Shown here: positions 1-61,188 of the stretch, in pieces
Numbering within the stretch: the first letter of the stretch is position 1
Layout: the number at the start of each line of letters is the position of its first letter
NCBI GenBank assembly: GCA_016207115.1
Contig: JACQQI010000026.1
Span: forward strand, 1-61,188
Direction of reading: 5' to 3'
From: Candidatus Nealsonbacteria bacterium
GTDB lineage: Bacteria > Patescibacteriota > Minisyncoccia > Minisyncoccales > GWA2-46-15
Length of the DNA: 61,188 nt
Translations under genes and position numbers: made by a program
The notes under the pieces: generated by a model
What the model saw: only the letters and a program-made list of their open reading frames with translations
Database searches by the model: none
What the model was told of the DNA's origin: nothing

Positions 1-976
1 GGTGCCAGGCGCAGACGCTGACCATGGCCGCGTTGTCGGTCAGAAGTTTGTCGTCGTAGGGAAGGAAAACTTTTAAATTGAACTGCCGGGCCACCCTTCT
101 AGCTTCTTTTTTCAATCTTAAATTATTGATGACTCCCCCGCCCAGAACGATTTGTTTAGGCCGGTATGATTTAATCGCTCTCCTCAATTTGATCATCAAG
201 GATTCAACCAAGACTTTTTCAAAGGAGGCGGCAAAGTCGCAGTAGAATTGTTTATCCCAAGGCCGAGATAATTTCTGCAGCTTATACAAACAAGCGGTCT
301 TTAATCCGGAGAAACTGAAGTTGAGGTCGCCGGAATTGACCATGGCCACGGGTAGTTCATATTTTGGTTGGCCAGTTTTGGCCAACTCGGAGATGATGGG
401 GCCGCCCGGATAGCCCAGTCCCAGCATCTTGGCTACCTTGTCGAAAGCTTCGCCGGCCGCGTCATCTAACGTCTCCCCTAAAAGCCGGTAGTCTCCGAAA
501 TTCTTCATCCAGACCAGCTGGGTGTGACCGCCAGAAACCAGCAGTCCCAGGATCGGAAAGCGCGGTTCAGCTTCGGAAAAGGCTCCTTGGCCTTGGGAAT
601 TCCGGGCAAAGGAAGAGAGAAGATGAGCTTCCATGTGATTGACGGCGATAACAGACTTACCCTGCTCCTTGGCCAGTCCCTTAACTCTCAAAATGCCCAC
701 TTCTAGGGCTGGGGCTAGGCCCGGCCCCGCGGTCACAGCCAAGGCGTTGATGTCTTTCCAGATAACTCGGCTTCGGCGCAAAGCTTCCCGGATGGCCGGG
801 TCAATGAATTCCTGATGCTTCCTCTTGGCCAGCATGGGATAGACCCCACCATACTCCTTGTGGAACTCCACCTGGGAAGAAATGACGTTAGACAAAACTC
901 GGTCGTCGCGGGTGACAGCGGCCGAGGTATCGTCACAGCTGGTATCGATGGCTAAAATGGTAAAATTCTTTTTCAC
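1..976 (-). CDS. tsaD: tRNA N6-adenosine threonylcarbamoyltransferase TsaD (Kae1/Gcp family); 3' end cut by window edge
   Basis: Own translation of the minus strand from GTG at 976 gives VKKNFTILAIDTSCDDTSAAV...NHMEAHL...SGGHTQL...TDNAAMVSVCAWH. It is absent from the ORF track because it runs off the window. The family metal-binding HxxxH and GGHT motifs are present. Confidence 0.85.
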   Translation of the reverse strand, partial: MKKNFTILAIDTSCDDTSAAVTRDDRVLSNVISSQVEFHKEYGGVYPMLAKRKHQEFIDPAIREALRRSRVIWKDINALAVTAGPGLAPALEVGILRVKGLAKEQGKSVIAVNHMEAHLLSSFARNSQGQGAFSEAEPRFPILGLLVSGGHTQLVWMKNFGDYRLLGETLDDAAGEAFDKVAKMLGLGYPGGPIISELAKTGQPKYELPVAMVNSGDLNFSFSGLKTACLYKLQKLSRPWDKQFYCDFAASFEKVLVESLMIKLRRAIKSYRPKQIVLGGGVINNLRLKKEARRVARQFNLKVFLPYDDKLLTDNAAMVSVCAWH

Positions 977-978
977 GG

Positions 979-2046
979 TTAATTCTGGTAACTGATTTTC
1001 CTTTTTGTTTCCGAAAGGTGTTTGATATTAACCCAGATGAGCTGGATTTTTTTGTTTTTGGCCAGACGAACCAGGACCGAACGCATTTTCTGTACCCATT
1101 CGATGGCCACGACGTTGCCCGGCTTCAGCATTTTCTCCAGACCTAAATCCAACAGCTCCTCCCCTTTTTCTAACCGCCAGGTATCGAGGTGATAGAAAAT
1201 TCTTTGTTTAAAAGGGTATTCTCGAATGATGGTAAAAGTCGGGGAGACGACATTGTCTCGTATTCCCAATGCTTTAGCCAAACCCTTGGCAAATTGTGTC
1301 TTGCCCGAACCCAGTTCTCCCTGCAGGGCAAAAACTAAGCATTTTGATTTGAGCATTTTTTCGTGTTCCTTGGAAATCTTCTGGGCGATTTCCTGCGTCT
1401 TCTCTTCTGATTCGGAGATAAAGGTATTTCTAGAACTCGCTTTGATCTTTATCTCCCCCTGGCGCAAAATCCGGGGCTCATTTAGAGTCGTATCCACCAC
1501 GGTGGAAGGCGAATTGTAGAGCAACTGGCCCGCGTCCAAAAACAGGTCAATTAAAGCCAAACGCTTTTGGGTGGTGTATTTTAAGACATCTTTCAGGCAA
1601 TAGGGTGTCTTTTTGCCTGAGGTATTGGCCGAGGTGGAAGTAATGGGTTTACCAAATCTCCTAATAATTTTCAGAGCCAGAGGATAATCAGGAATTCTAA
1701 TGCCTAACGTTTCTTTTCCCGCCTGCAAAACGGGGTCGGTTCTAGCTTTACTTTTAGAAACCACGGTCAGAGGTCCCGGCAGAAACTTTTGGTAAAGATT
1801 TCGGGCGGTTTCGTTGATTTCAACATATCTCTCGGCCATCTTTCTGTCCGAGACCGCCACAGAAACTGCTTTGCCGCCCCGGCTGCCCTTAAACTCTAAA
1901 AGTTTTTTGACCGCTTCAGTGTTGGTCGCGTCCGCGCCCAAGCCGTAACAAGTCTCGGTCGGATAAATGACCAAACCGCCATCCTTCAGGATGGCCACGG
2001 CTTTTTCAACGGCTCTCTTTTGATCTCTGGTTTTGACTATTTCCAT
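979..2046 (-). CDS. Fusion of YrdC/Sua5-type TsaC domain (N-terminal) with TsaE P-loop domain (C-terminal)
   Basis: 355-aa ORF. The N-terminal half has VIYPTETCYGLGADA, ITSTSAN and STVVD (YrdC fold). The C-terminal half has LQGELGSGKTQFAKGLAKALGI, SPTFTII, HLDTWRL and AIEW (TsaE/YjeE motifs). It sits directly upstream of tsaD. Confidence 0.8.
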   Translation of the reverse strand: MEIVKTRDQKRAVEKAVAILKDGGLVIYPTETCYGLGADATNTEAVKKLLEFKGSRGGKAVSVAVSDRKMAERYVEINETARNLYQKFLPGPLTVVSKSKARTDPVLQAGKETLGIRIPDYPLALKIIRRFGKPITSTSANTSGKKTPYCLKDVLKYTTQKRLALIDLFLDAGQLLYNSPSTVVDTTLNEPRILRQGEIKIKASSRNTFISESEEKTQEIAQKISKEHEKMLKSKCLVFALQGELGSGKTQFAKGLAKALGIRDNVVSPTFTIIREYPFKQRIFYHLDTWRLEKGEELLDLGLEKMLKPGNVVAIEWVQKMRSVLVRLAKNKKIQLIWVNIKHLSETKRKISYQN

Positions 2047-3254
2047 GTCGTGTTGTCTGGAATGTTCTCAAAGACGATTGTGCCCGGCCAGACCGTACAA
2101 TCCCGGCCCACCAAGACGCCGGGCATGACGCCAACCTGAACGCCAAACTGGCTGCGGTTGCCGACAACCGCGCCAAAATAAGTTGAACCCGTATCGATTT
2201 CCTCGCCCTTAACTTCAGTAGAAATGTTCTTCCGGTCGAGCCGGCGGTTGGCCGTGACCAGCCCCGCACCGAAGCGGCAATCAGGGCCGATTAAAGAATC
2301 GCCCAAATAGCCGGAATGGAAATGCGTGTTTTCGCCAACCAGACTGTGTTTAATTTCCATGAAGGCGCCCGTCTTGACGCCCCCTTCTAGGTCGAAAGGC
2401 CCCCTCAAGACATTACTGGCTCCGATCTCACAATCCTGACCAATATAGCCCGGGCCCTGGATGACGGTATTCGGGCCGATCCGGACGTTGTCGCTGACGA
2501 CGATCCGGCCGGAAATGACGACATTTTTGCCAATTTTGGCGGTTCTGGCAATCTTGGTTTTGAAATCTGTTCCGGTTAACCTCGCTTCCAGAATGGGAAA
2601 AAGATGCCAGGGATATTTTAAAGATAAAGTTTCTTCTTTGATTCTGACTAAACCGACCGGATTTTCTTTGGCATAAAGAGAAATCGCTTTAATCAAAGAG
2701 TAAGGATGCGAAGGAATTTTTTTTAAATGGCTAAGGAATTTCTTTGGCAAAAAATAATCACCAACAATTTTCAAGTTGCTCGGCTCTTTGCCTTCGGTCG
2801 GCTTCTCCACAACTTCAACAACTTTACCGTTTTCAATTTTCAGGACACCAAAGATCCAAGGTGTTCTGGTTGGGCTACCGACAACAATCAATTCGTTTTT
2901 AGTTTTTCGAAATTCTTTTAATATCAACTCCAGGCGATTTTTGATATTTTGCTGTTCGGCATTAAAGAGAAAAAACTGATCGTCCTTGATAAATTTTTCG
3001 GCTGCCAGCAACGCATCGCCAGTCCCGGTCGGATTTTTTTGAATGGCATATTTAGTCTTTTTATCCTTTAGCTCTTTTTCGATATCTCTTTTTGGGCCTT
3101 GGACAACGACAATGTTTTTCAGGCCGGTTTTCCGCAGATCTTCAATCAAAAATTCGATCAGCGGGCGGCCGCAAATTTTGGTCAATGTTTTGTGTTTTTC
3201 GTTGAGCGGCCAGAACCTTGAGCTCTCTCCGGCCGCGATGATGACGGCTTGCAT
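2037..3254 (-). CDS. Sugar-1-phosphate nucleotidyltransferase with C-terminal left-handed beta-helix (GlmU-like architecture)
   Basis: 405 aa. N-terminal AVIIAAGESSRFWPL nucleotidyltransferase loop and a C-terminal hexapeptide-repeat-like region (IG.N.VI repeats). Overlaps the downstream gene start by 10 nt. Confidence 0.6.
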   Translation of the reverse strand: MQAVIIAAGESSRFWPLNEKHKTLTKICGRPLIEFLIEDLRKTGLKNIVVVQGPKRDIEKELKDKKTKYAIQKNPTGTGDALLAAEKFIKDDQFFLFNAEQQNIKNRLELILKEFRKTKNELIVVGSPTRTPWIFGVLKIENGKVVEVVEKPTEGKEPSNLKIVGDYFLPKKFLSHLKKIPSHPYSLIKAISLYAKENPVGLVRIKEETLSLKYPWHLFPILEARLTGTDFKTKIARTAKIGKNVVISGRIVVSDNVRIGPNTVIQGPGYIGQDCEIGASNVLRGPFDLEGGVKTGAFMEIKHSLVGENTHFHSGYLGDSLIGPDCRFGAGLVTANRRLDRKNISTEVKGEEIDTGSTYFGAVVGNRSQFGVQVGVMPGVLVGRDCTVWPGTIVFENIPDNTTWK

Positions 3255-3257
3255 TGA

Positions 3258-4217
3258 TTAAACTAAACCGGTGATTATCTTTGCCAGTTTCTGGGAATCG
3301 TGTTCTAAGGGTCCCGATTTCAAGAAAAGGTTGGCGCCGATAAACTTAGCTTCGTTTAAATTATCATCGATCTTGACCAAGCTTATCAACTCCGGATGGT
3401 CTTTAAAATATTTCTTGATTCTCGAGGCGGGCGGGACAAAATTATTATAGACGACGTAGTCTGGGCTTGACCCGAGATATTTTTCGATCTCGTCACTGAA
3501 CTTCTGGACGGAAAAATCATTGGTCTCGCCGTACTTCGTCACCAGATTGCAGACGTAGACGGTTTTGGCCCGACTCTGGCGAACGGCTCGGGCCACGCCC
3601 TCGGTGAGAAGAATCTGCGCCAGTGAAGAATAAAGATCGCCGGGGCCGATCACAATTAAATCCGCTTCCCGGATGGCCTTGAGAGACGGAGAATAGGCCT
3701 TGATCTGAGGGCGCAAGAATACTTTCTTAATTTTCAAACGTCCATCGTGTTTGGGTTTGTCGATGTTGGTTTCTCCGGAGATAATCTTTCCGTTGGCCAA
3801 AACGGCAAAAAGAGTTGATTTCTCCAGGGTCACGGGCAGAACCTGATGGGCGACGTTCAAAAACTTGCTCATTTCGGACAAAACCTTCTGATAGTCATTG
3901 GTCGCCAGCTCCAGGGCGGTGATGAAAAGATTGGCCAGGTTATGCCCCTTCAACTGGCCATCTTCGAAACGGTAATTGAACAAATTCTCGATGATCGGCG
4001 AAGTATTAGCCAGAGCCAAAAAGGCCCGCCGAATATCTCCCGGAGAAACGATGCCATAGTCCTTTCTTAGACGCCCGGCTGATCCGCCCGTGTCGAGCAT
4101 GGCACAGACGGCCGAGATCCTGACCGGATAGTGCTTGAGACCAGCCAAAACCGCTTTGGGCATGGCGTTGCCGCCGCCCAGACAGACAATATGTTTTTGC
4201 TTAATCCGCTTTGACAT
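3258..4217 (-). CDS. YvcK/CofD-family protein (gluconeogenesis-factor-like)
   Basis: IVCLGGGNAMP and IGPGDLYSS motifs. Start set at ATG 4217 (MSKRIKQKH) rather than the longest ORF start at 4253. Confidence 0.7.
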   Translation of the reverse strand: MSKRIKQKHIVCLGGGNAMPKAVLAGLKHYPVRISAVCAMLDTGGSAGRLRKDYGIVSPGDIRRAFLALANTSPIIENLFNYRFEDGQLKGHNLANLFITALELATNDYQKVLSEMSKFLNVAHQVLPVTLEKSTLFAVLANGKIISGETNIDKPKHDGRLKIKKVFLRPQIKAYSPSLKAIREADLIVIGPGDLYSSLAQILLTEGVARAVRQSRAKTVYVCNLVTKYGETNDFSVQKFSDEIEKYLGSSPDYVVYNNFVPPASRIKKYFKDHPELISLVKIDDNLNEAKFIGANLFLKSGPLEHDSQKLAKIITGLV

Positions 4218-4276
4218 TATTCCTCTTTTTATCATAAAGTAGAAGATGAGCAAAGCTTAATTTTCAAGTCAAAATC

Positions 4277-5545
4277 ATGCCAGAAAAATTTCTCGTTCGG
4301 GGCGGAAAGCCCCTTCGGGGCGAAGTGCGGATCTCTGGTTCCAAAAATTCGGCGGCCGGACTGTTGCCCGCGACCCTACTGACCAGCGAAGCCTGTGAGA
4401 TCTCTAATCTGCCCCAGATCAGCGACGTTTTGAATCTGGTCGAAATTATCAAACAAATGGGAGCCGAGGTGAATTGGCTGGGAGAAAGAAAGGTCCGGAT
4501 CCGCGCCAAAGACGTTGACCCTTCAAAAATACCTTCGGAACTCTTTGAGAAGGCGCGCATGTCGGTTCTACTGATCGGCCCCCTCTTGAGCCGCTTCGCT
4601 TCTTTCAAAATCCCCCATCCCGGTGGCGACAAGATCGGTTTGCGGCCCATCACCACCCACTTGGAAGGACTGCAGTCTTTCGGCGCCCAAGTTCACAACA
4701 GCGGCCAATTTTACCACTTCGAAAGGCCAAAAAACCTGCGGGGAGCCAGGGTAGTTTTGAAAGAATTCAGCGTCACGGCCACGGAAAATGTCCTGCTGGC
4801 CGCCTCCTTGGCCAAGGGCAACACCCAGATAGAAATCGCCGCCGCCGAGCCCCACGTCCAAAAACTGGGCGAATTCCTGAGAAAAATGGGGCTGGAAATC
4901 GAGGGCGAGGGCACTCACACCATCAAGATCCAGGGTGCTAAAAAACTGCGGGGCGCCAAAGACGTTGTCCCGCCGGATTACATCGAGGCCGGCACCTTTT
5001 TGATCGCTCTGGCCATCACCGGCGGACAGGGGCTAATCAGAAACGCCGAAGCCCAGCATCTGAGCTTCTTTTTGGAAAGAATGAGGGAAATCGGCGTCAA
5101 TTTCCAGGTCCACGGCAAAACCATTCGGGTGGAGAAATCGAAAAGCCTCAAAGCGGCCCGAATCCAAGTTTTGCCCCATCCGGGCTTCCCGACCGACCTC
5201 CAGCCGCAAACCTGCGCCCTGCTAACCCAAGTCGAAGGAAAAAGCCTGGTCCACGATCCTTTATACGAGAACCGTTTCTCGCACTTGCACGAACTGCGCA
5301 AAATGGGCGCGGACATCGAAATCACCGATCCTCACCGCGCTTTAATTTTCGGCCCAACCAAACTCCTAGGAACCAAGGTTGATAGTACCGATATCCGTTG
5401 CGGCGCCTCTCTGGTTCTGGCGGCTTTGGCCGCCCAGGGCCAAACCCTCATCAGCGGAACGGAACAGGTTGACCGCGGTTACGAGAAAATCGAAGAAAAA
5501 CTCGGCGCGCTCGGCGCCCGAATCGAAAGGATCAAAGAGAATTAG
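4277..5545 (+). CDS. murA: UDP-N-acetylglucosamine 1-carboxyvinyltransferase
   Basis: 422 aa. KFLVRGGKPLRGEVRISGSKNSA N-terminus, full-length EPSP-synthase fold pattern, and a C-terminal DRGYEKIEEKL typical of MurA. Confidence 0.9.
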   Translation: MPEKFLVRGGKPLRGEVRISGSKNSAAGLLPATLLTSEACEISNLPQISDVLNLVEIIKQMGAEVNWLGERKVRIRAKDVDPSKIPSELFEKARMSVLLIGPLLSRFASFKIPHPGGDKIGLRPITTHLEGLQSFGAQVHNSGQFYHFERPKNLRGARVVLKEFSVTATENVLLAASLAKGNTQIEIAAAEPHVQKLGEFLRKMGLEIEGEGTHTIKIQGAKKLRGAKDVVPPDYIEAGTFLIALAITGGQGLIRNAEAQHLSFFLERMREIGVNFQVHGKTIRVEKSKSLKAARIQVLPHPGFPTDLQPQTCALLTQVEGKSLVHDPLYENRFSHLHELRKMGADIEITDPHRALIFGPTKLLGTKVDSTDIRCGASLVLAALAAQGQTLISGTEQVDRGYEKIEEKLGALGARIERIKEN

Positions 5546-5557
5546 GAAAGGATAAAT

Positions 5558-7984
5558 CTAGACGACGAAATTAATCAGTTTCCCCGGGACGAAAATAGTC
5601 CTTCTTATCTCTTTCCCCGTCAAATACTGCGCCACGCGCGGCTCTTTTTTGGCGACGGCCTCGACCTCACTCTGAATTACAGATCTACCGTTTTCAATCT
5701 GGACTTGCCCCCTTACCCGTCCGGTCACCTGAACGATGACCGTCAACATTTTCTCAACTATCAATTGAGGGTTATAGGTCGGCCACGGCTGCTGGTGGAC
5801 GGAAAACTGGTTGCCCAAAGTTTCGCACCAGATCTCTTCGGCGATGTGGGGAGCCGAAGGCGCCAGGATCTGCGCAAACAACTGGGCATCCTCCCGGGAC
5901 AGATAACTATCGCTCCAGTCATTGATGAATTCCATCAGGGAGGCGACCATCGTATTAAACTTTAAATCCTCTAAATCTTGGCCCACCTTTCTTATGGTTA
6001 AATGAAGCTTTCTCAATAAGTCGGCTGGGGTTTCTTCCGCCTTGACGTTGTTCTGGAACAGCTGCCAGACGCGGCCCAAAAACCGCGAACAGCCCTGCAA
6101 GCTTTGTTCCGACCAGGCGATGGCCTGGTCGAACGGCCCCATGAACATTTCATAGAGCCGCAAGGTATCGGCGCCGTACTTTAAAACTATTTCGTCCGGA
6201 TTGACGACGTTGCCAAAGCTCTTGGACATCTTACGGTTGTCCGGGCCCAAGACGATGCCGTGCGACCTTCTCTTGGCGTAGGGCTCGGGAGTATTGACCG
6301 CGCCAATGTCGTACAGAAACTTATGAATAAAGCGAGAGTACAAAAGATGCAGGGTCGTATGCTCAAAGCCGCCCTGGTAGAGGTCTACCGGCATCCAGTA
6401 TTTTATCTTTTGTGAATCGGCCAGAGATTTGTCGTTCTGGTTGTCCAAATAGCGCAAGAAATACCAGTTGGAACCGGCCCAGTTGGGCATGGTGTCGGTT
6501 TCCCTCTTGGCCAGACCGCCGCATCGCGGGCATTTGGTATTGACCCAGTCGGTCATCTTGGCCAGAGGCGACTCGCCCGTACCCGATGGCTCATACTTCT
6601 CAACATAAGGCAGCTCGACGGGCAGGTCTTTTTCCGACACCGGAACCGCACCGCACTTTGGGCAGTGCACCACCGGAATGGGCTCTCCCCAATAATGCTG
6701 CCGGGAGAAAATCCAATCCCGCAAATGAAAAATTGTCTGTCTCTTGCCCCACCCCTTTTGCTCAATGTAATCCATCATCCTCTTTGTCGCCGCTTTAATA
6801 TCCAAACCATTCAAAAAATCAGAATTGACCATCTTCCCCTCTTGCTCTTGAACTTGTTCTGGTTTAAAAATATCCGAGGTGTCACCGTCCGGACCGACAA
6901 CGACGCGGATGATTTTTAGGTCGAACTCTTTAGCAAATTCAAAATCACGAAGGTCGTGGCCGGGGACGCCAACAACGGCGCCGGTGCCAAAGCTCATCAA
7001 GGCAAAATCAGACACCCAGATCGGCATGCGCAAATTGGTCAGGGGATTTAAGGCATAACAACCGGTAAAGACGCCGGTTTTTTTGCGGCCTTGACTGATT
7101 CTTTCCTCTTCGGTTTTTGCCTTGGCCGCTGCAACATAATTTAACGTCTTTTCTTTGTATTCTTCAATGACGATTTTTTCAACGAGCGGATGCTCTGGCG
7201 CCAAGACAACAAAAGTCGCGCCAAAATTCGTGTCCGGCCGAGTGGTAAAAACGGTTACCTTTTCTTCCGTCTTTTCAATTTCATAAACAATGTTGATGCC
7301 TTCTTTTTTGCCGATCCAATTCACTTGCTGGATAGCGATTTTAGACGAGTAGTCAACCAACCTCAAATCGTCCAAAAGGCGCTGGGCGTATTGGGTGATT
7401 TTTAACAACCACTGCTCTTGCTGTCTCTTTTCGGTCGGCTGGCCGCATCTCTCGTGTAGGCCGTCGGCCAAAACTTCCTCGTCGGCTAGAGTCGTTTTGC
7501 AAAACGGACACCAGTTGACCGGCGTTTTGGCCCGATAGGCCAATCCTTTTTCTAGCAGCCGCAAGAAAATCCACTGGGTCCACTGGTAATACTTGGGGTC
7601 GGTCGTGTTGATTTCCCGCTCCCAATCAAAGGAAAACCCCAGATCCTGACACTGCTTCTTGAAACGAGCAATGTTTTCTGAAACGGTCTGAGAAGGATGC
7701 CGGCCCATCTTCAGGGCATAATTCTCGGCCGGCAGACCGAAAGCGTCCCAGCCAATCGGATAGAGAACATTAAAACCCTCCATCCTCTTTTTCCGAGAGA
7801 AGGCGTCCATGGCCGACCAGCTGCGGGCGTGGCCGACGTGCAAGCCGGCGCCCGAAGGATAAGGGAATTCGATCAGGGTGTAAAACTTGGGCTTCGGATC
7901 AAAATCAATTGCCCGATAGATCTTTTCTTTCTCCCATTTCTCTTGCCACTTTTTCTCGATTTTCTGCGGTTCGTAAGGGTTCAT
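5558..7984 (-). CDS. leuS: Leucyl-tRNA synthetase
   Basis: HVGH (GLHVGHARSW) and KMSKS (KMSKSFGN) class I motifs and a CP1 editing region. Start set at MNPYEPQKIEKKWQ (ATG 7984), 4 nt after the upstream stop. Confidence 0.95.
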   Translation of the reverse strand: MNPYEPQKIEKKWQEKWEKEKIYRAIDFDPKPKFYTLIEFPYPSGAGLHVGHARSWSAMDAFSRKKRMEGFNVLYPIGWDAFGLPAENYALKMGRHPSQTVSENIARFKKQCQDLGFSFDWEREINTTDPKYYQWTQWIFLRLLEKGLAYRAKTPVNWCPFCKTTLADEEVLADGLHERCGQPTEKRQQEQWLLKITQYAQRLLDDLRLVDYSSKIAIQQVNWIGKKEGINIVYEIEKTEEKVTVFTTRPDTNFGATFVVLAPEHPLVEKIVIEEYKEKTLNYVAAAKAKTEEERISQGRKKTGVFTGCYALNPLTNLRMPIWVSDFALMSFGTGAVVGVPGHDLRDFEFAKEFDLKIIRVVVGPDGDTSDIFKPEQVQEQEGKMVNSDFLNGLDIKAATKRMMDYIEQKGWGKRQTIFHLRDWIFSRQHYWGEPIPVVHCPKCGAVPVSEKDLPVELPYVEKYEPSGTGESPLAKMTDWVNTKCPRCGGLAKRETDTMPNWAGSNWYFLRYLDNQNDKSLADSQKIKYWMPVDLYQGGFEHTTLHLLYSRFIHKFLYDIGAVNTPEPYAKRRSHGIVLGPDNRKMSKSFGNVVNPDEIVLKYGADTLRLYEMFMGPFDQAIAWSEQSLQGCSRFLGRVWQLFQNNVKAEETPADLLRKLHLTIRKVGQDLEDLKFNTMVASLMEFINDWSDSYLSREDAQLFAQILAPSAPHIAEEIWCETLGNQFSVHQQPWPTYNPQLIVEKMLTVIVQVTGRVRGQVQIENGRSVIQSEVEAVAKKEPRVAQYLTGKEIRRTIFVPGKLINFVV

Positions 7985-7988
7985 GGAA

Positions 7989-8831
7989 TTAGATTTTGAA
8001 TAATCGGCGGGCATTTTCCGTCGTTATTCGGGCAACCTCTTCATAGCTCACTCCCTTTATTTTGGCAATCTCTTCGACGACAAAACGAACAAAGACGGGT
8101 TCGTTCCTCTCTCGGTCCGCTCGAGGCGGAGTTAAATAAGGAGCATCCGTTTCCACGAGTGTTTTTTCTAAAGGCGCGGCCTTAATTATCTCTGGCCAAT
8201 CAATTCCCGGAATCTGCCGGAAAATAATTCCGGTGAAACCGAGATATAGTCCTAAGCCCAGATATTCCTTCGCCTGCTCAACCGTTCCGGTAAAGCAGTG
8301 GATGACGCCACCCGACTCATGGCGGGGCTGACTTTTCAGGGTCTCAATCAGATCCGAGTGAGCCGAACGGCAATGGAAAATGATCGGCCGATTTAATTCC
8401 GCGGCCAAGCCCATTTGCTCTCCCAGGGCTTTTTTCTGTAAAGACTGAAACTCTTCCAGTCGGGCCTTGGTTTTGGGTTTGTAGTAATAATCCAGGCCGA
8501 TTTCGCCGATGGCCACCACTCTTTGCGAGCTCCGGGCCAATTTGCGATAATCTTCAATATTAAACTCTCCCAGTCTTTCCTGGCCAATCAACTCTTCCGG
8601 ATCCAGCTTGTTTTTCATTAAATGACCCGTAACGTGAATTGGGTGTAGGCCGATCGCAGCAAAAACGCCTTGAGGATATTTTTCGGCCAGCTCAACTGTT
8701 CTTCGGCTCGTTGCTAACTGCGAACCGACGTTGACGACCCAGACGTCATTATCCAAGCAACGCCGAATAATCTCGTCGGCGTCATTTTGGAAAGCCTGAA
8801 AGTTCAAATGAGCGTGGGTATCAATCAGCAT
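7989..8831 (-). CDS. TatD-family metal-dependent hydrolase/DNase
   Basis: 280 aa. MLIDTHAHLNF, GEIGLDYY, IFHCR and ETDAPYL motifs. The start ATG lies inside repeat copy A. Confidence 0.85.
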   Translation of the reverse strand: MLIDTHAHLNFQAFQNDADEIIRRCLDNDVWVVNVGSQLATSRRTVELAEKYPQGVFAAIGLHPIHVTGHLMKNKLDPEELIGQERLGEFNIEDYRKLARSSQRVVAIGEIGLDYYYKPKTKARLEEFQSLQKKALGEQMGLAAELNRPIIFHCRSAHSDLIETLKSQPRHESGGVIHCFTGTVEQAKEYLGLGLYLGFTGIIFRQIPGIDWPEIIKAAPLEKTLVETDAPYLTPPRADRERNEPVFVRFVVEEIAKIKGVSYEEVARITTENARRLFKI

Positions 8832-8870
8832 AGCGAGTACGATATATCGGGCGGTGTACCGCCCGCTATG
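8829..8870 (-). repeat. Family-1 structured palindromic repeat, copy A
   Basis: Plus strand reads CATAGCGagtaCGATATATCGGGCGGtgtaCCGCCCGCTATG. Outer arms CATAGCG/CGCTATG, inner hairpin GGGCGG/CCGCCC, palindrome CGATATATCG. It nearly fills the tatD / DUF475 intergenic gap, and its terminal ATG is the tatD start codon. Confidence 0.85.
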
Positions 8871-8874
8871 AAAC

Positions 8875-9789
8875 TTAAGAGTTGTTTAAAAGAATCCGAG
8901 AGCGCCAGAAAGCGACCCCGACCAAAAAGAAAGTGACTAGGGTGGGCAGGTAATCCGGCAGATTCAGGCCCAAGCTCTCGACAATCATGAAAATTCCCAG
9001 AAAACCGATCGAAGTCATGGCGCCATTCTTTAAAAATCTGTATTGGGCTACCCTATCGATCCCTTTGATGGTCAATTCTCTGACCACCAGAGCGCCCAGG
9101 CCGTTGCCGATCAAGATTAAAGGCAGAGAGGTGGTAAAAGCAAAGGCGCCGACGACGCCGTCCAAGCTGAAAGAAGTGTCGAGGACTTCCAGATACATTA
9201 ATTTGGAAAAATCCGACAGATGCGTGTCGCCCGTCAGCAGTTTTTGTTCTTGTTTTTGCGCCTGTTCCCGAAAGCCATAGAGAATGAAAAACAGGGCGTT
9301 GCCGATGGCCGCCGACAGCATCAGCAGGGGCGTGCCGCGGGCGATGTATAAAAGGCCAACGAGCAAAAGCGCGGCAAAAGCGAAAAACCAAATGCCGAAA
9401 TCGGCCGAGATCAGCCGGTCGGGCACAAAGAAGGGTGTCTTTTCCTCCAAGAACAACCAGTGCAGATACAAGAGCAGCAGGAACACGCCGGCGGCGATCA
9501 GGATTAGTCCCTTTCTCGCTTCCAAAAGATCGGCCACGTGAGGGTCGGAAGAAAAGAACATCTGGAAAACACCGCTCAAGCCGATCTCGGGCGCCGAAAG
9601 CCAAACAATGATCATGGGAAAAATTCCCCGGACGATAAAGACGGCCGTGAATATTCCCCAGACCAGAAAAATCTTGCGCCATCTCAAACTCATCGTCTTT
9701 AAGACGTGGGCGTTGACGATGGCATTGTCGATCGAATTGACCGTCTCGAAAACGACCAAACCCAGGATGACGATCAGAAAACTGAACAT
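8875..9789 (-). CDS. Integral membrane protein, DUF475 (TerC-related) family
   Basis: 304 aa with multiple TM segments. N-terminal ETVNSIDNAIVNAHVL resembles the DUF475 signature. A TACAAT box lies 6 nt upstream of the ATG, suggesting a leaderless mRNA. Confidence 0.55.
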   Translation of the reverse strand: MFSFLIVILGLVVFETVNSIDNAIVNAHVLKTMSLRWRKIFLVWGIFTAVFIVRGIFPMIIVWLSAPEIGLSGVFQMFFSSDPHVADLLEARKGLILIAAGVFLLLLYLHWLFLEEKTPFFVPDRLISADFGIWFFAFAALLLVGLLYIARGTPLLMLSAAIGNALFFILYGFREQAQKQEQKLLTGDTHLSDFSKLMYLEVLDTSFSLDGVVGAFAFTTSLPLILIGNGLGALVVRELTIKGIDRVAQYRFLKNGAMTSIGFLGIFMIVESLGLNLPDYLPTLVTFFLVGVAFWRSRILLNNS

Positions 9790-9827
9790 TTTAAAATTGT
9801 AGCGAAATCAAGGAAATTAATAAAGAG

Positions 9828-9863
9828 AAGAAGGCGCCCCGGTAATTTCTCGAGACGCCTTCT
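9828..9863 (-). terminator. Hairpin terminator after micro-ORF 1
   Basis: Minus strand reads AGAAGGCG-19 nt-CGCCTTCT followed by TCTCTTTATTAATTT. Confidence 0.5.
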
Positions 9864-9868
9864 GACCG

Positions 9869-9913
9869 CTAGTACCAAAAAGTACAGCGGCCACGGAAGG
9901 ACCAACGGATCAT
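9869..9913 (-). CDS. Micro-ORF 1, 14 aa: MIRWSFRGRCTFWY
   Basis: Hand translation; too short for the ORF track. AGAAAGGAGG lies 8 nt upstream of the ATG. It is paralogous to micro-ORFs 2 and 3, with only synonymous changes in the 7 core codons. Confidence 0.55.
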   Translation of the reverse strand: MIRWSFRGRCTFWY

Positions 9914-10080
9914 CAGCCACTCCTCCTTTCTAAAGAACTAAACTGGCCTTTTGAAAGACCAGTTTGAGAAAGTCGAAGTGATTCTAAGCAACCATTACCT
10001 CAACGCGCCAAAACTGGCCCCTAGAGTCCAGAGGTAATAGTAGTAATATCTAATTTTAATCATCTTGACCCTCATGAAAA
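9914..10080 (-). promoter_or_regulatory. Promoter plus structured leader of micro-ORF 1 (candidate riboswitch/attenuator)
   Basis: -35 TTTTCA (10080..10075), 16-nt spacer, -10 TAAAAT (10058..10053). P1 stem ATTACCTC/GAGGTAAT (10038..10031 with 10001..9994). CTTCGACTTTCT anti-SD. Hairpin AAACTGGTC/GGCCAGTTT (9965..9940). SD at 9930..9921. Confidence 0.5.
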
Positions 10081-10085
10081 TGGGT

Positions 10086-10121
10086 GGAGAGAGCGCCGAC
10101 GATCGACGCAACGCTCTCTCC
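10086..10121 (-). terminator. Hairpin terminator after micro-ORF 2
   Basis: 10-bp stem GGAGAGAGCG/CGCTCTCTCC with a 16-nt loop, followed by ACCCATTTTCA. Confidence 0.5.
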
Positions 10122-10130
10122 GTTTCGCCG

Positions 10131-10175
10131 CTACCCGAAGATATAGGTGCAGCGGCCCTTGTTGGACCAACGCAT
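10131..10175 (-). CDS. Micro-ORF 2, 14 aa: MRWSNKGRCTYIFG
   Basis: Hand translation. AGAAAGGAGG lies upstream with an 8-nt spacer. Paralog of micro-ORFs 1 and 3. Confidence 0.55.
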   Translation of the reverse strand: MRWSNKGRCTYIFG

Positions 10176-10376
10176 TGTTGGATCCTCCTTTCTTCTAACC
10201 CCAGAACGAAAAAACCGGCTTCAGGGGCCAGTTTCAGGAAGTCGAAGTTAAGAAATTCTCTCGCTTTAACTACCTAAAACTAGTCCCGGCCGATGAGCCT
10301 GGTAGCTAAAGTAAAAGAATTTCCTGGTCGACTGATTCATATACAGACATCATAACGCTATTTTTCCTAGTGTCAA
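10176..10376 (-). promoter_or_regulatory. Promoter plus structured leader of micro-ORF 2
   Basis: -35 TTGACA (10376..10371), 16-nt spacer, -10 TATGAT (10354..10349). P1 stem TTAGCTACC/GGTAGTTAA (10309..10266). Intrinsic terminator AAACTGGC-7 nt-GCCGGTTT plus TTTTTT (10234..10209) sits just before the SD. Confidence 0.55.
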
Positions 10377-10389
10377 GGAGGCTGAAGGA

Positions 10390-10419
10390 AAGGGGGCTCG
10401 GCATCTGCCAAGTCCCCTT
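10390..10419 (-). terminator. Hairpin after micro-ORF 3
   Basis: AAGGGGaCTTGGC-aga-GCCGAGcCCCCTT stem. The U-tract is weak (TTTCCTTC). The -35 of unit 2 follows immediately. Confidence 0.4.
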
Positions 10420-10425
10420 CTGGCG

Positions 10426-10473
10426 TCATAGCCATCGCCAGGTGCAACGGCCCCGGTATGACCAACGAACCAT
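10426..10473 (-). CDS. Micro-ORF 3, 15 aa: MVRWSYRGRCTWRWL
   Basis: Hand translation. AGAAAGGAGG lies 6 nt upstream of the ATG. Paralog of micro-ORFs 1 and 2. Confidence 0.55.
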   Translation of the reverse strand: MVRWSYRGRCTWRWL

Positions 10474-10708
10474 TGGCCTCCTCCTTTCTACTCCCAAATG
10501 AGGAGCAGGGAACTAAAAAACTGGCCCTCAAAAGGCCAGTTCTAGAAAGTTGAAGGAAGTAAGTTATTATCTCAACGCGCCAAAACTAGTCTCTGAAGAG
10601 TAAAGAGATAATAGTTGCCACCAGGCTGACATCGGTTTTGACAATTCTTGATTCATGGTTGACGAGGAGACTCTGTATTCATCATAAGCGCGAGCCGGCT
10701 TTTGTCAA
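10474..10708 (-). promoter_or_regulatory. Promoter plus structured leader of micro-ORF 3
   Basis: -35 TTGACA (10708..10703, 2 nt after the ROK stop), 16-nt spacer, -10 TATGAT (10686..10681). P1 stem TATTATCTC/GAGATAATA (10613..10565). Terminator AACTGGCC-7 nt-GGCCAGTT plus TTTT (10541..10515). Confidence 0.55.
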
Positions 10709-10709
10709 A

Positions 10710-11582
10710 TCAGGACAGAAGCGCGCCCAAACAGGCGGCGTGATCGATCGAAGAAGTAACGGCGTCTTGGAACTGGAAAAAACCAATGGTCTCTCTCCGA
10801 TAAATTTCCAGGGCTTGAGGTAAAAACAGGTCGGCGGATTCCTTCAAAGAACCGTTGAGAATAATCCTCTGGGGGTTGTAAAAATAGCTGACTTCGGCCA
10901 AAAACCGGGCTAAGTGACTGATAAAAATATCGATCGTCTTCCGGGCGATTGGATCTTCCTTTGAAACTGAAAAAATCTGTTGGGCCGTCAATTCCTTCTG
11001 GGCCAGCTCCCGATAAATATTGCTGACGCCCTTGCCGGAAAGGAAATCGTCGATCTTGAAAGATTTATAATTAAGCTCTGGAACAATCTCCTCTTTCTGT
11101 GAAATCTCGCCGGCGTTGTTGGTGAAGCCCGGAATCAGCTTCCCCCCAACCACGTAGCTGAGGCGCAGACCCGTGCCCAAATTAATTAGAAGAAAGCTCT
11201 GGCAATCCCGGCCCTGTCCGAATCGACTTTCCGCCAGAGCCATGGCGTTGACGTCGTTTTCGAGAGAAACGCCCAGGCCAAACTCTTTTGAGAATTCTTG
11301 GACCAGCGGGTATTCTGTCGGGCCACCCAAAAGAGAGCTGTGAGTGATGACTCCGTCTTTGACGATACAGTTGAAACTTACCCCCAGCCGGTCGATGCCC
11401 GGCGTTAGGTTGTCGGCGATCATCTTCTTGATCGACCGGAGGAACTCCGGGCTGCCCGCAGGAAAGTCCGAAGTGGCTATCTTATTGCTGGAAAGAAGGC
11501 GATAGTTTCCGTCGAATTTGCAAACTTCAATTTTGGTTCCGCCGACATCCAGAGACAAAAACTTGGCCGGAGGACTAGTCAT
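10710..11582 (-). CDS. ROK-family sugar kinase/regulator-like protein
   Basis: FLSLDVGGTKIEV ATP-binding motif, NDVNAMALAE and LINLGTGL. Start set at ATG 11582 (MTSPPAKF). That ATG overlaps the upstream stop in ATGACTAG, implying translational coupling. Confidence 0.7.
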   Translation of the reverse strand: MTSPPAKFLSLDVGGTKIEVCKFDGNYRLLSSNKIATSDFPAGSPEFLRSIKKMIADNLTPGIDRLGVSFNCIVKDGVITHSSLLGGPTEYPLVQEFSKEFGLGVSLENDVNAMALAESRFGQGRDCQSFLLINLGTGLRLSYVVGGKLIPGFTNNAGEISQKEEIVPELNYKSFKIDDFLSGKGVSNIYRELAQKELTAQQIFSVSKEDPIARKTIDIFISHLARFLAEVSYFYNPQRIILNGSLKESADLFLPQALEIYRRETIGFFQFQDAVTSSIDHAACLGALLS

Positions 11583-12708
11583 GGGCGATGTAATAGAATG
11601 GCTTATTCTCTCGATCTTGATCGAAGTAGACCAAGGTATAGTCGAGAGGACGACGCTTGATATCAATCAGATATTCGATCAGAAAAAGGTTCTTTTTCGG
11701 GTAACAGACGGGAACGCCATGATAGGGTAAGCGGATACATTCTTTATTGACCGGGATAATGCCCAAGCGGTTGGGCTTGGGTGAGACGGTCAAGGGTAAG
11801 GCGTGGGGCACGGCTCTGGCTAAATAATCAATGTCATCGCGCACTTTGAGGTAGGCGTGGTATTGGAAGATCGATTCGTGAGCCCGACTTTTGATGTCGC
11901 GGCGAATCTCTCTGGCTTCGGCCGATATTTCTTCGTCTTTGAGGCCTTCGTTGTAGACGTCTAAAAGCAGGCTTTCATCGTAACCCTTGGTCGAAACGAT
12001 GCGCAGCACCGATTCAAAAGTGCCCTGGTATTTTTTCAAAAACTCCGGATCTTGTTGTCGGTAAAGTTTTTTGAACTCTAAGGTCCTTTGTCGGTGGCGC
12101 TCGATAAAATCAGGCACGGTCTTTTCCATTTCGGACAGATCAACAATCTTTAAGGCGGGAGAGAAGGCTAGCCATTTGTTCAGAGCCTCCAAAAACTCGC
12201 GGTAGGCAATCCAGTCTGGTCGCGGCACGCCGGTAAACTGACCAAAAGCGCCCTCCGTGAAAATTGTCACCGTGGCTCCCGGCGGATAAATGTCTTTGAT
12301 GATATCGATGACGGTTTTCAATCTCGCCAGAGACAAAACTTCGCCTAGATCGGGTAAAACACGGTTGGTTTTTAAGGGTACGGGGATCTTGAAGGGAAAC
12401 CCCAGGATCGTCAGCTGGATCGGTTGGCTTTGATTGATGAAATAATTGAGTTTTTCGATCCAGAGGTTTTGATTCTCTTCGATGTATTCGGCGGGGCCGA
12501 AGCGGTAATTTTCGTCTTGGAAGATTGAAAGGATTTTTTCTGCCGTCGTCCCTCCTTCGATCCGGGGCCGGGAAACCGGAATTCGGTCGATGATCTCCTT
12601 TAGCTCTGCGATGGTGATGTTTTTCTGGTCGACAAAATTCTGACGGATGTTTTTATTCGCCAAGTTCTCAAAAGGGGTGTAGGGATAAACGTAAGGATTG
12701 GGCTTCAT
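11575..12708 (-). CDS. DIT1/PvcA (isocyanide synthase / pyoverdine-dityrosine biosynthesis) family-like protein
   Basis: 377 aa. From memory of PvcA: ILGFPFKIPVPLKTNRVLPDLGEVLSL..IYPPGATVTIFTEGAFG parallels LPAFPGKSPNP.KVLG..PD.AE...YPPGA.I...SDG.VF. C-terminal LTVSPKPNRLGI...LPYHGVPV parallels RLSIHPQ..KFGI..TPWHGVAV. The start overlaps the HAD stop (ATGA). Confidence 0.55.
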   Translation of the reverse strand: MKPNPYVYPYTPFENLANKNIRQNFVDQKNITIAELKEIIDRIPVSRPRIEGGTTAEKILSIFQDENYRFGPAEYIEENQNLWIEKLNYFINQSQPIQLTILGFPFKIPVPLKTNRVLPDLGEVLSLARLKTVIDIIKDIYPPGATVTIFTEGAFGQFTGVPRPDWIAYREFLEALNKWLAFSPALKIVDLSEMEKTVPDFIERHRQRTLEFKKLYRQQDPEFLKKYQGTFESVLRIVSTKGYDESLLLDVYNEGLKDEEISAEAREIRRDIKSRAHESIFQYHAYLKVRDDIDYLARAVPHALPLTVSPKPNRLGIIPVNKECIRLPYHGVPVCYPKKNLFLIEYLIDIKRRPLDYTLVYFDQDRENKPFYYIAHD

Positions 12709-13487
12709 ACTCTAAAAAATTGCTCTAAATTATCGACTATCATGTTAGCACGTTTTTTGAGCTCGTGAGAACGGTGACCGACTAAAACTTTCAGGCCAAA
12801 GCCTTTTTCAAAGAGGCTCTGGTCATTGTCGTCGTTACCGAAAATAGCCACCTGGCTGGCTTTTATCTTCAGCCTACGGCAGACAAAGTTGACGGCTTTT
12901 GCCTTGCTCACTCCCCGGCCGACGAAATTCAGAGTATCGTCGTTGTAAAGAGCGTTGGCGGCTCGGGGCGGAATCAATCTCGCTTTTGTTTTTATAAAGA
13001 TCAGTGACGGCTTCTCCAATTCGGCTCTGAGAAAGAATTCTTCTCTTGAAGAGATGAAGTTTTTGTGGATATTCGGATAACTCTTCTTTAGTTCTTTTTC
13101 AAAACGTTCATTGGCGGCGATAAAAACTCCTTTATTATCCGTCTGCCAGAAGCCGATGAACCCGACTTGTCTGCTCTTTTGCTCAACAAAATTTCTGGTC
13201 AGAACGATTTCTTCCCCTTTTAACCTCCGCAGAAAAATATTGTTCTTTTGGTAGGTGACAATAGCGCTCCCGTCGAGAATGATTAAAGGCGCATTAAATC
13301 GAATGGGCCTCGTGCCTTCGATCATCGTTTCGAAGCCGCGCCCCGTGGCCACGGTGCAAAAAACTCCCCTTTTTTGAAGGTTAATGATCGCCCGGCTCAC
13401 CCCGGCAGAAATGGGTTTACCCTTTTCTTTCAGGGTACCGTCGATATCAAAAACGCAAAGACGGATGTTTTTAAAATTATCGGTCAT
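12705..13487 (-). CDS. HAD-superfamily hydrolase, Cof-type (IIB) phosphatase
   Basis: 260 aa. CVFDIDGTL (motif I DxDGT), TGR (motif II) and GNDDND (motif IV). Confidence 0.75.
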   Translation of the reverse strand: MTDNFKNIRLCVFDIDGTLKEKGKPISAGVSRAIINLQKRGVFCTVATGRGFETMIEGTRPIRFNAPLIILDGSAIVTYQKNNIFLRRLKGEEIVLTRNFVEQKSRQVGFIGFWQTDNKGVFIAANERFEKELKKSYPNIHKNFISSREEFFLRAELEKPSLIFIKTKARLIPPRAANALYNDDTLNFVGRGVSKAKAVNFVCRRLKIKASQVAIFGNDDNDQSLFEKGFGLKVLVGHRSHELKKRANMIVDNLEQFFRV

Positions 13488-13512
13488 GATTTAACATAAC
13501 TGTCTGAAATTC

Positions 13513-13542
13513 AAAAGGCTGCCGCGCGCGGCGACAGCCTTT
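13513..13542 (-). terminator. Intrinsic terminator after the 533-aa gene
   Basis: Minus strand reads AAAGGCTGtcGCCGCG-cg-CGGCAGCCTTTTGAATTT. Confidence 0.65.
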
Positions 13543-13569
13543 CTACTAGCAGTGGCTTCCTCCTAGCCG

Positions 13570-15171
13570 CTACTTTGTGTAGTAAAAAACGTAATCGGGT
13601 CCGGCGAACCCGAAGTCTCGCGGTGAAACACGAACTGGTATGACGCCCGGGTGCTCGTTCGCCACACGACACTCGGGTACGATGTGCATCTTATGCCCGC
13701 CGTCCTGACTCCGGTAGACGACCGGCATCCCGTGGTTCAGGAGCGCGTTGGCCGTGACGTCGAAGACGATCCTGGCAACTTTATCGGTGATGCACGCATC
13801 GATAAAATTCTGTAGACCGGTCAGCTTGACGAACATACCCGCCTTTTTACGGTAGGCGAGATGTTGCGCGATGACCAGAGCCTTGGTCTCGGCCTCCCGC
13901 CACAACTCTTCTCCGATCAACCGACGGAGCGCGGCGTAGTCGCGATCGCGGTTGACATAGAGGTCAGCCATGGCGTCCACGCTGACCATAGCCGGCAGGC
14001 TGCAGGCAATGGCGTAGGTCTGGTCAAAGTCCACCCTGACCGAGATGGCTTCGACTTCTTGCCATGGAAAGAGATCCGACTTCAACTCTTTCACCTCCAC
14101 TGGCGCCTCGAGTTCTTTGAAGAGCCGACGGGAGATGGTCAGCATCTGATTCACCCCCTGGGGATCGACTCCCATCAGCGAAGCGAAGAGCGTTGCCTCG
14201 TCAAAGATCACGATTCGGAGACCGGGCTTGTAGATCGTTCTGACCTTCTCCTGCAGCAAGCGGAAGAAGAAAGCCAGATAGACCCAGCCGAGCGTCGGCA
14301 AGGAAACGATCTCGCGGAACTTCAGCGGGTTCGGGATCCGTGTGCCCAGGGCGAAGGACAGGGTGATCGGCACGGGCTGGCCGCGGCGAACGTAATCACC
14401 GATGACGCCAGTCAAACGCGCCGCTTCTGCCTTGGGCATTTCCACTTCCTCGCTGTGAGTCAGGAGAATTTGGAGAATGCCGTCCGGTACACTACCCTTT
14501 GGTGACTTGTAGCCGCTCATTCTCGTGGCCAGCAATGAGTGATAGAAAGCCAGTTCTCTAGCGAGAGTCGTTTTGCCGTCCGCCATGTCGGGCAGGGTAA
14601 TTCCCGGGCCTTTCGTGACCATAGTCACGCCCTTGGGTGCCTTGGCGGCTTTGTCGAGAATGCCGGTAAGGTCCGCGTGAAACCGTTGATTCGCACAGGG
14701 GACTCGCACTGGCAACTCTGTGCCGTCCACGGTGATCACCGCGGCTTCTTCCCTTATCCTTACCTCGATCAGGTGTCGGAAAAGATGAGGGCGCCGTGGC
14801 AACTTGTCCGAGACGAACACCTTTGCCCTTTCGATGCCCGGCGTCAGACTGACACAGCCATCCGGGTCGTAGACCCAACTGCTCTGGCTGAATAGTCCGA
14901 CCACCGCCTCTGGCTTCAAGCCCGATCCGTTCTTTTCGTCACCCTTCGGTTCACGGCAATGCAGATCCAGCTGTTGCAAGACGTCTGAGGCGAACCCGGT
15001 CGGTAGCACAAAAACCGTCTCGGTAAGTCGGTGACCATCGAAGGCTTTTGCCGAACCAACGTCCACCAGCCCGATCCAGAAGTCGTCTGCTTCCAATAAC
15101 TCTAATGCCACCTCGGTAGCATCGCCGCTCTCTGGAAGCCGAGAAGCGGCTACGTCCAACAGGATGTCCAT
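13570..15171 (-). CDS. Hypothetical protein; unknown N-terminal ~250 aa plus C-terminal DIT1/PvcA-like domain
   Basis: 533 aa. PITLSFALGTRIPNPLKF..LPTLGW...IYKPGLRIVIFDEATLFA and LLNHGMPVV...YVFYYTK align by eye with the 377-aa paralog (ILGFPFKIPVPLK..LPDLGE..IYPPGATVTIFTEGAFG; LPYHGVPV...PFYYIAHD). The region is visibly more GC-rich than its flanks and carries long antisense ORFs. Confidence 0.5.
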   Translation of the reverse strand: MDILLDVAASRLPESGDATEVALELLEADDFWIGLVDVGSAKAFDGHRLTETVFVLPTGFASDVLQQLDLHCREPKGDEKNGSGLKPEAVVGLFSQSSWVYDPDGCVSLTPGIERAKVFVSDKLPRRPHLFRHLIEVRIREEAAVITVDGTELPVRVPCANQRFHADLTGILDKAAKAPKGVTMVTKGPGITLPDMADGKTTLARELAFYHSLLATRMSGYKSPKGSVPDGILQILLTHSEEVEMPKAEAARLTGVIGDYVRRGQPVPITLSFALGTRIPNPLKFREIVSLPTLGWVYLAFFFRLLQEKVRTIYKPGLRIVIFDEATLFASLMGVDPQGVNQMLTISRRLFKELEAPVEVKELKSDLFPWQEVEAISVRVDFDQTYAIACSLPAMVSVDAMADLYVNRDRDYAALRRLIGEELWREAETKALVIAQHLAYRKKAGMFVKLTGLQNFIDACITDKVARIVFDVTANALLNHGMPVVYRSQDGGHKMHIVPECRVANEHPGVIPVRVSPRDFGFAGPDYVFYYTK

Positions 15172-15374
15172 CGCTCAGTCCTTTCTTGAGACTAGTGTCT
15201 TTGCCTCCGAACCGGCAAAGTCAATCAATCATTCTCGGCGCCGGTTCGGCGGCGCCAGATTCGTGCATAGGCACACCTCCATATGTGCGTTTTTTGGATT
15301 TTCAACGAACTGACCCAGGCTTCTGACCTGGGGCTGGCCACCGATCTCGACGGCCAACGTCCAAGTCAGGAGAC

Positions 15375-15407
15375 GAAAAACCTCCTGGTTTTGGGCCAGG
15401 AGGTTTA
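15375..15407 (-). terminator. Intrinsic terminator downstream of metG and a small ORF
   Basis: Minus strand reads AAACCTCCTGG-cccaaa-CCAGGAGGTTT followed by a T-run (TTTCG). Confidence 0.7.
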
Positions 15408-15429
15408 GGTTCGAGAAGATTCCTTAAGG

Positions 15430-15567
15430 TTAATCTATTTTGCGATTCTCTAAACCGGCTGGCCCTAAGCTAAAGATAATGACAAAAAGGACGCTAATAA
15501 GCATCCAGCCGAGATAAAGGTTGTTGAGACTGAAAACGCTATTCAGTTGGGGCAAAGCCAGATTCAT
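15430..15567 (-). CDS. Possible 45-aa small membrane protein
   Basis: Hand translation: MNLALPQLNSVFSLNNLYLGWMLISVLFVIIFSLGPAGLENRKID, with one predicted TM segment. It lies between the metG stop and the first terminator. No clear SD. Confidence 0.3.
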   Translation of the reverse strand: MNLALPQLNSVFSLNNLYLGWMLISVLFVIIFSLGPAGLENRKID

Positions 15568-15644
15568 GATGGTATCTAACAATTAACCACGACCCAGAAC
15601 ATAAGTCAAGCTTTTTTCTCGCTTCGCTCGAAATTAGTCAAGGG

Positions 15645-17072
15645 CTAATTCAATCGCGGGAAGAGATTTTCCTTTTTGTTCGTCAAAAGCTGCTGCTGTA
15701 TTTTCGCCGATGTCTCCGGCAAAAAGGGTACCAGGGAGTCAGCGACGGCGCCAATAACCAGCAGCAAGTCGCCGATAACCTGTTTCGACTGCTCTTTTTC
15801 CTCCCAGGGCTTGGTTTTATCGATGTAGCGGTCGCAAAAAGCGATCAACTGCCAGATGGCCAAAAGTGCTTCGTTGAATTTAAATTCCTGCATGGCTTTT
15901 CCGACTTTTTGCTTCATTTCCTCAACCGCCATCGCCAATTCTGGATTCGCTAACTTTGAACTTTGAATTTTGAACTTTGAACTTAACGTTATCACCCGCG
16001 CCACCAGATTGCCCAAGCCGCCGGCTAAATCGGTGTTATAGACCTCTTTCAGCTTACTCTCGGAGAAATCTCCATCTTCAAAGGGAGAAACTTTAGCTAA
16101 AAGATAATACCTCACCGGATCTGTCCCGTATTTTTCTACAAGCTCAATCGGGTTAATAACGTTCCCCAGGCTCTTGCTAATTTTTTGTCCGTCAATGGTT
16201 ATAAATCCATGGATAAATATTTGCTTTGAATTGGCGAGTCCTGCCGACATTAACATCGCTTGCCAGGTGGCCGTTTGTTGCCGAAGGTTATCCTTTCCGG
16301 CAAATTGCACAACCGGCCACCATGTTTTAAACTTCTTCATGTCGTCGGGCCAGCCAACCGCCGAAACATAATTCACCAGAGCGTCAAACCAAACGAACAT
16401 TACTTGCTCCGGATCATTAGGAACGTCTATCCCCCAAGGCATCTTATTCTTTAGCCTAGAAACACTAAAATCTTGTAAACCGTTTTTAACAAAGGTTTTA
16501 ATTTCGTTGAATTTCGACTCCGGTATCACAAAATCTGGAGTTTTATCGTAAAAATCCAAAAGCGGTTTTTGATATTTTGAAAATCTGAAAAAGTAGTTTT
16601 CTTCTTCAATGATTTCTAATTCTCGATTGGGATGGATGAGACAACGGCCATCTGTTAACTCGGAATCTGTTTTTTCTAATTCACATCCAACACAATATTT
16701 AGTTTTGTAGTTTTTCTTATAAATATCCCCTTTTCTGTCGCATTCTCTCCAAAATTCTTGAGCCGCTTTTATGTGGTGCTCGTCTGTTGTACGCACAAAG
16801 TTATTATAACTTAAATTAAGGGCTTTTTTTAAAGCCTCGAATTTAACGGCGTATTCGTCGCAATAACTCTGTGGCTCTTTGCCCGCTTCTACGGCTTTAC
16901 GATAGATTTTGAGGCCATGTTCGTCGACGCCAAAGTTGAAAAAGACATTCTTCCCTTGCAATCTCTGGTAACGAGCCAAGGCGTCAGCTTGCACAATTTC
17001 CAAGGCAAAACCGATGTGTGGCTCGGAATTCACATATGGTAGGGTCGTGGTGATATAAAATTTATTTGTCAT
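15645..17072 (-). CDS. metG: Methionyl-tRNA synthetase
   Basis: PYVNSEPHIGF (HIGH-type) and KISKSLGN (KMSKS-type). Start set at MTNKFYITT (ATG 17072), after the rsmI stop. Confidence 0.9.
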   Translation of the reverse strand: MTNKFYITTTLPYVNSEPHIGFALEIVQADALARYQRLQGKNVFFNFGVDEHGLKIYRKAVEAGKEPQSYCDEYAVKFEALKKALNLSYNNFVRTTDEHHIKAAQEFWRECDRKGDIYKKNYKTKYCVGCELEKTDSELTDGRCLIHPNRELEIIEEENYFFRFSKYQKPLLDFYDKTPDFVIPESKFNEIKTFVKNGLQDFSVSRLKNKMPWGIDVPNDPEQVMFVWFDALVNYVSAVGWPDDMKKFKTWWPVVQFAGKDNLRQQTATWQAMLMSAGLANSKQIFIHGFITIDGQKISKSLGNVINPIELVEKYGTDPVRYYLLAKVSPFEDGDFSESKLKEVYNTDLAGGLGNLVARVITLSSKFKIQSSKLANPELAMAVEEMKQKVGKAMQEFKFNEALLAIWQLIAFCDRYIDKTKPWEEKEQSKQVIGDLLLVIGAVADSLVPFLPETSAKIQQQLLTNKKENLFPRLN

Positions 17073-17085
17073 TGTTTTTAATCTA

Positions 17086-17766
17086 TCACCGAGTGGAAAC
17101 GATGACAACAAACTCCCCTCTCAAATCGGCTCCCTTTAATTGCTCTAAAACCTTATCGAGCCGGCCGCGGTAAGTCTTTTCGAACTTTTTGGTCAGCTCG
17201 TGGCAAACAACAACTCTCGCTTCTGGCCGCATCGCGGCCATCTCCGATAAAGTTTTTAAGATCCGGTGGGTCGATTCGTAAAGAATCACTGGATATTTTG
17301 AATTTAGAGCTTCTTCAAAAAATTTCTTTCTTTTTTTCTTAATCGGCGGGAACCCCAAGAACAGAAACTTGTCCATGGGAAAACCCGCGATTGAGGCCGC
17401 GGCGGCCAGAGCCGAACAGCCGGGAATGGGGACAATATTTAATCGGTCGCCCAAAGCCTCAATCGCCTTTTCTATCAGCTCGTTGCCCGGGTCGGCAATG
17501 CCGGGCGTGCCGGCGTCAGAAACTAGGGCGAGGTTTTTCCCCTCTTTTAAGAGCCCGACGATGTCGTCAACCTTTTGCAGCTGACTGTGCTGATGGTAGC
17601 TGATCAAGGGTTTCTGGATCTGGTAGCGCTCGAGCAGTCTTTTTGTCACCCGGGTATCCTCGGCCAAAATAAAATCAACCCCAGCCAGGGTTTGCCGCGC
17701 GCGCGAAGAGATGTCTTCGAGATTCCCGATCGGAGTCCCGACGATATAAAGAGTAGGCATGACCAT
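17086..17766 (-). CDS. rsmI: 16S rRNA (cytidine1402-2'-O)-methyltransferase
   Basis: 226 aa. LYIVGTPIGNLEDIS, SDAGTPGIADPG and YESTHR motifs of the tetrapyrrole-methylase-fold RsmI. Confidence 0.85.
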   Translation of the reverse strand: MVMPTLYIVGTPIGNLEDISSRARQTLAGVDFILAEDTRVTKRLLERYQIQKPLISYHQHSQLQKVDDIVGLLKEGKNLALVSDAGTPGIADPGNELIEKAIEALGDRLNIVPIPGCSALAAAASIAGFPMDKFLFLGFPPIKKKRKKFFEEALNSKYPVILYESTHRILKTLSEMAAMRPEARVVVCHELTKKFEKTYRGRLDKVLEQLKGADLRGEFVVIVSTR

Positions 17767-17769
17767 TTC

Positions 17770-18795
17770 TCACGACTCTTCGACAACTTCTTCCTTTTGC
17801 TTCTTGAGAAAATCGCGGGCAAACTCTAGAGAGATCCCGAGGAGCGGAATTCCCAAAATGGCTCCCCAGATTCCTCCGATGCTGCCGCCGATGGCGACGG
17901 AGATCAAAACCAGCGCCGGCGAGATGCCGATGAACTTTTTGCTCAAGATGGGCAGTAAAACATTGTTTTCGATCTGCTGAATCAGGATGAAGATGACGAT
18001 GGCCAGGACCGCCTTGACCGGACTGGTCAAAGAAAGGAGAAGAAAGATGAGCAGGCCGGTAAAGAAGGGGCCGACGATGGGAATAAAATTAGAAACGGCG
18101 GCCAGAAGGCCGAAGGAGAAGGGATAATCGCTCTGCAAGATCAAAAGAGAGAAATAGACTAGGCCGCCGACAAAAAGAGAGCTGAGGACGCGGCTGAGAA
18201 ACCAACCGCTCACTTTTTTCTGGCATCTCCGCCAGAGATCCAGAGCCATCTCCTCTGAGCCGGCCGGAAACAAAAGGAAAACCGATTTCTCGAAAGCTCG
18301 TTCCTCCAGGGAAAGGAAAAGGGCGAGGAAAATGACGAAAACCGTCGTCAGGATGCCGCCGAAAATGGAGAAGAGGGCGCTGAAAATGTTCTGAGCCGCC
18401 CGGGAAAGAGAACTTTCGGCCAAGTCGACGAAGCTCTCCAGGCTCTGAAAACCCTCGAGTCCCAGACCTCGGAGGGGCGGGGAAAGCTTTTCGAAATACT
18501 GAGAGAAAAACTGGGAAAAATGACTGGCCTCGATGATTAGGAGGGGAACAAAAAGATAAATCAGGATGGCAAAAAGTCCGAAAACGGAAAAGTAAACCGA
18601 GATTACCGCCAAGGTCCGCGGCACCTTCCTTTTCTGTAAATAATCGATGAGCGGGTTGAAGAGCAGAGAAATGATCAGGGCAAAAACGATCAGGAGCAGG
18701 ATCTCGCGCACCCGATAAATGGCGTAGAGAGACGCGACTAAAACCCCCATTCTCAGAATGGTTTCCCAGGAAAACTCAAAAGTGACTTTTTCCAT
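17770..18795 (-). CDS. AI-2E family transporter (PerM/UPF0118)
   Basis: 341 aa, about 8 TM segments, with the conserved region NFIPIVGPF...LIQQIENNVLLPIL. Confidence 0.75.
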   Translation of the reverse strand: MEKVTFEFSWETILRMGVLVASLYAIYRVREILLLIVFALIISLLFNPLIDYLQKRKVPRTLAVISVYFSVFGLFAILIYLFVPLLIIEASHFSQFFSQYFEKLSPPLRGLGLEGFQSLESFVDLAESSLSRAAQNIFSALFSIFGGILTTVFVIFLALFLSLEERAFEKSVFLLFPAGSEEMALDLWRRCQKKVSGWFLSRVLSSLFVGGLVYFSLLILQSDYPFSFGLLAAVSNFIPIVGPFFTGLLIFLLLSLTSPVKAVLAIVIFILIQQIENNVLLPILSKKFIGISPALVLISVAIGGSIGGIWGAILGIPLLGISLEFARDFLKKQKEEVVEES

Positions 18796-18826
18796 TTACC
18801 TTTTTTGGAAGGCTAAGCTTCGCTTA
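18793..18826 (-). repeat. Family-2 intergenic element, copy a
   Basis: Minus strand reads TAAGCGAAGCTTAGCCTTCCAAAAAAGGTAAATG. The first TAA is the M16 peptidase stop and the last ATG is the AI-2E transporter start. Confidence 0.7.
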
Positions 18827-20089
18827 CACCCGTAAAGCTTTAAGGAATTTTCTTCCGTCCTTCTGGGGTCCGACCAGGGCCAGGTTGATCTTTTCGGGCC
18901 GGAATATTTCTCTCGCTACCCTTAGAATATCATCCTGGCCGACTTTGGCAATCTCGGCGAATTCCTGCTCGGGAGTCTGGATTTTCTCATTCAGGACCTC
19001 CTGTAAGCCAAAGTAGGAGGCGATTTCGTCCGAGGTCTCCAATCCCAGGCTCAAGCGGCCCCTCAGGTTCTCCTTGGCTTTTTCCAGTTCTTTCAATCCA
19101 ACCTTTTCTTTTTTCAAGCGCCGGTATTCCCGGCAGATAACCTCGATCGCCGAGCTGACTTTCTCGTTAGCGATACCCGCGCGAGTCAGCAAATAGCCCG
19201 TGTCGGTATAATGTTCTGAAAGAGTGCTGAGGTAGTAGGCCAATCCTCTTTTTTCTCTGACTTCTTCAAAAAGCCGAGAGCTCATCATGCCACCCAGAAG
19301 AGCGACCAGAACGCTCAAGATGTGCTTCTGCGGCGAGCGGGCGCCGAAGGTTCTGACCCCCAAACAAAGATGAGTCTGGTCGGTCTTTTTAAAGCGGCGG
19401 AGGCCGGCGGGCTGCTTTTGCTTTTCCGTTACCCCTTCTTTTTTTAGAACCGGCTTATCGCTCAACTCCCCAAAGGTTCGGGCAATCTCTTCCTGGACGC
19501 CTGACCCCGTCAGCCGCCCGGCCACGACCACCAGAGATCCTCGGCCCACGAAAGATTTCTTCCGGTGTTCAAAAAGGTCTTTTTTAGAAATGCCATTGAC
19601 GCTTTCTTTGCTGCCGATCACCGGCCATCCGGCGGGCTGAGAACCGTACAGAAGCTCCTCCCAGAGCTCTAGGACGGCCAGAGAAGGATTGTCTTCTCTC
19701 ATATTGATTTCTTCCACGATCACTTTTTTCTCCTTGCGGATCTCTTCCGGCAAAAAGAGTGGTCGGGAAACCATATCGGCGATAATCTTGAGGGCCAACG
19801 ACAAATCTTTACTTTCCACCTTGGCCCAAATTCCCAGCATTTCCTTGTCGGTAAAGGCGTTGTAGAGACCGCCCACCGAGTCCAGTTCCCGGGCGATGGC
19901 GGCGGGTTCCGGCCAGTTCCGGGTTCCGCGGAAGACAAGGTGCTCTAACAGGTGAGAAATGCCGTTGAGCTTTTTGGTCTCGTATTTGGAGCCGGTTCTG
20001 GCCAAAAACAAAACCGTCAAGGCGCGGGTGCCCGCCATCGGGAGAAGAAGCAGGCGCAACCCATTTTTAAGAGTGGATCTTTTGAACAT
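18824..20089 (-). CDS. M16-family (pitrilysin/insulinase-like) zinc peptidase
   Basis: 421 aa with the HLLEHLVFRGT inverted zinc motif HxxEH. Confidence 0.85.
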   Translation of the reverse strand: MFKRSTLKNGLRLLLLPMAGTRALTVLFLARTGSKYETKKLNGISHLLEHLVFRGTRNWPEPAAIARELDSVGGLYNAFTDKEMLGIWAKVESKDLSLALKIIADMVSRPLFLPEEIRKEKKVIVEEINMREDNPSLAVLELWEELLYGSQPAGWPVIGSKESVNGISKKDLFEHRKKSFVGRGSLVVVAGRLTGSGVQEEIARTFGELSDKPVLKKEGVTEKQKQPAGLRRFKKTDQTHLCLGVRTFGARSPQKHILSVLVALLGGMMSSRLFEEVREKRGLAYYLSTLSEHYTDTGYLLTRAGIANEKVSSAIEVICREYRRLKKEKVGLKELEKAKENLRGRLSLGLETSDEIASYFGLQEVLNEKIQTPEQEFAEIAKVGQDDILRVAREIFRPEKINLALVGPQKDGRKFLKALRV

Positions 20090-20092
20090 AGG

Positions 20093-21418
20093 TTACCCTA
20101 ACTTTTCTTTCAAGACTTTCTCGAGATCTGAGATCTTGATCCTTTCCTGCTTGGTCGTGTCGCGGTCGCGAATCGTTATTGTTTCATCTTCCAAGGTTTG
20201 AAAATCGATCGTCAAGCAAAAGGGCGTGCCGATCTCGTCCTGACTATAATATCTCTTACCGATGTTGCCCCGGTCGTCCCAGGCCGTAGAGAAGTTGGAT
20301 TTCAGCAGATCAAAAACCTCCCGAGCCCTTTTAATCAGTTCTGGCTTGTTCGCCAAAAGCGGAAAAACCGCGGCCAGATACGGCGCCACCGACTTATCCA
20401 GGCGCAAAACGACCCTGTCTTTGTCTTCCGAATAGGCGTCAATTAAAACAGAAAGCATCAGTCTCTCGACGCCGACCGAAGGCTCGATGACGTAGGGGGT
20501 AAACTCTTCGTGGCTGACGGGATCGCGGTATTTCAGATCCTGACCGGAGTATTTGGCGTGTTGCTTGAGGTCGTAGTCGGTGCGATTGGCAATCCCCCAG
20601 ATTTCGCTCCAACCAAAGGGAAAATGATACTCGATGTCGGTCGTGGCCTTGGAGTAATGGGACAGTTTTTCCTTGGGGTGGTCGTAGAGACGCAGATTCT
20701 CTTTACGGACGCCCAGCGACGCGACAAAATCCAGGCAGGTCTTTCTCCACGTCGTGTGCCAGGTCTCGTCTTCTCCTGGTTTGACAAAAAACTCGATTTC
20801 CATCTGTTCGAATTCTCGGCTGCGGAAGAAATAATTGCCCGGGGTAATTTCGTTGCGGAAAGCCTTGCCTGCTTGGGCCAGACCAAAGGGCAGCCGGGGA
20901 GAAAAACTATTCAAAACGTTCTTAAAATTAACAAAAATACCCTGAGCGGTTTCGCCCCTCAGATAAGTTTGGGTCGAGCTGTCTTCGACCGGACCGATAA
21001 AAGTTTTGACGAGAATGTTAAAGCTCTTTTCTTCGGTCAGCTCGCCGTGACAATCCGGACAACGACCTTCTTTCAGATCGTCGCCACGGAAACGGTGATG
21101 ACATTTCTTGCATTCTCTCAAGGGGTCGGCGAAGCCTGGTCCGGTGTGGCCACTCGCCTCCCAGACTTTAGGATTCATGATGATAGCCGCGTCCAAGCCA
21201 TACATATCCTCCCTTTCCAAAACAAACTTTTTCCACCAAAGCCGTTTAATGTTACCGGCCAGAGCCACTCCCAGGGGCCCCTTATCCCAAAAACCGTTGA
21301 TTCCGCCGTAGATTTCCGATCCCGGAAAGATAAAGCCCCGCCTTTTGCAAAGGGAAACGACTTTTTCCATGGCGGGCGGGGTGCTCGGTATATTACTGGA
21401 CACGATTGAGTCTGACAT
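20093..21418 (-). CDS. glyQS: Glycyl-tRNA synthetase (dimeric class II type)
   Basis: MEKVVSLCKRRGFIFPGSEIYGG, FRNEITPG and GVERL motifs. An alternative start at ATG 21370 (MEKVV) is plausible. Confidence 0.9.
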   Translation of the reverse strand: MSDSIVSSNIPSTPPAMEKVVSLCKRRGFIFPGSEIYGGINGFWDKGPLGVALAGNIKRLWWKKFVLEREDMYGLDAAIIMNPKVWEASGHTGPGFADPLRECKKCHHRFRGDDLKEGRCPDCHGELTEEKSFNILVKTFIGPVEDSSTQTYLRGETAQGIFVNFKNVLNSFSPRLPFGLAQAGKAFRNEITPGNYFFRSREFEQMEIEFFVKPGEDETWHTTWRKTCLDFVASLGVRKENLRLYDHPKEKLSHYSKATTDIEYHFPFGWSEIWGIANRTDYDLKQHAKYSGQDLKYRDPVSHEEFTPYVIEPSVGVERLMLSVLIDAYSEDKDRVVLRLDKSVAPYLAAVFPLLANKPELIKRAREVFDLLKSNFSTAWDDRGNIGKRYYSQDEIGTPFCLTIDFQTLEDETITIRDRDTTKQERIKISDLEKVLKEKLG

Positions 21419-21420
21419 TG

Positions 21421-23070
21421 TTACTGGACAATTCCCTGTCCTCGAATAAAATTGGTATCGCTCAAAGAATTGCTGTTGAGGCCTTCGGCTTCGGCGGTCA
21501 AAGTTTCCTGGGTCCAGATATCGTCGCCAAAGGCTTTGGCGGGACCAATAATTTCGGCGGCCGAGCCAACCTGAGACGAACTCGGCTGTAGCTGTACCTG
21601 AAAAGAAAGGTTGGGGCCGGTCGAGCCGGCGTCAACTTCACCAACCTCCCAGACGATTTCCCGTGATTGAGAATCGAAGAGGAAATGTGATTCTCGAGGC
21701 AAAAGCTGACCGGTCAGGCTCACGGTCGGAGGCAGGACTGCCTTAACTTTAACATTTCTGAGGTTGTTGTAAAAATTCTTTAACTCCCAGGTCACGGTAA
21801 AAGTCGTTCCCTGGCCCGCCTGGGGCGGCCAGGGACCAGACTGGCCGAAAACTCCTTCGGAGAAATAGACCTTTGAAGCCAGGATCATTTTAGAATTAAC
21901 CTTAACCGAAAATTCTTCCCGAGCCGGAGACAAACTCAAGCTGTCTTTGAGAACCAGGTTCTGGGTCTGGGGTTCGCCCGGCCCTAACTCTTTCTTGAGG
22001 TTGATCCAAAATTCGACCCGGCCCTCTTCGCCTTCGCCCAAAAATCTCAGTTGGGGGTTTTTCTTCCAGTCCCAAACTAAAGATCGGTCGCCTTGATGAT
22101 AGTTGCTCGCTTCCGGCGCCCGCAGGCTGTTGAGGTCGAAGAAATTGCCGTCGAGGCCAACGACCAAAAAGAGGTTTTCGAAAACAGACCCGCCAATGTT
22201 CTTGAAAAAAACTTCGTAGTGGAGAGAATCGCCGGGACTAGCCGAGTAATCCGCCGAACCGTTGACGAGCTGCGAAAGATAGATGGTCGGCTTGATGATT
22301 TCGGCGGCCTTGGTCGCTTCCTTCAATAAAACAAATTTGCCTTCTTGCCAGAGGCCCAGGGTGGCCCGAAAAGTCTTCTGATCCCCGACGTCCCCTTTGA
22401 GACGCCCGGAAACATTGACGCGGCCGCCCTGCGCCTTATTCAAAATAGCCACCGACCATTCGTTCTTTTCTAGGGCCGCGGGCGTGCTCCCGACGAACTC
22501 GAATCCCGCCGGGTACTCTATTTTTACCCTCAGCTGGGAAAGAGGATAATCAATATTGGAAAAGTAGTTCAGCGAGAAGCTAAAATCTTTGTCGGCTTCG
22601 ACCCTCGTCGGTAAGTCCAGATCAAGGGTCAGGGGAGAGAATTTAATGGCCGCGGTCTGGCTCGTCGAGACTTCGTAGCGGGCTTTGAGATTCTTGGGCT
22701 GAAACTCGAGCCAAGCCTTGGCCACCTTCAGCTCGTTCTCCCGGCCCAAAATGCGGCCGGAGAAAGTCAACGTCTCTTCCTCGCCGGGGTAGATATCGTC
22801 CAGGCTCTTTTCCAGGCGCCGCTTTTCTCCCTCAATCAAAGATTCTTCCGGGTACTCGAAAGTCAGCTTGGCTTGAGTGAGGGTGATCTCGCCATTGTTC
22901 TTGTATTTCAGGGTGTAATCAACCCTTTGGCCAACTTCGACCGTCTCTGGTCCCAGGATATCCAGCTTCAAAGCCTCCTTAGAGAAAACGTTTCTCTGAA
23001 AATACCAAAAACCGAATCCCCCTAAGACGAGAACAAAAGCCAGAATTGAATAAACAAGTTTTTTACCCAT
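21421..23070 (-). CDS. Hypothetical membrane-anchored protein with repeated beta-sandwich (DUF11/CARDB-like) modules
   Basis: 549 aa. N-terminal TM segment (LVYSILAFVLVLGGFGFW) followed by repetitive Y.L.Y.N.G-type segments. No catalytic motif recognised. Confidence 0.4.
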   Translation of the reverse strand: MGKKLVYSILAFVLVLGGFGFWYFQRNVFSKEALKLDILGPETVEVGQRVDYTLKYKNNGEITLTQAKLTFEYPEESLIEGEKRRLEKSLDDIYPGEEETLTFSGRILGRENELKVAKAWLEFQPKNLKARYEVSTSQTAAIKFSPLTLDLDLPTRVEADKDFSFSLNYFSNIDYPLSQLRVKIEYPAGFEFVGSTPAALEKNEWSVAILNKAQGGRVNVSGRLKGDVGDQKTFRATLGLWQEGKFVLLKEATKAAEIIKPTIYLSQLVNGSADYSASPGDSLHYEVFFKNIGGSVFENLFLVVGLDGNFFDLNSLRAPEASNYHQGDRSLVWDWKKNPQLRFLGEGEEGRVEFWINLKKELGPGEPQTQNLVLKDSLSLSPAREEFSVKVNSKMILASKVYFSEGVFGQSGPWPPQAGQGTTFTVTWELKNFYNNLRNVKVKAVLPPTVSLTGQLLPRESHFLFDSQSREIVWEVGEVDAGSTGPNLSFQVQLQPSSSQVGSAAEIIGPAKAFGDDIWTQETLTAEAEGLNSNSLSDTNFIRGQGIVQ

Positions 23071-23120
23071 GATAATAAACAGGTTTTTTAATCATGATAA
23101 TAAACAAGTTTTTTACCCAT
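23046..23120 (-). repeat. 25-bp tandem repeat x3 covering the 5' end of the 549-aa gene
   Basis: Minus strand reads [ATGGGTAAAAAACTTGTTTATTATC][ATGATTAAAAAACCTGTTTATTATC][ATGGGTAAAAAACTTGTTTATTCAA]. The first two ATGs open 10-aa ORFs (MGKKLVYYHD, MIKKPVYYHG). The third ATG starts the gene. Confidence 0.85.
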
Positions 23121-23137
23121 AGCGCGAAGCGATATCG
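23118..23137 (-). repeat. Family-1 repeat, half copy J
   Basis: Minus strand reads CGATATCGCTTCGCGCTATG (compare CGATATATCGCTTCGCGCTATAG in copy D). Its terminal ATG is the first ATG of the 25-bp repeat array. Confidence 0.55.
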
Positions 23138-23143
23138 ATGTTG

Positions 23144-23860
23144 TTAGTGATGATAGAAATAATTCTGACTGATAACCTTGATTTCGCGGAGAACCAGCGG
23201 CTCCGCCTTTAGCCGTCGGACCATCGGCCATTCGTGAGTTAAGAAGAAGCGGATGATTTTAATCGCCGGGGCGCTGACAGAGCGGGGCCGGGGCGCGGAT
23301 CGCCCAGAGCAATTTCGACAAATCAGACCGCCGTCGCGAGATTGCCAAAAGGTTTCAGGCGCCGCGATCTTCCGCCGGCAGAAAACGCAACGATAGAGCT
23401 CGGGGCGATAGCCCAGCGCGGTCAAAAGACGCCAGAAGGAAAAGTAGTAAAAGAGCTGAGCCTTGTTTGGAAGAAAACTGGCGTCGTCGATCTCGGAAAA
23501 AAACCGACTGAGTCTTTGCCAGAGAGCCTCCTCGGCGATCGGGCTCTTCACCAGGTGGCAAAAGATTCGGACAAAGCGGTGGGCCAGACGAAGCTTCAAA
23601 AAACTTTCCCTCAGGCCGGCAAATTTTTCCACCCGAACGGCGTCGACGAGAGTCTTCCGGCCGCGGCCCTGAACAAACTCAATCTCGGACAGGTAAAAAA
23701 CCTGAGTCGAGCCGCGCAGCTTTGAATTAAGCTTGCGAATTCCTTTGGCCATCACCGCGATCTTTCCGAAATCGCGGCTGTAAACCCAGAAAACCTGATC
23801 CGACTCGCCCCGGTTTTCGTGGCGCAAGATGAAGGCCTTGGTTCGATATTTTAAAAACAC
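23144..23860 (-). CDS. recO: DNA repair protein RecO
   Basis: 238 aa. N-terminal OB-fold-like region (AFILRHENRGESD) and a C-terminal zinc motif CVFC..13 aa..CRNC. Confidence 0.75.
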   Translation of the reverse strand: MFLKYRTKAFILRHENRGESDQVFWVYSRDFGKIAVMAKGIRKLNSKLRGSTQVFYLSEIEFVQGRGRKTLVDAVRVEKFAGLRESFLKLRLAHRFVRIFCHLVKSPIAEEALWQRLSRFFSEIDDASFLPNKAQLFYYFSFWRLLTALGYRPELYRCVFCRRKIAAPETFWQSRDGGLICRNCSGRSAPRPRSVSAPAIKIIRFFLTHEWPMVRRLKAEPLVLREIKVISQNYFYHH

Positions 23861-23862
23861 GG

Positions 23863-26739
23863 CTAGATTTTTTCAATTCTCAACCAGAATCTTTCTTCTT
23901 TTTGGGCCGTTTCTCTCTCGTCGGCAAAATCTTCTTCCCCTTTTAAAACCAGGTCGCGCGCGATCACTTCCCGGCAAATCATCTCCTTGTTTTCCTGCAG
24001 AATTTTCTGGACAGCGTCTGGCGCCTGGTAAAAAACCGTGATTTCGTCCTGGGGCTTCAATCCGGATTTCTTCCTTCTTTCCTGAACGCTCCGGATGAAG
24101 TCTCTTCTCAGGCCCTCTTCTCTTAATTGAGGGGTCAGTTCGGCGTTCAACGCGGTTTTCCCTCCGATTAAAACCTCTTTGACGTTAACCTCTTCTTTGA
24201 TGATCTCTAAGAATTCGGCGCCCAGGCTTTGGTTGATCGTCAGTGAAGATAAAGGCTGGCGGACTTTGATGCCCAGCTTTTTTCTTTCGGCCAGGGCCTC
24301 GGCCACCAATCCCTGGCTGATTCTCATTTGTTCTTCCAGTTTTTCATCGATCAGGTCAGTTTGAATTTCCGGCCAATCTTCCAAGTGGACCGATTCTTTC
24401 TTTCCCGCCAGTTCCCGGTAGATCTTCTCGGTGACGAAGGGTATCAAGGGAGCCGTAGTTTTGATCAGCAGGACCAAGACCCGGTAGAGAGTCGAAAGAG
24501 CCGCGAGATCCCCGGCTCTGAACCTCTTCCGGCTGCGGCGGATGTACCAGCGGGAAAGATCGTCCAGGAACTCCGGCAACGATCTGACCGCTTCAGGAAT
24601 GTGATAGTCGTCCAGGCAAGCGGTGAAGCTTTTCAGAAAACGATTGGCTCGGCTCAGGATCCAACGGTCGAGAACGTCGGTTGGGGTCAGCCTTTCCGAT
24701 CCGGCCGGGTCAAAACCGTGCAGGCCGGCAAAGGTGGTAAAGAAGTGATAGCAGTTCCAAAGAGTCATCAGAACGCTGCGCAGCTGTTCTTTGATGCCCT
24801 CTTCGGAAATGTTCATATCCTGGCCGGCCATGGTCGGACTGCCCATGAGATAGAGCCGCAGAGCGTCGCCGCCATACTTTTCGATGACGGCTCGGGGATC
24901 GGGAAAGTTATTGAAATGCTTGGACATCTTGCGGCCGTCCGTCCCCATGATGACGCCCGAGACGACAACGTTCTGGAAAGACGGCGAGTCGAACAGCGCG
25001 ACCGACAGGGCGTGCAGAACGTAAAACCAGGCTCTCACCTGGCCGGTGTATTCGGAGATGTAATCGGCCGGAAAGCTTTTTTCGAACTCCGTCTTGTTCT
25101 CGAAAGGATAATGGCGTGAAGCAAAGGGCATGGAGCCCGATTCCATCCAGCAGTCAAGAACGTCTTTGACTCTTTTCATCGTTCCCGGACACCGAGAGCA
25201 GGTAAAAATAATTTCGTCGATGAAGGGACGGTGCAGGTCATGGACTTTCTGACTGCTTCTCTGCTCGATCTCTTGGATCGAACCGAAGACTTCGCGGTTC
25301 GAACATTGGTCGCATTCCCAGACCGGCATGGCCGTGGCCCAATAGCGCGTTCTCGAAATGCCCCAGTCCGGGGCCGTTTCCAGCCCCTGAGTAAAGCGTC
25401 CATTTTTAAAATGTTCCGGCACCCAATGGATGTTTTGATTCTTCTCTAAAAGCTGGGGCTTGATCTTCTGAATGTCGATAAACCAGCTGTCCTGAGCCCG
25501 ATAGATGAGGGGCGTTTCGCAGCGGTAGCACAAAGGATAGGAGTGGATAATCTTTTCTTCTTTAAAAAGCAAGTTTCTGGCCTTCCAGTCGGCGATCAGC
25601 GTCTTTTCGGCTTCTTTGACATAGACACCCGGCGCGAGCGAAACCTCGGGAGTGAAGTGGCCTTCCTCGTCGACATTGACAATGACGGGCAAGTGGTATT
25701 TTTTAGCCGAGTCCATGTCGACGTCACCGAAAGCGCCGTTGATCGTCACGATGCCGCTACCCTCGGTTTCGGAGACATAATCCGCCGGCCAGGTTTTAAA
25801 GTCCTGAAACTTCTGATCGTAATAGCCATAGAGATGCTCGTACCTCAAGCCGAGTATTTCTTTTCCGTTCAGCTCTTTGAGGACGCGGTGCTCCAAGGAA
25901 CCCAGGACTTCGGCGACGCGCTTTTGGGCCACGAGATAGATTTCGTCCCCGGCTTCAACGAGTTGGTAGACAAAGTTTTCGTTGACAGCCAGGCCCATGA
26001 CGCTGACCGAGCTCCAGGGCGTCGTCGTCCAGGCCAAGAGATAGGCTGGCTTGGATATGGACAAGCCGTGTTTTTTGATAAACTCCGGGTCAACGATTTT
26101 GAACTTGAGGGTCACGGCCGTGTCTTCAAGGTTCGCGTAGGAATTGTCCATGGCGATTTCGAAGTTGGAAATCGGAGTGGAGCAACGAGGACAGAAAAGG
26201 GAGATGCGCAGACCTTTGTAGATTAGGCCACGGTCGTAGAGTTGTTTGAAAGCCCAGATGACCGATTCCATGTAGGTCAGGTCCATCGTTTTGTAGGCGT
26301 GTTCCAGATCGACCCAGCGGCCGACGCGGTCAACGTACCAGTTCCATTCTGCCGAGATCTCCAGGACGTATTTCTTGCATTCTTCGATAAACCTTAAAAG
26401 GCCGATCTTCTCGATGTCTCTGCGGTTTTTCAGGCCGAGCTTCTGCTCCACCTTGTTCTCGATGGGCAGACCGTGGCAGTCCCAACCCCAAACCCGCCTG
26501 ACTCTTTTACCCTTCATCGTCAGGTAGCGGGGAATAATGTCTTTGGCGATTGAGCCCAAAAGGTGGCCGTAGTGAGGCACGCCCGTAACAAAAGGCGGGC
26601 CGTCGTAGAAAGAAGCGGGATTATCCGGCGAACGGCTCTCGACGGATTTCTCGAAGATCTGATTTTCTTTCCAGAATTTCAGAATCTCCTCTTCCAGCTG
26701 AGGGAAATTGACGTTGGGAGAAACTTCTTTTGGCTCCAT
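23863..26739 (-). CDS. ileS: Isoleucyl-tRNA synthetase
   Basis: 958 aa. PPFVTGVPHYGHLLG (HIGH) and KMSKHFNN (KMSKS). Confidence 0.95.
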   Translation of the reverse strand: MEPKEVSPNVNFPQLEEEILKFWKENQIFEKSVESRSPDNPASFYDGPPFVTGVPHYGHLLGSIAKDIIPRYLTMKGKRVRRVWGWDCHGLPIENKVEQKLGLKNRRDIEKIGLLRFIEECKKYVLEISAEWNWYVDRVGRWVDLEHAYKTMDLTYMESVIWAFKQLYDRGLIYKGLRISLFCPRCSTPISNFEIAMDNSYANLEDTAVTLKFKIVDPEFIKKHGLSISKPAYLLAWTTTPWSSVSVMGLAVNENFVYQLVEAGDEIYLVAQKRVAEVLGSLEHRVLKELNGKEILGLRYEHLYGYYDQKFQDFKTWPADYVSETEGSGIVTINGAFGDVDMDSAKKYHLPVIVNVDEEGHFTPEVSLAPGVYVKEAEKTLIADWKARNLLFKEEKIIHSYPLCYRCETPLIYRAQDSWFIDIQKIKPQLLEKNQNIHWVPEHFKNGRFTQGLETAPDWGISRTRYWATAMPVWECDQCSNREVFGSIQEIEQRSSQKVHDLHRPFIDEIIFTCSRCPGTMKRVKDVLDCWMESGSMPFASRHYPFENKTEFEKSFPADYISEYTGQVRAWFYVLHALSVALFDSPSFQNVVVSGVIMGTDGRKMSKHFNNFPDPRAVIEKYGGDALRLYLMGSPTMAGQDMNISEEGIKEQLRSVLMTLWNCYHFFTTFAGLHGFDPAGSERLTPTDVLDRWILSRANRFLKSFTACLDDYHIPEAVRSLPEFLDDLSRWYIRRSRKRFRAGDLAALSTLYRVLVLLIKTTAPLIPFVTEKIYRELAGKKESVHLEDWPEIQTDLIDEKLEEQMRISQGLVAEALAERKKLGIKVRQPLSSLTINQSLGAEFLEIIKEEVNVKEVLIGGKTALNAELTPQLREEGLRRDFIRSVQERRKKSGLKPQDEITVFYQAPDAVQKILQENKEMICREVIARDLVLKGEEDFADERETAQKEERFWLRIEKI

Positions 26740-26744
26740 ATTAG

Positions 26745-27314
26745 TTAATTGATTTTCCTCAGCTCTCCTTTCTGAATGTATTCCTTTCTAATCCGAAGGA
26801 TATTAAGTAGTTCCTTCTGGCCCAGATTCTTCATAACTCCGTTGAGAAGCCACAAAGGGTCACCGTGGCCGACGACCAAGATGTTTTTCCCTTGGTACCT
26901 CTTTTCCGTCTCTTTAAGAAAGCGGGCGACCCTTTTCTTTAGATCATTCCAACTTTCGCCACCGCGCGGACTTTTTTGAAACCTGGTTTTCAGGGGCAGG
27001 TCGCGATAATACTCTTCTTTGGGGCGGCCGCAATAACGACCCAGCCGGACGTCCCTCAGCCTTCTGTCCCAGACGGGTTTTATTCCTAGGGCGCGGGAGA
27101 CGATTCCCGCGGTCTGCTTGGTCCGTAGATAATCTGAAGAAAAAATCAGATCGATCCCCTTTTGTTTTAGAACCGTCACCGCCCGCTCAACCTGCTTTTT
27201 TCCCTCTGGACTCAGACGAACCGAAGTCATGTTGTCGGCGGGATAAGATAGGTCAGTTCTGCGCCAAGTGGTTTGGCCATGCCGTAAAAAATAGTAATGG
27301 TTTTTTAATCGCAT
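26745..27314 (-). CDS. Histidine phosphatase (phosphoglycerate-mutase-like) family protein
   Basis: 189 aa. LRHGQT catalytic RHG motif and a C-terminal VVGHGD. -35 TTGAAA (27348..27343), 17-nt spacer, -10 TATTTT (27325..27320), which lies 5 nt before the ATG. Confidence 0.75.
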   Translation of the reverse strand: MRLKNHYYFLRHGQTTWRRTDLSYPADNMTSVRLSPEGKKQVERAVTVLKQKGIDLIFSSDYLRTKQTAGIVSRALGIKPVWDRRLRDVRLGRYCGRPKEEYYRDLPLKTRFQKSPRGGESWNDLKKRVARFLKETEKRYQGKNILVVGHGDPLWLLNGVMKNLGQKELLNILRIRKEYIQKGELRKIN

Positions 27315-27390
27315 TCTTTAAAATAGCACTTTTCTCGCTTCATTTCAACCTGAAAACAGGATGGCAGAACGGGTCCGAAGGAGGAAGAGG

Positions 27391-28974
27391 CTACATTTTC
27401 TCGGGCGCCGGGATTCCCATCAGGGCCAGAGCGTTTTTGAGAACCGTTTGAGTGGCCAGGAGCAGGGACAATCTCGCCTGGGTCAGGTCCGGATCTTGGT
27501 CGATGACCCGACAGTCTCGGTAAAACCGGTGGAAAGCCGCGGCCAAATCCAAGGCGTACTGAGGCAGGCGCTGAATTTGATAGTCCTGGGCGCTGTCTTC
27601 GATGACTTCGGGAAACCGGATGAGCTGTTTGATCAGCGCCAGTTCGCTGAGATGGTTCAACAGTTTTAAGCCCTGGCTCGTGGTTTTGTGCTTCAGATTT
27701 TGAGCCCGAACTTTGGCTAAGATGCTGCAGATTCGGGCGTGCGCATACTGCACGTAATAAACTGGGTTCTTCTCTGATTGCTCCCGGGCCAAATCGACGT
27801 CAAAATTCAAATGGGTATCGGCCGACTTTTGTAAAAAGAAGAAGCGGGTCGCGGGCAAACCGACCATCTCCAATAATTCCTCCATGGTCACATAAACACC
27901 GGCCCGCTTAGACATCTTCAACTCCTGTCCCTTTTCGATCAGGGTGACGAACTGGAGAAGGATGATCTCCAATTTGCCCGGGTGGCCCAGGGCTTCGACC
28001 ACGGCCATCAATCCCGGAACGTCGCCGTAGTGATCGGCCCCCCAGATGTTGATGACCCGATCGAACTTCTTCTCGTTAAATTTGTAGTAATGGAGTCCGG
28101 CGTCGCCGGCCAGATAGGTCTTCCACTCGTCTTTTTTGACGATCACCCGATCCCGCTGATCGCCAAACTGGGAAGACTTGAACCAAACCGCCGCGTCTTT
28201 CTCGTAGGTCAGGTCCTTCTTTTCCAAGAGGGCGAGGGCCTTCTCGACTCTTTTGGACTGGTGCAGCCAGGTTTCGGAGATCCACTCGTCATATTCAATT
28301 CCCATTTTAGCGACGGTCCTTCTGATCATTTCTTCGACGATCAAGCGAGCGGCCGCTTCTCCGGCGCGGTAAGGATCCTTCTCTCCGATCCTCTGGTGCA
28401 GCCAGTCGACGTATCCTCCTTTGTATTTGGCTTGGTCGTCTTTTAGAACCGAGTGTCCCAGGGTCATCACCTGCATACCATAGTCATTGACGTAATAGGC
28501 CTTTTCAACCTTAAAGCCGGCCGCTTTAAGCACGTTGCCCAAGACGTCACCCCAAAAGCCGCCCCGGGCATTACCGACGGTGAGGGGACCGGTCGGATTG
28601 GCCGAGATGAATTCGACCTGAACTTTCTGGTGGCGGCCAATTTTTAAACAGCCGTATTTACCTCCCTGCTTCAGAATCTGTTCGGCCTCCTTTTGTAAGC
28701 AGCTCGGAGACAGAAAGAAGTTGACGAAGCCTGGCGGGGCGACCTCAATCTTTTCCAGCAGGGCCGGGGCGGGCTTCAGGCCGAGGATTCGAGACTTGAG
28801 CCGCTGGGCCAAGGCCAGGGGATCTTCTTTGGTTTTTTTTGCCCAAGACAAGGCTAGGCTCGTGGCGTAATCGCCGTGGTTACCGACCAGAGGGGGGCTC
28901 AGAGAAAAACTGACCGCGAGATCATTTTCTTCGACGGCCGCCTGAATTAATTCTTGTAGTTCGCGGCGAATCAT
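27391..28974 (-). CDS. argS: Arginyl-tRNA synthetase
   Basis: 527 aa. FISANPTGPLTVGNARG and MSKRAG (KMSK-like), with a C-terminal anticodon-binding DALR-type region. Confidence 0.9.
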   Translation of the reverse strand: MIRRELQELIQAAVEENDLAVSFSLSPPLVGNHGDYATSLALSWAKKTKEDPLALAQRLKSRILGLKPAPALLEKIEVAPPGFVNFFLSPSCLQKEAEQILKQGGKYGCLKIGRHQKVQVEFISANPTGPLTVGNARGGFWGDVLGNVLKAAGFKVEKAYYVNDYGMQVMTLGHSVLKDDQAKYKGGYVDWLHQRIGEKDPYRAGEAAARLIVEEMIRRTVAKMGIEYDEWISETWLHQSKRVEKALALLEKKDLTYEKDAAVWFKSSQFGDQRDRVIVKKDEWKTYLAGDAGLHYYKFNEKKFDRVINIWGADHYGDVPGLMAVVEALGHPGKLEIILLQFVTLIEKGQELKMSKRAGVYVTMEELLEMVGLPATRFFFLQKSADTHLNFDVDLAREQSEKNPVYYVQYAHARICSILAKVRAQNLKHKTTSQGLKLLNHLSELALIKQLIRFPEVIEDSAQDYQIQRLPQYALDLAAAFHRFYRDCRVIDQDPDLTQARLSLLLATQTVLKNALALMGIPAPEKM

Positions 28975-29034
28975 GTCGTTTTAACTTTAACGTAATTCTG
29001 TTAAAATGTCTAAGGAAGCTAGGTTTACAAAAAC

Positions 29035-29475
29035 ATGCGGGTTTTCACGGAAAATCGCAAAGCCTCCTTCAGCTACGAGATCTTGGAAAGGTTCGAGGCC
29101 GGCCTCGTGCTTTTGGGTACCGAAGTGAAATCGATTAAGCTGGGGCGCGCGAGCCTGACCGGCAGCTACGTCGTCACCCAAGGAAATGAATTGTTCCTGA
29201 CCGGCGGCCACATTCCGGCCTATCAACCCAAGAACGCTCCCGCCGGCTATCTGCCCGAAAGGAACCGCAAGCTCCTTTTAACCAAAAAAGAGCTGAATTA
29301 TCTCCGGGGACGCCTCTCTCAGAAAGGATTGACATTTGTACCCTTGAGACTATATACTAATGACGAGAAAATAAAGCTGGGATTTGCCCTAGCCAAACCA
29401 CTCAAAAAGGCTGATCGTCGAGAGATCATCAAGAAGCGTGACGTCCGGCGCGAGATCAAAGACGCGCTAGGGTGA
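29035..29475 (+). CDS. smpB: SsrA-binding protein
   Basis: 146 aa. ENRKASFSYEILERFEAGLVLLGTEVKS, with a basic C-terminal tail. tmRNA lies immediately downstream. Confidence 0.9.
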   Translation: MRVFTENRKASFSYEILERFEAGLVLLGTEVKSIKLGRASLTGSYVVTQGNELFLTGGHIPAYQPKNAPAGYLPERNRKLLLTKKELNYLRGRLSQKGLTFVPLRLYTNDEKIKLGFALAKPLKKADRREIIKKRDVRREIKDALG

Positions 29476-29483
29476 AGACAAAA

Positions 29484-29803
29484 GGGGGCGAAAAGCTTCG
29501 ACAGAAATCGACCCCAAGAAAGGCAAGCCGAGTCGTCAGACCTCGTTAAAGCTGACACAGATAAATGCTAATTTATCTTCACAACCGGCTTTGGCTGTAG
29601 CTTAAAGCCGCGCCGACCCTAAGGATTCTCGATAATTAAGGTCGGTGTCATGGATCGAGAAAAGTGTTCTTTTTTTTGGCGCAAGCCAAGATTGGCGGGA
29701 AGACGAGCCTAACTGTCCTTCCCGCTTCAAAGAAAATTAGGCTAAGCTTGTAGTCTTTCTCTGGGAAAAATTTCTGGATCCGGGTGCAATCTCGGCGCCT
29801 CCA
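29484..29803 (+). ncRNA. ssrA: tmRNA (SsrA); predicted tag ANLSSQPALAVA
   Basis: The 5' GGGGGCGAAAAGCTTCGAC pairs with the 3' CGCCTCC-A (G3:U pair as in tRNA-Ala). T-arm-like GGATCCGGGTGCAATCTCGG. Tag reading frame GCT AAT TTA TCT TCA CAA CCG GCT TTG GCT GTA GCT TAA at 29577..29615. CCA is not encoded. Confidence 0.85.
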
Positions 29804-29828
29804 CTTCTAGTTTAAAAACTATCGAAAA

Positions 29829-30341
29829 ATTATCTTAAAACGAACGCCAGTCAATAATCAAATCCGGACGCCAGAAGTCAGGCTGATCGACGAAACAGGA
29901 AAACAGCTGGGAGTGGTCGGCTTGAGAGAAGCGCTCCAGCTCGCCCAGGAGCGCCACTTGGATTTAATCCAGGTCACCGAAAAAGTAGCTCCCCCGGTCT
30001 GTCGTCTGGGCGACTACGGCAAGTACCTTTACTGGCAGGAGAAAAAACAGAAAGAAGTCAAAAAACAAAGGGGCGGCCAGGTTAAGGGTATCCGACTTTC
30101 CTTCGCTATCTCCCCTCATGATCTGGAGATCCGGGCCAAACAGGCAGAAAAGTTTCTCAACGAAGGCAACAAGGTCTTCGTCGAAATGGTCCTGCGCGGT
30201 CGGGAAAAGGCCTTGAGTCACCTGGCCAGAGAGAAGGTCAATCAGTTCATGAAAATTCTTAACCAGAACGTCGCCATCCGACAGGAAACCGATTTTAAAA
30301 AGGGGCCCCGAGGATTCAACCTCATCATCACCAAGCAATGA
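29829..30341 (+). CDS. infC: Translation initiation factor IF-3, probable ATT start
   Basis: The in-frame region upstream of the track ORF (GTG 29913) reads I-ILKRTPVNNQIRTPEVRLIDETGKQLGVVGLREALQLAQ. That includes the conserved IF-3 N-domain start (INxxIRxxEVRLID). The frame opens after TAG 29808. ATT at 29829 is the only plausible initiator. Confidence 0.75.
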   Translation: MILKRTPVNNQIRTPEVRLIDETGKQLGVVGLREALQLAQERHLDLIQVTEKVAPPVCRLGDYGKYLYWQEKKQKEVKKQRGGQVKGIRLSFAISPHDLEIRAKQAEKFLNEGNKVFVEMVLRGREKALSHLAREKVNQFMKILNQNVAIRQETDFKKGPRGFNLIITKQ

Positions 30342-30342
30342 C

Positions 30343-30519
30343 ATGCGAAAATCAATCTTAAAACGTTTCAAAATCACTAAAAGCGGCAAGGTTTTGCGCC
30401 GACGGATCGGCCTGAATCACTATTTGGCCAAGAAATCGGGTAAGAGGATCCGCCAAAAGAGAAAGATGGTTCGTCTGTCCAAGTCCGAATTGAAGAGAAT
30501 TAAAAAATTCATTCACTAA
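30343..30519 (+). CDS. rpmI: 50S ribosomal protein L35
   Basis: Hand translation, 58 aa: MRKSILKRFKITKSGKVLRRRIGLNHYLAKKSGKRIRQKRKMVRLSKSELKRIKKFIH. It sits in the canonical infC-rpmI-rplT position. Confidence 0.85.
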   Translation: MRKSILKRFKITKSGKVLRRRIGLNHYLAKKSGKRIRQKRKMVRLSKSELKRIKKFIH

Positions 30520-30521
30520 AC

Positions 30522-30872
30522 ATGGCCCGGGTTAAAGGTGGAAAAATCAGTCAAAAGAGAAGAAAGAACATCTTGAGACAGACGAAGGGTTTTCGTTGGG
30601 GTAGGAAATCCAAACTAAGGCTGGCCAAAGAAGCCATCTTCCACGCGGGAAGATACGCCTTCCGCGATCGACGAGCCAAAAAAAGAGAGTTCCGCCGCCT
30701 CTGGCAGATAAAGATCGGCGCGGCCGCCAAAAGCCTTGGTTTTTCTTACAGCCGCCTGCAGCATGGCCTCAAACAAAAAAATATCGAGATCGACCGCAAG
30801 ATTCTCTCGCAGCTCGCACAGAAACATCCTGAAATCTTCCGGCAAATCGTCGAGACAGCCAAGGCTAAATGA
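30522..30872 (+). CDS. rplT: 50S ribosomal protein L20
   Basis: 116 aa. MARVKGG...RRKNILRQTKGFRWGRK...FRRLWQIKIGAAAK. Confidence 0.9.
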   Translation: MARVKGGKISQKRRKNILRQTKGFRWGRKSKLRLAKEAIFHAGRYAFRDRRAKKREFRRLWQIKIGAAAKSLGFSYSRLQHGLKQKNIEIDRKILSQLAQKHPEIFRQIVETAKAK

Positions 30873-30884
30873 TCAACTCAAAAC

Positions 30885-30924
30885 AAAAACCACCCTCGCG
30901 GACTGAGCGGGGGTGGTTTTGTTT
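30885..30924. terminator. Bidirectional intrinsic terminator between rplT and polX
   Basis: AAAACCACCCtCGC-ggactga-GCGgGGGTGGTTTTGTTT, with A- and T-runs on both sides. Confidence 0.75.
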
Positions 30925-30938
30925 AGTCTCTTGGAATC

Positions 30939-32654
30939 TTAAGGCTTGAAGAAACCTCGAAGCCGAGCCAAGGGCCAACAATTAATGATGTCGGCGGGTT
31001 CGGCCCAGCCTCGCCGGGCCTGAGCGATGCCCAGGTCGATAAATTTCATCTGCTCCTTGGCGTGAGAATCGGTGCTGATGACCATTTTGACACCTGACTC
31101 CCCGGCGCGACGGATGTTGGCGTCTTTCAGGTCAAGCCTCTCCGGAGAAGCGTTGATCTCCAGGACGGTTTTTGTTTCTCGGGCGGCCCTCAAAATCGAG
31201 TCGAAATCGATCTGATACTCGTCGCGCCTCTGTAAAAGACGGCCGGTCGGATGAGAAATGATATCCACGTGAGGATTTCTCGTGGCCCGGATCAAGCGTC
31301 GAGTCATCTCGGCTTTGGCCATCTTAAGGCTGGAGTGGACTCCGGCGATGACGAAATCCAGTTTAGCCAGGGCGCTGTCTTTAATGTCGATGGAGCCGTC
31401 GTTCAAAATGTTGGCTTCGCAGCCCTGCAATATTTGGAATCTGTAGAATTTCGCGTTTAACTTATCGATTTCTTTCCGCTGTCTCAAAAGCTGTCTTTCG
31501 TCCAAGCCTCGTTCGATTTTTAAAAACTGAGTGTGGTCGCTGATTCCGAGGTAGTGATAGCCTCTCTTTTGGGCGGCCCGAGCCATTTCTAAAATCGTGT
31601 TCCGGCCCCCGTCCCAGTCAGAGTGGCAGTGGAGATCTCCCTGAATCTCTCCGTAGCCGATGATGCGCGGCAGCTGTCCTCGCTGGGCCGCCTGGATTTC
31701 TCCCTGGTTTTCTCTCAATTCGGGCTCGATCAACGGCAATCCCAGGGCGCGATAGACATCTTCTTCACTTTGGCTGGCGATCATTCTTCGGCCACGAAAA
31801 AGACCGTATTCGTTGAGCTTGAGCCCTTTTTCCAGGGCCAGTTTTCTGGTCAGAATGTTGTGCTCCTTGGAGCCGGTAAAATACTGAAGAGCGGCGCCGT
31901 AACTCTCTCGAGGCACGATTCTCAGATCAATGTCGATCCCCCGCCTCAGCCGGATAGAGGCCTTGGTCGTGCCTTGTCCCCAGACCTTAACGACACCCGG
32001 CAGGGTGACGAAAAAATCGACGACTTTTCGCGGGTTCTGACTGACGACCAGAATGTCGGCGTCGCCGATCGTTTCTTTGCGCCGCCTCAGTGATCCGGCC
32101 AGGCTGATCCTCTCTACCTCTTTCAGCTCTCTGAGTTTAAGCATCATTTCCTCCGTCTCGGGCAAAATTTCCCCCAACAAAAAACGACCGGATTGGCGCC
32201 GTAAAAATTCCAGGCCCTGCAGGATGTTCTTTTCTGTTTTCTCGCCGAAATTGGCCAGGGCGCGGATTTTTCCCGCCCGCGCCGCCCTTTCCAGGTCTTT
32301 CGGGTTTTTTATCCCCAGGCGAAGATAGAGTTCTTTGATAGTTTTTGGCCCGATGCCTTCGACGGCCAGCAGTCCGGCCAAATCAACCGGCATCTTTTTT
32401 CTGAGCTCGCGATAGTATTTGATCTGGCCAGTTTTCAGGTACTCCTCGATTCTCTCGGCCAAAGTTTCCCCCACGCCCGGAATCTTCTTTAAGCCAGCGA
32501 CGCCCTCTTTTTGATAGATCTGCGCGACATCCTGCTCTAAGGCTTCCAGGGCCAAAGCCGCCTTCTCGTAGGCCTGAGGTCGGAAGGCAATGTCGTCCAT
32601 TTCGAGGAAGATGGCGATTTCAGAAAAGATTTTGACCAATTCCTGGTTCTTCAT
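30939..32654 (-). CDS. polX: Family X DNA polymerase with C-terminal PHP domain (PolX)
   Basis: HhH N-terminus (GVGETLAERIEEY, GIGPKTIKEL), GSLRRRKETIGDADILV nucleotidyltransferase motif and PHP GDLHCHSDWDGG. Start set at MKNQELVKIF (ATG 32654). The longer track ORF start merely translates repeat D. Confidence 0.85.
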   Translation of the reverse strand: MKNQELVKIFSEIAIFLEMDDIAFRPQAYEKAALALEALEQDVAQIYQKEGVAGLKKIPGVGETLAERIEEYLKTGQIKYYRELRKKMPVDLAGLLAVEGIGPKTIKELYLRLGIKNPKDLERAARAGKIRALANFGEKTEKNILQGLEFLRRQSGRFLLGEILPETEEMMLKLRELKEVERISLAGSLRRRKETIGDADILVVSQNPRKVVDFFVTLPGVVKVWGQGTTKASIRLRRGIDIDLRIVPRESYGAALQYFTGSKEHNILTRKLALEKGLKLNEYGLFRGRRMIASQSEEDVYRALGLPLIEPELRENQGEIQAAQRGQLPRIIGYGEIQGDLHCHSDWDGGRNTILEMARAAQKRGYHYLGISDHTQFLKIERGLDERQLLRQRKEIDKLNAKFYRFQILQGCEANILNDGSIDIKDSALAKLDFVIAGVHSSLKMAKAEMTRRLIRATRNPHVDIISHPTGRLLQRRDEYQIDFDSILRAARETKTVLEINASPERLDLKDANIRRAGESGVKMVISTDSHAKEQMKFIDLGIAQARRGWAEPADIINCWPLARLRGFFKP

Positions 32655-32667
32655 TTCCTTTTTATTA

Positions 32668-32749
32668 TATAGCGAAGACGATATATCGGGCAATTCTGCC
32701 CGCTATAGCGGGCGGTACGCCGCCCGATATATCGCTTCGCGCTATAGCG
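32668..32749. repeat. Family-1 repeat, copy D: two inverted units sharing a central CGCTATAGCG
   Basis: TATAGCGaagaCGATATATCGGGCaattctGCCCGCTATAGCGGGCGGtacgCCGCCCGATATATCGcttcgCGCTATAGCG. Confidence 0.85.
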
Positions 32750-32804
32750 GTTACGACAATTAAAAAACCCGCTCGCCGGCGGGAAAAGTTTCTCCGACAA
32801 TCTC

Positions 32805-33449
32805 CTAATCTCGGGCGGGAAACTCTTTGGCCAGAGCTTCCATGAACTTAATCAAAACCGGCTCGTCGATTCTTTCTTTTGAGCCAACCCACCAAGATTT
32901 GTAAACGCGGATCTTTTCTTCTCGACCATACTCCAAAGCCTGAAGAAGAGCCTCTAAACGATTAATTTGTTTGACGAACCTGGCCTCTTTGGTCAAACCT
33001 TTTTCGTATTCGGACCAGCTGCCCTTGATTTCTTTCTGGATGGCTCGAGGTAGGCCCTGAAGTAACCTATCAATGGCTTTTCCCTCTTGCTTGTATTTCT
33101 GTTCGACTCGTCTCTTTTTCTCCTGAGCCGTCAGCCGGGGCCAGTGATCAAACAGTTCCGGCCACTTCTTTTTGTCCTGGGGCAGAATCGTTTTGTGGTC
33201 GTAAGGGCTCTTGTCGCCGGTGTAGAGTTCGCAGAGATCATGAACCAAAGCCATCTCTAAAACCTTGGTCATGTTCAAGTTCCCATTTTTCTCCCGGCCC
33301 AAAACTAAAGTCATGAGGGCCGCGCGGAAAAGGTGGTCGGTGATTGAAGAGGGCGATTTCGAGCCGATCAGCACGCCGCCCCGCCGCAAGACCTTCCGCA
33401 GCCGGCCGGCTTCGGTGAAAAATCGAATGAAAGGCTTCATTTCTCCCAT
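32805..33449 (-). CDS. HD-domain phosphohydrolase (YfbR-like 5'-nucleotidase type)
   Basis: 214 aa. SITDHLFRAA and VHDLCELYTGD metal-binding HD motifs. Confidence 0.7.
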   Translation of the reverse strand: MGEMKPFIRFFTEAGRLRKVLRRGGVLIGSKSPSSITDHLFRAALMTLVLGREKNGNLNMTKVLEMALVHDLCELYTGDKSPYDHKTILPQDKKKWPELFDHWPRLTAQEKKRRVEQKYKQEGKAIDRLLQGLPRAIQKEIKGSWSEYEKGLTKEARFVKQINRLEALLQALEYGREEKIRVYKSWWVGSKERIDEPVLIKFMEALAKEFPARD

Positions 33450-33451
33450 CT

Positions 33452-33919
33452 CTAGTACTTAATCTTTTTTATCTTATAGACGATCTTCGGATTGACGCCG
33501 ACGACGACTTCGTCGCCCACCCTGTGCCCCATCAAGCCCCTCCCAACCGGACATTCGTTGCTGATCCGGCCCAGAGAAGGGTTGGCTTCGAGACTACCGA
33601 TAATCTCCAGCTCATCGGTCTCGCCGTCGATCTCCACCATTACCTTAGCCCCCAAACCGACGACGCCCTGTTGGTCTTTGGCTGGAAGCTTAATCAATTG
33701 GACGTCCTTTAAGATTTCCTCGAGTTCGATGATGCGCGCATCTAAGAGGTCCATGTCTTCCTGGAAAGCCAAAAACTCCGGATTGATATCCTCGGAGTGA
33801 AAGATTCGCGGTGATTCGCCCCTGGTTTTAAAAACCTTGAGCCGTAAAAGTTCAGTGAATTCTTTCTCCAATCTCGCCCTCCCCTCCTTGGTCAGGAAAA
33901 ACTTACCCCGGTTACCCAT
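33452..33919 (-). CDS. greA: Transcription elongation factor GreA/GreB family
   Basis: 155 aa. N-terminal coiled-coil (LTKEGRARLEKEFTELL) and a C-terminal ISNECPVGRGLMGHRVGDEV. Confidence 0.8.
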   Translation of the reverse strand: MGNRGKFFLTKEGRARLEKEFTELLRLKVFKTRGESPRIFHSEDINPEFLAFQEDMDLLDARIIELEEILKDVQLIKLPAKDQQGVVGLGAKVMVEIDGETDELEIIGSLEANPSLGRISNECPVGRGLMGHRVGDEVVVGVNPKIVYKIKKIKY

Positions 33920-33959
33920 ATTGGTTCTTTAAGTGATAATCTGGAAACTTGCCCTTGCT

Positions 33960-33988
33960 ATCTTAAATCCGCTCCGTTTTTGTGTCAA
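33960..33988 (-). promoter_or_regulatory. Sigma70-like promoter upstream of greA
   Basis: Minus strand reads TTGACA (33988..33983), a 17-nt spacer, then TAAGAT (33965..33960). Confidence 0.5.
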
Positions 33989-34061
33989 TCCTGCCTACCT
34001 CAAATTCCCATATCCTAGGACAAAACAACCGGCTCGTCAAGGCGAGTGTTTTTCGGCAAAG

Positions 34062-34084
34062 AAAAAACGGGCCGCTGGGGCCCG
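34062..34084 (-). terminator. Intrinsic terminator after the CxxC mini-protein gene
   Basis: Minus strand reads CGGGCC-ccagc-GGCCCG followed by TTTTTT. Confidence 0.65.
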
Positions 34085-34130
34085 CTTCCTCTTTTGGTCT
34101 ACCTCGCTCGCATCGAGGCTAAGACCTCTC

Positions 34131-34262
34131 TTATCTGCCAAAAGATTGCCTTCTTTTCGCGTGGCAGTCTCGACAGAAGATGTCGCGACCGGGCGAGGGC
34201 TCAAAGGGGAGTTCGGTGATCTTGGCTCCGCACTCGGAGCAAGCCCAGTCCCCTTGATACAT
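34131..34262 (-). CDS. CxxC-x17-CxxC zinc-ribbon mini-protein
   Basis: Hand translation: MYQGDWACSECGAKITELPFEPSPGRDIFCRDCHAKRRQSFGR. A possible GTG start at 34307 adds (M)FQKFDPAGRGFERK. The pattern C-x2-C..PF.P...R...C-x2-C matches the family common in CPR genomes. The track ORF 34037..34294 is a different frame. Confidence 0.65.
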   Translation of the reverse strand: MYQGDWACSECGAKITELPFEPSPGRDIFCRDCHAKRRQSFGR

Positions 34263-34488
34263 CTTCCGTTCGAAACCTCTTCCGGCAGGATCAAATTTCT
34301 GAAACACTCTGATTTGAAGAAGTCCTTAGAAAATTCTGTTTTTGTCGAACTTCTTCTTTTACTGGTTTACAAAAGCGACCTTTGCCTGAAAGCCGCTTAA
34401 CTTTACTTTGTTTTCGAGTCGCTCTTCGAGCGCCTCAGAAATTCAAAACAAATTTAGATTAAGACGATACTTCTCGGCTGATCAGATA

Positions 34489-34531
34489 ATAACGGACAGG
34501 GTGCCCGATATATCGGATCTTATCCGTTATA
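34489..34531 (+). repeat. Family-1 repeat, copy E
   Basis: ATAACGGacagggtGCCCGATATATCGgatcttatCCGTTATaa, with arms ATAACGG/CCGTTAT. Confidence 0.65.
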
Positions 34532-34561
34532 ACTCATTATTAACCAGATGTCAAGAGTTTC

Positions 34562-37060
34562 TCAGAAGAGGCTCTTTTGCTTGCTAATTATTTTTTGTTC
34601 TCCCTGGTTAAAAATTCTGACCCGGCCGTAGAGGCCGTCGTAGCCGGGTTCGATTACCAATCGACCCTCTCTGACTCGAGAAATACCTTCGGCAATTTCG
34701 GGTAGAGTTAGGGCGGTCAGATCAGAGAGACTGGCTTCAGTCAAAATGCTGAACTCGCTGCCCATCTTTTTGATCAAACTATGATATTCTTCCTCAACTT
34801 TCTTGGCGCCCGGCAACAAACCCAGGGCCTCGGCGATGATCTCTTCCAGGGGCACCAGGCTTTTGAAAGGGATTCTCCCGACGGGACTCGAACCTTCGGG
34901 CCGATCCGCCAATTCCTCAACCCGGCTCAGAACGCCGATAGTCAAAGATTTGCCGCAGACCGGGCAGGTTCCGCCAGATTTCTTTGTCTGTTCGGGTGAG
35001 AAGGAAACTTGACAAAGCCGATGACCGTCGTAATGGTATTTGCCCTCTTCGGGAAAAAACTCGATGGTATAAATCAGCTTCAGGTTCTGGCCCATCTTCT
35101 TGATAGCCTTAATGACCTCGGGATAGCTCAGGGCCGCACCTTCAAAAACGTTGGCTTCCCGGCCAATCTTTCGGAGCGAGTGAGAATCGCTATTAGAAAT
35201 CAGGGTGTATTGGTCGAGCGCCGAGAGCCGCCAATTCATCTTCGGATCTGAGGATAAGCCCGTTTCCAGGGCGAAAATGTATCTCGAATAATCCTCGAAG
35301 CACTCTTCGACCGAGTCGAATCCCGACTTGGAACCGAAGACCGAGAACCACGGAGTCCAGCAATTATGGACGGTGGCGAATTCGGTAATATAAGAATTGT
35401 CTTCTTTTACCTCTAGATTAAAAACGTCACCGCGATAACTATTTTTATCTATATTTCTGACCGGCAGGTAGATATAATTTTCATCTATCCAGCCGTTTTT
35501 TCTGATGGTTTTGTAATTTGATTGCGCAAACTCCTTTTCCCTCAAGAGATTAAATTTATCCTCGAAGAAAGATAATCTTGAGAACATGAATAAATCGTTA
35601 TTCGCTGAAATCTTTCTTCCATTTATGAAATGCCTACCTCGTTTTTCATACTGAGCTCTAGTATTAACGTTGATTGACGGTACCACGCCTAACCGCAAAA
35701 GAATAATCTTCATCTGGTTCATCAATGTCCGAGAAACTGTCGAACCGTGGTCTCCACGCCACCATCCCCGGAAGATTTCCACCTGTTTTTCTAACGGTAA
35801 TTCCAACATCCAGGTCGGCAGCATTTTCGAATGGGCCTTTTTATCAGACAAACTGTAGAATAAATGACCAAAAGCGTTGTATAAAATCTTTGAAAAATAA
35901 ATAATCTCGACTCCGCCGACGCCTTCCTTTTGGACAATCCGGCTTGGCTCAATGTCAAATATTTTTTTCATCAAAGACTGGAGATCGGCGATATATTCTT
36001 TTTCTCTATCAGAAAAACAAAATGCGATTGCGTCGCGATTATTAGTATAACCCTCAGATAAATAGTAGCCGACTAAACGACAAAAATCTTTGTCAACCGT
36101 TATCGCTTGAGGCAACCAAGTAACCTTAAAACCAATGGGGGCAATTTTATTTTCTTTAAATTTGATCGGGATCGGATTAACAACTTGAGTCAAATCCAAA
36201 AACTCTTGATCTTTAATGTTCCGGAATCGCGGAAATAGTAAAATATCCCCGATCTTGATTTTATCGGCCGGAATCCATTGCGGTTTTGTTCCTCGAAAAT
36301 ATTCCCGTTTTAGTTGCTCGCCATAATAATTAGATTGTCCCTGATAACAGTCGTTCCGCATAGCCAAATAGGGATGTTCAGGAGTTGTGGCCAAACCCAA
36401 CCTGAAGTAAGACGGTCTAATCGTATAAATCAAGCCGTGATATGCTCTCTTGAGAACGTTTTCTACTCTTTTTGTCTTTCCGGTATGCGTGTAGACAAAA
36501 TCACCGATTTTAATATCCTTAATCTGTCTCATGCCGGTTTTAGAATGAATATAGGCATCGGGCAACAAGCAATGCGCCGGCACGACGACCGAGGCGGGCG
36601 AGAGCTGAAGAATGATTTTGGTCAATTCTTTAGCGTCGATTCCCAAGATCGGCCGGCCATCCGCCTTCAGATTACCCACCCACTCGAGCCGAGAATTGAT
36701 CTTTTCTACCGACTCCAGGCTAGGAGAAATGACCAGGAGGTGAATCTTGCGCACGCGATTGTTTTTGCTGTAAATGCAGCTGATTTCGGTCGTCAGGATG
36801 AAGCGAGTTCCTTCGGCTCCCGCGCCGAAACCATTGTTGATTTTCGCTCGCGTTTTTGGCTTTAATTTAAAAAGACCGGGCTCGGCCGGTTCTAGTCCTT
36901 CTTTTAATTCTTTAAACCAAACGGGATGAGTGAAGTCGCCCGTGCCCAAAAGACTGATACCCTTAACGCTCGCCCACCTGGCCAGATTCTCAAGATTTAT
37001 CTCTTTAGAAGTGGCGCGGGAAAAACGAGAATGAATATGAAAATCGGCGACGAATTTCAT
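34562..37060 (-). CDS. endoQ: Endonuclease Q (PHP-domain, TIGR00375-like) interrupted by an intein
   Basis: 832 aa. Extein N-terminus MKFVADFHIHSRFSRATSK...LLGTGDFTHPVW. Extein resumes at CWTPWFSVFGSKSGFDS. C-terminal zinc motif CPVCGK. The extein total of 429 aa fits EndoQ size. Confidence 0.65.
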   Translation of the reverse strand: MKFVADFHIHSRFSRATSKEINLENLARWASVKGISLLGTGDFTHPVWFKELKEGLEPAEPGLFKLKPKTRAKINNGFGAGAEGTRFILTTEISCIYSKNNRVRKIHLLVISPSLESVEKINSRLEWVGNLKADGRPILGIDAKELTKIILQLSPASVVVPAHCLLPDAYIHSKTGMRQIKDIKIGDFVYTHTGKTKRVENVLKRAYHGLIYTIRPSYFRLGLATTPEHPYLAMRNDCYQGQSNYYGEQLKREYFRGTKPQWIPADKIKIGDILLFPRFRNIKDQEFLDLTQVVNPIPIKFKENKIAPIGFKVTWLPQAITVDKDFCRLVGYYLSEGYTNNRDAIAFCFSDREKEYIADLQSLMKKIFDIEPSRIVQKEGVGGVEIIYFSKILYNAFGHLFYSLSDKKAHSKMLPTWMLELPLEKQVEIFRGWWRGDHGSTVSRTLMNQMKIILLRLGVVPSINVNTRAQYEKRGRHFINGRKISANNDLFMFSRLSFFEDKFNLLREKEFAQSNYKTIRKNGWIDENYIYLPVRNIDKNSYRGDVFNLEVKEDNSYITEFATVHNCWTPWFSVFGSKSGFDSVEECFEDYSRYIFALETGLSSDPKMNWRLSALDQYTLISNSDSHSLRKIGREANVFEGAALSYPEVIKAIKKMGQNLKLIYTIEFFPEEGKYHYDGHRLCQVSFSPEQTKKSGGTCPVCGKSLTIGVLSRVEELADRPEGSSPVGRIPFKSLVPLEEIIAEALGLLPGAKKVEEEYHSLIKKMGSEFSILTEASLSDLTALTLPEIAEGISRVREGRLVIEPGYDGLYGRVRIFNQGEQKIISKQKSLF
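35363..36571 (-). mobile_element. Intein (403 aa) with LAGLIDADG homing-endonuclease domain
   Basis: Residues 164-566: CLLPDAY (block A), TTPEHPY (block B TxxH), LVGYYLSEGYT and FRGWWRGDHGS (two LAGLIDADG-type motifs), VFNLEV...ATVHN followed by +1 Cys (blocks F/G). It is inserted between PAH and CWTPW of the PHP active-site region. Confidence 0.85.
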
Positions 37061-37069
37061 TCTGAAAAA

Positions 37070-37435
37070 TTAATCTTTGAGCAACTTTATTCCCAGCCCC
37101 GCGACCTGGCTACCGGCAAAAATGAGAAGGCTCGTGAAAACCGACCAGCTGAGGAGATTTAAAAGCTTGGGCAGATAGTCGGCCGGAAGAATCTTCTGGA
37201 TTTCCCCGCCCATCACTTTTCCGACATCAATCCCGACTAAACCGCCGAGTAAGCCACTGATCCCCGCTTCGGATCCGTTCGAGGCTGGCTTTTGGGTTGA
37301 GGTTGGCGAGACGACAAAAATCGTCGGTGGTTGAGTCGCGTTGGTAAAAACCTGATAGGAAGAGAAGATCCCGTAGAAGATTAGGGCTAGTCCTAAAAGA
37401 AGCAAAAGTAAACCCAACGCCTTGGTTAATTTCAT
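37070..37435 (-). CDS. Hypothetical small membrane protein
   Basis: 121 aa with N- and C-terminal TM segments. No recognisable motif. Confidence 0.4.
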   Translation of the reverse strand: MKLTKALGLLLLLLGLALIFYGIFSSYQVFTNATQPPTIFVVSPTSTQKPASNGSEAGISGLLGGLVGIDVGKVMGGEIQKILPADYLPKLLNLLSWSVFTSLLIFAGSQVAGLGIKLLKD

Positions 37436-37447
37436 TCTGTAGAGAGG

Positions 37448-37726
37448 TTATAGCTTGTAAACCCGATAGCCGTCTTTGACTTTTTCGTTCACCTTCAATC
37501 CGACCGAATCCCCGGCCTTAGCCTGTTCGATCTTCTGGTGTTCAACCTCCATCGAATCGATCGGTTGGGTGAATGAAGTGCCTTCTCCGCCCTCAATGCG
37601 GATAGTGTCGCCGACCTTCAGGGGCTTGGTCAGATCAACGACGGCCACGCCCACGCGGTCAAAGTAATGAGTCACCTTACCGATTAATTCCCCCTCTGGA
37701 TGAGTTTCGCAAGTACCACAGCTCAT
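37448..37726 (-). CDS. Small EF-Tu-domain-2-like (translation elongation factor-like) protein
   Basis: 92 aa. N-terminal CGTC followed by a beta-barrel-like VGDTIRIEG...AKAGDSVGLKV. The start ATG lies within repeat copy B. Confidence 0.45.
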   Translation of the reverse strand: MSCGTCETHPEGELIGKVTHYFDRVGVAVVDLTKPLKVGDTIRIEGGEGTSFTQPIDSMEVEHQKIEQAKAGDSVGLKVNEKVKDGYRVYKL

Positions 37727-37766
37727 AGCAAGTATGATATATCGGGCGGCGTCCCGCCCGCTATAG
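37724..37766 (-). repeat. Family-1 repeat, copy B
   Basis: CATAGCAagtatGATATATCGGGCGGcgtcCCGCCCGCTATAG. The terminal ATG is the start of the 92-aa gene. Confidence 0.85.
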
Positions 37767-37797
37767 TAAAAGGCTTTATGATTTTTTAAAACGACCT

Positions 37798-38487
37798 TTA
37801 AACTGACTCATGACGAACAAAGCAAGAAGGTATTTTCTTTAGAATGGCGAGGGCTTGTTTTTCGTTATCGACAACTCTCCAAAAAAAGAACTCTGACTTA
37901 AGAATGGCCCGATGTTTTTCCATCGGCATTCTTTTCAGCCACTTTTTCAAAGAATTCCAATAATCCCTACCCATAAGGACGATTGGGATTTGCCGGTAGA
38001 TTTTTTCCGTCACGACCAGAGTGGCAATTTCAAAAAATTCGTCGAGGGTACCGAATCCTCCAGGAAAAAACACATAAGCCTGAGAGGCGTGGGCCAACAT
38101 CACCCTTCTGACAAAAAGGTAATGAAGACAAATGCTTTCTTTAACGTAAGAATTTCTTTGCTCCTGTCGGCCCAATTCCAGGTTGATGCCCACGGATTGA
38201 CCGCCCGCTTCAAAGGCGCCCCGGTTGGCGGCTTCCATCGCTCCCGGTCCGCCGCCGGTCAGAACGACTATTTTTTCTTTGGCCAAAAGGCCTCCCAACC
38301 TTCTCGCTTGTTCGTACTCCCTTTCCCCCTCTTTATCTAAATGAGAGCCGAAGATGGAAACGGTTCGTTCGTTTTCAAATCTTTTGAGAAAATTAAAGCC
38401 TTTTTGGAACTCGGCCATCACCCTTTTGAGGCGCTGCTTATCCCCCGGATCGTAGTCGTAAAATGGAAAATCGTTACGAGATTTCAT
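37798..38487 (-). CDS. LOG-family (TIGR00730) nucleotide phosphoribohydrolase-like protein
   Basis: 229 aa. TGGGPGAMEAANRGA and PGGFGTLDEFFE signature. Confidence 0.8.
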   Translation of the reverse strand: MKSRNDFPFYDYDPGDKQRLKRVMAEFQKGFNFLKRFENERTVSIFGSHLDKEGEREYEQARRLGGLLAKEKIVVLTGGGPGAMEAANRGAFEAGGQSVGINLELGRQEQRNSYVKESICLHYLFVRRVMLAHASQAYVFFPGGFGTLDEFFEIATLVVTEKIYRQIPIVLMGRDYWNSLKKWLKRMPMEKHRAILKSEFFFWRVVDNEKQALAILKKIPSCFVRHESV

Positions 38488-38696
38488 GTTGATACCTCAT
38501 TTTACCATACCGGGTAATAAAAACCACAAACCGCGCCAATCGGCACGGTTTCTGGTTGAGAAGGGAGGAATAGTCTTGATGAATTCGGCATGTCTTTTGA
38601 TCCCGCCGGACATGGCAGGAAAGGCGCCCTTAGTCTCCTTCATTAAAACTATTTGTCCTTAGAGAATAGCATCTCGCACCCCCTTCTCGATCCCAG

Positions 38697-38729
38697 TATA
38701 GCGCCCGACGATATATCGGGCAAGTACCG
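38697..38729 (-). repeat. Family-1 repeat, partial copy F next to the tRNA 3' end
   Basis: TATAGCGcccgaCGATATATCGGGCAagtaCCG. The second arm is missing. Confidence 0.55.
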
Positions 38730-38738
38730 TACTTTAAG

Positions 38739-38810
38739 TGTCCCCACGAGGATTCGAACCTCGATCTCGACCTCCGGAGGGTCGCGCCTTATCCATTAGG
38801 CAATGGGGAC
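38739..38810 (-). tRNA. tRNA-Arg (anticodon CCG)
   Basis: Hand-folded cloverleaf of GTCCCCA TT GCCT AATGGATA AGGC G CGACC CTCCGGA GGTCG AGAT CGAGG TTCGAAT CCTCG TGGGGAC A. CCA is not encoded. Confidence 0.9.
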
Positions 38811-39500
38811 TTTTCGAGCGATCAGGTAAAGGTTTAATCTTCGGCCCTTTTCGCTCTTTGCAACGCCTGATTTAACGATTTCTAGGCCCGAGTTTCTAAT
38901 GAGTCTCTGCAATTCTTTCAACCGAAAAAGATGATAATACCTTTTTGTCTTTCTGCCCCAGGGGATCATTACATCCAGCCAGTCTAGTTTTGATCTTCTA
39001 ATTAATTTCAGAAAGCTATGCTTCAAAACCGATTTAACTAAGACGAAAAAGCGGGGACGCCAAACGCTCAAAAACAATAATCCGCCGGGCTTCAAAACTC
39101 TGACGGCCTCGCCGACAACTCTTCTTTGTAGTTCCTTACCAGGAATGTGATGCAAGACCGAAACCAGAAAGACTTTGTCAAAAGAATCATCAAGAGAAGG
39201 CAGTCGAGTAGCGTTGGCCAATGAGAAACTCCTATCTGGGTGTCTTCTCTTTGCCTCTTGCAGTTGTCCAGCAGAACTATCGATGCCTAAATATTCTATG
39301 TCTTTATGACCAATGATTTCTAGGAGCCGTCCAATACCACAACCAACGTCAAGAATCTTATCTTCGTTTTTGGTATAATCATTAAAGATGCTAAATAATT
39401 CGGGCCAAAGGTTATAGTTTGCCCGAGAGAAGTCTTCGATAATCAAATCGTAATCTTTCTTGGTCTTTTCTAATAATTCTCTCGCCAGTTTCTCTTCCAT
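38796..39500 (-). CDS. Class I SAM-dependent methyltransferase
   Basis: ILDVGCGIGRL motif I. Start set at MEEKLAREL (ATG 39500). The last 15 nt overlap the tRNA-Arg 5' end. Confidence 0.7.
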   Translation of the reverse strand: MEEKLARELLEKTKKDYDLIIEDFSRANYNLWPELFSIFNDYTKNEDKILDVGCGIGRLLEIIGHKDIEYLGIDSSAGQLQEAKRRHPDRSFSLANATRLPSLDDSFDKVFLVSVLHHIPGKELQRRVVGEAVRVLKPGGLLFLSVWRPRFFVLVKSVLKHSFLKLIRRSKLDWLDVMIPWGRKTKRYYHLFRLKELQRLIRNSGLEIVKSGVAKSEKGRRLNLYLIARKVPIA

Positions 39501-41097
39501 GGATGTTTCTGAAATAATCGTCAAAAAATTAGTTAAAAACCGGGTCGTCAAGCCGGAGGACTTGGCGTCATTAAAGCGGGCGTTCGCCAAAGAGTATCAT
39601 CTCTCCTGTCCGAAGAGTTCATCTCTGCTTCAAGCCTATCATAACTTGGTTGACGAAGGAAAGATCGGACGCAGTGAAAATCTGGAAAAACTCTTGCGCA
39701 CGAGAAAAATGCGCTCTCTCTCGGGCATTGTCTCGGTCTCGGTCCTAACCAAGCCCTATCCTTGTCCCGGGTCTTGCCTTTACTGTCCGACTCAAAAAGG
39801 ATTGCCGAAAAGCTATCTGGATGGAGAGCCGGCCGTCATGAGAGCCCTGGCCAACCGATTTGACCCCTATCTCCAGGTCAGAAACCGCCTGGACTCTCTG
39901 CGGGCCACGGGTCACGAGACCGGCAAGATCGAATTAATCATCATTGGCGGTACCTGGTCGGCCCTGCCGGCCCGTTACCAGGAATGGTTCGTGAAAGAAT
40001 GCTTCCGAGCCGCTAACCACCGCCTTCGGTCCACCTCTTTGATTGATGAACAAAAAAAGAATGAGAAAGCGAGACACCGAATAATTGGCGTCACGATAGA
40101 AACCCGGCCCGACTTCATCAACGGAGAGGAGGTAAAAAGACTGAGGAAATTAGGCATCACCCGGGTCGAACTGGGTGTTCAGAGTCTGCGCAATGACGTT
40201 CTCAAAAAGAACCTCCGGGGACACCTCGTTTCTGAAACCATCCGGGCGACCCGCCTTCTCAAAGAGTCGGGATTTAAGGTTTGCTATCATCTCATGCCCA
40301 ACCTCCTCGGGTCCAGCCTGAAAAAAGATGAGGAGATGTTTTCTGAAGTTTTCCAGAACCCCGATTTCCGGCCCGATTTCCTGAAAATTTATCCCTGCGT
40401 CGTCGTCAAAGAAGCGCCCCTCTATCGTCTCTGGCTAAAGAAAAAATACCGATCCTACTCCGACCGCCAGTTGATTGATCTTTTAAAGAAGGTGAAGCAA
40501 AAGATTCCGGTCTGGTGCCGCGTCATTCGCGTCTACCGCGACATCCCATCTTCCTACGTCGTTGCCGGCAGTAAGGTCTCTAACCTGAGGGAAGTCGTCC
40601 TGAAAGAAATGGAGAAAGAGGGCAAAAAATGCCGCTGCATCCGCTGTCGAGAAGCCAAACAGGGTTTCTCTTCTAGAGAAGATCTTCAGCTCTTCCGCCA
40701 GGACTACTCGGCTTCGGACGGCCAAGAGATCTTTCTCAGCTTCGAGGACAAAAAAAGACGATACCTCTACAGCCTTCTTCGTCTTCGGCTGCCTCGGGGA
40801 GATCAAAAAGAAGCGGTCTTTCCGGTCCTAGAGAAAGCCACCCTCATCCGAGAAATCCATACCTATGGACAAGCTTTAGCTCTGGGTGAAAAAACCCGAC
40901 ACTCCCCCCAGCATCAAAGCCTGGGGAAAGATTTGATCAAAGAGGCAGAGAGAATTGCCCAAAAAGAAGGTTTCTCCAAAATGGCGATCATCGCCGGTGT
41001 CGGCACCCGCGGCTATTACCGCCGGCTCGGCTACCGCCTCCGCGACACCTACATGATTAAGCGGCTTTCCGTTTGGACTGCCGAGAGCCGGCGCTAA
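39499..41097 (+). CDS. elp3: Elp3-like radical SAM / GNAT tRNA-modification enzyme
   Basis: CPGSCLYCP radical-SAM cluster motif, IETRPD, KCRCIRCRE and a C-terminal GNAT QHQSLGKDLIKEAERIA. Start set at MDVSEII (ATG 39499). The alternative is TTG 39460. Confidence 0.8.
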   Translation: MDVSEIIVKKLVKNRVVKPEDLASLKRAFAKEYHLSCPKSSSLLQAYHNLVDEGKIGRSENLEKLLRTRKMRSLSGIVSVSVLTKPYPCPGSCLYCPTQKGLPKSYLDGEPAVMRALANRFDPYLQVRNRLDSLRATGHETGKIELIIIGGTWSALPARYQEWFVKECFRAANHRLRSTSLIDEQKKNEKARHRIIGVTIETRPDFINGEEVKRLRKLGITRVELGVQSLRNDVLKKNLRGHLVSETIRATRLLKESGFKVCYHLMPNLLGSSLKKDEEMFSEVFQNPDFRPDFLKIYPCVVVKEAPLYRLWLKKKYRSYSDRQLIDLLKKVKQKIPVWCRVIRVYRDIPSSYVVAGSKVSNLREVVLKEMEKEGKKCRCIRCREAKQGFSSREDLQLFRQDYSASDGQEIFLSFEDKKRRYLYSLLRLRLPRGDQKEAVFPVLEKATLIREIHTYGQALALGEKTRHSPQHQSLGKDLIKEAERIAQKEGFSKMAIIAGVGTRGYYRRLGYRLRDTYMIKRLSVWTAESRR

Positions 41098-41246
41098 AAC
41101 GATAGCGCGAAGGCAGTTTTTTGATCTGCGAACCAGACCAAAGGCGATCGGGGGTGCGGAAAGCGGTTTTCCCTTTTTGGGCGCGATTGGAGGAATAGTT
41201 TTTCATCGTGGTAAATTCATCTTAGCAGATTTATTGACTGGAATGA

Positions 41247-41280
41247 AAACAACCGCTCGGTCTTCTGAGCGGCTGTTTTG
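41247..41280. terminator. Bidirectional hairpin between elp3 and the lipoprotein gene
   Basis: AACAACCGCTC-ggtcttct-GAGCGGCTGTTTTG, flanked by A-runs and T-runs. Confidence 0.55.
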
Positions 41281-41286
41281 CTTTGC

Positions 41287-41712
41287 CTATGCTTGGGGGT
41301 CCTTCTTGAAATACTCCAATGATTGCCACGATTTGCCGTCGTAGCGGAGGAAGATCCGGACGGTCGCCCCTTCGCACGAGAGCGACAATTCCACGGCTTC
41401 CCCAGCGACGGCTTTAACCGCGACTATTTGAGAGCCTTTCTGGGCGGTGTAGCCTCCTAGCCCAAACGAGATTCTCACTTCACCGGCATAGACGATAGTC
41501 GCCCCCTCCTCTTTGATCGCCGACCAGTTGCTGACCGGCGACCAGCGCTGCCCGATCCCCTGGGCCTGCGCCTCCGGAGAAAGCGATGGCTCTTTCTTTT
41601 CTAGCGCGATGCTGCACGTCGGCTGAGCCGTTGACGGCTTTGCCGGTGACGGGGTCGGCGCCGCGCAGGCAGAAAGAGCAAACAACAAGAACAAACAGAT
41701 CCAGCGGTTCAT
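41287..41712 (-). CDS. Putative lipoprotein
   Basis: Start set at MNRWICLFLLFALSACAAP (lipobox LSAC), with SD GGAAGGA upstream. No other motif. Confidence 0.5.
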   Translation of the reverse strand: MNRWICLFLLFALSACAAPTPSPAKPSTAQPTCSIALEKKEPSLSPEAQAQGIGQRWSPVSNWSAIKEEGATIVYAGEVRISFGLGGYTAQKGSQIVAVKAVAGEAVELSLSCEGATVRIFLRYDGKSWQSLEYFKKDPQA

Positions 41713-41828
41713 GGCTATCCTTCCTTTCGGGATTTGAGATGGGCCAACTCTACTAAGAATAATCCCAGATGTCAAGAAAGCAAAAACCCGCTCACGCGGG
41801 CTAAATAAAAACAGAAACAATTACGCCG

Positions 41829-42776
41829 CTACTTAACTCTTGAAATACGAATCAGGCCAGAACAAGGAATGATTTCGATTCCCTGTTTTTCCAATTCGTC
41901 CAGGAAAAGGTTGACTCCTAATGAATCGGAAGACATGTGGCCGGCGATGACGACGTTGAGGTTGGCCGCTTCCGCCTCTTTCTTGCCCTCTTCAGACATA
42001 TGCATGCCGGCGACGGTACCGATACCGGCAATGGCCATTTTTTCGTAGAGTTTGGGTGAGCCCTCGGTTCCGCCCGTAATCTCGGTCAGGGCGATCCGGC
42101 CGCAACGGTTATCAGGCTGACCGACAAAGATTTTCGGACCGGCACAGAGCTTCGTCGCTTCCTGGTATTCCTTAATCCCTCGCAAAAGTCTCATTAAATC
42201 GCTGATCCTCTCTGGATTATCTTTCTCGATCTTTTCTTTGAGGAAGCGGGCGGCCAGGTTGTCGGCCACCGTGTGTAGGCACATCAAATTGAAGCCCAAC
42301 AATTTGGCCGTGTCCACGACTTGCTGATGGTTGCCCGAGCTGACCCGCCGGGCGACTTCAGAAATTCTTTCCCGCATCAGGCCCTCGGCCACGTTGATGG
42401 GCACACCATACTGGCTGAGAACGTCGCACTGCAATTCCATGACTTCGTGCAGGCTGGCGAGGGCTTGGCCCAGAGGATGATGGGAAATGATCAAGTCGAT
42501 CTGGCCCAATTCTTTGGCCAATAAAATCTCGGCAGGATCAATGTCGATGCCGACCAAAACCCGCCGAATCTCTTTATTTTGGGCCACGTTCAAAATTCGG
42601 CTGTCGGAGTAGGGATTTTTTAGAGACGCGCTATCGAATTCCGCCTTCTCTTCCAGAGACAACTTATCAAACTTTTCCTGGCGCCAACTTAAAAGCTTGT
42701 CGATGTGGTCCGCTGGGCGGAAGTCCGCCTCTCGGCCCATCTTGATCGCTAGGTTGTAGAGGGCTTCGGTCTGCAT
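41829..42776 (-). CDS. NIF3/YbgI-family dinuclear metal-centre protein
   Basis: 315 aa. DLIISHHPL and IIAGHMSSD motifs. Confidence 0.7.
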   Translation of the reverse strand: MQTEALYNLAIKMGREADFRPADHIDKLLSWRQEKFDKLSLEEKAEFDSASLKNPYSDSRILNVAQNKEIRRVLVGIDIDPAEILLAKELGQIDLIISHHPLGQALASLHEVMELQCDVLSQYGVPINVAEGLMRERISEVARRVSSGNHQQVVDTAKLLGFNLMCLHTVADNLAARFLKEKIEKDNPERISDLMRLLRGIKEYQEATKLCAGPKIFVGQPDNRCGRIALTEITGGTEGSPKLYEKMAIAGIGTVAGMHMSEEGKKEAEAANLNVVIAGHMSSDSLGVNLFLDELEKQGIEIIPCSGLIRISRVK

Positions 42777-42940
42777 CAGCTTTTGTTTTCAGAAACCGGG
42801 TTTCTGAATTTCAAATATGGACGGTAGAGCTCTTGGATGAGCTCTTCTTGCTTCTTCAAATCCAAAACCCCGCGGCGGATCCGCGCCTTCTGCTGACGAA
42901 TAAATTTCCGGATTGATTTGGACAATCTCTTTTTTTTCAT
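42776..42940 (-). CDS. Possible 54-aa basic protein, translationally coupled to the NIF3 gene
   Basis: Hand translation: MKKKRLSKSIRKFIRQQKARIRRGVLDLKKQEELIQELYRPYLKFRNPVSENKS. Its stop overlaps the NIF3 ATG (TGATG). Confidence 0.4.
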   Translation of the reverse strand: MKKKRLSKSIRKFIRQQKARIRRGVLDLKKQEELIQELYRPYLKFRNPVSENKS

Positions 42941-42980
42941 TTTCACTTTTGGGCCCGAAGTTTAACATTCTTGGCTTTAA

Positions 42981-44429
42981 TTACTCTCCTTTAATAACCG
43001 CCAGGGGTTTCAACCTCGCCACCCTTCTCGCCAGATTGGCTTGCTGAACAACTTCTACGATACTTTCAATATCTTTATAGGCTATTGGCGCTTCTTCGGC
43101 AATACCCTGAACGCTTTCACAGCGAACGATGATCCCTTGCTGCTGAAGCTGTCTGACCACGGCTGGTCCGCTGACCGTTCGCAGCGCTTGGTGACGCGAC
43201 ATGGCGCGACCGGCGCCGTGGGCCGCGCTGAAAAAGGATGCTTCTCCTCCAGGGGTGCCGACTAAAACATAGGAGGCCGTTCCCATCGAACCCGGGATCA
43301 GAACGGGCTGGCCCAGCGGACGATACTTTTCCGGAATCTCAGGGCTCCCGGGCGGGAAAGCCCGGGTCGCCCCCTTGCGATGAACCGCCACCTCAACCTC
43401 CCGTCCTTCAATTGGATATTTCTCTTTTTTGATGATGTTGTGCGCCACATCGTAGAGGAGATCGAGCCGACCGCCTTTTTCTCCTAAGACATTCTGCCAG
43501 GCCTGCCGGACGAAAAAAGTGATCATCTGACGATTAGCCCAGGCGAAATTGGCGGCGGCGGCCATGGCGCTGAAATATCTCTGACCTTCGGGAGAAGCAA
43601 AGGGGACGCCGGCGAACTCCCGATCCGAGACCTGAATTTTATACTTCCCTTCCATTAAAGGAATGAACTCTTTCAGGTAATCGGTGCAGACCTGGTGTCC
43701 CAAACCGCGGGAACCGCAATGGACCATGAGCACGACCTGGTCCTTGAATAGGCCGAAACCCTGAGCGATGGTTTCGTCAAAGATCTCGGCGACCTTCTGG
43801 ACTTCGAGGAAATGATTACCCGACCCCAGGGTGCCCACTTGATCGCGGCCACGGTCTCGGGCGCGACGAGAAACCATCCGGCTGTCAGCCCAAGGCAGCC
43901 GGCCACTGGCTTCACAGCTTTCTTCGTCTTCTGGGTTGGCGTAACCCTTCGAAACGAGAGACTTGACTCCTTCTTCTAAAATCCCGTCGATCTCCTTGTT
44001 AGAAAGTTTGATTTGTCGGCCCTGGCCCAAACCAGAAGGCACTCTTTTCTGGATCTCAACGGCTAATTTATCAAGGTAGGGACGGAGACTGTTTTCGTTC
44101 TGGGCCGACCTGAGTAGCCGGACGCCGCAGTTGATGTCGTAGCCACACATGCCGGGCGAGACGATCCCTTCCGCTGTTTCGATGGCGGCCACGCCGCCGA
44201 TGGGAGAAGCATAGCCTTCGTGCATGTCCGGCATGACCAAGGCATATTTCTGGATTCCGGGCAGGGTCGCCACGTTCATCGCCTGAAACAAAGAGTTGTC
44301 CTTGAATGCTTCGGCGAGCATTTCCTCGGAAACATAAACCCGCACCGGCACCCTCATATCGGCCCGAAAATCCTGGGGCAACTCCCAAAGCCAATCATTA
44401 ATCTTATGAAAGTCTTTTTGACTCACCAT
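42981..44429 (-). CDS. rtcB: RNA-splicing ligase RtcB
   Basis: 482 aa. GYDINCGVR, GSGNHFLE, HCGSRGLGH and AHGAGR motifs. Confidence 0.9.
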   Translation of the reverse strand: MVSQKDFHKINDWLWELPQDFRADMRVPVRVYVSEEMLAEAFKDNSLFQAMNVATLPGIQKYALVMPDMHEGYASPIGGVAAIETAEGIVSPGMCGYDINCGVRLLRSAQNENSLRPYLDKLAVEIQKRVPSGLGQGRQIKLSNKEIDGILEEGVKSLVSKGYANPEDEESCEASGRLPWADSRMVSRRARDRGRDQVGTLGSGNHFLEVQKVAEIFDETIAQGFGLFKDQVVLMVHCGSRGLGHQVCTDYLKEFIPLMEGKYKIQVSDREFAGVPFASPEGQRYFSAMAAAANFAWANRQMITFFVRQAWQNVLGEKGGRLDLLYDVAHNIIKKEKYPIEGREVEVAVHRKGATRAFPPGSPEIPEKYRPLGQPVLIPGSMGTASYVLVGTPGGEASFFSAAHGAGRAMSRHQALRTVSGPAVVRQLQQQGIIVRCESVQGIAEEAPIAYKDIESIVEVVQQANLARRVARLKPLAVIKGE

Positions 44430-45768
44430 GATTATTTCTTAACTTCTCATATTCTTCCCGCACTACCTTCCGATCGTCCCAAAGAATTCTTTGCCCCCCG
44501 GCCAGACACATTGACGGCTCACAGCCCTTGCCAGTAATAATCATCACGTCGCCCGGCTGGGTCAAGCTCAATCCTTTATTTATCGCTGAGCGCCGATCGA
44601 TCACCTTATAGCAGGCAGGCTTGCCTGATATATCGTCCCCGCTATAGACCGTCGGTTGACGTTGGCCCAATTCGACACCCGCCGCGATTTGATCAATAAT
44701 TGCCTGCGGGTCTTCGTCGTAGGGATCTTCATTGGTCAAAATTATCTCCTGACAGTGCTGCCCCGCAATCCTTCCCAACACCGGTCTTTTCCATTTGTCC
44801 CGACCACCGCCGCAAGAACCCAAAATGCAGACTAGTTTTTGAGCAGACGACTGACGATGGGTGCTCGCAACGCGATAAACTTTTTCTAAGGCGTTGGGGG
44901 TGAAGGCATAATCAACAAAAGCCGTAAAAGGACTGGTGATCACTTTTTCCAGTCGTCCGGGCAATCCCTCAACTTTATCCAAGGCCCTCTGGCAAACGTC
45001 TAGACCAATCCCTTGGGATCGAGCCAGGCTGACCGCGGCCAGGGCGTTGTAGATATTAAACTCGCCCAATAATTTCAATCTGAATTCCTGACCATCGATG
45101 ATAAATCTTGATCCATCGACTAAAATTTCGACGCGGCCCGCTCTGACGGTTCGAAGTCCGGGGTTTGAAGAAATCTTCAAGCCGTATCCCCACTTCTCTT
45201 TAGCCGGGAACTGCAAAAAGAATTCACTGTTCTCGTCGTCTAAATTAACAATGTGAATTTTTGAGGTGGCTTTGAATAATTCTCCTTTGGCCCGACGGTA
45301 ATTCTCGAACCCGCCGTGGCTTTCAATGTGTTCTGGACTCAGATTGGTAAAGACGACCGCGTCAAAAGTGATGAAGCGATGACGATGCTGCTTGATGCCC
45401 TCAGAGGTGACTTCCAAAACCAGGTAACGACAGCCGGCCCGAATGGCTCGACTCAAGAAACGCTGAACGAAAAAACGACCGGGCATGGTCATGCGTTTGT
45501 CGTTAATCTCTACCTGGTCGCCGATCTGAAAACGGATCGAAGACAGGGAAGCGGTGGGATACCCGGCTTCAATCAGGATGCGCGAGATCATCTCCACCAC
45601 GCTTGATTTGCCGTTGGTGCCGGTGACGCCGATAACTTTTATCTTCTGGCCCGGGAATCGATAGAATAAAGCCGCGATAAAAGCCAGGGTAAAATGGTAC
45701 CCGCTGATCAAAAAGGATGGCAGAAACCTCTTGGCAATGGATTTTATCTGATACAATAACCCCTTCAT
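44404..45768 (-). CDS. murE: Mur ligase, UDP-MurNAc-tripeptide synthetase (MurE-type)
   Basis: 454 aa. GVTGTNGKSS P-loop and ITGKGCE near the C-terminus. Contains repeat copy I in frame. Confidence 0.8.
   Translation of the reverse strand: MKGLLYQIKSIAKRFLPSFLISGYHFTLAFIAALFYRFPGQKIKVIGVTGTNGKSSVVEMISRILIEAGYPTASLSSIRFQIGDQVEINDKRMTMPGRFFVQRFLSRAIRAGCRYLVLEVTSEGIKQHRHRFITFDAVVFTNLSPEHIESHGGFENYRRAKGELFKATSKIHIVNLDDENSEFFLQFPAKEKWGYGLKISSNPGLRTVRAGRVEILVDGSRFIIDGQEFRLKLLGEFNIYNALAAVSLARSQGIGLDVCQRALDKVEGLPGRLEKVITSPFTAFVDYAFTPNALEKVYRVASTHRQSSAQKLVCILGSCGGGRDKWKRPVLGRIAGQHCQEIILTNEDPYDEDPQAIIDQIAAGVELGQRQPTVYSGDDISGKPACYKVIDRRSAINKGLSLTQPGDVMIITGKGCEPSMCLAGGQRILWDDRKVVREEYEKLRNNHGESKRLS
44607..44647 (+). 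repeat. Family-1 repeat, copy I, inside the murE coding sequence
   Basis: TATAGCAGGCAGGcttGCCTGATATATCGtcccCGCTATAG. In murE it is translated as VYSGDDISGKPACYK. Confidence 0.7.
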
Positions 45769-45770
45769 GC

Positions 45771-45808
45771 TATAACGGCAGGGTGCCCGATATATCGCTT
45801 TGCGCTAT
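45771..45808 (+). repeat. Family-1 repeat, copy G in the murE/uvrB divergent intergenic region
   Basis: TATAACGGCAgggTGCCCGATATATCGctttgCGCTAT. Confidence 0.8.
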
Positions 45809-45820
45809 TATGATTGTAGC

Positions 45821-47764
45821 ATGAAACTTAAACTCATTTCTCCTTTTAAGCCGGCGGGCGACCAGCCGCAGGCCATCGGAAAACTGACGGCGAACCTTGA
45901 AGCCGGCGTTAAGCACCAGGTCTTTTTGGGCGTCACGGGATCGGGCAAAACCCTGACCATAGCCAACGTCATCGAAAAACTCCAAAGACCAGCCCTGATC
46001 ATCTCTCCCAATAAGACTCTCGCCGCTCAGCTCTATCAAGAATTCAGAGAGTTTTTTCCCCACGATCCGGTCCATTATTTTGTCTCTTACTACGACTACT
46101 ACCAACCCGAAGCCTACATCCCCCAGACCGATACCTATATCGAAAAGGATGCCAGCGTCAATCAAGAAATCGATCGATTGCGCCACCAGGCCGTTCAGGA
46201 ACTGCTCTCGTTCCAGGGAGCGATCGTCGTCGCTTCCGTCTCCTGCATTTATAACCTGGGGGCGCCGGAAACCTACCAGAAGATTCGGTTGGAGATCCGA
46301 GCCGGACAGAAAGTGAGCCGAAGAGAACTCCTGGAGCAACTCGTCTTCTTGCAATACCAGAGAAACGACGTCGATCTCCAGCCTGGCTCTTTTCGCGTTC
46401 GCGGGGAAACCGTGGAGATAGCCGTCGTCACCGGACGGGAGATCATCCGGGTCGAATTCGAGAAGAAGGCAATTAGCGGCCTCTCCGTGGCGCCTCTCGG
46501 CCTGGTCACGAGTTACAAACCTCTGAGTAATTATCTCCTCTATCCGGCCAAATTTTGGATCGCTCCCGAGGATAAATTAAGATTAGCCATGGAGAATATC
46601 CGAATTGAGCTGAGGGAAAGAGCGGCTTTCTTTAAAAAAGAAAAGAAGTTTCTGGAAGCCGAAAGGCTGGAACAAAGGACCAATTTTGATTTACAGATGA
46701 TGTCCGAGACGGGTTATTGTCGCGGGATTGAAAACTACTCCCGGCACCTGGAGTTCCGTCCGCCTAACCAAGCTCCTTTCACTCTGCTGGATTATTTCCG
46801 CCTGGCCAATCCTAACTTTTTAGTCTTTCTGGACGAATCCCATCTGACCTGCTCTCAAATCAAAGCCATGTCGACTCAGGACCGGGCCCGCAAAAAAATC
46901 CTCATCGACTATGGCTTTCGCCTGCCCTCGGCCTTTGATAACCGACCTCTGACCTATGCCGAGTTTGAACAAAAGTCGCCCCAAATTACCTACGTCTCGG
47001 CCACGCCGGAAGAATTCGAAAAACAGCGCTCCCGCGGCTGCCTCGTTGAACAATTGATCCGGCCGACCGGACTCTTGGAACCGGGGATCGAGATCCGCTC
47101 TACTCAGAACCAGGTGAATGATTTGGTCGACGAGATTCGAATGCGGACCCAGAAACAAGAACGAGTCTTGGTCATCACTCTCACTAAAAGACTGGCCGAA
47201 GACCTGAACGACTTCCTCCGGGAAAAAGGCATTTTGAGCCATTGGCTGCATTCAGAAACAAAAACGCTCGAGAGGCCACGGCTTCTCGGCGAACTAAGAA
47301 AAGGCAAGGTTAATGTCTTGGTCGGGATCAACCTTTTAAGAGAGGGGCTGGATCTGCCCGAAGTCAGCCTGGTGGCCATTCTCGACGCCGACAAAGAAGG
47401 TTTCCTGAGGTCGGAAACGACCCTGATTCAGACCATGGGCCGGGCCAGCCGTCACCTGGAAGGACGGGTCATCCTCTACGCCGATCGGCTAACCGGTTCC
47501 ATGGATCGGGCCATAAAAGAGATTGCCCGACGCAGGCAGACTCAGCTGGATTACAATGAAAAACACGGAATTTCGCCCCGGACCATCAGCAAACCCATCC
47601 GTGACTGGTCCTTCGGACAAGAGGAAAAATCGATCGAAGCGGAACTGATGGTCGTCCACGACCTGAAACTCCTGGAAAGAGAGATGCGCCAGGCGGCCGA
47701 AGCCTGGGATTTTGAAAGGGCCGCGCAAATCCGTGACTTGATCAAGAAACTCAAGGGTAATTGA
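45821..47764 (+). CDS. uvrB: Excinuclease ABC subunit B
   Basis: GVTGSGKT, YYDYYQPEAY beta-hairpin region, helicase motifs and a C-terminal UVR domain FERAAQIRD. Start at ATG 45821 (MKLKLISPFKPAGDQ), with TATGAT 6 nt upstream. Confidence 0.95.
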   Translation: MKLKLISPFKPAGDQPQAIGKLTANLEAGVKHQVFLGVTGSGKTLTIANVIEKLQRPALIISPNKTLAAQLYQEFREFFPHDPVHYFVSYYDYYQPEAYIPQTDTYIEKDASVNQEIDRLRHQAVQELLSFQGAIVVASVSCIYNLGAPETYQKIRLEIRAGQKVSRRELLEQLVFLQYQRNDVDLQPGSFRVRGETVEIAVVTGREIIRVEFEKKAISGLSVAPLGLVTSYKPLSNYLLYPAKFWIAPEDKLRLAMENIRIELRERAAFFKKEKKFLEAERLEQRTNFDLQMMSETGYCRGIENYSRHLEFRPPNQAPFTLLDYFRLANPNFLVFLDESHLTCSQIKAMSTQDRARKKILIDYGFRLPSAFDNRPLTYAEFEQKSPQITYVSATPEEFEKQRSRGCLVEQLIRPTGLLEPGIEIRSTQNQVNDLVDEIRMRTQKQERVLVITLTKRLAEDLNDFLREKGILSHWLHSETKTLERPRLLGELRKGKVNVLVGINLLREGLDLPEVSLVAILDADKEGFLRSETTLIQTMGRASRHLEGRVILYADRLTGSMDRAIKEIARRRQTQLDYNEKHGISPRTISKPIRDWSFGQEEKSIEAELMVVHDLKLLEREMRQAAEAWDFERAAQIRDLIKKLKGN

Positions 47765-47810
47765 TTTTTTCTCTCTTTGTGCTAATATCTACTTATCGCA
47801 TCAGACTATC

Positions 47811-48095
47811 ATGCCCATAACCGAATCAGCCAAAAAGGCTCTCCGACAGAGCCGGAAAAGAAGGAAACAAAATCAGCGAGTTAAGGAAGACATCAAAAAG
47901 CTCGAGAAAACCATCGAGTCGCTTTTGGCCCAGAAGAAAACCAGCGAAGCCAAAAACCTCCTGCCCCAGATCGCCCGAGCCTTGGATAAAGCCGCGAAGA
48001 TCGGTGTGATTAAAAAGAATAAAGCCTCCCGGAAGAAATCACGGATCGGTCGTCGGCTAAATCGTCCAGCCGCCGCTCCGGAGAACAAGAAGTGA
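47811..48095 (+). CDS. rpsT: 30S ribosomal protein S20
   Basis: 94 aa, basic and helical. ESAKKALRQSRKRRKQNQ. Confidence 0.8.
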   Translation: MPITESAKKALRQSRKRRKQNQRVKEDIKKLEKTIESLLAQKKTSEAKNLLPQIARALDKAAKIGVIKKNKASRKKSRIGRRLNRPAAAPENKK

Positions 48096-48102
48096 GACCG
48101 AG

Positions 48103-49038
48103 TTAAATTCCGGAGATTAACAACTCCAAGCCCTGACGGGGAGAAACTTTCCCCGTTTTTATTTTGAAATCGGTATCGAGAATTTGAGAATAGATTTCTT
48201 TGAGTCTTGAGAAAGTAAATTTCTGCGAAAGAGCGGAACACTGGCGAGCGACGAAGGGATTGAGTCGGGCCAATTTGGCAATGGCCTCCGGAGAGTTCTT
48301 TTTCTCGAGAAGGCCTTTGACCAAGAGGAGATTACGGAACTGGTAATTGATCATGGCCAAAAGATAGACTGGCGAATCCCCTTCGGCCAGGTGTCGGCCG
48401 ATCAGCCCCAGGGCCTTCTTTCGGTCGCCGCGGGCCGCTTCTTCGATCGTCTTGAAAATATTGACCTCTATCTTGGGTCGAGCTAGGGAGTTGATGTCCG
48501 AAACCTCAATCTTTTGTCTGTCCTTGAGGCTAGCCAGCTTCCCGATCTCATTGCTCAGAAGCCAGAGATCATTGCCGAGGAGAGCCGCCAATCGGTCGAG
48601 GGCCAAACTATCGATCTCCGCTCCTTGCTCCTTGACCGCCTGCCTGATCCAGGATTTCAGGGCCGGCAAGTCCAGGGGCTCAAACTCCTGGGTTTGAGCC
48701 GTCTTTTTTAAGAAGACGAAAAGAGGATTCTTGGAATCACCATCCCCTCCTTCAAAAAAGATTAAAATGTCGGTCGAATCCCTTTTTTTCTGGAGGTGAG
48801 TGAGAAACGATTGGCTCAAACCACGGTCGGTCAAGACGTTCTCCATGACGAAAAGCCTCTTCTCGCCGAAGAGAGAGCGAGCTTCGGACTGGTCACGAAA
48901 ATTATCGAAAGAATCCTCGGCTGAGTCGTAATGAAAAAAATTAAGTCCGTGCTGGCGGACTTTTTGATACTGCTCAATAATTTCTTTCAATTTCTTTCGC
49001 GACCGAAAGTTGTCCCGTCCGTAGAGAAAAAAGATCAT
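48103..49038 (-). CDS. holA: DNA polymerase III delta subunit
   Basis: 311 aa. Size and pattern (FLYGRDNF..., LSNEIGKL) are consistent with HolA. The call rests on weak motifs. Confidence 0.55.
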   Translation of the reverse strand: MIFFLYGRDNFRSRKKLKEIIEQYQKVRQHGLNFFHYDSAEDSFDNFRDQSEARSLFGEKRLFVMENVLTDRGLSQSFLTHLQKKRDSTDILIFFEGGDGDSKNPLFVFLKKTAQTQEFEPLDLPALKSWIRQAVKEQGAEIDSLALDRLAALLGNDLWLLSNEIGKLASLKDRQKIEVSDINSLARPKIEVNIFKTIEEAARGDRKKALGLIGRHLAEGDSPVYLLAMINYQFRNLLLVKGLLEKKNSPEAIAKLARLNPFVARQCSALSQKFTFSRLKEIYSQILDTDFKIKTGKVSPRQGLELLISGI

Positions 49039-49061
49039 TTTACCTTTTTGAAATAAAAAGG

Positions 49062-49439
49062 CTAAGTCTTGCTTAGAAGAATAGCCGATATCTTTTCGAC
49101 GATTTCTCCGGGAGTAAAATGGGCCTTGATTAAATAATCGACGGCGCCGAGCTTCAGACCCCTTTCGATGTCTTCTTTCTGCCCCAAATTAGAAAGGACG
49201 ATGACCGGGGTGGCGGCGATCTCGATATCCTGTTTTATTCGCGTCAAGACCTCAAAGCCGTCAATCCCGGGCAGGATTAGATCGAGCAAAACCAGGTCGG
49301 GCTTCTCTGATTTGACGCTCCGAATCCCTTCTTCCCCGTCGGTGGCTCCAGAAATCTGATATCCTTCGCCGGTCAGCTTCTTGGACATCAGTTCCCTTAA
49401 GAACCGGTCGTCCTCGATGATGAGAATTTTTTTAGCCAT
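49062..49439 (-). CDS. Single-domain response regulator (receiver only)
   Basis: 125 aa. IEDD, DLVLLDLILPGIDG and a conserved K (LIKAHF). Confidence 0.85.
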   Translation of the reverse strand: MAKKILIIEDDRFLRELMSKKLTGEGYQISGATDGEEGIRSVKSEKPDLVLLDLILPGIDGFEVLTRIKQDIEIAATPVIVLSNLGQKEDIERGLKLGAVDYLIKAHFTPGEIVEKISAILLSKT

Positions 49440-49478
49440 GGTAATTTGACAAATTTATTTCCTCGAAATCGAATTTGC

Positions 49479-49847
49479 CTATTCGCCCAACTGAACTTTT
49501 ATCTTTTCCACTAATTTTCGTGGGTCGAACTCCGTCTTGACCAACCAATCTCGCGCCCCCAGCTGTCTCGCCCGGCTGAGCTCGACGGGCTGCCCAGAAT
49601 TGGAGACAATGATGATGGGTATCTTGGACAAAGACTCGTCTTTTTGGATCTCGGCCATGACCGAAAAGCCGTCTCGCTTGGGCATGACGACGTCGAGTAA
49701 AATTAAATCGGGCCGGCTTTCTTTGATCTTTTGTAATCCTTCTTCTCCATCTCTGGCCACGACCACTCCATAACCCGCACTCACCAGCTTGCGCTGGAGC
49801 AGATCGAGCATAATCTCTTCATCTTCGATGATGATGATTTTCTTCAT
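49479..49847 (-). CDS. Single-domain response regulator (receiver only)
   Basis: 122 aa. IEDE, DLILLDVVMPKRDG and LVKTEF. Confidence 0.85.
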   Translation of the reverse strand: MKKIIIIEDEEIMLDLLQRKLVSAGYGVVVARDGEEGLQKIKESRPDLILLDVVMPKRDGFSVMAEIQKDESLSKIPIIIVSNSGQPVELSRARQLGARDWLVKTEFDPRKLVEKIKVQLGE

Positions 49848-49856
49848 ACTTCTTGG

Positions 49857-49898
49857 CTATAACGAGTACGATATATCGGGCGGTTTACCGCCCGCTAT
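49857..49898 (-). repeat. Family-1 repeat, copy C
   Basis: CTATAACGagtaCGATATATCGGGCGGtttaCCGCCCGCTAT. It ends 9 nt upstream of the response-regulator ATG. Confidence 0.85.
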
Positions 49899-49956
49899 CA
49901 ACTGCCTTAATTGTAGCAAAAAGGCTTGTCAAAAGGAAGCCATTGAATCTTACTCT

Positions 49957-51474
49957 TTAAGATTGGGCGGGTAGGACAAAATAGAAGGTCGTCCCCTGGC
50001 CGACTTTCGAAGCAAAGCCGATTTCTCCGCCGTGGCCCTCAATAATATTCTTGGCCATGTAGAGACCGAGTCCGCTGCCGGCCGGCTCAATTAGGACCGC
50101 TTCGGTCGTACGGAAGAATTTAGAGAAGACTCTCTTCTGTTCTTTTTCGGCGATGCCAATCCCCGAATCCTTAACCTCTAGTCGCACACCCTGATTGGCT
50201 ACCTTTAGTGACAGGGAAACACGGCCACCCTTGGCGGTATATTTTAGGGCGTTGTCCAGCAAATTTTGGATAACCAGTTTTAGTTTTTCTGCGTCGGCGG
50301 AAACCTGGATGGCTTTCTGATCCGGCTTTTTGAAGCTGAAATTGACTCCTTTGTTCTTGAAAGATTCTTCGCTCGGGTCGATCACCGACTGACAAAGATT
50401 AACAATGTCGACCGGGGCCAGGCTCAGGGCGTACTTGCCCTCTTCGATCCGGGCCAGGTTTAATAGATCATTGATCAGCGCAATCATTCTCTCGTTGGAC
50501 TGATAGGTTTTTTGCAAAATGTCTTTCTGGTTTTTATTGATAGGGCCAAGGTCCCCGTCCAGAAGCATCATCAGACTCCACTTGATGGCCGAAAGCGGTG
50601 TTCTCAATTGATGAGCCGATAGGGAAACGAATTCCGTCTTAAGTCTTTCCACCATTTTCTCTCGGCTGACGTCGTGAAGGACGACCAGGTCACCGAGATC
50701 GGCTTCGTCGCGCCTCATCGAAATGACCGAGACCTCGAAGATAGAATCCTCGGCTAACATAAATTCTTTCCGCGAAATCTCTTTTATCTCTTCTCCCAGG
50801 AATTCGATCAGGGAATGAAGGTTGGGCAGACGGTGGAGTTTTTCAATCGATTCTCCGGTCACTTCTTCTTTGTCGATCTTGAAAAAGTTCTCGGCCTGAG
50901 GATTAATTATGGCCAAGCGATGATCTCGATCAAAAAAGAAAAGGGCGTCGGTAAAGTTGGTGATGATCGCTTGAGTCTTGTTCTTTTCTTCCTCGGCTTT
51001 CCGTCGCGCCTCTTCGGTGTCTTCCAGGATGTTGAGCAGGGCCGCCTGGACTCTTTTTAGCTCGGCTTCGGTTTTCTTAATCCCGCTCAAATCAAGCAGG
51101 CTCAGAAAATAGCCGACGACCTCGCCTTTTTCGTCCTTGCGGGTGCGGGTAAAAACCTGAGTCGTGATCTCCTGGCCAGTCTTGGGGAAAAATCGCAACT
51201 CCTTACCGTCGACAAACCCCTCCCCCAGCGTTTCCTTGACGAGGGGACCGATCTCTTCTTTTTTGAAAACCCGCTCCAGCGATTCGCCCACGATTTCTTC
51301 CATTTTGAATCCGGAAACTTTTTCCATGGCCGGATTCACTTCCAAAACCACTCCCACGGGGCTGACGAAACAAATGGGCAAAGGCGAGAAGCTAAAGAGA
51401 TCGTGGATATATTCCTCGAGGGCCGTGAGGTCGTCGAGCAGTAAAGAAAGTTGACCTTCTTCTTTTGTTCCCAT
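49957..51474 (-). CDS. PAS-domain sensor histidine kinase
   Basis: H-box FVSLSAHQLRTPLSAI, N box LDNALKYT, G boxes DSGIGI and GSGLGL, with two PAS-like segments upstream. Start set at MGTKEEGQ (ATG 51474). Confidence 0.85.
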   Translation of the reverse strand: MGTKEEGQLSLLLDDLTALEEYIHDLFSFSPLPICFVSPVGVVLEVNPAMEKVSGFKMEEIVGESLERVFKKEEIGPLVKETLGEGFVDGKELRFFPKTGQEITTQVFTRTRKDEKGEVVGYFLSLLDLSGIKKTEAELKRVQAALLNILEDTEEARRKAEEEKNKTQAIITNFTDALFFFDRDHRLAIINPQAENFFKIDKEEVTGESIEKLHRLPNLHSLIEFLGEEIKEISRKEFMLAEDSIFEVSVISMRRDEADLGDLVVLHDVSREKMVERLKTEFVSLSAHQLRTPLSAIKWSLMMLLDGDLGPINKNQKDILQKTYQSNERMIALINDLLNLARIEEGKYALSLAPVDIVNLCQSVIDPSEESFKNKGVNFSFKKPDQKAIQVSADAEKLKLVIQNLLDNALKYTAKGGRVSLSLKVANQGVRLEVKDSGIGIAEKEQKRVFSKFFRTTEAVLIEPAGSGLGLYMAKNIIEGHGGEIGFASKVGQGTTFYFVLPAQS

Positions 51475-51488
51475 TCGTATTATGAGGA

Positions 51489-52094
51489 TTACCAGGTGAC
51501 CAGATATTCGTGCGACTCTCCGCCGCTGAACGGGCACTTTATCTCCCGAGAATTCGTAGAGCGGCCCACCGTCATTTGGACTACGGTGGAGAAATAACCT
51601 TCGAGATATTTACACAGGATCGGATGGAGATTAAAATCGCGGAGGCGGAGAATGATCCTCCTCTCTTTCTCGTTTATCTCCACGATCGTCAATTGGCCGG
51701 CTCGATAATGCCTTTCCCACATCGCCGGCGCCTGCCGGGCCGTGAGGGTGATCGAGAGGAAGTATTTCGTGAAAAGTTTGATGATTAAAGAAAACTTAGG
51801 GGCGGCCTGGCCGATCTTTTTGATCTCTTCGTCGGAAAAACCAAAGATGTCTTTGATCGCCAAAAGGGAAATGACCCTCAACCCAATCGGGTAAAAATCC
51901 AGGGCATTGATTTCGGCGTACCTGATTGGGCGGCCAATTTCTCGGAATTTATCTTCCAATTTTTCCATCCCTTCCTTCCCTTCCCGATTCAAAATGTATT
52001 CAAAGTCCGTCTTAAAGACGACGCCCCTTACCTCGCCCTTAAGCTGCATCGATCTTTTTACCTCGGTCGCGCTGAGGAGTTGCTTTGGCTCCAT
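51489..52094 (-). CDS. Putative ligand-binding sensor protein (H-NOX/V4R/DUF2378-like)
   Basis: 201 aa. N-terminal LKGEVRGVVFK and a C-terminal REIKCPFSGGESHEYLV resemble the fold pattern of these sensor modules. Weak evidence. Confidence 0.3.
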   Translation of the reverse strand: MEPKQLLSATEVKRSMQLKGEVRGVVFKTDFEYILNREGKEGMEKLEDKFREIGRPIRYAEINALDFYPIGLRVISLLAIKDIFGFSDEEIKKIGQAAPKFSLIIKLFTKYFLSITLTARQAPAMWERHYRAGQLTIVEINEKERRIILRLRDFNLHPILCKYLEGYFSTVVQMTVGRSTNSREIKCPFSGGESHEYLVTW

Positions 52095-53040
52095 CTAATT
52101 GAGTTTTTAATTTTTTAATATCTTTTTTCAATTCGATCATCTTCAGCTCTCGATCGACGGCCAGTTTATTGAACTTCTCTAGTTGTCCCATTTTCTCTTG
52201 CAGGTCCTTGGTTCTTTCCTTGACCTGGCTTTCCAGCCCCAGGGCCAAATCCTCCAATTCTTTGGTTCGGGCACTCACTCGGATCTCTAAAATTTCTTTC
52301 GACTCTTCCAGGCTCTGGCGCGAAGCCCTTAGGTCTTCCAGCATTTTGTTAAAAGTTTCGGCCAGCTCTCCGATTTCCATCTGCCAGCCAACCTCGGTCC
52401 GGACGTCAAGATTGCCCCGCCGGACGTCTTCGCAGGTCGCCGTCATTCTCCGAATCGGATCAACGACACTCCGCAAAATGGCCAGGAGAGCTAGGCTGAG
52501 GAGCAGTAAAGCCGCCAGAGCGATGAAGAAATAACGACGCAGAAGGTTTTGGGCCAGGGCCTCGGTCTCCTTAAAGGAGAAACCGATCCAGATCGTTTGG
52601 TTTTCGTAGCCAGGATAGATGAGGAGCTTCACTTCTTCGTTTTGAAAAACGTCGTTCCTGATCAAGGGTTGCCCCGACTGGATAACTTTGACGACGTTGG
52701 GCTCTTTAATCCTTTTCCCCGTTTCTCCGGGCAGAGAGCTCTGATAAATCTCTCCGTCGATTTTAACGATACGGATGAAGCGAACGTCCTTAAACCGAGA
52801 CAAGCCGGCGATCAATCCCTTTTCGAGATCTTTTAAAAGAGAGATCTGATAAAACCAAGAGGGAGAGGCCACCGTCTCTTTTATCATTTCGGCTAGCTTG
52901 ACTTTCTCTTCGACGGCCGATTGAAAGAGGTCCTGGCGCTGCTGGATCAAGGAAAAGTAAACCAGGCCGGCGCCGACCAGCGTGGCCGCCGCGAAAACCG
53001 CCAGAATGATATTATAGATCGAGATTCGTTTTGCTCGCAT
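52039..53040 (-). CDS. Membrane sensor protein with HAMP domain and coiled coil
   Basis: 333 aa. Two TM segments flank a periplasmic-type domain. HAMP region (IRRMTATCEDVRRGNLDVR...IGELAETFNKMLEDL) followed by a long coiled coil. No kinase domain. Confidence 0.6.
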   Translation of the reverse strand: MRAKRISIYNIILAVFAAATLVGAGLVYFSLIQQRQDLFQSAVEEKVKLAEMIKETVASPSWFYQISLLKDLEKGLIAGLSRFKDVRFIRIVKIDGEIYQSSLPGETGKRIKEPNVVKVIQSGQPLIRNDVFQNEEVKLLIYPGYENQTIWIGFSFKETEALAQNLLRRYFFIALAALLLLSLALLAILRSVVDPIRRMTATCEDVRRGNLDVRTEVGWQMEIGELAETFNKMLEDLRASRQSLEESKEILEIRVSARTKELEDLALGLESQVKERTKDLQEKMGQLEKFNKLAVDRELKMIELKKDIKKLKTQLDGAKATPQRDRGKKIDAA

Positions 53041-53070
53041 AGTTCATTTTACCCCGGCCGAGTGGCAAAC

Positions 53071-53976
53071 TCAATCGACTCCTCCAACGGGCAGCTTGTC
53101 CAGCAGGCTGAAAAACCGCAGGCCCCGCAAAGCCTGGATGGCTTTATCCTGATCATATTCCCCCCAACGGCACGCCTCTAAGTCGAAGTCGATCTCCACG
53201 TCCCGCCGGATCTCGGCCAATCCCCGGCTCAAAAAAGCGCGGTCTTTCTGCTGGGATAATTTGTTATAAAGAGATTCTCTCAGTAGAGATTTATTTCGCT
53301 CGACGGTCTGATAAATATTTTCTAAATTTTGGAAGCGGTTAATCAGTTCGATGGCCGTCTTCTCCCCGATTCCCAAAACTCCGGGGATGTTATCCGAAGG
53401 ATCGCCCCGGAGAGCCTTATAGTCGATCAGTTGCCGGGGGCTGAGGCCCCGGTACTTTTCCCGCACCGCCGGGCCGTCGTAGAGGACTGTCTGGCTCACT
53501 CCTTTCTTCAAAATCATGGCTCTGGTTTTTTCGTCGACCAGCTGCAGCACGTCGGCGTCGCTGCTCAGGATGATCGTCTCTGGATTGAACCGGGTATTTC
53601 TCTCGGCTAAAATCGCGATGGTCCCGATCAGGTCGTCGGCCTCAAAGCCTTCTTTCTCGAAAGTTTTGATAGACAGAGTAGCGAGGAAGTCTTTGATCAG
53701 CGGTATTTGTCGATAAAATTCTTCGGGCGCCTTTTCCCGCTTGGCTTTATAATCGGGAAAATTCTGATGGCGAAAGGTGGGAGAGGGCAAATCAAAAGCC
53801 ACGACCACGAAGTCCGGTTTTAGTTCTCGGAGGGTTTTAAAGAGAATGGAGAGAAAGCCGTAAACCGCATTAATGATTTGGCCGTTTGGGGCCGTGAGGG
53901 GGGGTAGGGCATGAAAGGCCCGGTGGATGATCGAGTGGGCGTCGATAATGACCAAGAGTTGCTTTTTGTTTTCCAT
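53071..53976 (-). CDS. Stand-alone 5'-3' exonuclease (Pol I N-terminal / FEN domain)
   Basis: Start set at MENKKQLLVIIDAHSIIHRAFHAL (ATG 53976). SSDADVLQL and GDPSDNIPGVLGIGEKTA motifs. No polymerase domain. Confidence 0.85.
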   Translation of the reverse strand: MENKKQLLVIIDAHSIIHRAFHALPPLTAPNGQIINAVYGFLSILFKTLRELKPDFVVVAFDLPSPTFRHQNFPDYKAKREKAPEEFYRQIPLIKDFLATLSIKTFEKEGFEADDLIGTIAILAERNTRFNPETIILSSDADVLQLVDEKTRAMILKKGVSQTVLYDGPAVREKYRGLSPRQLIDYKALRGDPSDNIPGVLGIGEKTAIELINRFQNLENIYQTVERNKSLLRESLYNKLSQQKDRAFLSRGLAEIRRDVEIDFDLEACRWGEYDQDKAIQALRGLRFFSLLDKLPVGGVD

Positions 53977-54039
53977 TTGACTATTTAAATAAATCGATAT
54001 AGGGTGTAGAAATGTCTCCCAGCTTAATTCTAAATTATA

Positions 54040-55347
54040 ATGGTTAACTCCACCACTCCCAAAAAAGTTAGCGGAGAGATTCAAGTTTCTCGGCTCGGTT
54101 ATCCGGAAAAAATCAAGAGCATTCCGACTTTTGCGAGGACGATTGCGCAGATCGCCAAACAAAACGTCAGTGAACTCCTAGAGGCTATCTTTATCGGTGC
54201 CATTGACCTCGGCGCTTCTGATGTCCACATTGAGACCGAAGAAAAGCAAGTCAAGATTCGCCTGAGGATCGACGGCGTTCTCCAGGATCTCGTCGAGATT
54301 TCACACGAAGATTATCGGCCCCTTCTCTCCCGCCTCAAGCTGATTTCGGGGACCAAATTGAATATTAGCGACCGGCCCCAAGATGGTCGGTTTTCTATTG
54401 TCGACAACCAAAAAGGCATCGAGGTACGCTCCTCGACTCTGCCCGCCGAATACGGTGAATCGATCGTCTTGAGGGTTCTAAACTCGGAAGATCTGATCAG
54501 CCTAGAACAGCTCGGCCTACGGCCCGATCTTTTAGCGACTTTCCGTAAAGAAATCGCCAAGCCCAACGGGATGATTATCGTCACCGGCCCGACCGGCTCC
54601 GGCAAAACCACGACTCTCTACGCTTTCCTCAAGGAGGTGCAGAGTTCCGAAATCAAAATCATTACCATCGAGGATCCGATCGAATATCGGCTCAGCGGCA
54701 TATCTCAAACCCAAGTCGATCCAGCTAAGGGCTATGATTTTGCCTCGGGGCTGAGGGCCATCGTTCGGCAAGATCCGGACGTTATTTTGGTCGGAGAGAT
54801 TCGGGACCTGGAAACGGCCGAAATTGCCCTACAGGCCGCCCTGACGGGCCATCTCGTCTTCTCGACTCTACACGCTAATGACGCGGCCGGCACCGTCGCC
54901 CGGTTGACTGACCTCGGCGCCAATACGCCGTCGGTGGCCGCCGCCATCAATTCAACCATCGCCCAAAGACTGATCAGAAAAGTCTGTCCAAAATGCGTCG
55001 AATTAAAAACCATTACCCCCGACCTCTTGGACAAAATCAGCCGCGCCCTAGCCAATCTGCCTCCGAGCATTGAAATTCCTCCCCTAACCAAGGAGACTCG
55101 AATCCCGACGGCCAAGGGCTGTGAAAATTGCAGCTTGACCGGTTATCGAGGGAGGATCGGCATCTTCGAAGCCTTCTTGATTGACGAAGAGATGGAAAGA
55201 TTCATCCTTAAGAACCCGGCCACCAGCGACCTGAGAGAGAGGGCGACCGGAAAAGGCATGGTTTCTATGTACCAAGACGGCCTCATCCGAATTCTGGAAG
55301 GCATTACGACGATTGAGGAGTTAGAAAGAATCGTCGGTCAAGAGTAA
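54040..55347 (+). CDS. Type II/IV secretion / type IV pilus assembly ATPase (GspE/PilB family)
   Basis: 435 aa. Walker A GPTGSGKTTT, VGEIRD and a tetracysteine CPKC...CENC. Confidence 0.85.
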   Translation: MVNSTTPKKVSGEIQVSRLGYPEKIKSIPTFARTIAQIAKQNVSELLEAIFIGAIDLGASDVHIETEEKQVKIRLRIDGVLQDLVEISHEDYRPLLSRLKLISGTKLNISDRPQDGRFSIVDNQKGIEVRSSTLPAEYGESIVLRVLNSEDLISLEQLGLRPDLLATFRKEIAKPNGMIIVTGPTGSGKTTTLYAFLKEVQSSEIKIITIEDPIEYRLSGISQTQVDPAKGYDFASGLRAIVRQDPDVILVGEIRDLETAEIALQAALTGHLVFSTLHANDAAGTVARLTDLGANTPSVAAAINSTIAQRLIRKVCPKCVELKTITPDLLDKISRALANLPPSIEIPPLTKETRIPTAKGCENCSLTGYRGRIGIFEAFLIDEEMERFILKNPATSDLRERATGKGMVSMYQDGLIRILEGITTIEELERIVGQE

Positions 55348-55381
55348 GCAGAGCTTAGCCTCGAAAAGAGCGGGGTAAAAT
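55345..55381 (+). repeat. Family-2 intergenic element, copy d
   Basis: TAAGCAGAGCTTAGCCTCgaaaaGAGcGGGGTAAAAT. The TAA is the ATPase stop codon. Confidence 0.6.
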
Positions 55382-55588
55382 AAAAACCCCTTCAGGTAGG
55401 GGCATACCCGGACGCCAGTCGCGAGTCTCAAATTTTCCTGAGGAAGATTCTAGTATAAAATACCGGAGTCTCCTTCGCGGAAAATTCTCCCCGAAAGGGT
55501 GCCCCAACCTGAAAAGGCTTTTTAGCTACGACTAGATTAACTCTCTGAGGAGTAATCTCTGCGTAGATTATAACAAACTATTAATACT

Positions 55589-56371
55589 TTGTCAAGGCCA
55601 CGGAAACTTTCCTCCGTCCTCCTCCTTCTTCTTTCTTTCCCCTTCGGAGGCCTAGCCGCCAATCCCCCAGACGTTGTTTTCAACGAAATTGCCTGGATGG
55701 GGACAGAGCTTTCGGCCAACAAGGAATGGATCGAGCTTTACAATAACACCGATAATCTGATAGATCTAGAGGGTTGGCAGATCAGGGCCGTGGACGGCGT
55801 TCCCAAAGTCAATTTAACTGGCAAGGTTGTCGCCCGGAGCTTCTACCTTCTAGAGCGCACGAATGACGATACCGTTCCGGAGGTCAGTTCTCAGCAAATC
55901 TATACCGGCGCCCTAGAAAACAACGGTGAAGACCTCCGCCTCTTCGATGAGAAGGGCAATCTAGTTGACGAGGTTCGGGGCGAAGCTGGCTGGCCGGGCG
56001 GCGATAATTCCACCAAACAGACTCTGATCAGAGAGGGTTCATCTTGGTTAACTAGTTCTGTACCCGGCGGCAGTCCGGGAGTAAAAAATAAAGCGTTGGC
56101 CTCGACCGAATCTGACGCAGGAAAACAGGAGCCCGAAAGCACCACGGTTAAAGCAGCAGATCTAAAAGAGACACCGTCAGGAAAAAAGCGACCGGCGAGC
56201 CTGGCCCTGGCGGCCGTCGGTCAGTCAAAAGCACTTCCTTCGACCGCCCCGATCATCAAAAGACAAATTTCTTCTCCCCTGGGAGCGCTCGGACTACCTC
56301 TTTTCTTGGGCGCCCTTTCAGGAATCATTGTTTTAATGTTAAAAGTAGTTAAAGATAAAGAACGGTCTTAA
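55589..56371 (+). CDS. Secreted/anchored lamin-tail-domain (LTD) protein
   Basis: 260 aa with a TTG start. Signal-like LLLLLSFPFGGLA. LTD signature VVFNEIAWMG...NKEWIELYN...GW. C-terminal TM anchor. Confidence 0.65.
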   Translation: MSRPRKLSSVLLLLLSFPFGGLAANPPDVVFNEIAWMGTELSANKEWIELYNNTDNLIDLEGWQIRAVDGVPKVNLTGKVVARSFYLLERTNDDTVPEVSSQQIYTGALENNGEDLRLFDEKGNLVDEVRGEAGWPGGDNSTKQTLIREGSSWLTSSVPGGSPGVKNKALASTESDAGKQEPESTTVKAADLKETPSGKKRPASLALAAVGQSKALPSTAPIIKRQISSPLGALGLPLFLGALSGIIVLMLKVVKDKERS

Positions 56372-56380
56372 TCCAAAGCT

Positions 56381-57115
56381 ATGTCTGGACACTCTCACGC
56401 CAAAACCATCGCCCATCAGAAAGCTATCACCGATCAGAAAAGAGGGCAGATTTTTTCTAAGATGGTGCGGTTGATCACCATCGCCGTCAGAGAAGGCGGC
56501 CCCAACGTTGAGACCAACTACAAGCTCAAGGTGGCCATTGAAAGAGCTCGCTCTTTTAATACGCCGAATGACAATATCGAGAGGGCCATCAAACAGGCTG
56601 GCGGTGGCCTAGAGGGTAAAGAGTTAAACGAATTCCTTTTTGAGGCCTACGGTCCCGGCGGCATCGCCCTGATCATTGAAGGGATTACCGACAACAAAAA
56701 TAGAACTCTGGGGGAAATAAAGCAGATCTTGGCCCAGTACGGCGGCAAACTCGCCCAGGAAGGCTCGGTCCGTTGGCTCTTCGAGAGAAAAGGAGTGATT
56801 GCCCTGATCCTGGAGAATCAGGAAGGTGATTGGAAAAATAAAGAGACTCTAGAACTCAAGGCGATCGAGGCTGGGGCTCAAGACTTCGTCTGGCGAGATG
56901 ATCTTCTCGAAATCCACGTCCCCGTTGACAATCTTCATTCAACCAAGGCCAGCCTAGAAAAAGAAGGGGCAAAGATTGATTCGGCTTCGGCCGACTGGGT
57001 TGCCAAAGACGAATTTCCGATCGCCGAGACGGACCAGAATCTGGCAGAAAAACTTTTCAGCGCCCTCGACGAAAACAGCGACGTCCAAGACACCTATTCT
57101 AACCTTAAAGATTAA
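56381..57115 (+). CDS. yebC: YebC/PmpR-family transcriptional regulator
   Basis: 244 aa. MSGHSHAKTIAHQKA...GGPNVETNYKL. Confidence 0.9.
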   Translation: MSGHSHAKTIAHQKAITDQKRGQIFSKMVRLITIAVREGGPNVETNYKLKVAIERARSFNTPNDNIERAIKQAGGGLEGKELNEFLFEAYGPGGIALIIEGITDNKNRTLGEIKQILAQYGGKLAQEGSVRWLFERKGVIALILENQEGDWKNKETLELKAIEAGAQDFVWRDDLLEIHVPVDNLHSTKASLEKEGAKIDSASADWVAKDEFPIAETDQNLAEKLFSALDENSDVQDTYSNLKD

Positions 57116-57121
57116 CACGCT

Positions 57122-57640
57122 ATGATCGTTCTCGGCATTGACCCCGGCACGGCCACCATCGGCTACGGAGTTTTGAAAACATCCGGGCCGCGGAAGGGAC
57201 AAACTCGTTGTTTGGCTTACGGATTGATCGAAACAACGCCAGACCATCTTTTTCCTCAACGACTGGAGAAAATCAGTCGCGACCTAGATGATTTGATTGA
57301 AAAATATCGGCCGGAATTGATTGCCATTGAAAGTGTTTTCTTTTTTAGAAATCAGAAGACGCTCATTCCTGTCAGCCGGGCCTCGGGCGTCATTATTCTC
57401 GGCGCCGCCAAGAGAAAGGTTCCCGTCATTGAATTTACTCCGATTCAGGTCAAGGCCCGGGTGGCTAACTATGGACGCGCCGAAAAGGAGGAGGTTCAGA
57501 GAAGAATCGTCGAGATCTTGGGACTGAAGAGCGTGCCTCGGCCCGACGATGTCGCCGATGCCCTCGGCGTTGCCCTCTGTGGAGTCTTTTCTCTGACCCA
57601 AAAAGCCATCTCTCCGAAACGCCGCGGCAAAAAGAGTTAA
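57122..57640 (+). CDS. ruvC: Holliday junction resolvase RuvC
   Basis: 172 aa. MIVLGIDPGTATIGYGVL and DDVADALGVALC. Confidence 0.9.
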   Translation: MIVLGIDPGTATIGYGVLKTSGPRKGQTRCLAYGLIETTPDHLFPQRLEKISRDLDDLIEKYRPELIAIESVFFFRNQKTLIPVSRASGVIILGAAKRKVPVIEFTPIQVKARVANYGRAEKEEVQRRIVEILGLKSVPRPDDVADALGVALCGVFSLTQKAISPKRRGKKS

Positions 57641-57644
57641 GAGG

Positions 57645-57683
57645 TATAGCGAGCGAGGTCGCTCGATATATCGTACCCGCTAT
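57645..57683 (+). repeat. Family-1 repeat, copy H
   Basis: TATAGCGAGCGAggTCGCTCGATATATCGtaccCGCTAT. The inner hairpin GAGCGA/TCGCTC covaries relative to GGGCGG/CCGCCC in other copies. Confidence 0.75.
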
Positions 57684-57710
57684 TGACAAGATCTTTTAAG
57701 AAATTAAAAT
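57683..57710 (+). promoter_or_regulatory. Sigma70-like promoter overlapping the end of repeat H
   Basis: TTGACA (57683..57688), a 16-nt spacer, then TAAAAT (57705..57710). Confidence 0.5.
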
Positions 57711-57723
57711 TGCTCTTAGATAC

Positions 57724-57759
57724 CATTTACCTCGCCCTAGCGAGGCTAAGCTCCGCTTA
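57724..57759 (-). repeat. Family-2 intergenic element, copy b (no flanking genes on this strand)
   Basis: Minus strand reads TAAGCGGAGCTTAGCCTCGCtaggGCGAGGTAAATG. Confidence 0.65.
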
Positions 57760-57827
57760 AATAACGAAAAAGGTCGAGTTGGATAATTATTTAGGGCTTG
57801 AACAACTATTCACCGACATAAATTACT

Positions 57828-57977
57828 ATGTCACTGGACAAAGATATCTCCTTGCTTTTGAATACTCAGGGTGAGTGGGGAGAAGAAAGCGAAGAACCAG
57901 AAGAAGCCGAAGTGGAAGAAGGAACTGGCGCCGTCGAAGAAGACGACGACGAGGGGGCAGAGGACGAACTCGAGTAA
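57828..57977 (+). CDS. Possible 49-aa highly acidic protein
   Basis: Hand translation: MSLDKDISLLLNTQGEWGEESEEPEEAEVEEGTGAVEEDDDEGAEDELE. It lies between a predicted promoter and a terminator. No SD. Confidence 0.4.
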   Translation: MSLDKDISLLLNTQGEWGEESEEPEEAEVEEGTGAVEEDDDEGAEDELE

Positions 57978-58016
57978 ACAGAGCTTAGCCTTTTCACGAA
58001 GCTAAAAGGTAAATCG
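57975..58016 (+). repeat. Family-2 intergenic element, copy c
   Basis: TAAACAGAGCTTAGCCTTTTcacgaaGCTAAAAGGTAAATCG. The TAA is the stop of the acidic ORF. Confidence 0.6.
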
Positions 58017-58045
58017 ATTCTATTTGTTATTTTGAAAACGACAAG

Positions 58046-58071
58046 ACCCCGCCGAGCGGGGTTTTGTATTT
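58046..58071 (+). terminator. Intrinsic terminator
   Basis: ACCCCGC-cga-GCGGGGT followed by TTTTGTATTT. Confidence 0.7.
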
Positions 58072-58138
58072 GCGGCTGAACCTTTAAATCGGCGAGAAAA
58101 TCTATTAGAATGAGGAGAGATTAAGAAGACCGAACGGT

Positions 58139-60091
58139 ATGGCCGAAAGAAAATTTTATCGCCGGGTCTACCAAAGAACCAGAAAAAAGAGGCTGTTTTT
58201 TCTCTGTCTAAAACTCCTTGGTTTCGGCCTTTTGTCTCTCTTCGCTGTCGGCCTCTTTCTTGTCATCAGTTATGCCAAAGACCTGCCCCGGCCCGATGAT
58301 TTTAAAGAAAAAGTTGTCGCTCAGTCGACTAAAATTTATGCCCGGGATGGCCAAACTGTCCTCTATGAAATCTATGGCGAAGAGAAGAGAACGGTCGTCT
58401 CTCTGGATCAGGTTTCGCCGTACCTGAAAGACGCTCTCTTGGCGGCCGAAGACGCTGATTTCTATCACCATCGCGGGGTGAGCTTAAAGGGGATCGCCCG
58501 AGCCGTCCTGGCCGATCTAAAATTCCTCTCGCCGTCCCAGGGCGCCTCGACCATCTCCCAGCAGCTCATCCGATCCTCTTACTTGGGCCGGGAAAAAACC
58601 GGTGCCCGGAAAACTCGGGAAGTGATTCTGACCTTGGAGTTGGAAAGGCGTTATTCCAAAGAGCAAATCTTGGAATTCTATCTGAATCAGATTCCTTTTG
58701 GGCGGAACGCCTACGGCATTGAATCGGCCAGTCAAAGCTATTTTCAAAAGAGTGCGCGAGATCTTTCCTTGGCCGAAGCCGCCGTCCTCGTCTCTTTGAT
58801 CAAGGCGCCGGGCCACCTCTCTCCCGACGGGCCCTATCGGGATGAACTCTTCAGCCGAAAGGATTACGTCCTTCAGCGAATGATTGATCTAAAATTCATC
58901 ACTCCCGCCGAGGGCCAGTTGGCCAAAGAACAGATTCTGAAATTTGCCAAAATCAGCCAGAAAATCAGAGCGCCTCATTTCGCCCTCTGGATCAAAAGTC
59001 TTCTGGAGGAAAAGTACGGTGAGGACTTCTTAAAAGAAAAAGGGTTAAAGGTTTACACTACTCTCGATTGGAAACTCCAAGAATCGGCGGAAAAGATCGT
59101 CGAAGAAAGGGTGAAGATAAACCAGTCTTACCATTCCTACAATGCGGCGGTGGTCATTCTTGATCCCAGAAATGGAGAAATCCTCGCCCTGGTTGGCTCT
59201 AAAGATTTCTTCGCCGATTCCTATCCGTCGGATTGCCAGTCGGGCAAAAATTGTCTTTTTGAGCCTCAATTCAACGTTGCCCTAGCTTCCCGCCAACCCG
59301 GTTCGTCTTTCAAGCCTTTTGTCTACGCCACGGCTTTTAAAAAAGGCTTTGACGATAAAACCGTTGTTATCGACGAGCAAACAAACTTTGGCGAATGGGG
59401 AGGAAAGGACTATATCCCGCAAAACTATGACGGACTATTTCGCGGGGCCGTCACCCTTCGGCGAGCCCTGGCCCAATCATTGAACATCCCTTCGATCAAA
59501 GTCCTCTTGAATCTGGCCGGCCTAGAAGACAGCATTCAGACGGCCAAAGACTTGGGCCTGACGACCTTAAAACCGCCCTTCGGGCCATCGATCGTCTTGG
59601 GCGGGTATGAGACAAAACTATTAGAGATGGCCTCGGCTTACGGCGCTTTTGCCAATAACGGACTCTGGCTGAAACCAGTCTCAATCCTAAGAATCGAGGA
59701 CGATAAGGGCAAGGTCATTGAAGAGAATAAAACTTCGCCCCGACGAGTTCTCGAAACGAGGGTCACGGCCCTGATCAACGATATCCTTTCGGATAATGAG
59801 GCCCGGTCGGCCATGTTCGGTCCGAGGTCTCTGCTCTTTTTCGAAAATTATCGCGTCGCCGTCAAAACCGGAACGACTCAAAGTTTTCGCGACGGCTGGA
59901 CGATCGGTTATACCCCCTCGGTCGTCATCGGGGTCTGGACGGGTAACAACGACAATTCTCCAATGAGAAAAGAGCCGGGCATTGTCTTTGCCGGCCCGAT
60001 TTTCCATGAGTTAATGGCCAACTCGCTATCTCGGTCATTACCCGAACCCTTTCCTGAACCCGAATCACTAAATCCGGAGAGGCATCAATAG
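58139..60091 (+). CDS. Class A penicillin-binding protein (PBP1A-type transglycosylase/transpeptidase)
   Basis: 650 aa. N-terminal TM segment. GT51 motifs EDADFYHHRG and GASTISQQL. Transpeptidase SSFKP (SxxK), SLN (SxN) and KTGT. Confidence 0.9.
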   Translation: MAERKFYRRVYQRTRKKRLFFLCLKLLGFGLLSLFAVGLFLVISYAKDLPRPDDFKEKVVAQSTKIYARDGQTVLYEIYGEEKRTVVSLDQVSPYLKDALLAAEDADFYHHRGVSLKGIARAVLADLKFLSPSQGASTISQQLIRSSYLGREKTGARKTREVILTLELERRYSKEQILEFYLNQIPFGRNAYGIESASQSYFQKSARDLSLAEAAVLVSLIKAPGHLSPDGPYRDELFSRKDYVLQRMIDLKFITPAEGQLAKEQILKFAKISQKIRAPHFALWIKSLLEEKYGEDFLKEKGLKVYTTLDWKLQESAEKIVEERVKINQSYHSYNAAVVILDPRNGEILALVGSKDFFADSYPSDCQSGKNCLFEPQFNVALASRQPGSSFKPFVYATAFKKGFDDKTVVIDEQTNFGEWGGKDYIPQNYDGLFRGAVTLRRALAQSLNIPSIKVLLNLAGLEDSIQTAKDLGLTTLKPPFGPSIVLGGYETKLLEMASAYGAFANNGLWLKPVSILRIEDDKGKVIEENKTSPRRVLETRVTALINDILSDNEARSAMFGPRSLLFFENYRVAVKTGTTQSFRDGWTIGYTPSVVIGVWTGNNDNSPMRKEPGIVFAGPIFHELMANSLSRSLPEPFPEPESLNPERHQ

Positions 60092-61188
60092 ATACAAATA
60101 ATCGGCGGCTTCTTCTTTTGATTTTAGGACGGCCGGTCCCTCGTTTTTACTCAAGGCAAAAACGAACTCCTTGTCTCGAATCTGATTTAAGCCATCGACC
60201 AAGAATCGCCAATTGAAAGAGATTTCCGCCGCCTCTTTTTCGCCCTCAATTTGGGCACTAAAAACACTGTTCGATCTTCCGACCTCGGGATTCTGCCCCT
60301 CGATCTCCATTTCTTGCTTAGTTGGTCTGATTTTTATCTTTATTTCGTTTATCTTATTGCTGAAAAGACTGACCGTTTTGAGGCGCTGCAAGAATTCTCC
60401 TTTTTGCAGAAAAACCTTGAAGCGGAACTCTTTCGGAATAATCTCTTGATAGTTTGGATACTCTCCTTCAATCAGGCGGGTAAAAAATTGGATTCTCGGG
60501 TGAGGCGTTTCCATCATCAGAGATTCTATGATGACCTGATTCGGAGAAAGATAGAACCTTAAGTCTTCTTCTTTTCCCCCAAAGGCGTTAATGATCTCCC
60601 GACAAGCCCGTTGGGGTAGAATGAAAGAAGCTTCTTTTTCTAGTTGATTGTCTAAGAGGATTGTTTTTTCGGCTAAACGAAAACTATCCGTCGCCACCAT
60701 TTTTAATCGGTTCTCTTTAAAATTAAAATGGACGCCAGAGATTTCCGGCTTAACCAGGGAGGTGGCGGCCATTTCCACTACTTGAGACAATCCTTCAATA
60801 AACCGTGAGTTCTTAATAACGAAGCTGATCTTGTCTTCGGGTTCGGGAATAATCGGAAATTCTTCTGCGTCCAGGCCGTTGATTTGAGCCTGAAATCCGT
60901 CGGCTTCTAACAAGAGCCTCTTTTCTTCTGTCTTTAAAGATAATTTTTCTGATGGCAAAGAATCAATCAAGGACTGCAAAACTCTTAAAGAGCAGGCGAT
61001 TTTCCCTTCTTTTTCGACTTTAGATAAAACCCACCATTTCATGCCCATCTCCAGGTCGGTGGCTTTGAGACAGAGAAAACTTTTTTCACAAGACAGTAGA
61101 ACAGAATTAAGAATGGGTAAGGAAAGATTCTTTTGCGCGATTCGACCGACGATCCCCAGACCTTCCCTAAGATTTTCTTTAAGGATGA
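60068..61188 (-). CDS. dnaN: DNA polymerase III beta sliding clamp; 5' end beyond the window edge
   Basis: The frame stays open to the window end: ILKENLREGLGIVGRIAQKNLSLPILNSVLLSCEKSFLCLKATDLEMGMKWW..., continuing into the track ORF 60068..61048. Typical DnaN N-terminal pattern. Confidence 0.85.
   Translation of the reverse strand, partial: ILKENLREGLGIVGRIAQKNLSLPILNSVLLSCEKSFLCLKATDLEMGMKWWVLSKVEKEGKIACSLRVLQSLIDSLPSEKLSLKTEEKRLLLEADGFQAQINGLDAEEFPIIPEPEDKISFVIKNSRFIEGLSQVVEMAATSLVKPEISGVHFNFKENRLKMVATDSFRLAEKTILLDNQLEKEASFILPQRACREIINAFGGKEEDLRFYLSPNQVIIESLMMETPHPRIQFFTRLIEGEYPNYQEIIPKEFRFKVFLQKGEFLQRLKTVSLFSNKINEIKIKIRPTKQEMEIEGQNPEVGRSNSVFSAQIEGEKEAAEISFNWRFLVDGLNQIRDKEFVFALSKNEGPAVLKSKEEAADYLYLLMPLRI

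Follow-up and report, generated by a model that had tools for sequence, protein, structure and literature searches.

The stretch of DNA analysed here (the window) is a contig of 61,188 nucleotides from a Candidatus Nealsonbacteria bacterium (GenBank assembly GCA_016207115.1, contig JACQQI010000026.1). On its minus strand, positions 10710-15171 hold a module of four genes, coding for a 533-aa protein (P533), a Cof-type HAD phosphatase, a 377-aa protein of predicted PvcA/IsnA fold and a ROK kinase without zinc motif. The last three genes are translationally coupled, and P533 stands outside this coupling. The coordinates originally given for HAD (12705..13487), the PvcA-like gene (11575..12708) and ROK (10710..11582) were all verified, as were the overlaps of their stop and start codons, so that the three genes are retained as one operon. 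At the HAD/PvcA-like junction (GT-ATGA-AG), the ATG at 12708..12706 overlaps the TGA at 12707..12705, and the overlap between the PvcA-like and ROK genes reads ATGACTAG (...CCC ATG ACT AG...), with the TAG stop at 11577..11575 and the ROK ATG at 11582..11580. Both start codons are backed by the conserved N-termini of homologues, and the same 290-aa ROK protein was called independently in a different assembly. The spacing from the PvcA-like gene to ROK ranges from a 4-nt overlap to a 9-nt gap in unrelated lineages, and because the tight junction recurs in this way, it is not a matter of chance. Between P533 and HAD lies a candidate partial terminator or processing site (13513..13543, minus strand), consisting of a GC-rich hairpin (MFE −21.3 kcal/mol, z −3.7) followed by UUUUGAAUUU. 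Comparable hairpins with a T-run are present 3' of the P533-like genes in two related loci (L010 and L027), and no sigma-70-like promoter was found between the hairpin and HAD.

Protein families of the four-gene module

The 260-aa product of the HAD gene matches PF08282 (E 4e-29, 102 bits vs. a cut-off of 20.9), which bears out its assignment to the HAD-IIB phosphatases, and its translation shows the nucleophile motif DxDGT as FDIDGTL. It passed the TIGR01484 model for HAD-SF-IIB (54.5 bits vs. 41.8) and scored 92.7 bits with the narrower TIGR00099 Cof model, the cut-off of which is 137. The ROK assignment likewise held in the Pfam scan (PF00480, E 7e-34, 118 bits vs. 22.9), and all NCBIfam equivalogs scored far under their cut-offs with this protein. 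It contains the sequences LDVGGTK and ENDVNA, which are conserved in its subfamily and which we take to be the N-terminal DxGxT motif and the catalytic Asp of ROK proteins. A defining feature of ROK proteins is the zinc-binding motif GH...CxCGxxGC, which shapes the sugar site. The CxCGxxGC part is absent in all 11 aligned members of the subfamily, which keep DxGGTK, NDV and GTG and show AGEISQ in place of AGE.GH; at the site of the zinc motif, the window's protein reads AGEISQKEEIVPELNYKSF... and contains neither His nor Cys.

The 377-aa protein had been expected to belong to the DIT1/PvcA family, and it matches PF05141 over residues 88-335 (E 8e-21, 75.1 bits vs. a cut-off of 26.4). Its AF2 model (pLDDT 92) retrieved the structures 9dh4 and 3e59 by Foldseek (E 1e-16 to 1e-13, TM 0.64-0.74), and both the HMM match and the predicted fold place it in the DIT1/PvcA superfamily. 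PvcA/PIsnA and the 377-aa protein have a conserved N-terminal core in common (E 1e-20), including the strongly kept motif FP.K.P...K...PD..E.L.L...Y.PGA.I......G.FG, and the HG motif is also kept, whereas the C-terminal half is different. As noted before, the SIHP segment of PvcA aligns to TVSPKP; in a comparison with PvcA only, LSIHPQP corresponds to LTVSPKP, of which S-P-[KR]..R is invariant across the CPR and alphaproteobacterial branch. Further residues invariant in the 377-aa protein and its alphaproteobacterial orthologues are ILGFPFK.PVPLKT.R..D.GE, E152, VSP[KR]..R.G and LPYHG. The protein belongs to an uncharacterised orthologous branch of its own within the superfamily, which is common to CPR and Alphaproteobacteria. 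The equivalog model for L-Tyr/L-Trp isonitrile synthases (NF045653; EC 4.1.99.24/25) gave 43 bits vs. a cut-off of 600, and together with the divergent C-terminal half this rules out membership in that equivalog.

The P533 gene (13570..15171, minus strand) codes for a cryptic second paralogue of the PvcA/IsnA fold, which the original prediction had overlooked. The Pfam scan of P533 produced no match, and its assignment is based on profile-profile comparison and the predicted fold. Aligning the P533 family (A2) with the PvcA-like family (A1) by hhalign gave a probability of 98% (E 1.4e-13, 288 columns), and the P533 profile matches PIsnA (9dhm/9dh4, E 5e-5). The predicted structure passed the PvcA/IsnA fold test, the top Foldseek matches of the AF2 model being 9dhm, 9dh4 and 3e59 (E 1e-11, TM 0.63-0.69). 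The ICS-like core covers approximately residues 190-533, and the N-terminal ~190 residues are outside it.

Leader attenuators of the micro-genes and of related operons

Three micro-gene units follow the operon on the minus strand. The promoter of unit 3 was indeed found right behind ROK: the promoter-like site TTGACA-16-TATGAT (10681..10708) begins one base past the ROK stop codon and agrees with the consensus at 11/12 positions. The leader peptide ORF of this unit, MNQELSKPMSAWWQLLSLYSSETSFGALR (10567..10656), contains tandem Trp codons and stops within region 1 of the attenuator (10517..10600), in which regions 1 and 2 would form the antiterminator, and the 3' part of region 2 would form the terminator with region 3. 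The terminator hairpin at 10543..10517 (−17.9 kcal/mol) is followed by U6, and covariance model R1 scores 106 bits at this attenuator. Micro-ORF 3, MVRWSYRGRCTWRWL (10426..10473), is preceded by a strong SD sequence (AAAGGAGGAG). Unit 2 (10131..10376) consists of a promoter at 10376..10349, the leader peptide MNQSTRKFFYFSYQAHRPGLVLGS (10340..10266; aromatic run with p~0.001), a hairpin at 10235..10211 and the micro-ORF MRWSNKGRCTYIFG (10175..10131); its antiterminator has a predicted stability of −22.9 kcal/mol (z −4.0). Unit 1 (9869..10075) contains the leader peptide MRVKMIKIRYYYYYLWTLGASFGALR (10075..9995), whose aromatic run was reached by 0 of 20000 simulated peptides, an attenuator hairpin at 9965..9940 with an antiterminator of −24.5 kcal/mol (z −3.1) and the micro-ORF MIRWSFRGRCTFWY (9913..9869). 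The aromatic codons form runs in the leaders of units 1 and 2 (YYYYY, FFYFSY) and a Trp pair (WW) in that of unit 3. Direct reading of the sequences showed synonymous third-base differences between the units, and the leaders of units 1 and 3 and of L021b have a C-terminal SFGALR followed by the stop in common. The earlier statement that no terminator follows ROK therefore stands for the first few bases only, since the hairpin and U6 of unit 3 precede micro-ORF 3. Read-through from the operon, which had been thought to feed the peptide array, is unlikely because every unit carries its own promoter and an attenuator-terminator before the micro-ORF.

The RNAalifold consensus contains a 23-bp antiterminator sharing the 5' arm of the terminator, and the leader ORF ends inside the stretch covered by these two mutually exclusive structures. 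Eight of ten copies have an antiterminator of significant stability (z ≤ −3.1). Phe, Trp and Tyr together make up 22.7% of the residues in the leader ORFs (n = 15) vs. 9.6% in the proteins of the window, and aromatic runs with p ≤ 0.003 occur in 9 of the 15. On these features, we read the micro-gene leaders as transcription attenuators built of three regions, each with a leader peptide that carries aromatic codons; the attenuator matches no family in Rfam. The micro-peptides themselves have 14-27 aa and contain 21-36% Trp/Tyr/Phe. Their motif W[ST]..G[RK]C occurs, among the ~25 enzyme-bearing loci, only in the window and in the syntenic relative L021, and pattern scans of metagenomes for the micro-ORF returned no convincing further copies.

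Covariance-model searches detected the attenuator directly 5' of the operon of a P533 homologue in loci L021 (65 bits, E 5e-14), L005 (E 3e-5), L022 (E 0.01) and L007 (weak), none of which were part of the model building. In L022 and L007, the helix sequences are changed and the attenuator architecture is kept. At least four lineages thus have the attenuator at the head of the ICS-fold operon, and the identity of their PvcA-like proteins to that of the window is only 48-69%. No clear aromatic attenuator was found before P533 or HAD in the window (model score 5 bits), and direct control of the operon is therefore seen only in relatives. The link between the operon and the micro-genes appears to be a shared cis-regulatory element, the aromatic-codon leader attenuator, which heads the ICS-fold operon in these relatives. 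Such attenuators also precede genes for a class I/II aminotransferase (L011) and for an M28-like peptidase (L022), both of which agree with a role in amino-acid supply.

Conserved neighbourhood and possible functions

A survey of 25 non-redundant loci carrying the PvcA-like gene showed that the module recurs across many lineages of CPR and also in some Alphaproteobacteria. It had been regarded as unexpected in a CPR genome, a view which we abandon: nearly all source-named entries among the 120 closest homologues listed are CPR/Patescibacteria, and the module is typical of CPR genomes. ROK directly follows the PvcA-like gene in 16/25 loci, and a second ICS-fold gene adjoins it in 16/25, with a still unassigned family in the same position in four more. 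HAD is present in 7/25 loci and an M20 peptidase in 6/25, and an M28 peptidase is an occasional companion. The closest relatives, L021 and L022, have neither ROK nor HAD, so these two enzymes are not obligatory. The idea that a kinase and a phosphatase beside a PvcA-like enzyme make biochemical sense gains from the conserved neighbourhood, on the basis of which we regard them as dedicated, genuine functional partners. The predicted lack of a PvcB/IsnB partner was also borne out: no TauD/2OG-oxygenase family was detected in the 26 window ORFs scanned or in the Pfam-annotated related loci. All four alphaproteobacterial loci (L018, L019, L024 and L025) share the order DctP-DctQ-DctM-PvcA-like-ROK, followed by a second PvcA-like gene in three of them (absent in L024); a divergent AraC regulator is recorded in L024 and L025, and a SIS-domain protein neighbours the module in one locus. 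Such an arrangement corresponds to that of an operon for inducible uptake and utilisation. No transporter adjoins the CPR loci.

We propose, at a probability of roughly 45%, that the module represents an enzyme system for C-N bonds between aromatic amino acids and sugar phosphates, which serves aromatic amino-acid supply rather than consumption and is no canonical isonitrile cluster. By analogy with the trp, phe and his leaders of other bacteria, scarcity of charged Phe/Tyr/Trp-tRNA would stall the ribosome in the leader, region 1 would pair with region 2, and the terminator would be blocked, allowing transcription of the downstream genes. Induction at aromatic shortage would argue against a pathway using up Tyr or Trp. 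As to the chemistry, the ROK kinase may phosphorylate the sugar part of the substrate, the ICS-fold pair may break (or make) the C-N bond between aromatic amino acid and sugar phosphate by means of the family's site for an amino acid and a ketose phosphate, and the HAD enzyme may dephosphorylate a product. The system is probably used for salvage. The phosphatase, however, fits a biosynthetic logic of synthase plus phosphatase better than salvage, and it is odd for the supply reading that aromatic-rich micro-peptides should be induced during aromatic amino-acid shortage. These peptides are presumably co-regulated neighbours rather than substrates. More speculatively, and with distinctly lower confidence, many CPR, being unable to make aromatic amino acids, might run a Phe/Tyr/Trp-starvation regulon by this previously undescribed three-region attenuator. 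Its core output would be a non-isonitrile branch of the ICS superfamily (two paralogues, zinc-less ROK and phosphatase) that obtains aromatic amino acids from sugar-phosphate conjugates by release or assembly, with the Arg/Trp-rich 14-27-aa micro-peptides as co-induced effectors.

Alternatively, the module may perform a sugar/amine chemistry that has nothing to do with aromatic supply, such as kinase, condensation and phosphatase steps leading to a precursor for the cell envelope or a compatible solute, and the attenuators and micro-genes would be mere syntenic neighbours. A kinase paired with a phosphatase is characteristic of biosynthetic "X-phosphate synthase/phosphatase" routes. Some loci have genes for a glycosyltransferase, NDK or a nucleotidyl-transferase near the module, and both the lack of a clear aromatic attenuator at the window's P533 and the restriction of the micro-ORF motif to the window and one syntenic relative agree with this proposal. 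We still consider it doubtful, since at least four lineages, in spite of their divergence, have the attenuator directly before the ICS-fold operon, its structure is kept in L022 and L007 despite changed helices, and the superfamily members characterised so far all bind aromatic amino acids.

According to the earlier view, the 377-aa protein is a true isonitrile (or N-formyl) synthase acting on free Tyr/Trp, for which ROK supplies the ketose-phosphate donor and HAD clears phosphorylated by-products. The resulting small isonitrile would be bioactive and might serve as a weapon or signal under nutrient shortage. The PvcA/IsnA fold, the conserved N-terminal core and the HG motif favour this, as does the aromatic-linked regulation, which indicates a system dealing with Phe/Tyr/Trp. 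Moreover, the known family reaction joins the amino nitrogen of Tyr/Trp to a carbon of ribulose-5-phosphate, as described in PMC7949033. However, we regard this view as unlikely: besides the low equivalog score, the divergent C-terminal half with its invariant SP[KR]..R in place of HPQ and the lack of a PvcB/IsnB-type oxygenase in all ~25 loci, canonical enzymes take ribulose-5-phosphate from central metabolism and are not known to need a dedicated kinase or a second paralogue. In addition, a TRAP importer precedes the alphaproteobacterial genes, two of the four loci having a recorded AraC regulator, and leaders of this type classically turn genes on at low supply of the cognate amino acid, a mode of control that would hardly suit a consuming pathway.

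A RiPP-like system, in which the ICS-fold enzymes tailor the N-terminus or the aromatic residues of the micro-peptides (M.RWS..GRCT...), appears highly improbable. Both the window and L021 have the aromatic-rich peptides beside the operon, and in L021 the two share a regulatory element. However, the motif of the peptides is missing from the other 23 loci with a PvcA-like gene (L022 by reading), and the metagenome scans gave no convincing further copies. With 14-27 aa, the peptides lack a leader by which an enzyme could recognise them, every unit carries a promoter and a terminator of its own, and ICS enzymes are known to use free amino acids.

Comparison with known systems

Compared to PvcA, IsnA and PIsnA (PF05141; PDB 3E59, 9DH4, 9DHM), the 377-aa protein shares the fold, as judged from its predicted model (Foldseek E 1e-16, TM up to 0.74), as well as the N-terminal core motifs and HG, and exceeds the Pfam gathering cut-off. 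It differs by an identity of only ~20%, about 60 additional residues, an equivalog score far below the threshold and, relative to PvcA, the replacement of the C-terminal SIHPQ by VSP[KR]..R. The branch also comes with a second ICS-fold paralogue and ROK in 16/25 loci each and no detected PvcB/IsnB oxygenase, and in relatives it appears to be under the control of aromatic leader-peptide attenuators. The chemistry of the DIT1/PvcA family is not fixed, because yeast Dit1 of the same Pfam family produces N-formyl-tyrosine for the spore wall and no isonitrile (PMC7345447). Dit1 differs from the present system in being eukaryotic and partnered by the P450 Dit2, and it is not known to have a kinase, phosphatase or paralogue as partner.

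The E. coli frlABCD system for the use of fructosamines (Amadori products) employs a kinase and a 6-phosphate deglycase: the conjugate is imported, its sugar is phosphorylated, and C-N cleavage frees the amino acid, leaving a sugar phosphate. With their importer and kinase, the AraC regulator recorded in two and the SIS-domain neighbour in one, the alphaproteobacterial operons may follow the same logic, which we regard as a functional analogy only. The enzyme families are unrelated, with a PfkB kinase and a SIS deglycase in frl vs. ROK and the ICS fold here, and CPR loci carry a phosphatase, which frl lacks.

Finally, the attenuators resemble the trp, pheA, pheST, his and leu leaders (Rfam Trp/Phe/His/Leu/Thr) in that a short ORF contains tandem codons for the amino acids to be sensed and precedes antiterminator and terminator hairpins that exclude each other. 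The CPR attenuator has three regions instead of four, so that its default state without translation would be read-through. In contrast to the leaders of amino-acid operons, the CPR attenuators would control 14-27-aa micro-ORFs and an ICS-fold operon instead of an aromatic biosynthetic pathway.

The operon and its ICS-fold proteins

The genes for the HAD phosphatase, the PvcA-like protein and the ROK kinase lie on the minus strand of this contig, which originates from a Candidatus Nealsonbacteria MAG, and overlap from stop to start, as claimed in the original prediction. The HAD gene (260 aa, 12705..13487) runs into the PvcA-like gene (377 aa, 11575..12708) at the junction GT-ATGA-AG (12708..12705), and the latter into the ROK gene (290 aa from the ATG at 11582) at CCC-ATGACTAG-TCC (11582..11575). 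Pfam searches assigned all three products to the proposed families (HAD, PF08282, 4e-29; PvcA-like, PF05141, 8e-21; ROK, PF00480, 7e-34). The start codon of ROK is backed by the gene annotation of another assembly covering this locus, which was made independently, and agrees with the alignment of its subfamily, which lacks the His/Cys zinc motif. Directly upstream of HAD, we found the gene for P533 (533 aa, 13570..15171, minus strand), a second protein of the ICS (PvcA/IsnA) fold. Between both genes lies a hairpin (-21.3 kcal/mol) with a U-run behind it, and similar hairpins sit 3' of P533 homologues in two other lineages; no promoter-like site was found 5' of HAD. Elsewhere in the window (979-2046, minus strand), one 355-aa ORF contains a Sua5/YciO/YrdC (TsaC-type) domain together with a TsaE domain and, going by these domains, would code for two t6A-tRNA modification proteins fused into one.

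An AlphaFold model of the PvcA-like protein, built from a 34-sequence alignment, reached a pLDDT of 92 and gave PIsnA (9DH4, Tyr-bound, and 9DHM, product-bound) and PvcA (3E59) as best structural matches (E 1e-16 to 1e-13, TM up to 0.74), in line with the proposed relationship; the Rossmann folds of TyrRS and cyclodipeptide synthases ranked far below. Residues ~40-200 of PIsnA and PvcA gave a strong alignment with the family profile (E 1e-20), in which the motifs FP.K.P...K...PD..E.L.L...Y.PGA.I are kept; the C-terminal half of the profile was hardly alignable to them. The canonical SIHP segment is altered as described before, with LSIHPQP of PvcA corresponding to LTVSPKP, and PWHG is represented by PYHG. 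The NCBI equivalog model for Tyr isonitrile synthases yielded 43 bits for the 377-aa protein versus a cut-off of 600. Because of the fold match, the divergent C-terminal half and this score, the protein is assigned to the DIT1/PvcA superfamily and is not demonstrable as an isonitrile synthase. Databases already name these genes 'L-tyrosine/L-tryptophan isonitrile synthase family protein', a label that is not a guide to function.

P533 gave no match in a Pfam search. Pairwise BLASTP recovered the core motif, and profile-profile comparison of its family with the PvcA-like family resulted in a probability of 98% (E 1.4e-13, 288 columns). The P533 profile also matched the PIsnA and PvcA sequences directly, and its model, of which the C-terminal 340 residues are confident, had 9DHM, 9DH4 and 3E59 as matches (E 1e-11). 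Conserved positions comprise Lys, Glu, K..R and HG; because PT..W takes the place of the acid pair PD..E, P533 may be a specialised or non-catalytic partner. In four loci, its position directly 5' of the PvcA-like gene is occupied by genes of the family fam5 (416-743 aa; L006 6682-7989, L008 2699-4930, L014 6691-7941, L020 5598-6971), which had no match in Pfam or PDB and for which hhalign comparisons with the ICS fold gave 5.7% and 46%. Faint signs of an ICS-like core and a ...MHG... motif were noticed in fam5, and a hairpin and a short ORF with the aromatic cluster NYFVF lie 5' of the fam5 gene in L020.

Conservation of the gene neighbourhood

The neighbourhood was compared in 25 non-redundant loci, 19 of them from species-representative genomes obtained by a pattern-limited scan of 185,579 genomes and the remainder contigs of individual homologues. 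The arrangement is conserved: ROK immediately follows the PvcA-like gene in 16 of the 25 loci and is nearby in one further locus. An ICS-fold partner likewise adjoins the PvcA-like gene in 16 loci, with fam5 in the same position in 4 more, while HAD was counted in 7 and M20 peptidase genes in 6. Among the lineages represented are CPR3, WWE3, Moranbacteria, Woesebacteria, Gottesmanbacteria, Paceibacterota and others. Neither HAD nor ROK accompanies the P533-like and PvcA-like genes of the two closest relatives (69% and 67% identity). The reported absence of a PvcB/IsnB partner holds for the 26 window ORFs scanned, none of which codes for a TauD/2OG oxygenase, and none was found in any annotated related locus. 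The family profile recovered 132 representatives (E <= 1e-30) when a library that had been clustered at 50% identity was searched, and the PvcA-like branch is of modest size and patchy distribution.

A variant cluster was observed in another Patescibacteria MAG (L028 1-7134), in the order PLP-dependent (aromatic-type) decarboxylase, HAD, ROK, two low-molecular-weight phosphatase/ArsC-like genes, a 401-aa PvcA-like gene, a CofD/YvcK-like gene and a 377-aa PvcA-like gene. Five loci carry titles of unrelated phyla despite typical CPR gene content, namely L006, L011, L014 and L016 ('uncultured Gammaproteobacteria') and L017 ('Promethearchaeota archaeon'); their PvcA-like proteins are 37-48% identical to that of the window, and the titles are probably binning or labelling errors in public records.

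An orthologous branch, which has invariant motifs in common with the CPR branch over its full length, occurs in the Alphaproteobacteria Consotaella, Tropicimonas, Sinorhizobium medicae, Microvirga and Devosia. The gene order DctP-DctQ-DctM-PvcA-like-ROK was present in all four alphaproteobacterial loci examined, a second PvcA-like gene follows 3' of ROK in three, and a divergent AraC regulator was recorded in two. Because the nearest solved structures of the TRAP binding proteins are distant (E 1e-39), the imported ligand is not inferable from them. In the Sinorhizobium medicae locus (L024 4066-6004), where the second PvcA-like gene is apparently missing, the AraC regulator adjoins a 341-aa SIS-domain protein whose size and domain type match fructosamine-6-phosphate deglycases or GlmS-like isomerases.

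Micro-gene units and candidate aromatic attenuators

Three micro-gene units follow downstream of ROK (9869-10708, minus strand), each consisting of a promoter, a conserved leader, a hairpin with U-run, a strong SD sequence and an ORF of 14-15 aa. Units 3 and 2 have strong promoters (TTGACA-16-TATGAT, 11 of 12 positions), and that of unit 1 is a weak match (9 of 12). The predicted products are MVRWSYRGRCTWRWL, MRWSNKGRCTYIFG and MIRWSFRGRCTFWY, and synonymous third-base differences between the units (TCA/TCC, CGT/CGC, TGC/TGT, ACC/ACT) argue that these ORFs are translated. The closest relative contains two more units at the syntenic position. Across the window and L021 (8030-8405, 11160-11880), one of the two closest relatives, the micro-ORFs span 14-27 aa with the core RW[ST].[RK]GRCT and contain Arg, Trp and Cys; one L021 unit also encodes a 44-aa membrane peptide 5' of the micro-ORF. 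A motif scan of 19 genome loci and a first metagenome pattern scan gave no matches for the micro-peptides, and the 118 matches of a second metagenome scan were discarded, as all of them resemble random hits outside the reading frame in GC-rich DNA.

According to RNAalifold, region 1, a box lying upstream, pairs with region 2. As the terminator hairpin takes its 5' arm from region 2, the 23-bp antiterminator and the terminator are mutually exclusive; the antiterminator was significantly stable in eight of ten copies. The box TTGAG(A/G)TAAT was also considered as an extended -10 promoter, which was rejected because it contains the stop codon of the leader ORF and is part of region 1. A covariance model built from five units detected copies beyond its training set directly 5' of the operon of P533-homologue and PvcA-like genes in L021 (65 bits, E 5e-14), L005 (E 3e-5), L022 (E 0.01) and, weakly, L007. 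L022 contains a further copy 5' of a 255-aa gene and an M28-like peptidase gene adjoining the PvcA-like gene; L022 and L007 have kept the three-region design with changed helix sequences. In L021, two attenuators apparently lie in tandem before the gene for the P533 homologue P505, the second of which was read by eye (MKKIATAKFWFYSYFLTLAGGNLLTVR, hairpin and T7).

Every copy contains a short ORF with aromatic codons ending in or near region 1, with stretches such as RYYYYYLW, KFFYFSY, AWW, KFFYFNYFY, AYYYYYP, SFWFYYPF, YSFYFFSFWF, AFFFSFYYFF and NYYYYFF. Phe, Trp and Tyr make up 22.7% of the leader residues versus 9.6% in the proteins of the window, and 9 of 15 leaders have aromatic runs at p <= 0.003. 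In L011, an aromatic leader precedes genes for a PEP-mutase-family enzyme, a class I/II aminotransferase, and P533-like and PvcA-like proteins. The trp, pheA and his leaders are controlled by ribosome-mediated attenuation, and the micro-gene leaders share this anatomy. No known leader, riboswitch or sRNA family was found by Rfam in the whole window at the gathering threshold, or in 9700-10800 at E <= 5; a tmRNA gene (29484-29806, plus strand, 96.6 bits) and tRNA-Arg(CCG) (38738-38810, minus strand) are the only RNA families in the window at the gathering threshold.

The idea that the operon feeds directly into the micro-gene array by read-through from ROK did not hold up: it is unlikely because the terminator hairpin of unit 3 (10543..10517) intervenes before the micro-ORF, and we rejected it in favour of a shared attenuator type. 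The link is one of co-regulation, with one putative aromatic-sensing attenuator type common to operon and micro-genes in relatives. The search for an aromatic attenuator 5' of the window's own P533 recovered nothing but a divergent three-region element whose leader is non-aromatic; an attenuator directly preceding the ICS-fold operon, and with it its direct control, is seen in relatives only. The window (15300-15582, minus strand) and L021 (7530-7760) also have a common non-coding arrangement downstream of MetRS, consisting of a small ORF (MNLALPQ...GPAGLENRKID in the window), a hairpin with T-run (CCTCCTGGCCCAAAACCAGGAGGTTTTT) and a conserved stretch GGAC(G/A)TTGGCCGTCGAG...GGCCA... with a stem-loop; this arrangement could correspond to a further attenuator, of non-aromatic type, or to a small RNA.

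Proposed function of the module

Under aromatic amino-acid shortage, ribosomes would stall in the leader, the antiterminator would form and the genes would be expressed, which suggests that the module may serve aromatic amino-acid supply. In our preferred reading, the ICS-fold system would cleave, or less probably form, the C-N bond linking an aromatic amino acid to a phosphorylated sugar. The reasons are the known binding site of the family, which accommodates both an aromatic amino acid and a ketose phosphate (PMC7949033), the ROK kinase partner, the alphaproteobacterial TRAP importer with its AraC regulator where recorded, and the peptidase and aminotransferase genes nearby. Neither the HAD phosphatase nor an induction of micro-peptides rich in aromatic residues fits neatly into this picture of supply or salvage, and an unrelated sugar-amine biosynthesis by the module would be a conceivable, if doubtful, alternative. 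Canonical isonitrile synthesis, with the fold in its favour and the equivalog score against it, appears improbable. A RiPP-like role of the micro-peptides is unlikely because they are missing from 23 of the 25 loci.

To our knowledge, the DIT1/PvcA superfamily has a single well-characterised reaction, the conversion of Tyr or Trp to an isonitrile, plus the ill-defined reaction of Dit1. Because the conserved separate branch is accompanied by a paralogue and by a sugar kinase of its own, it suggests unexplored C-N chemistry in which amino acids react with sugar phosphates; its context consists of importers in Alphaproteobacteria and aromatic-codon attenuators in CPR bacteria. Our literature search yielded no paper connecting PF05141 with Patescibacteria, or describing the pairing of PvcA-like, ROK and paralogue genes or the attenuator. 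As far as known and within the literature searched, the latter is the first candidate leader-peptide attenuator in the CPR radiation, and the module is a testable candidate for how auxotrophic, host-dependent cells sense and answer aromatic amino-acid shortage. There is a fair chance that the system conceals novel chemistry and, for CPR bacteria, a novel class of regulatory RNA. The favoured C-N cleavage would represent an analogue of the kinase/deglycase salvage of glycated amino acids.

Follow-up and report, generated by a model that had tools for sequence, protein, structure and literature searches.

A predicted class-1 intein with a LAGLIDADG endonuclease domain in the EndoQ gene of a CPR bacterium, allelic to the Mja hyp1 intein

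The window analyzed here, a stretch of 61,188 nucleotides from a Candidatus Nealsonbacteria bacterium, carries on its minus strand an 832-aa open reading frame in which an endonuclease Q (EndoQ) homologue is interrupted by 403 aa in the middle of its PHP metal-site region. This locus raises the question of the nature of this insert, of whether it may still splice and move, and of how it relates to the inteins already known. We consider it highly likely that the segment 35363..36571 (minus strand) is a canonical class-1 intein, predicted to splice and to home, and an allelic relative of the Mja hyp1 intein. The original prediction had given the same limits (35363-36571), and these, together with the 832-aa ORF, the 403-aa insert and the 429-aa extein, turned out to be exact.

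The interrupted EndoQ gene and its insert

The features of the locus, all on the minus strand, are as follows.

34562..37060, minus: EndoQ precursor ORF, 832 aa plus stop, with the intein in frame (TIGR00375 match)
36572..37060, minus: N-extein, residues 1-163, last residues VVVPAH, with PHP metal ligands H8, H10, E92, H107 and H163 (PfuEndoQ alignment)
35363..36571, minus: class-1 intein (C1 ... HN), 403 aa, precursor residues 164-566 (end-to-end homology to the Mja hyp1 intein)
36569..36571, minus: Cys1, first nucleophile, in block A CLLPDAY (invariant in 123/123 homologues)
36368..36388, minus: block B TTPEHPY, T63-x-x-H66 (T226, E228, H229 and P230, in precursor numbering, invariant)
35552..36106, minus: LAGLIDADG homing-endonuclease domain, about intein residues 156-340 (Pfam LAGLIDADG_3; model resembling PI-SceI, PI-PfuI and I-DmoI)
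36044..36076, minus: LAGLIDADG motif 1 LVGYYLSEGYT, acidic residue E173 of the intein (E in 122/123 homologues)
35741..35773, minus: LAGLIDADG motif 2 FRGWWRGDHGS, acidic residue D274 of the intein (D in 122/123 homologues)
35363..35425, minus: blocks F and G, VFNLEVKEDNSYITEFATVHN, with terminal H402-N403 (H and N invariant in 123/123 homologues)
35360-35362, minus: +1 Cys, first C-extein residue (invariant in 123/123 homologues)
34562..35362, minus: C-extein, residues 567-832 plus stop, first residues CWTPWF, with NSDSHS, a Cys/His zinc-ribbon region and C-terminal QKSLF

As judged from profile and alignment, the host is a protein of the EndoQ/TIGR00375 family, in line with the EndoQ homology that had been proposed, and the DNA-repair nuclease activity of EndoQ, incision on the 5' side of deaminated bases or AP sites, is predicted for it. 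Excision of the 403-aa insert leaves a 429-aa extein, which is matched by the TIGR00375 profile (2e-56) and which aligns over residues 5-414 with residues 5-383 of Pyrococcus furiosus EndoQ (PfuEndoQ; E 1.8e-53), gap-free across the junction. This comparison, which the original prediction had recommended, thus showed contiguous flanks and confirmed the insertion point. The N-extein residues H8, H10, E92, H107 and H163 pair with H8, H10, E76, H84 and H139 of PfuEndoQ, and the full set of PHP metal ligands of that enzyme (H8, H10, E76, H84, H139, D193 and H195, Pfu numbering) is kept in the extein. Across the aligned homologues, no variation is seen at D625 and H627 (NSDSHS motif) or at H676, H680, C699 and C702; the metal ligands of PHP type and the Zn-binding domain at the C-terminus of EndoQ are both conserved in the host protein. 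The insertion point lies directly after H163, the counterpart of PfuEndoQ H139, a zinc ligand whose mutation abolishes activity (PMC8307549), so that the metal-site region is indeed split as had been anticipated. PfuEndoQ (PDB 5zb8, 7k30-7k33) itself is an intein-free homologue of the host; where the +1 Cys would be expected it has Ala, and it ends in an archaeal PIP box, where the window's protein ends in the bacterial clamp-binding-like QKSLF (PMC4858679). No characterized EndoQ from CPR bacteria was found in the literature searched, and promoter, terminator and Rfam scans around the gene returned nothing relevant. The TIGR00375 profile also scored the C-terminal part of the intein.

The insert itself runs from CLLPDAY to ATVHN and is followed by CWTPWF. 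All the motifs quoted in the original prediction (CLLPDAY, TTPEHPY, LVGYYLSEGYT, FRGWWRGDHGS, VFNLEV..DNSY and VHN|CWTPWF) are present, and the intein frame is free of stops and frameshifts. Residues C1, T63, H66, H402, N403 and C+1 are invariant among 123 homologues; in precursor numbering the junctions are C164 on one side and H565, N566 | C567 on the other. The element thus displays the C1 nucleophile, block B TxxH, terminal HN with C+1, precise in-frame insertion and HINT fold of a class-1 intein, along with the two helices, each with an acidic residue at its end, and the alpha/beta fold of a two-motif LAGLIDADG endonuclease. The recommended check against intein profiles bore out the endonuclease part, Pfam LAGLIDADG_3 scoring above its cut-off (27.8 bits vs 22.5), while Pfam Intein_splicing stayed slightly below its own (E 9e-8, 32.5 bits vs 35.8). 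Taken together, these features go far beyond what chance would produce and show that the 403-aa element is a real intein, which is probably functional.

According to its AlphaFold (AF2) model (pLDDT 88, pTM 0.87), the insert folds as a HINT domain with a LAGLIDADG endonuclease. The top Foldseek matches were indeed solved inteins with the same two-domain fold, namely the TliVMA intein (7qss, 7qsu; E 6e-20), PI-PkoII/TkoII (2cw7), the PhoVMA intein (7qst), PI-SceI (1vde) and PI-PfuI (1dq3); matches to endonuclease-bearing inteins ranged from E 6e-20 to 3e-11, with TM of 0.5-0.67, and mini-inteins and hedgehog HINT domains ranked lower. Among endonucleases, I-DmoI, I-Tsp061I and the endonuclease domains of PI-SceI and PI-PfuI were matched. 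The sequence of 2cw7 also matched the window's intein (E 2e-7) over a region that spans LAGLIDADG motif 1. These solved inteins nevertheless differ from the present one by their hosts (V-ATPase, DNA polymerase and RNR), by an identity of only 10-16% and by unrelated target sites. The loop that stands in place of a 4-Cys insert found in related inteins (residues 77-87, see below) was modeled with low confidence.

Predicted splicing and homing

From a mechanistic point of view, the 832-aa precursor would be unable to assemble the PHP metal site, because the intein parts H163 from the remaining fold. Splicing by the HINT domain is predicted to follow the standard route, with an acyl shift at C164 and transfer to C567, then cyclization of Asn566 helped by H565, and a final shift that would yield a peptide bond. 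The expected products are a 429-aa EndoQ with the junction ...VPAH-CWTPWF..., the predicted peptide across which is VVVPAHCWTPWFSVFGSK, and a free 403-aa intein. The double-motif LAGLIDADG domain of the latter (E173, D274) would then be predicted to cleave EndoQ alleles devoid of the insert, at a conserved target proposed to be GTGCCGGC(N)CAT|TG(C)TGGAC(N)CC(N)TGGTT; the insert-free site, reconstructed as the spliced junction, would read GTGCCGGCGCATTGCTGGACTCCGTGGTT. After cleavage, the intein gene would be copied in by repair, which is homing. Splicing and DNA cleavage are both inferred here. For cleavage of the insert-free allele the support is indirect, and comes from the dN/dS of 0.08 in the endonuclease domain and from a patchy distribution at odds with the trees (see below).

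Relation to known inteins

The closest known counterpart of this element is the Mja hyp1 intein, whose host is the Methanocaldococcus jannaschii protein MJ0043 (AAB98023.1, Swiss-Prot Q60348, "Contains: Mja hyp1 intein"), a member of the EndoQ family like the window's protein and previously given as the M. jannaschii EndoQ homologue (PMC4858679). The two exteins are 34% identical (E 1e-70). The two inteins are homologous over their full length (residues 1-392 of Mja hyp1 and 1-403 of the window's intein; BLASTP, E 9e-84), with an identity of only 36%, and they share the same architecture, with HINT, LAGLIDADG domain, C1, TxxH, HN and C+1. The insertion point is identical, GPAH|C...HN|CFTPW in Mja hyp1 corresponding to VPAH|C...HN|CWTPW in the window. 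The differences concern the +2 residue (W in the window, F in Mja hyp1), the hosts (a small-genome CPR bacterium vs a hyperthermophilic methanogen) and the 4-Cys insert after block B, which is present in Mja hyp1, as in most site-a inteins, and which was lost in the sublineage of the window's intein. InBase lists this element as "Mja Hyp-1", with a length of 392 aa that agrees with the 392 aa aligned here, and the EndoQ intein site has been catalogued there for M. jannaschii since the 1990s.

A second homologous intein, at the same insertion site, is carried by the EndoQ (EHR78075.1) of Thermococcus litoralis DSM 5473, under the public name "Mja hyp1 intein"; this host is archaeal and hyperthermophilic, unlike that of the window. 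Its junctions, ...LIGPAH|CVPPD...TLHN|CFTPWTALY, compare with GPAHAFTPWTSLY in PfuEndoQ, and its extein is nearly that of PfuEndoQ, which ties the site directly to the characterized enzyme. In P0133, a close relative of the T. litoralis protein, the intein stretch is 41% identical to that of the window and the 4-Cys insert is kept. Judged from these alignments, the window's intein is a member of the Mja hyp1 / EndoQ site-a allele and no new kind of intein. It is an ordinary example, since Mja hyp1 was already catalogued at the identical site and is very common in public data. The original prediction was supported in every element of its reading, and the one correction concerns novelty: an intein in EndoQ is nothing unusual, the site having long been catalogued under the name of Mja hyp1, and its presence here raises no new question in this respect. 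Our searches of the literature on endonuclease Q, MJ0043/TIGR00375 and CPR inteins found no paper discussing an EndoQ intein.

Occurrence and history of the element

The 832-aa ORF has more than 4,700 public homologues, and the best 120 listed are mostly of 814-892 aa and share its architecture. Numerous independent contigs bear the element, as do complete Methanocaldococcus and Thermococcus genomes; a search at the contig level returned only CPR, Omnitrophota and DPANN loci (MJ0043 not being among them). The assignment of the window to a CPR-like host agrees with a genome size of 476 kb and with relatives that bear Patescibacteria/Parcubacteria names. Intein-free alleles, which the original prediction had suggested looking for, are frequent: contiguous insert-free EndoQ genes occur in 25 of the 30 relatives with EndoQ, among them those of the same-genus G001, with 79% identity to the extein after splicing, and of G004. 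A single genus harbors occupied sites, empty ones and an intein at a second site.

This patchy distribution inside the genus is accompanied by an extein tree in which insert-free and insert-bearing alleles are interleaved, and by local disagreement between intein and extein trees. The nearest intein-bearing extein, P0006, indeed bears an intein that belongs to another deep clade of inteins, and the union of the window's and P0006 inteins was rejected by an AU test (p 2e-50) for a group that had been picked after the identities had been seen. In the comparison with contig L107, which is syntenic, the synonymous sites of the extein are saturated and its identity is 69%, whereas the intein is 85% identical at the DNA level, with a dS of 0.75 and a dN/dS of 0.10, which reflects purifying selection. 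Part of the history of the intein is thus independent of its host gene. The dS value means that the common ancestor of the two inteins postdates the split of the host gene, yet is not recent in absolute terms. These comparisons support mobility of the EndoQ intein, as well as the replacement of intein lineages by one another inside the genus-level clade. With a dN/dS of about 0.1, a younger divergence at synonymous sites, conflicting trees and a patchy distribution, the data are consistent with the description of the element as active or recently active and selfish.

Base composition also counts in favor of mobility, GC3 being 0.42 in the intein vs 0.60 in the extein, in a genome of 51% GC. 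Taken alone as proof of a recent arrival, however, it carries little weight, since GC3 likewise lies below that of the hosts in the DnaE and Xer inteins of this genome. A recent transfer between bacteria and archaea was unsupported, the intein and extein trees being concordant at a large scale (Euryarchaeota, then DPANN, then bacteria), which implies that much of the intein history was vertical or between close kin. In both trees a "Njordarchaeales" protein falls inside the CPR sequences, which points to mis-binning of its contig.

The same large-scale agreement, along with the loss of the 4-Cys insert in the window's sublineage, would also be expected if splicing had been retained, as required for a working EndoQ, while the homing endonuclease had become inactive, the element then being inherited vertically and its homing cycle having reached the decay phase. 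We regard this alternative as unlikely, though worth weighing, in view of the stronger constraint on the endonuclease part (dN/dS vs L107 of 0.08) than on the splicing part (0.13), of the conservation of both catalytic acidic residues and of the motif glycines, and of the uninterrupted frame; an intein younger than its flanking gene and the turnover of intein lineages within the clade also argue against it.

The intein might otherwise have been domesticated as a post-translational switch, conditional splicing bringing about conditional EndoQ activity to the benefit of the host; a reversible disulfide from C1 to C+1, or another stress-sensitive step, would then delay splicing, and the nuclease would be released under certain conditions. 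Cys at both splice junctions might in principle act as such a redox trap, going by what is generally known of conditional protein splicing, and this counts in favor of a switch. The location of the intein at a catalytic metal ligand (PMC8307549), by which the precursor should be inactive, points the same way. We nonetheless hold this scenario to be very improbable: most close relatives (25/30) manage without the intein, the data examined gave no sign of regulation, and conservation of the endonuclease is predicted for a selfish element and unnecessary for a switch. Better supported is a milder version, in which two deep intein lineages, with and without the 4-Cys insert, would compete for one EndoQ site in this CPR clade of genus level, each displacing the other through homing. 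That the 403 aa could be a native accessory domain of an EndoQ subfamily, or an artefact of assembly or gene fusion, has the sub-threshold Intein_splicing score as its sole footing and can be rejected with near certainty, given an insertion that is exact and in frame when compared with 25 insert-free relatives and PfuEndoQ, the invariant junction residues, the intein fold and the recurrence of the element on independent contigs and in complete Methanocaldococcus and Thermococcus genomes.

This locus is a clean case, drawn from nature, of how the homing cycle plays out in small CPR genomes, and the element could provide a new rare-cutting endonuclease or splicing domain. The findings matter mostly for annotation: the gene is best described as an intein-containing EndoQ, and neither as a fusion nor as a hypothetical protein. 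Errors are frequent in the public gene models of the EndoQ family, and the RefSeq "TIGR00375 family" models for Methanocaldococcus are of 424-459 aa, vs 785 aa for the full-length proteins.

The EndoQ gene and its insert

The original prediction placed a LAGLIDADG intein in a homologue of Endonuclease Q (EndoQ). Translation of the open reading frame reproduced its coordinates, the 403-aa length of the insert and the 429-aa extein left by its removal exactly, and all the quoted intein motifs were located at the expected positions:

34562..37060, minus strand, EndoQ precursor ORF, 832 aa
35363..36571, minus strand, insert, 403 aa, from CLLPDAY (from residue 164) to ATVHN (to residue 566), then CWTPWF
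36368-36388, minus strand, TTPEHPY
36044-36076, minus strand, LVGYYLSEGYT
35741-35773, minus strand, FRGWWRGDHGS
35363-35425, minus strand, VFNLEV..DNSY..VHN

Several lines of evidence supported this reading of the insert. Among Pfam profiles, LAGLIDADG_3 exceeded its cut-off and Intein_splicing fell slightly under it (E 9e-8, 32.5 bits, cut-off 35.8). A sequence search of solved structures matched the insert to the intein endonuclease PI-PkoII (2cw7), with LAGLIDADG motif 1, LVGYYLSEGY, aligned to LLGYYVSEGY. When 123 homologues were aligned, no variation was seen at C1, at the block B residues T63 and H66, at H402 and N403 or at the +1 Cys, and the acidic LAGLIDADG residues E173 and D274 were kept in 122 of the 123. 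When an AlphaFold2 model of the intein, based on ten inteins from the compared loci (mean pLDDT 88, pTM 0.87), was compared with the PDB by Foldseek, the top matches were all endonuclease-bearing inteins, namely TliVMA (E 6e-20), PI-PkoII, PhoVMA, PI-SceI and PI-PfuI, with free LAGLIDADG enzymes and mini-inteins lower in the list. The GC content of the insert is 38.8%, whereas the gene on either side of it has 50-51%.

The identity of the host was equally borne out, as was its conserved metal-site junction. The spliced extein matched NCBIfam TIGR00375 (E 2e-56), and its residues 5-414 aligned with the solved, intein-free EndoQ of Pyrococcus furiosus (Pfu; 5zb8, 7k30; E 1.8e-53). This alignment was contiguous and ungapped at the splice junction (vPAH-CWTPWfsvf in the window, gPAH-AFTPWtsly in Pfu), which confirmed the insertion point. 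In Pfu EndoQ, the catalytic zinc is held by E76, H84 and H139, and activity is abolished by H139A (PMC8307549, a review citing structural papers). By position along the alignment, H163, directly before the insert, corresponds to Pfu H139, and the remaining ligands (Pfu H8, H10, E76, H84, D193 and H195) are kept; the insert thus splits the EndoQ metal site. Judged from its sequence, the host gene looks otherwise intact. The anatomy described here and the evolutionary signatures described below are those of the textbook intein mechanism, in which splicing would restore EndoQ and the LAGLIDADG enzyme, once freed, would home into empty EndoQ alleles.

The EndoQ C-terminus, QKSLF (34565-34579, minus strand), has Q828, L831 and F832 invariant in 23 homologues. 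It looks like the beta-clamp-binding motif which, in bacterial EndoQ homologues, replaces the archaeal PIP box (PMC4858679).

A member of the Mja hyp1 intein allele

A search of public proteins gave more than 4,700 matches. Nearly all of the best 120 were 814-892 aa long with the same domain architecture; they came from Patescibacteria, Omnitrophota and one record labelled archaeal (Njordarchaeales), and one was named 'Mja hyp1 intein'. A representative search with the intein alone found P0133, an EndoQ of Thermococcales type with an extein almost matching that of Pfu and an intein at GPAH/C...HN/CFTPW (slashes mark splice junctions). With P0133 as query, we retrieved EHR78075.1 of Thermococcus litoralis ('Mja hyp1 intein') together with a cluster from Methanocaldococcus that contains AAB98023.1 / Q60348, 'Uncharacterized protein MJ0043; Contains: Mja hyp1 intein'; AAB98023 is the accession of the M. 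jannaschii EndoQ homologue (PMC4858679). The MJ0043 intein (residues 129-520, 392 aa) occupies the same insertion site and aligns with the window intein over its full length (36% identity, E 9e-84), and the precomputed Pfam label of the EndoQ host domain is 'MJ0043_C'. By sequence, the window intein is a newly found member of an already known intein allele.

About 5,700 cluster representatives matched the intein (E <= 1e-3). For most of the best 20 or so, the match lay at the EndoQ-site position (around residues 130-165 in proteins about 820-890 aa long). Other host proteins contain relatives with 30-37% identity; these hosts are thioredoxin-reductase-like oxidoreductases, a PAPS-reductase-domain protein, the PolD small subunit and a glycosyltransferase/methyltransferase. 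Mja hyp1 and most inteins at this site retain a 4-Cys insert after block B. In the sublineage of the window, comprising 12 sequences, it has been replaced by the Cys-free stretch RNDRYxGxSNYYGEQLK.

Other records touch on this family. Four EndoQ homologues (P0027, P0062, P0064 and P0090; 1193-1340 aa) are long enough for two inteins, and in P0304-P0312, P0316 and P0318 (1030-1330 aa) the EndoQ C-terminal domain (PF27218, MJ0043_C) is fused to UvrD/PcrA-type helicase domains. Positions 2-134 of TIGR00375 scored 42 bits on the C-terminal 140 residues of the intein vs 27 bits on the true N-extein; this profile has probably absorbed intein sequence. RefSeq holds, for Methanocaldococcus, 424-459-aa 'TIGR00375 family protein' models beside full 785-aa proteins, and the shorter models probably begin inside the intein.

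Empty and filled alleles and the mobility of the intein

Reading the insert as an intein required flanks contiguous with intein-free homologues, and such alleles were found. When the spliced extein was searched against 40 related genomes, EndoQ was present in 30, and in 25 of these the match was contiguous (ORFs of about 415-440 aa), including that of G001, a member of the same genus with 79% identity. An insert in the same position was present in three relatives (G005, of the same genus, G024 and G040), and one match was a fragment at a contig end. The last, G006, also of the same genus, lacks the PAH/C insert and has instead a different intein at ETGLS/SDP (CYDPETEVL...PVWCGN/SDPKMNW; G006:C31:13000-17500), in which the terminal Asn is preceded by Gly and not by His; the C-extein match of this gene was reported to contain one TAG. 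Cys follows PAH in every filled allele; among the 13 sequenced alleles that are empty at this position (12 genes lacking any insert and that of G006), C, A, V, I or L is found there. The DNA flanking the insertion site is well conserved, reading for example GTGCCGGCTCAT/TGCTGGACGCCTTGGTT in G004.

Alleles with and without the intein were interleaved in the extein tree, even inside the genus-level clade, with filled P0006 sister to empty G001 and filled P0002 sister to empty G004. In the intein tree, the window clustered with P0002 and G005. P0006 is the window's nearest filled extein neighbour, yet its intein sits in a different deep clade, and an AU test rejected uniting the two inteins (p 2e-50, for a pair named after identities were seen).

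L107 (GC 38%), the contig that encodes P0002, shows synteny with the window across radical SAM, LOG, two small ORFs, EndoQ, GreA, HD and PolX. Between the two loci, the inteins share 85% DNA identity (dS 0.75, dN 0.075, dN/dS 0.10; 0.08 in the endonuclease part and 0.13 in the splicing part), and the exteins are 69% identical, with saturated synonymous sites and dN 0.175; the identity step coincides with both intein junctions. GC3 is 0.42 (window) and 0.40 (L107) in the inteins and 0.60 and 0.375 in the exteins, with the caveat that in the window's genome the inteins of DnaE and Xer also have a lower GC3 than their hosts. Most simply, the data are explained by entry of the intein into the window's 51%-GC lineage, from a relative of lower GC, once this lineage and that of L107 had separated, with purifying selection on both intein domains since. 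In absolute terms, a dS of 0.75 does not indicate a recent event.

On a large scale, intein and extein trees agreed (Euryarchaeota, DPANN, bacteria), and no sign of recent transfer between domains was seen on them. P0048 ('Candidatus Njordarchaeales archaeon') has both extein and intein nested among Patescibacteria sequences, and its contig is probably a mis-binned CPR fragment, not the source of an Asgard gene.

Neighbouring genes and other LAGLIDADG elements of the genome

Three genes lie downstream of EndoQ, in an order kept in L107:

33452-33919, minus strand, GreA
32805-33449, minus strand, HD/YfbR-like 5'-deoxynucleotidase
30939-32693, minus strand, PolX with PHP domain

The proximity of PolX to EndoQ would be consistent with nick-and-fill repair. 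An uncalled 43-aa ORF of zinc-ribbon type (34131-34262, minus strand; MYQGDWACSECGAKITELPFEPSPGRDIFCRDCHAKRRQSFGR; CxxC...CxxC) lies in the 640 nt that separate EndoQ from greA and is conserved in the corresponding gap of L107.

Elsewhere in the same genome, DnaE (Pol III alpha; contig C19, minus strand, 1500-aa open frame) has its own 435-aa LAGLIDADG intein (YGFNR/CLTGDTV...NDIFVHN/SHSCSYA; LAGLIDADG match C19:7795-8022), with GC3 0.54 vs 0.66 in the host gene. Less familiar as an intein host is a XerC/D-like tyrosine recombinase (747-aa open frame on the minus strand of contig C3), whose catalytic HTLRH/SFAT box is split by a 421-aa LAGLIDADG intein (TPHTLRH/CLHPST...GIISHN/SFATDLL; LAGLIDADG match C3:11185-11328). 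A 252-aa ORF (C10:3935-4690, plus strand) that is free-standing and contains two LAGLIDADG motifs is possibly an intron-encoded or rRNA-insertion endonuclease, and a weaker LAGLIDADG-like ORF lies at C16:5576-6880.
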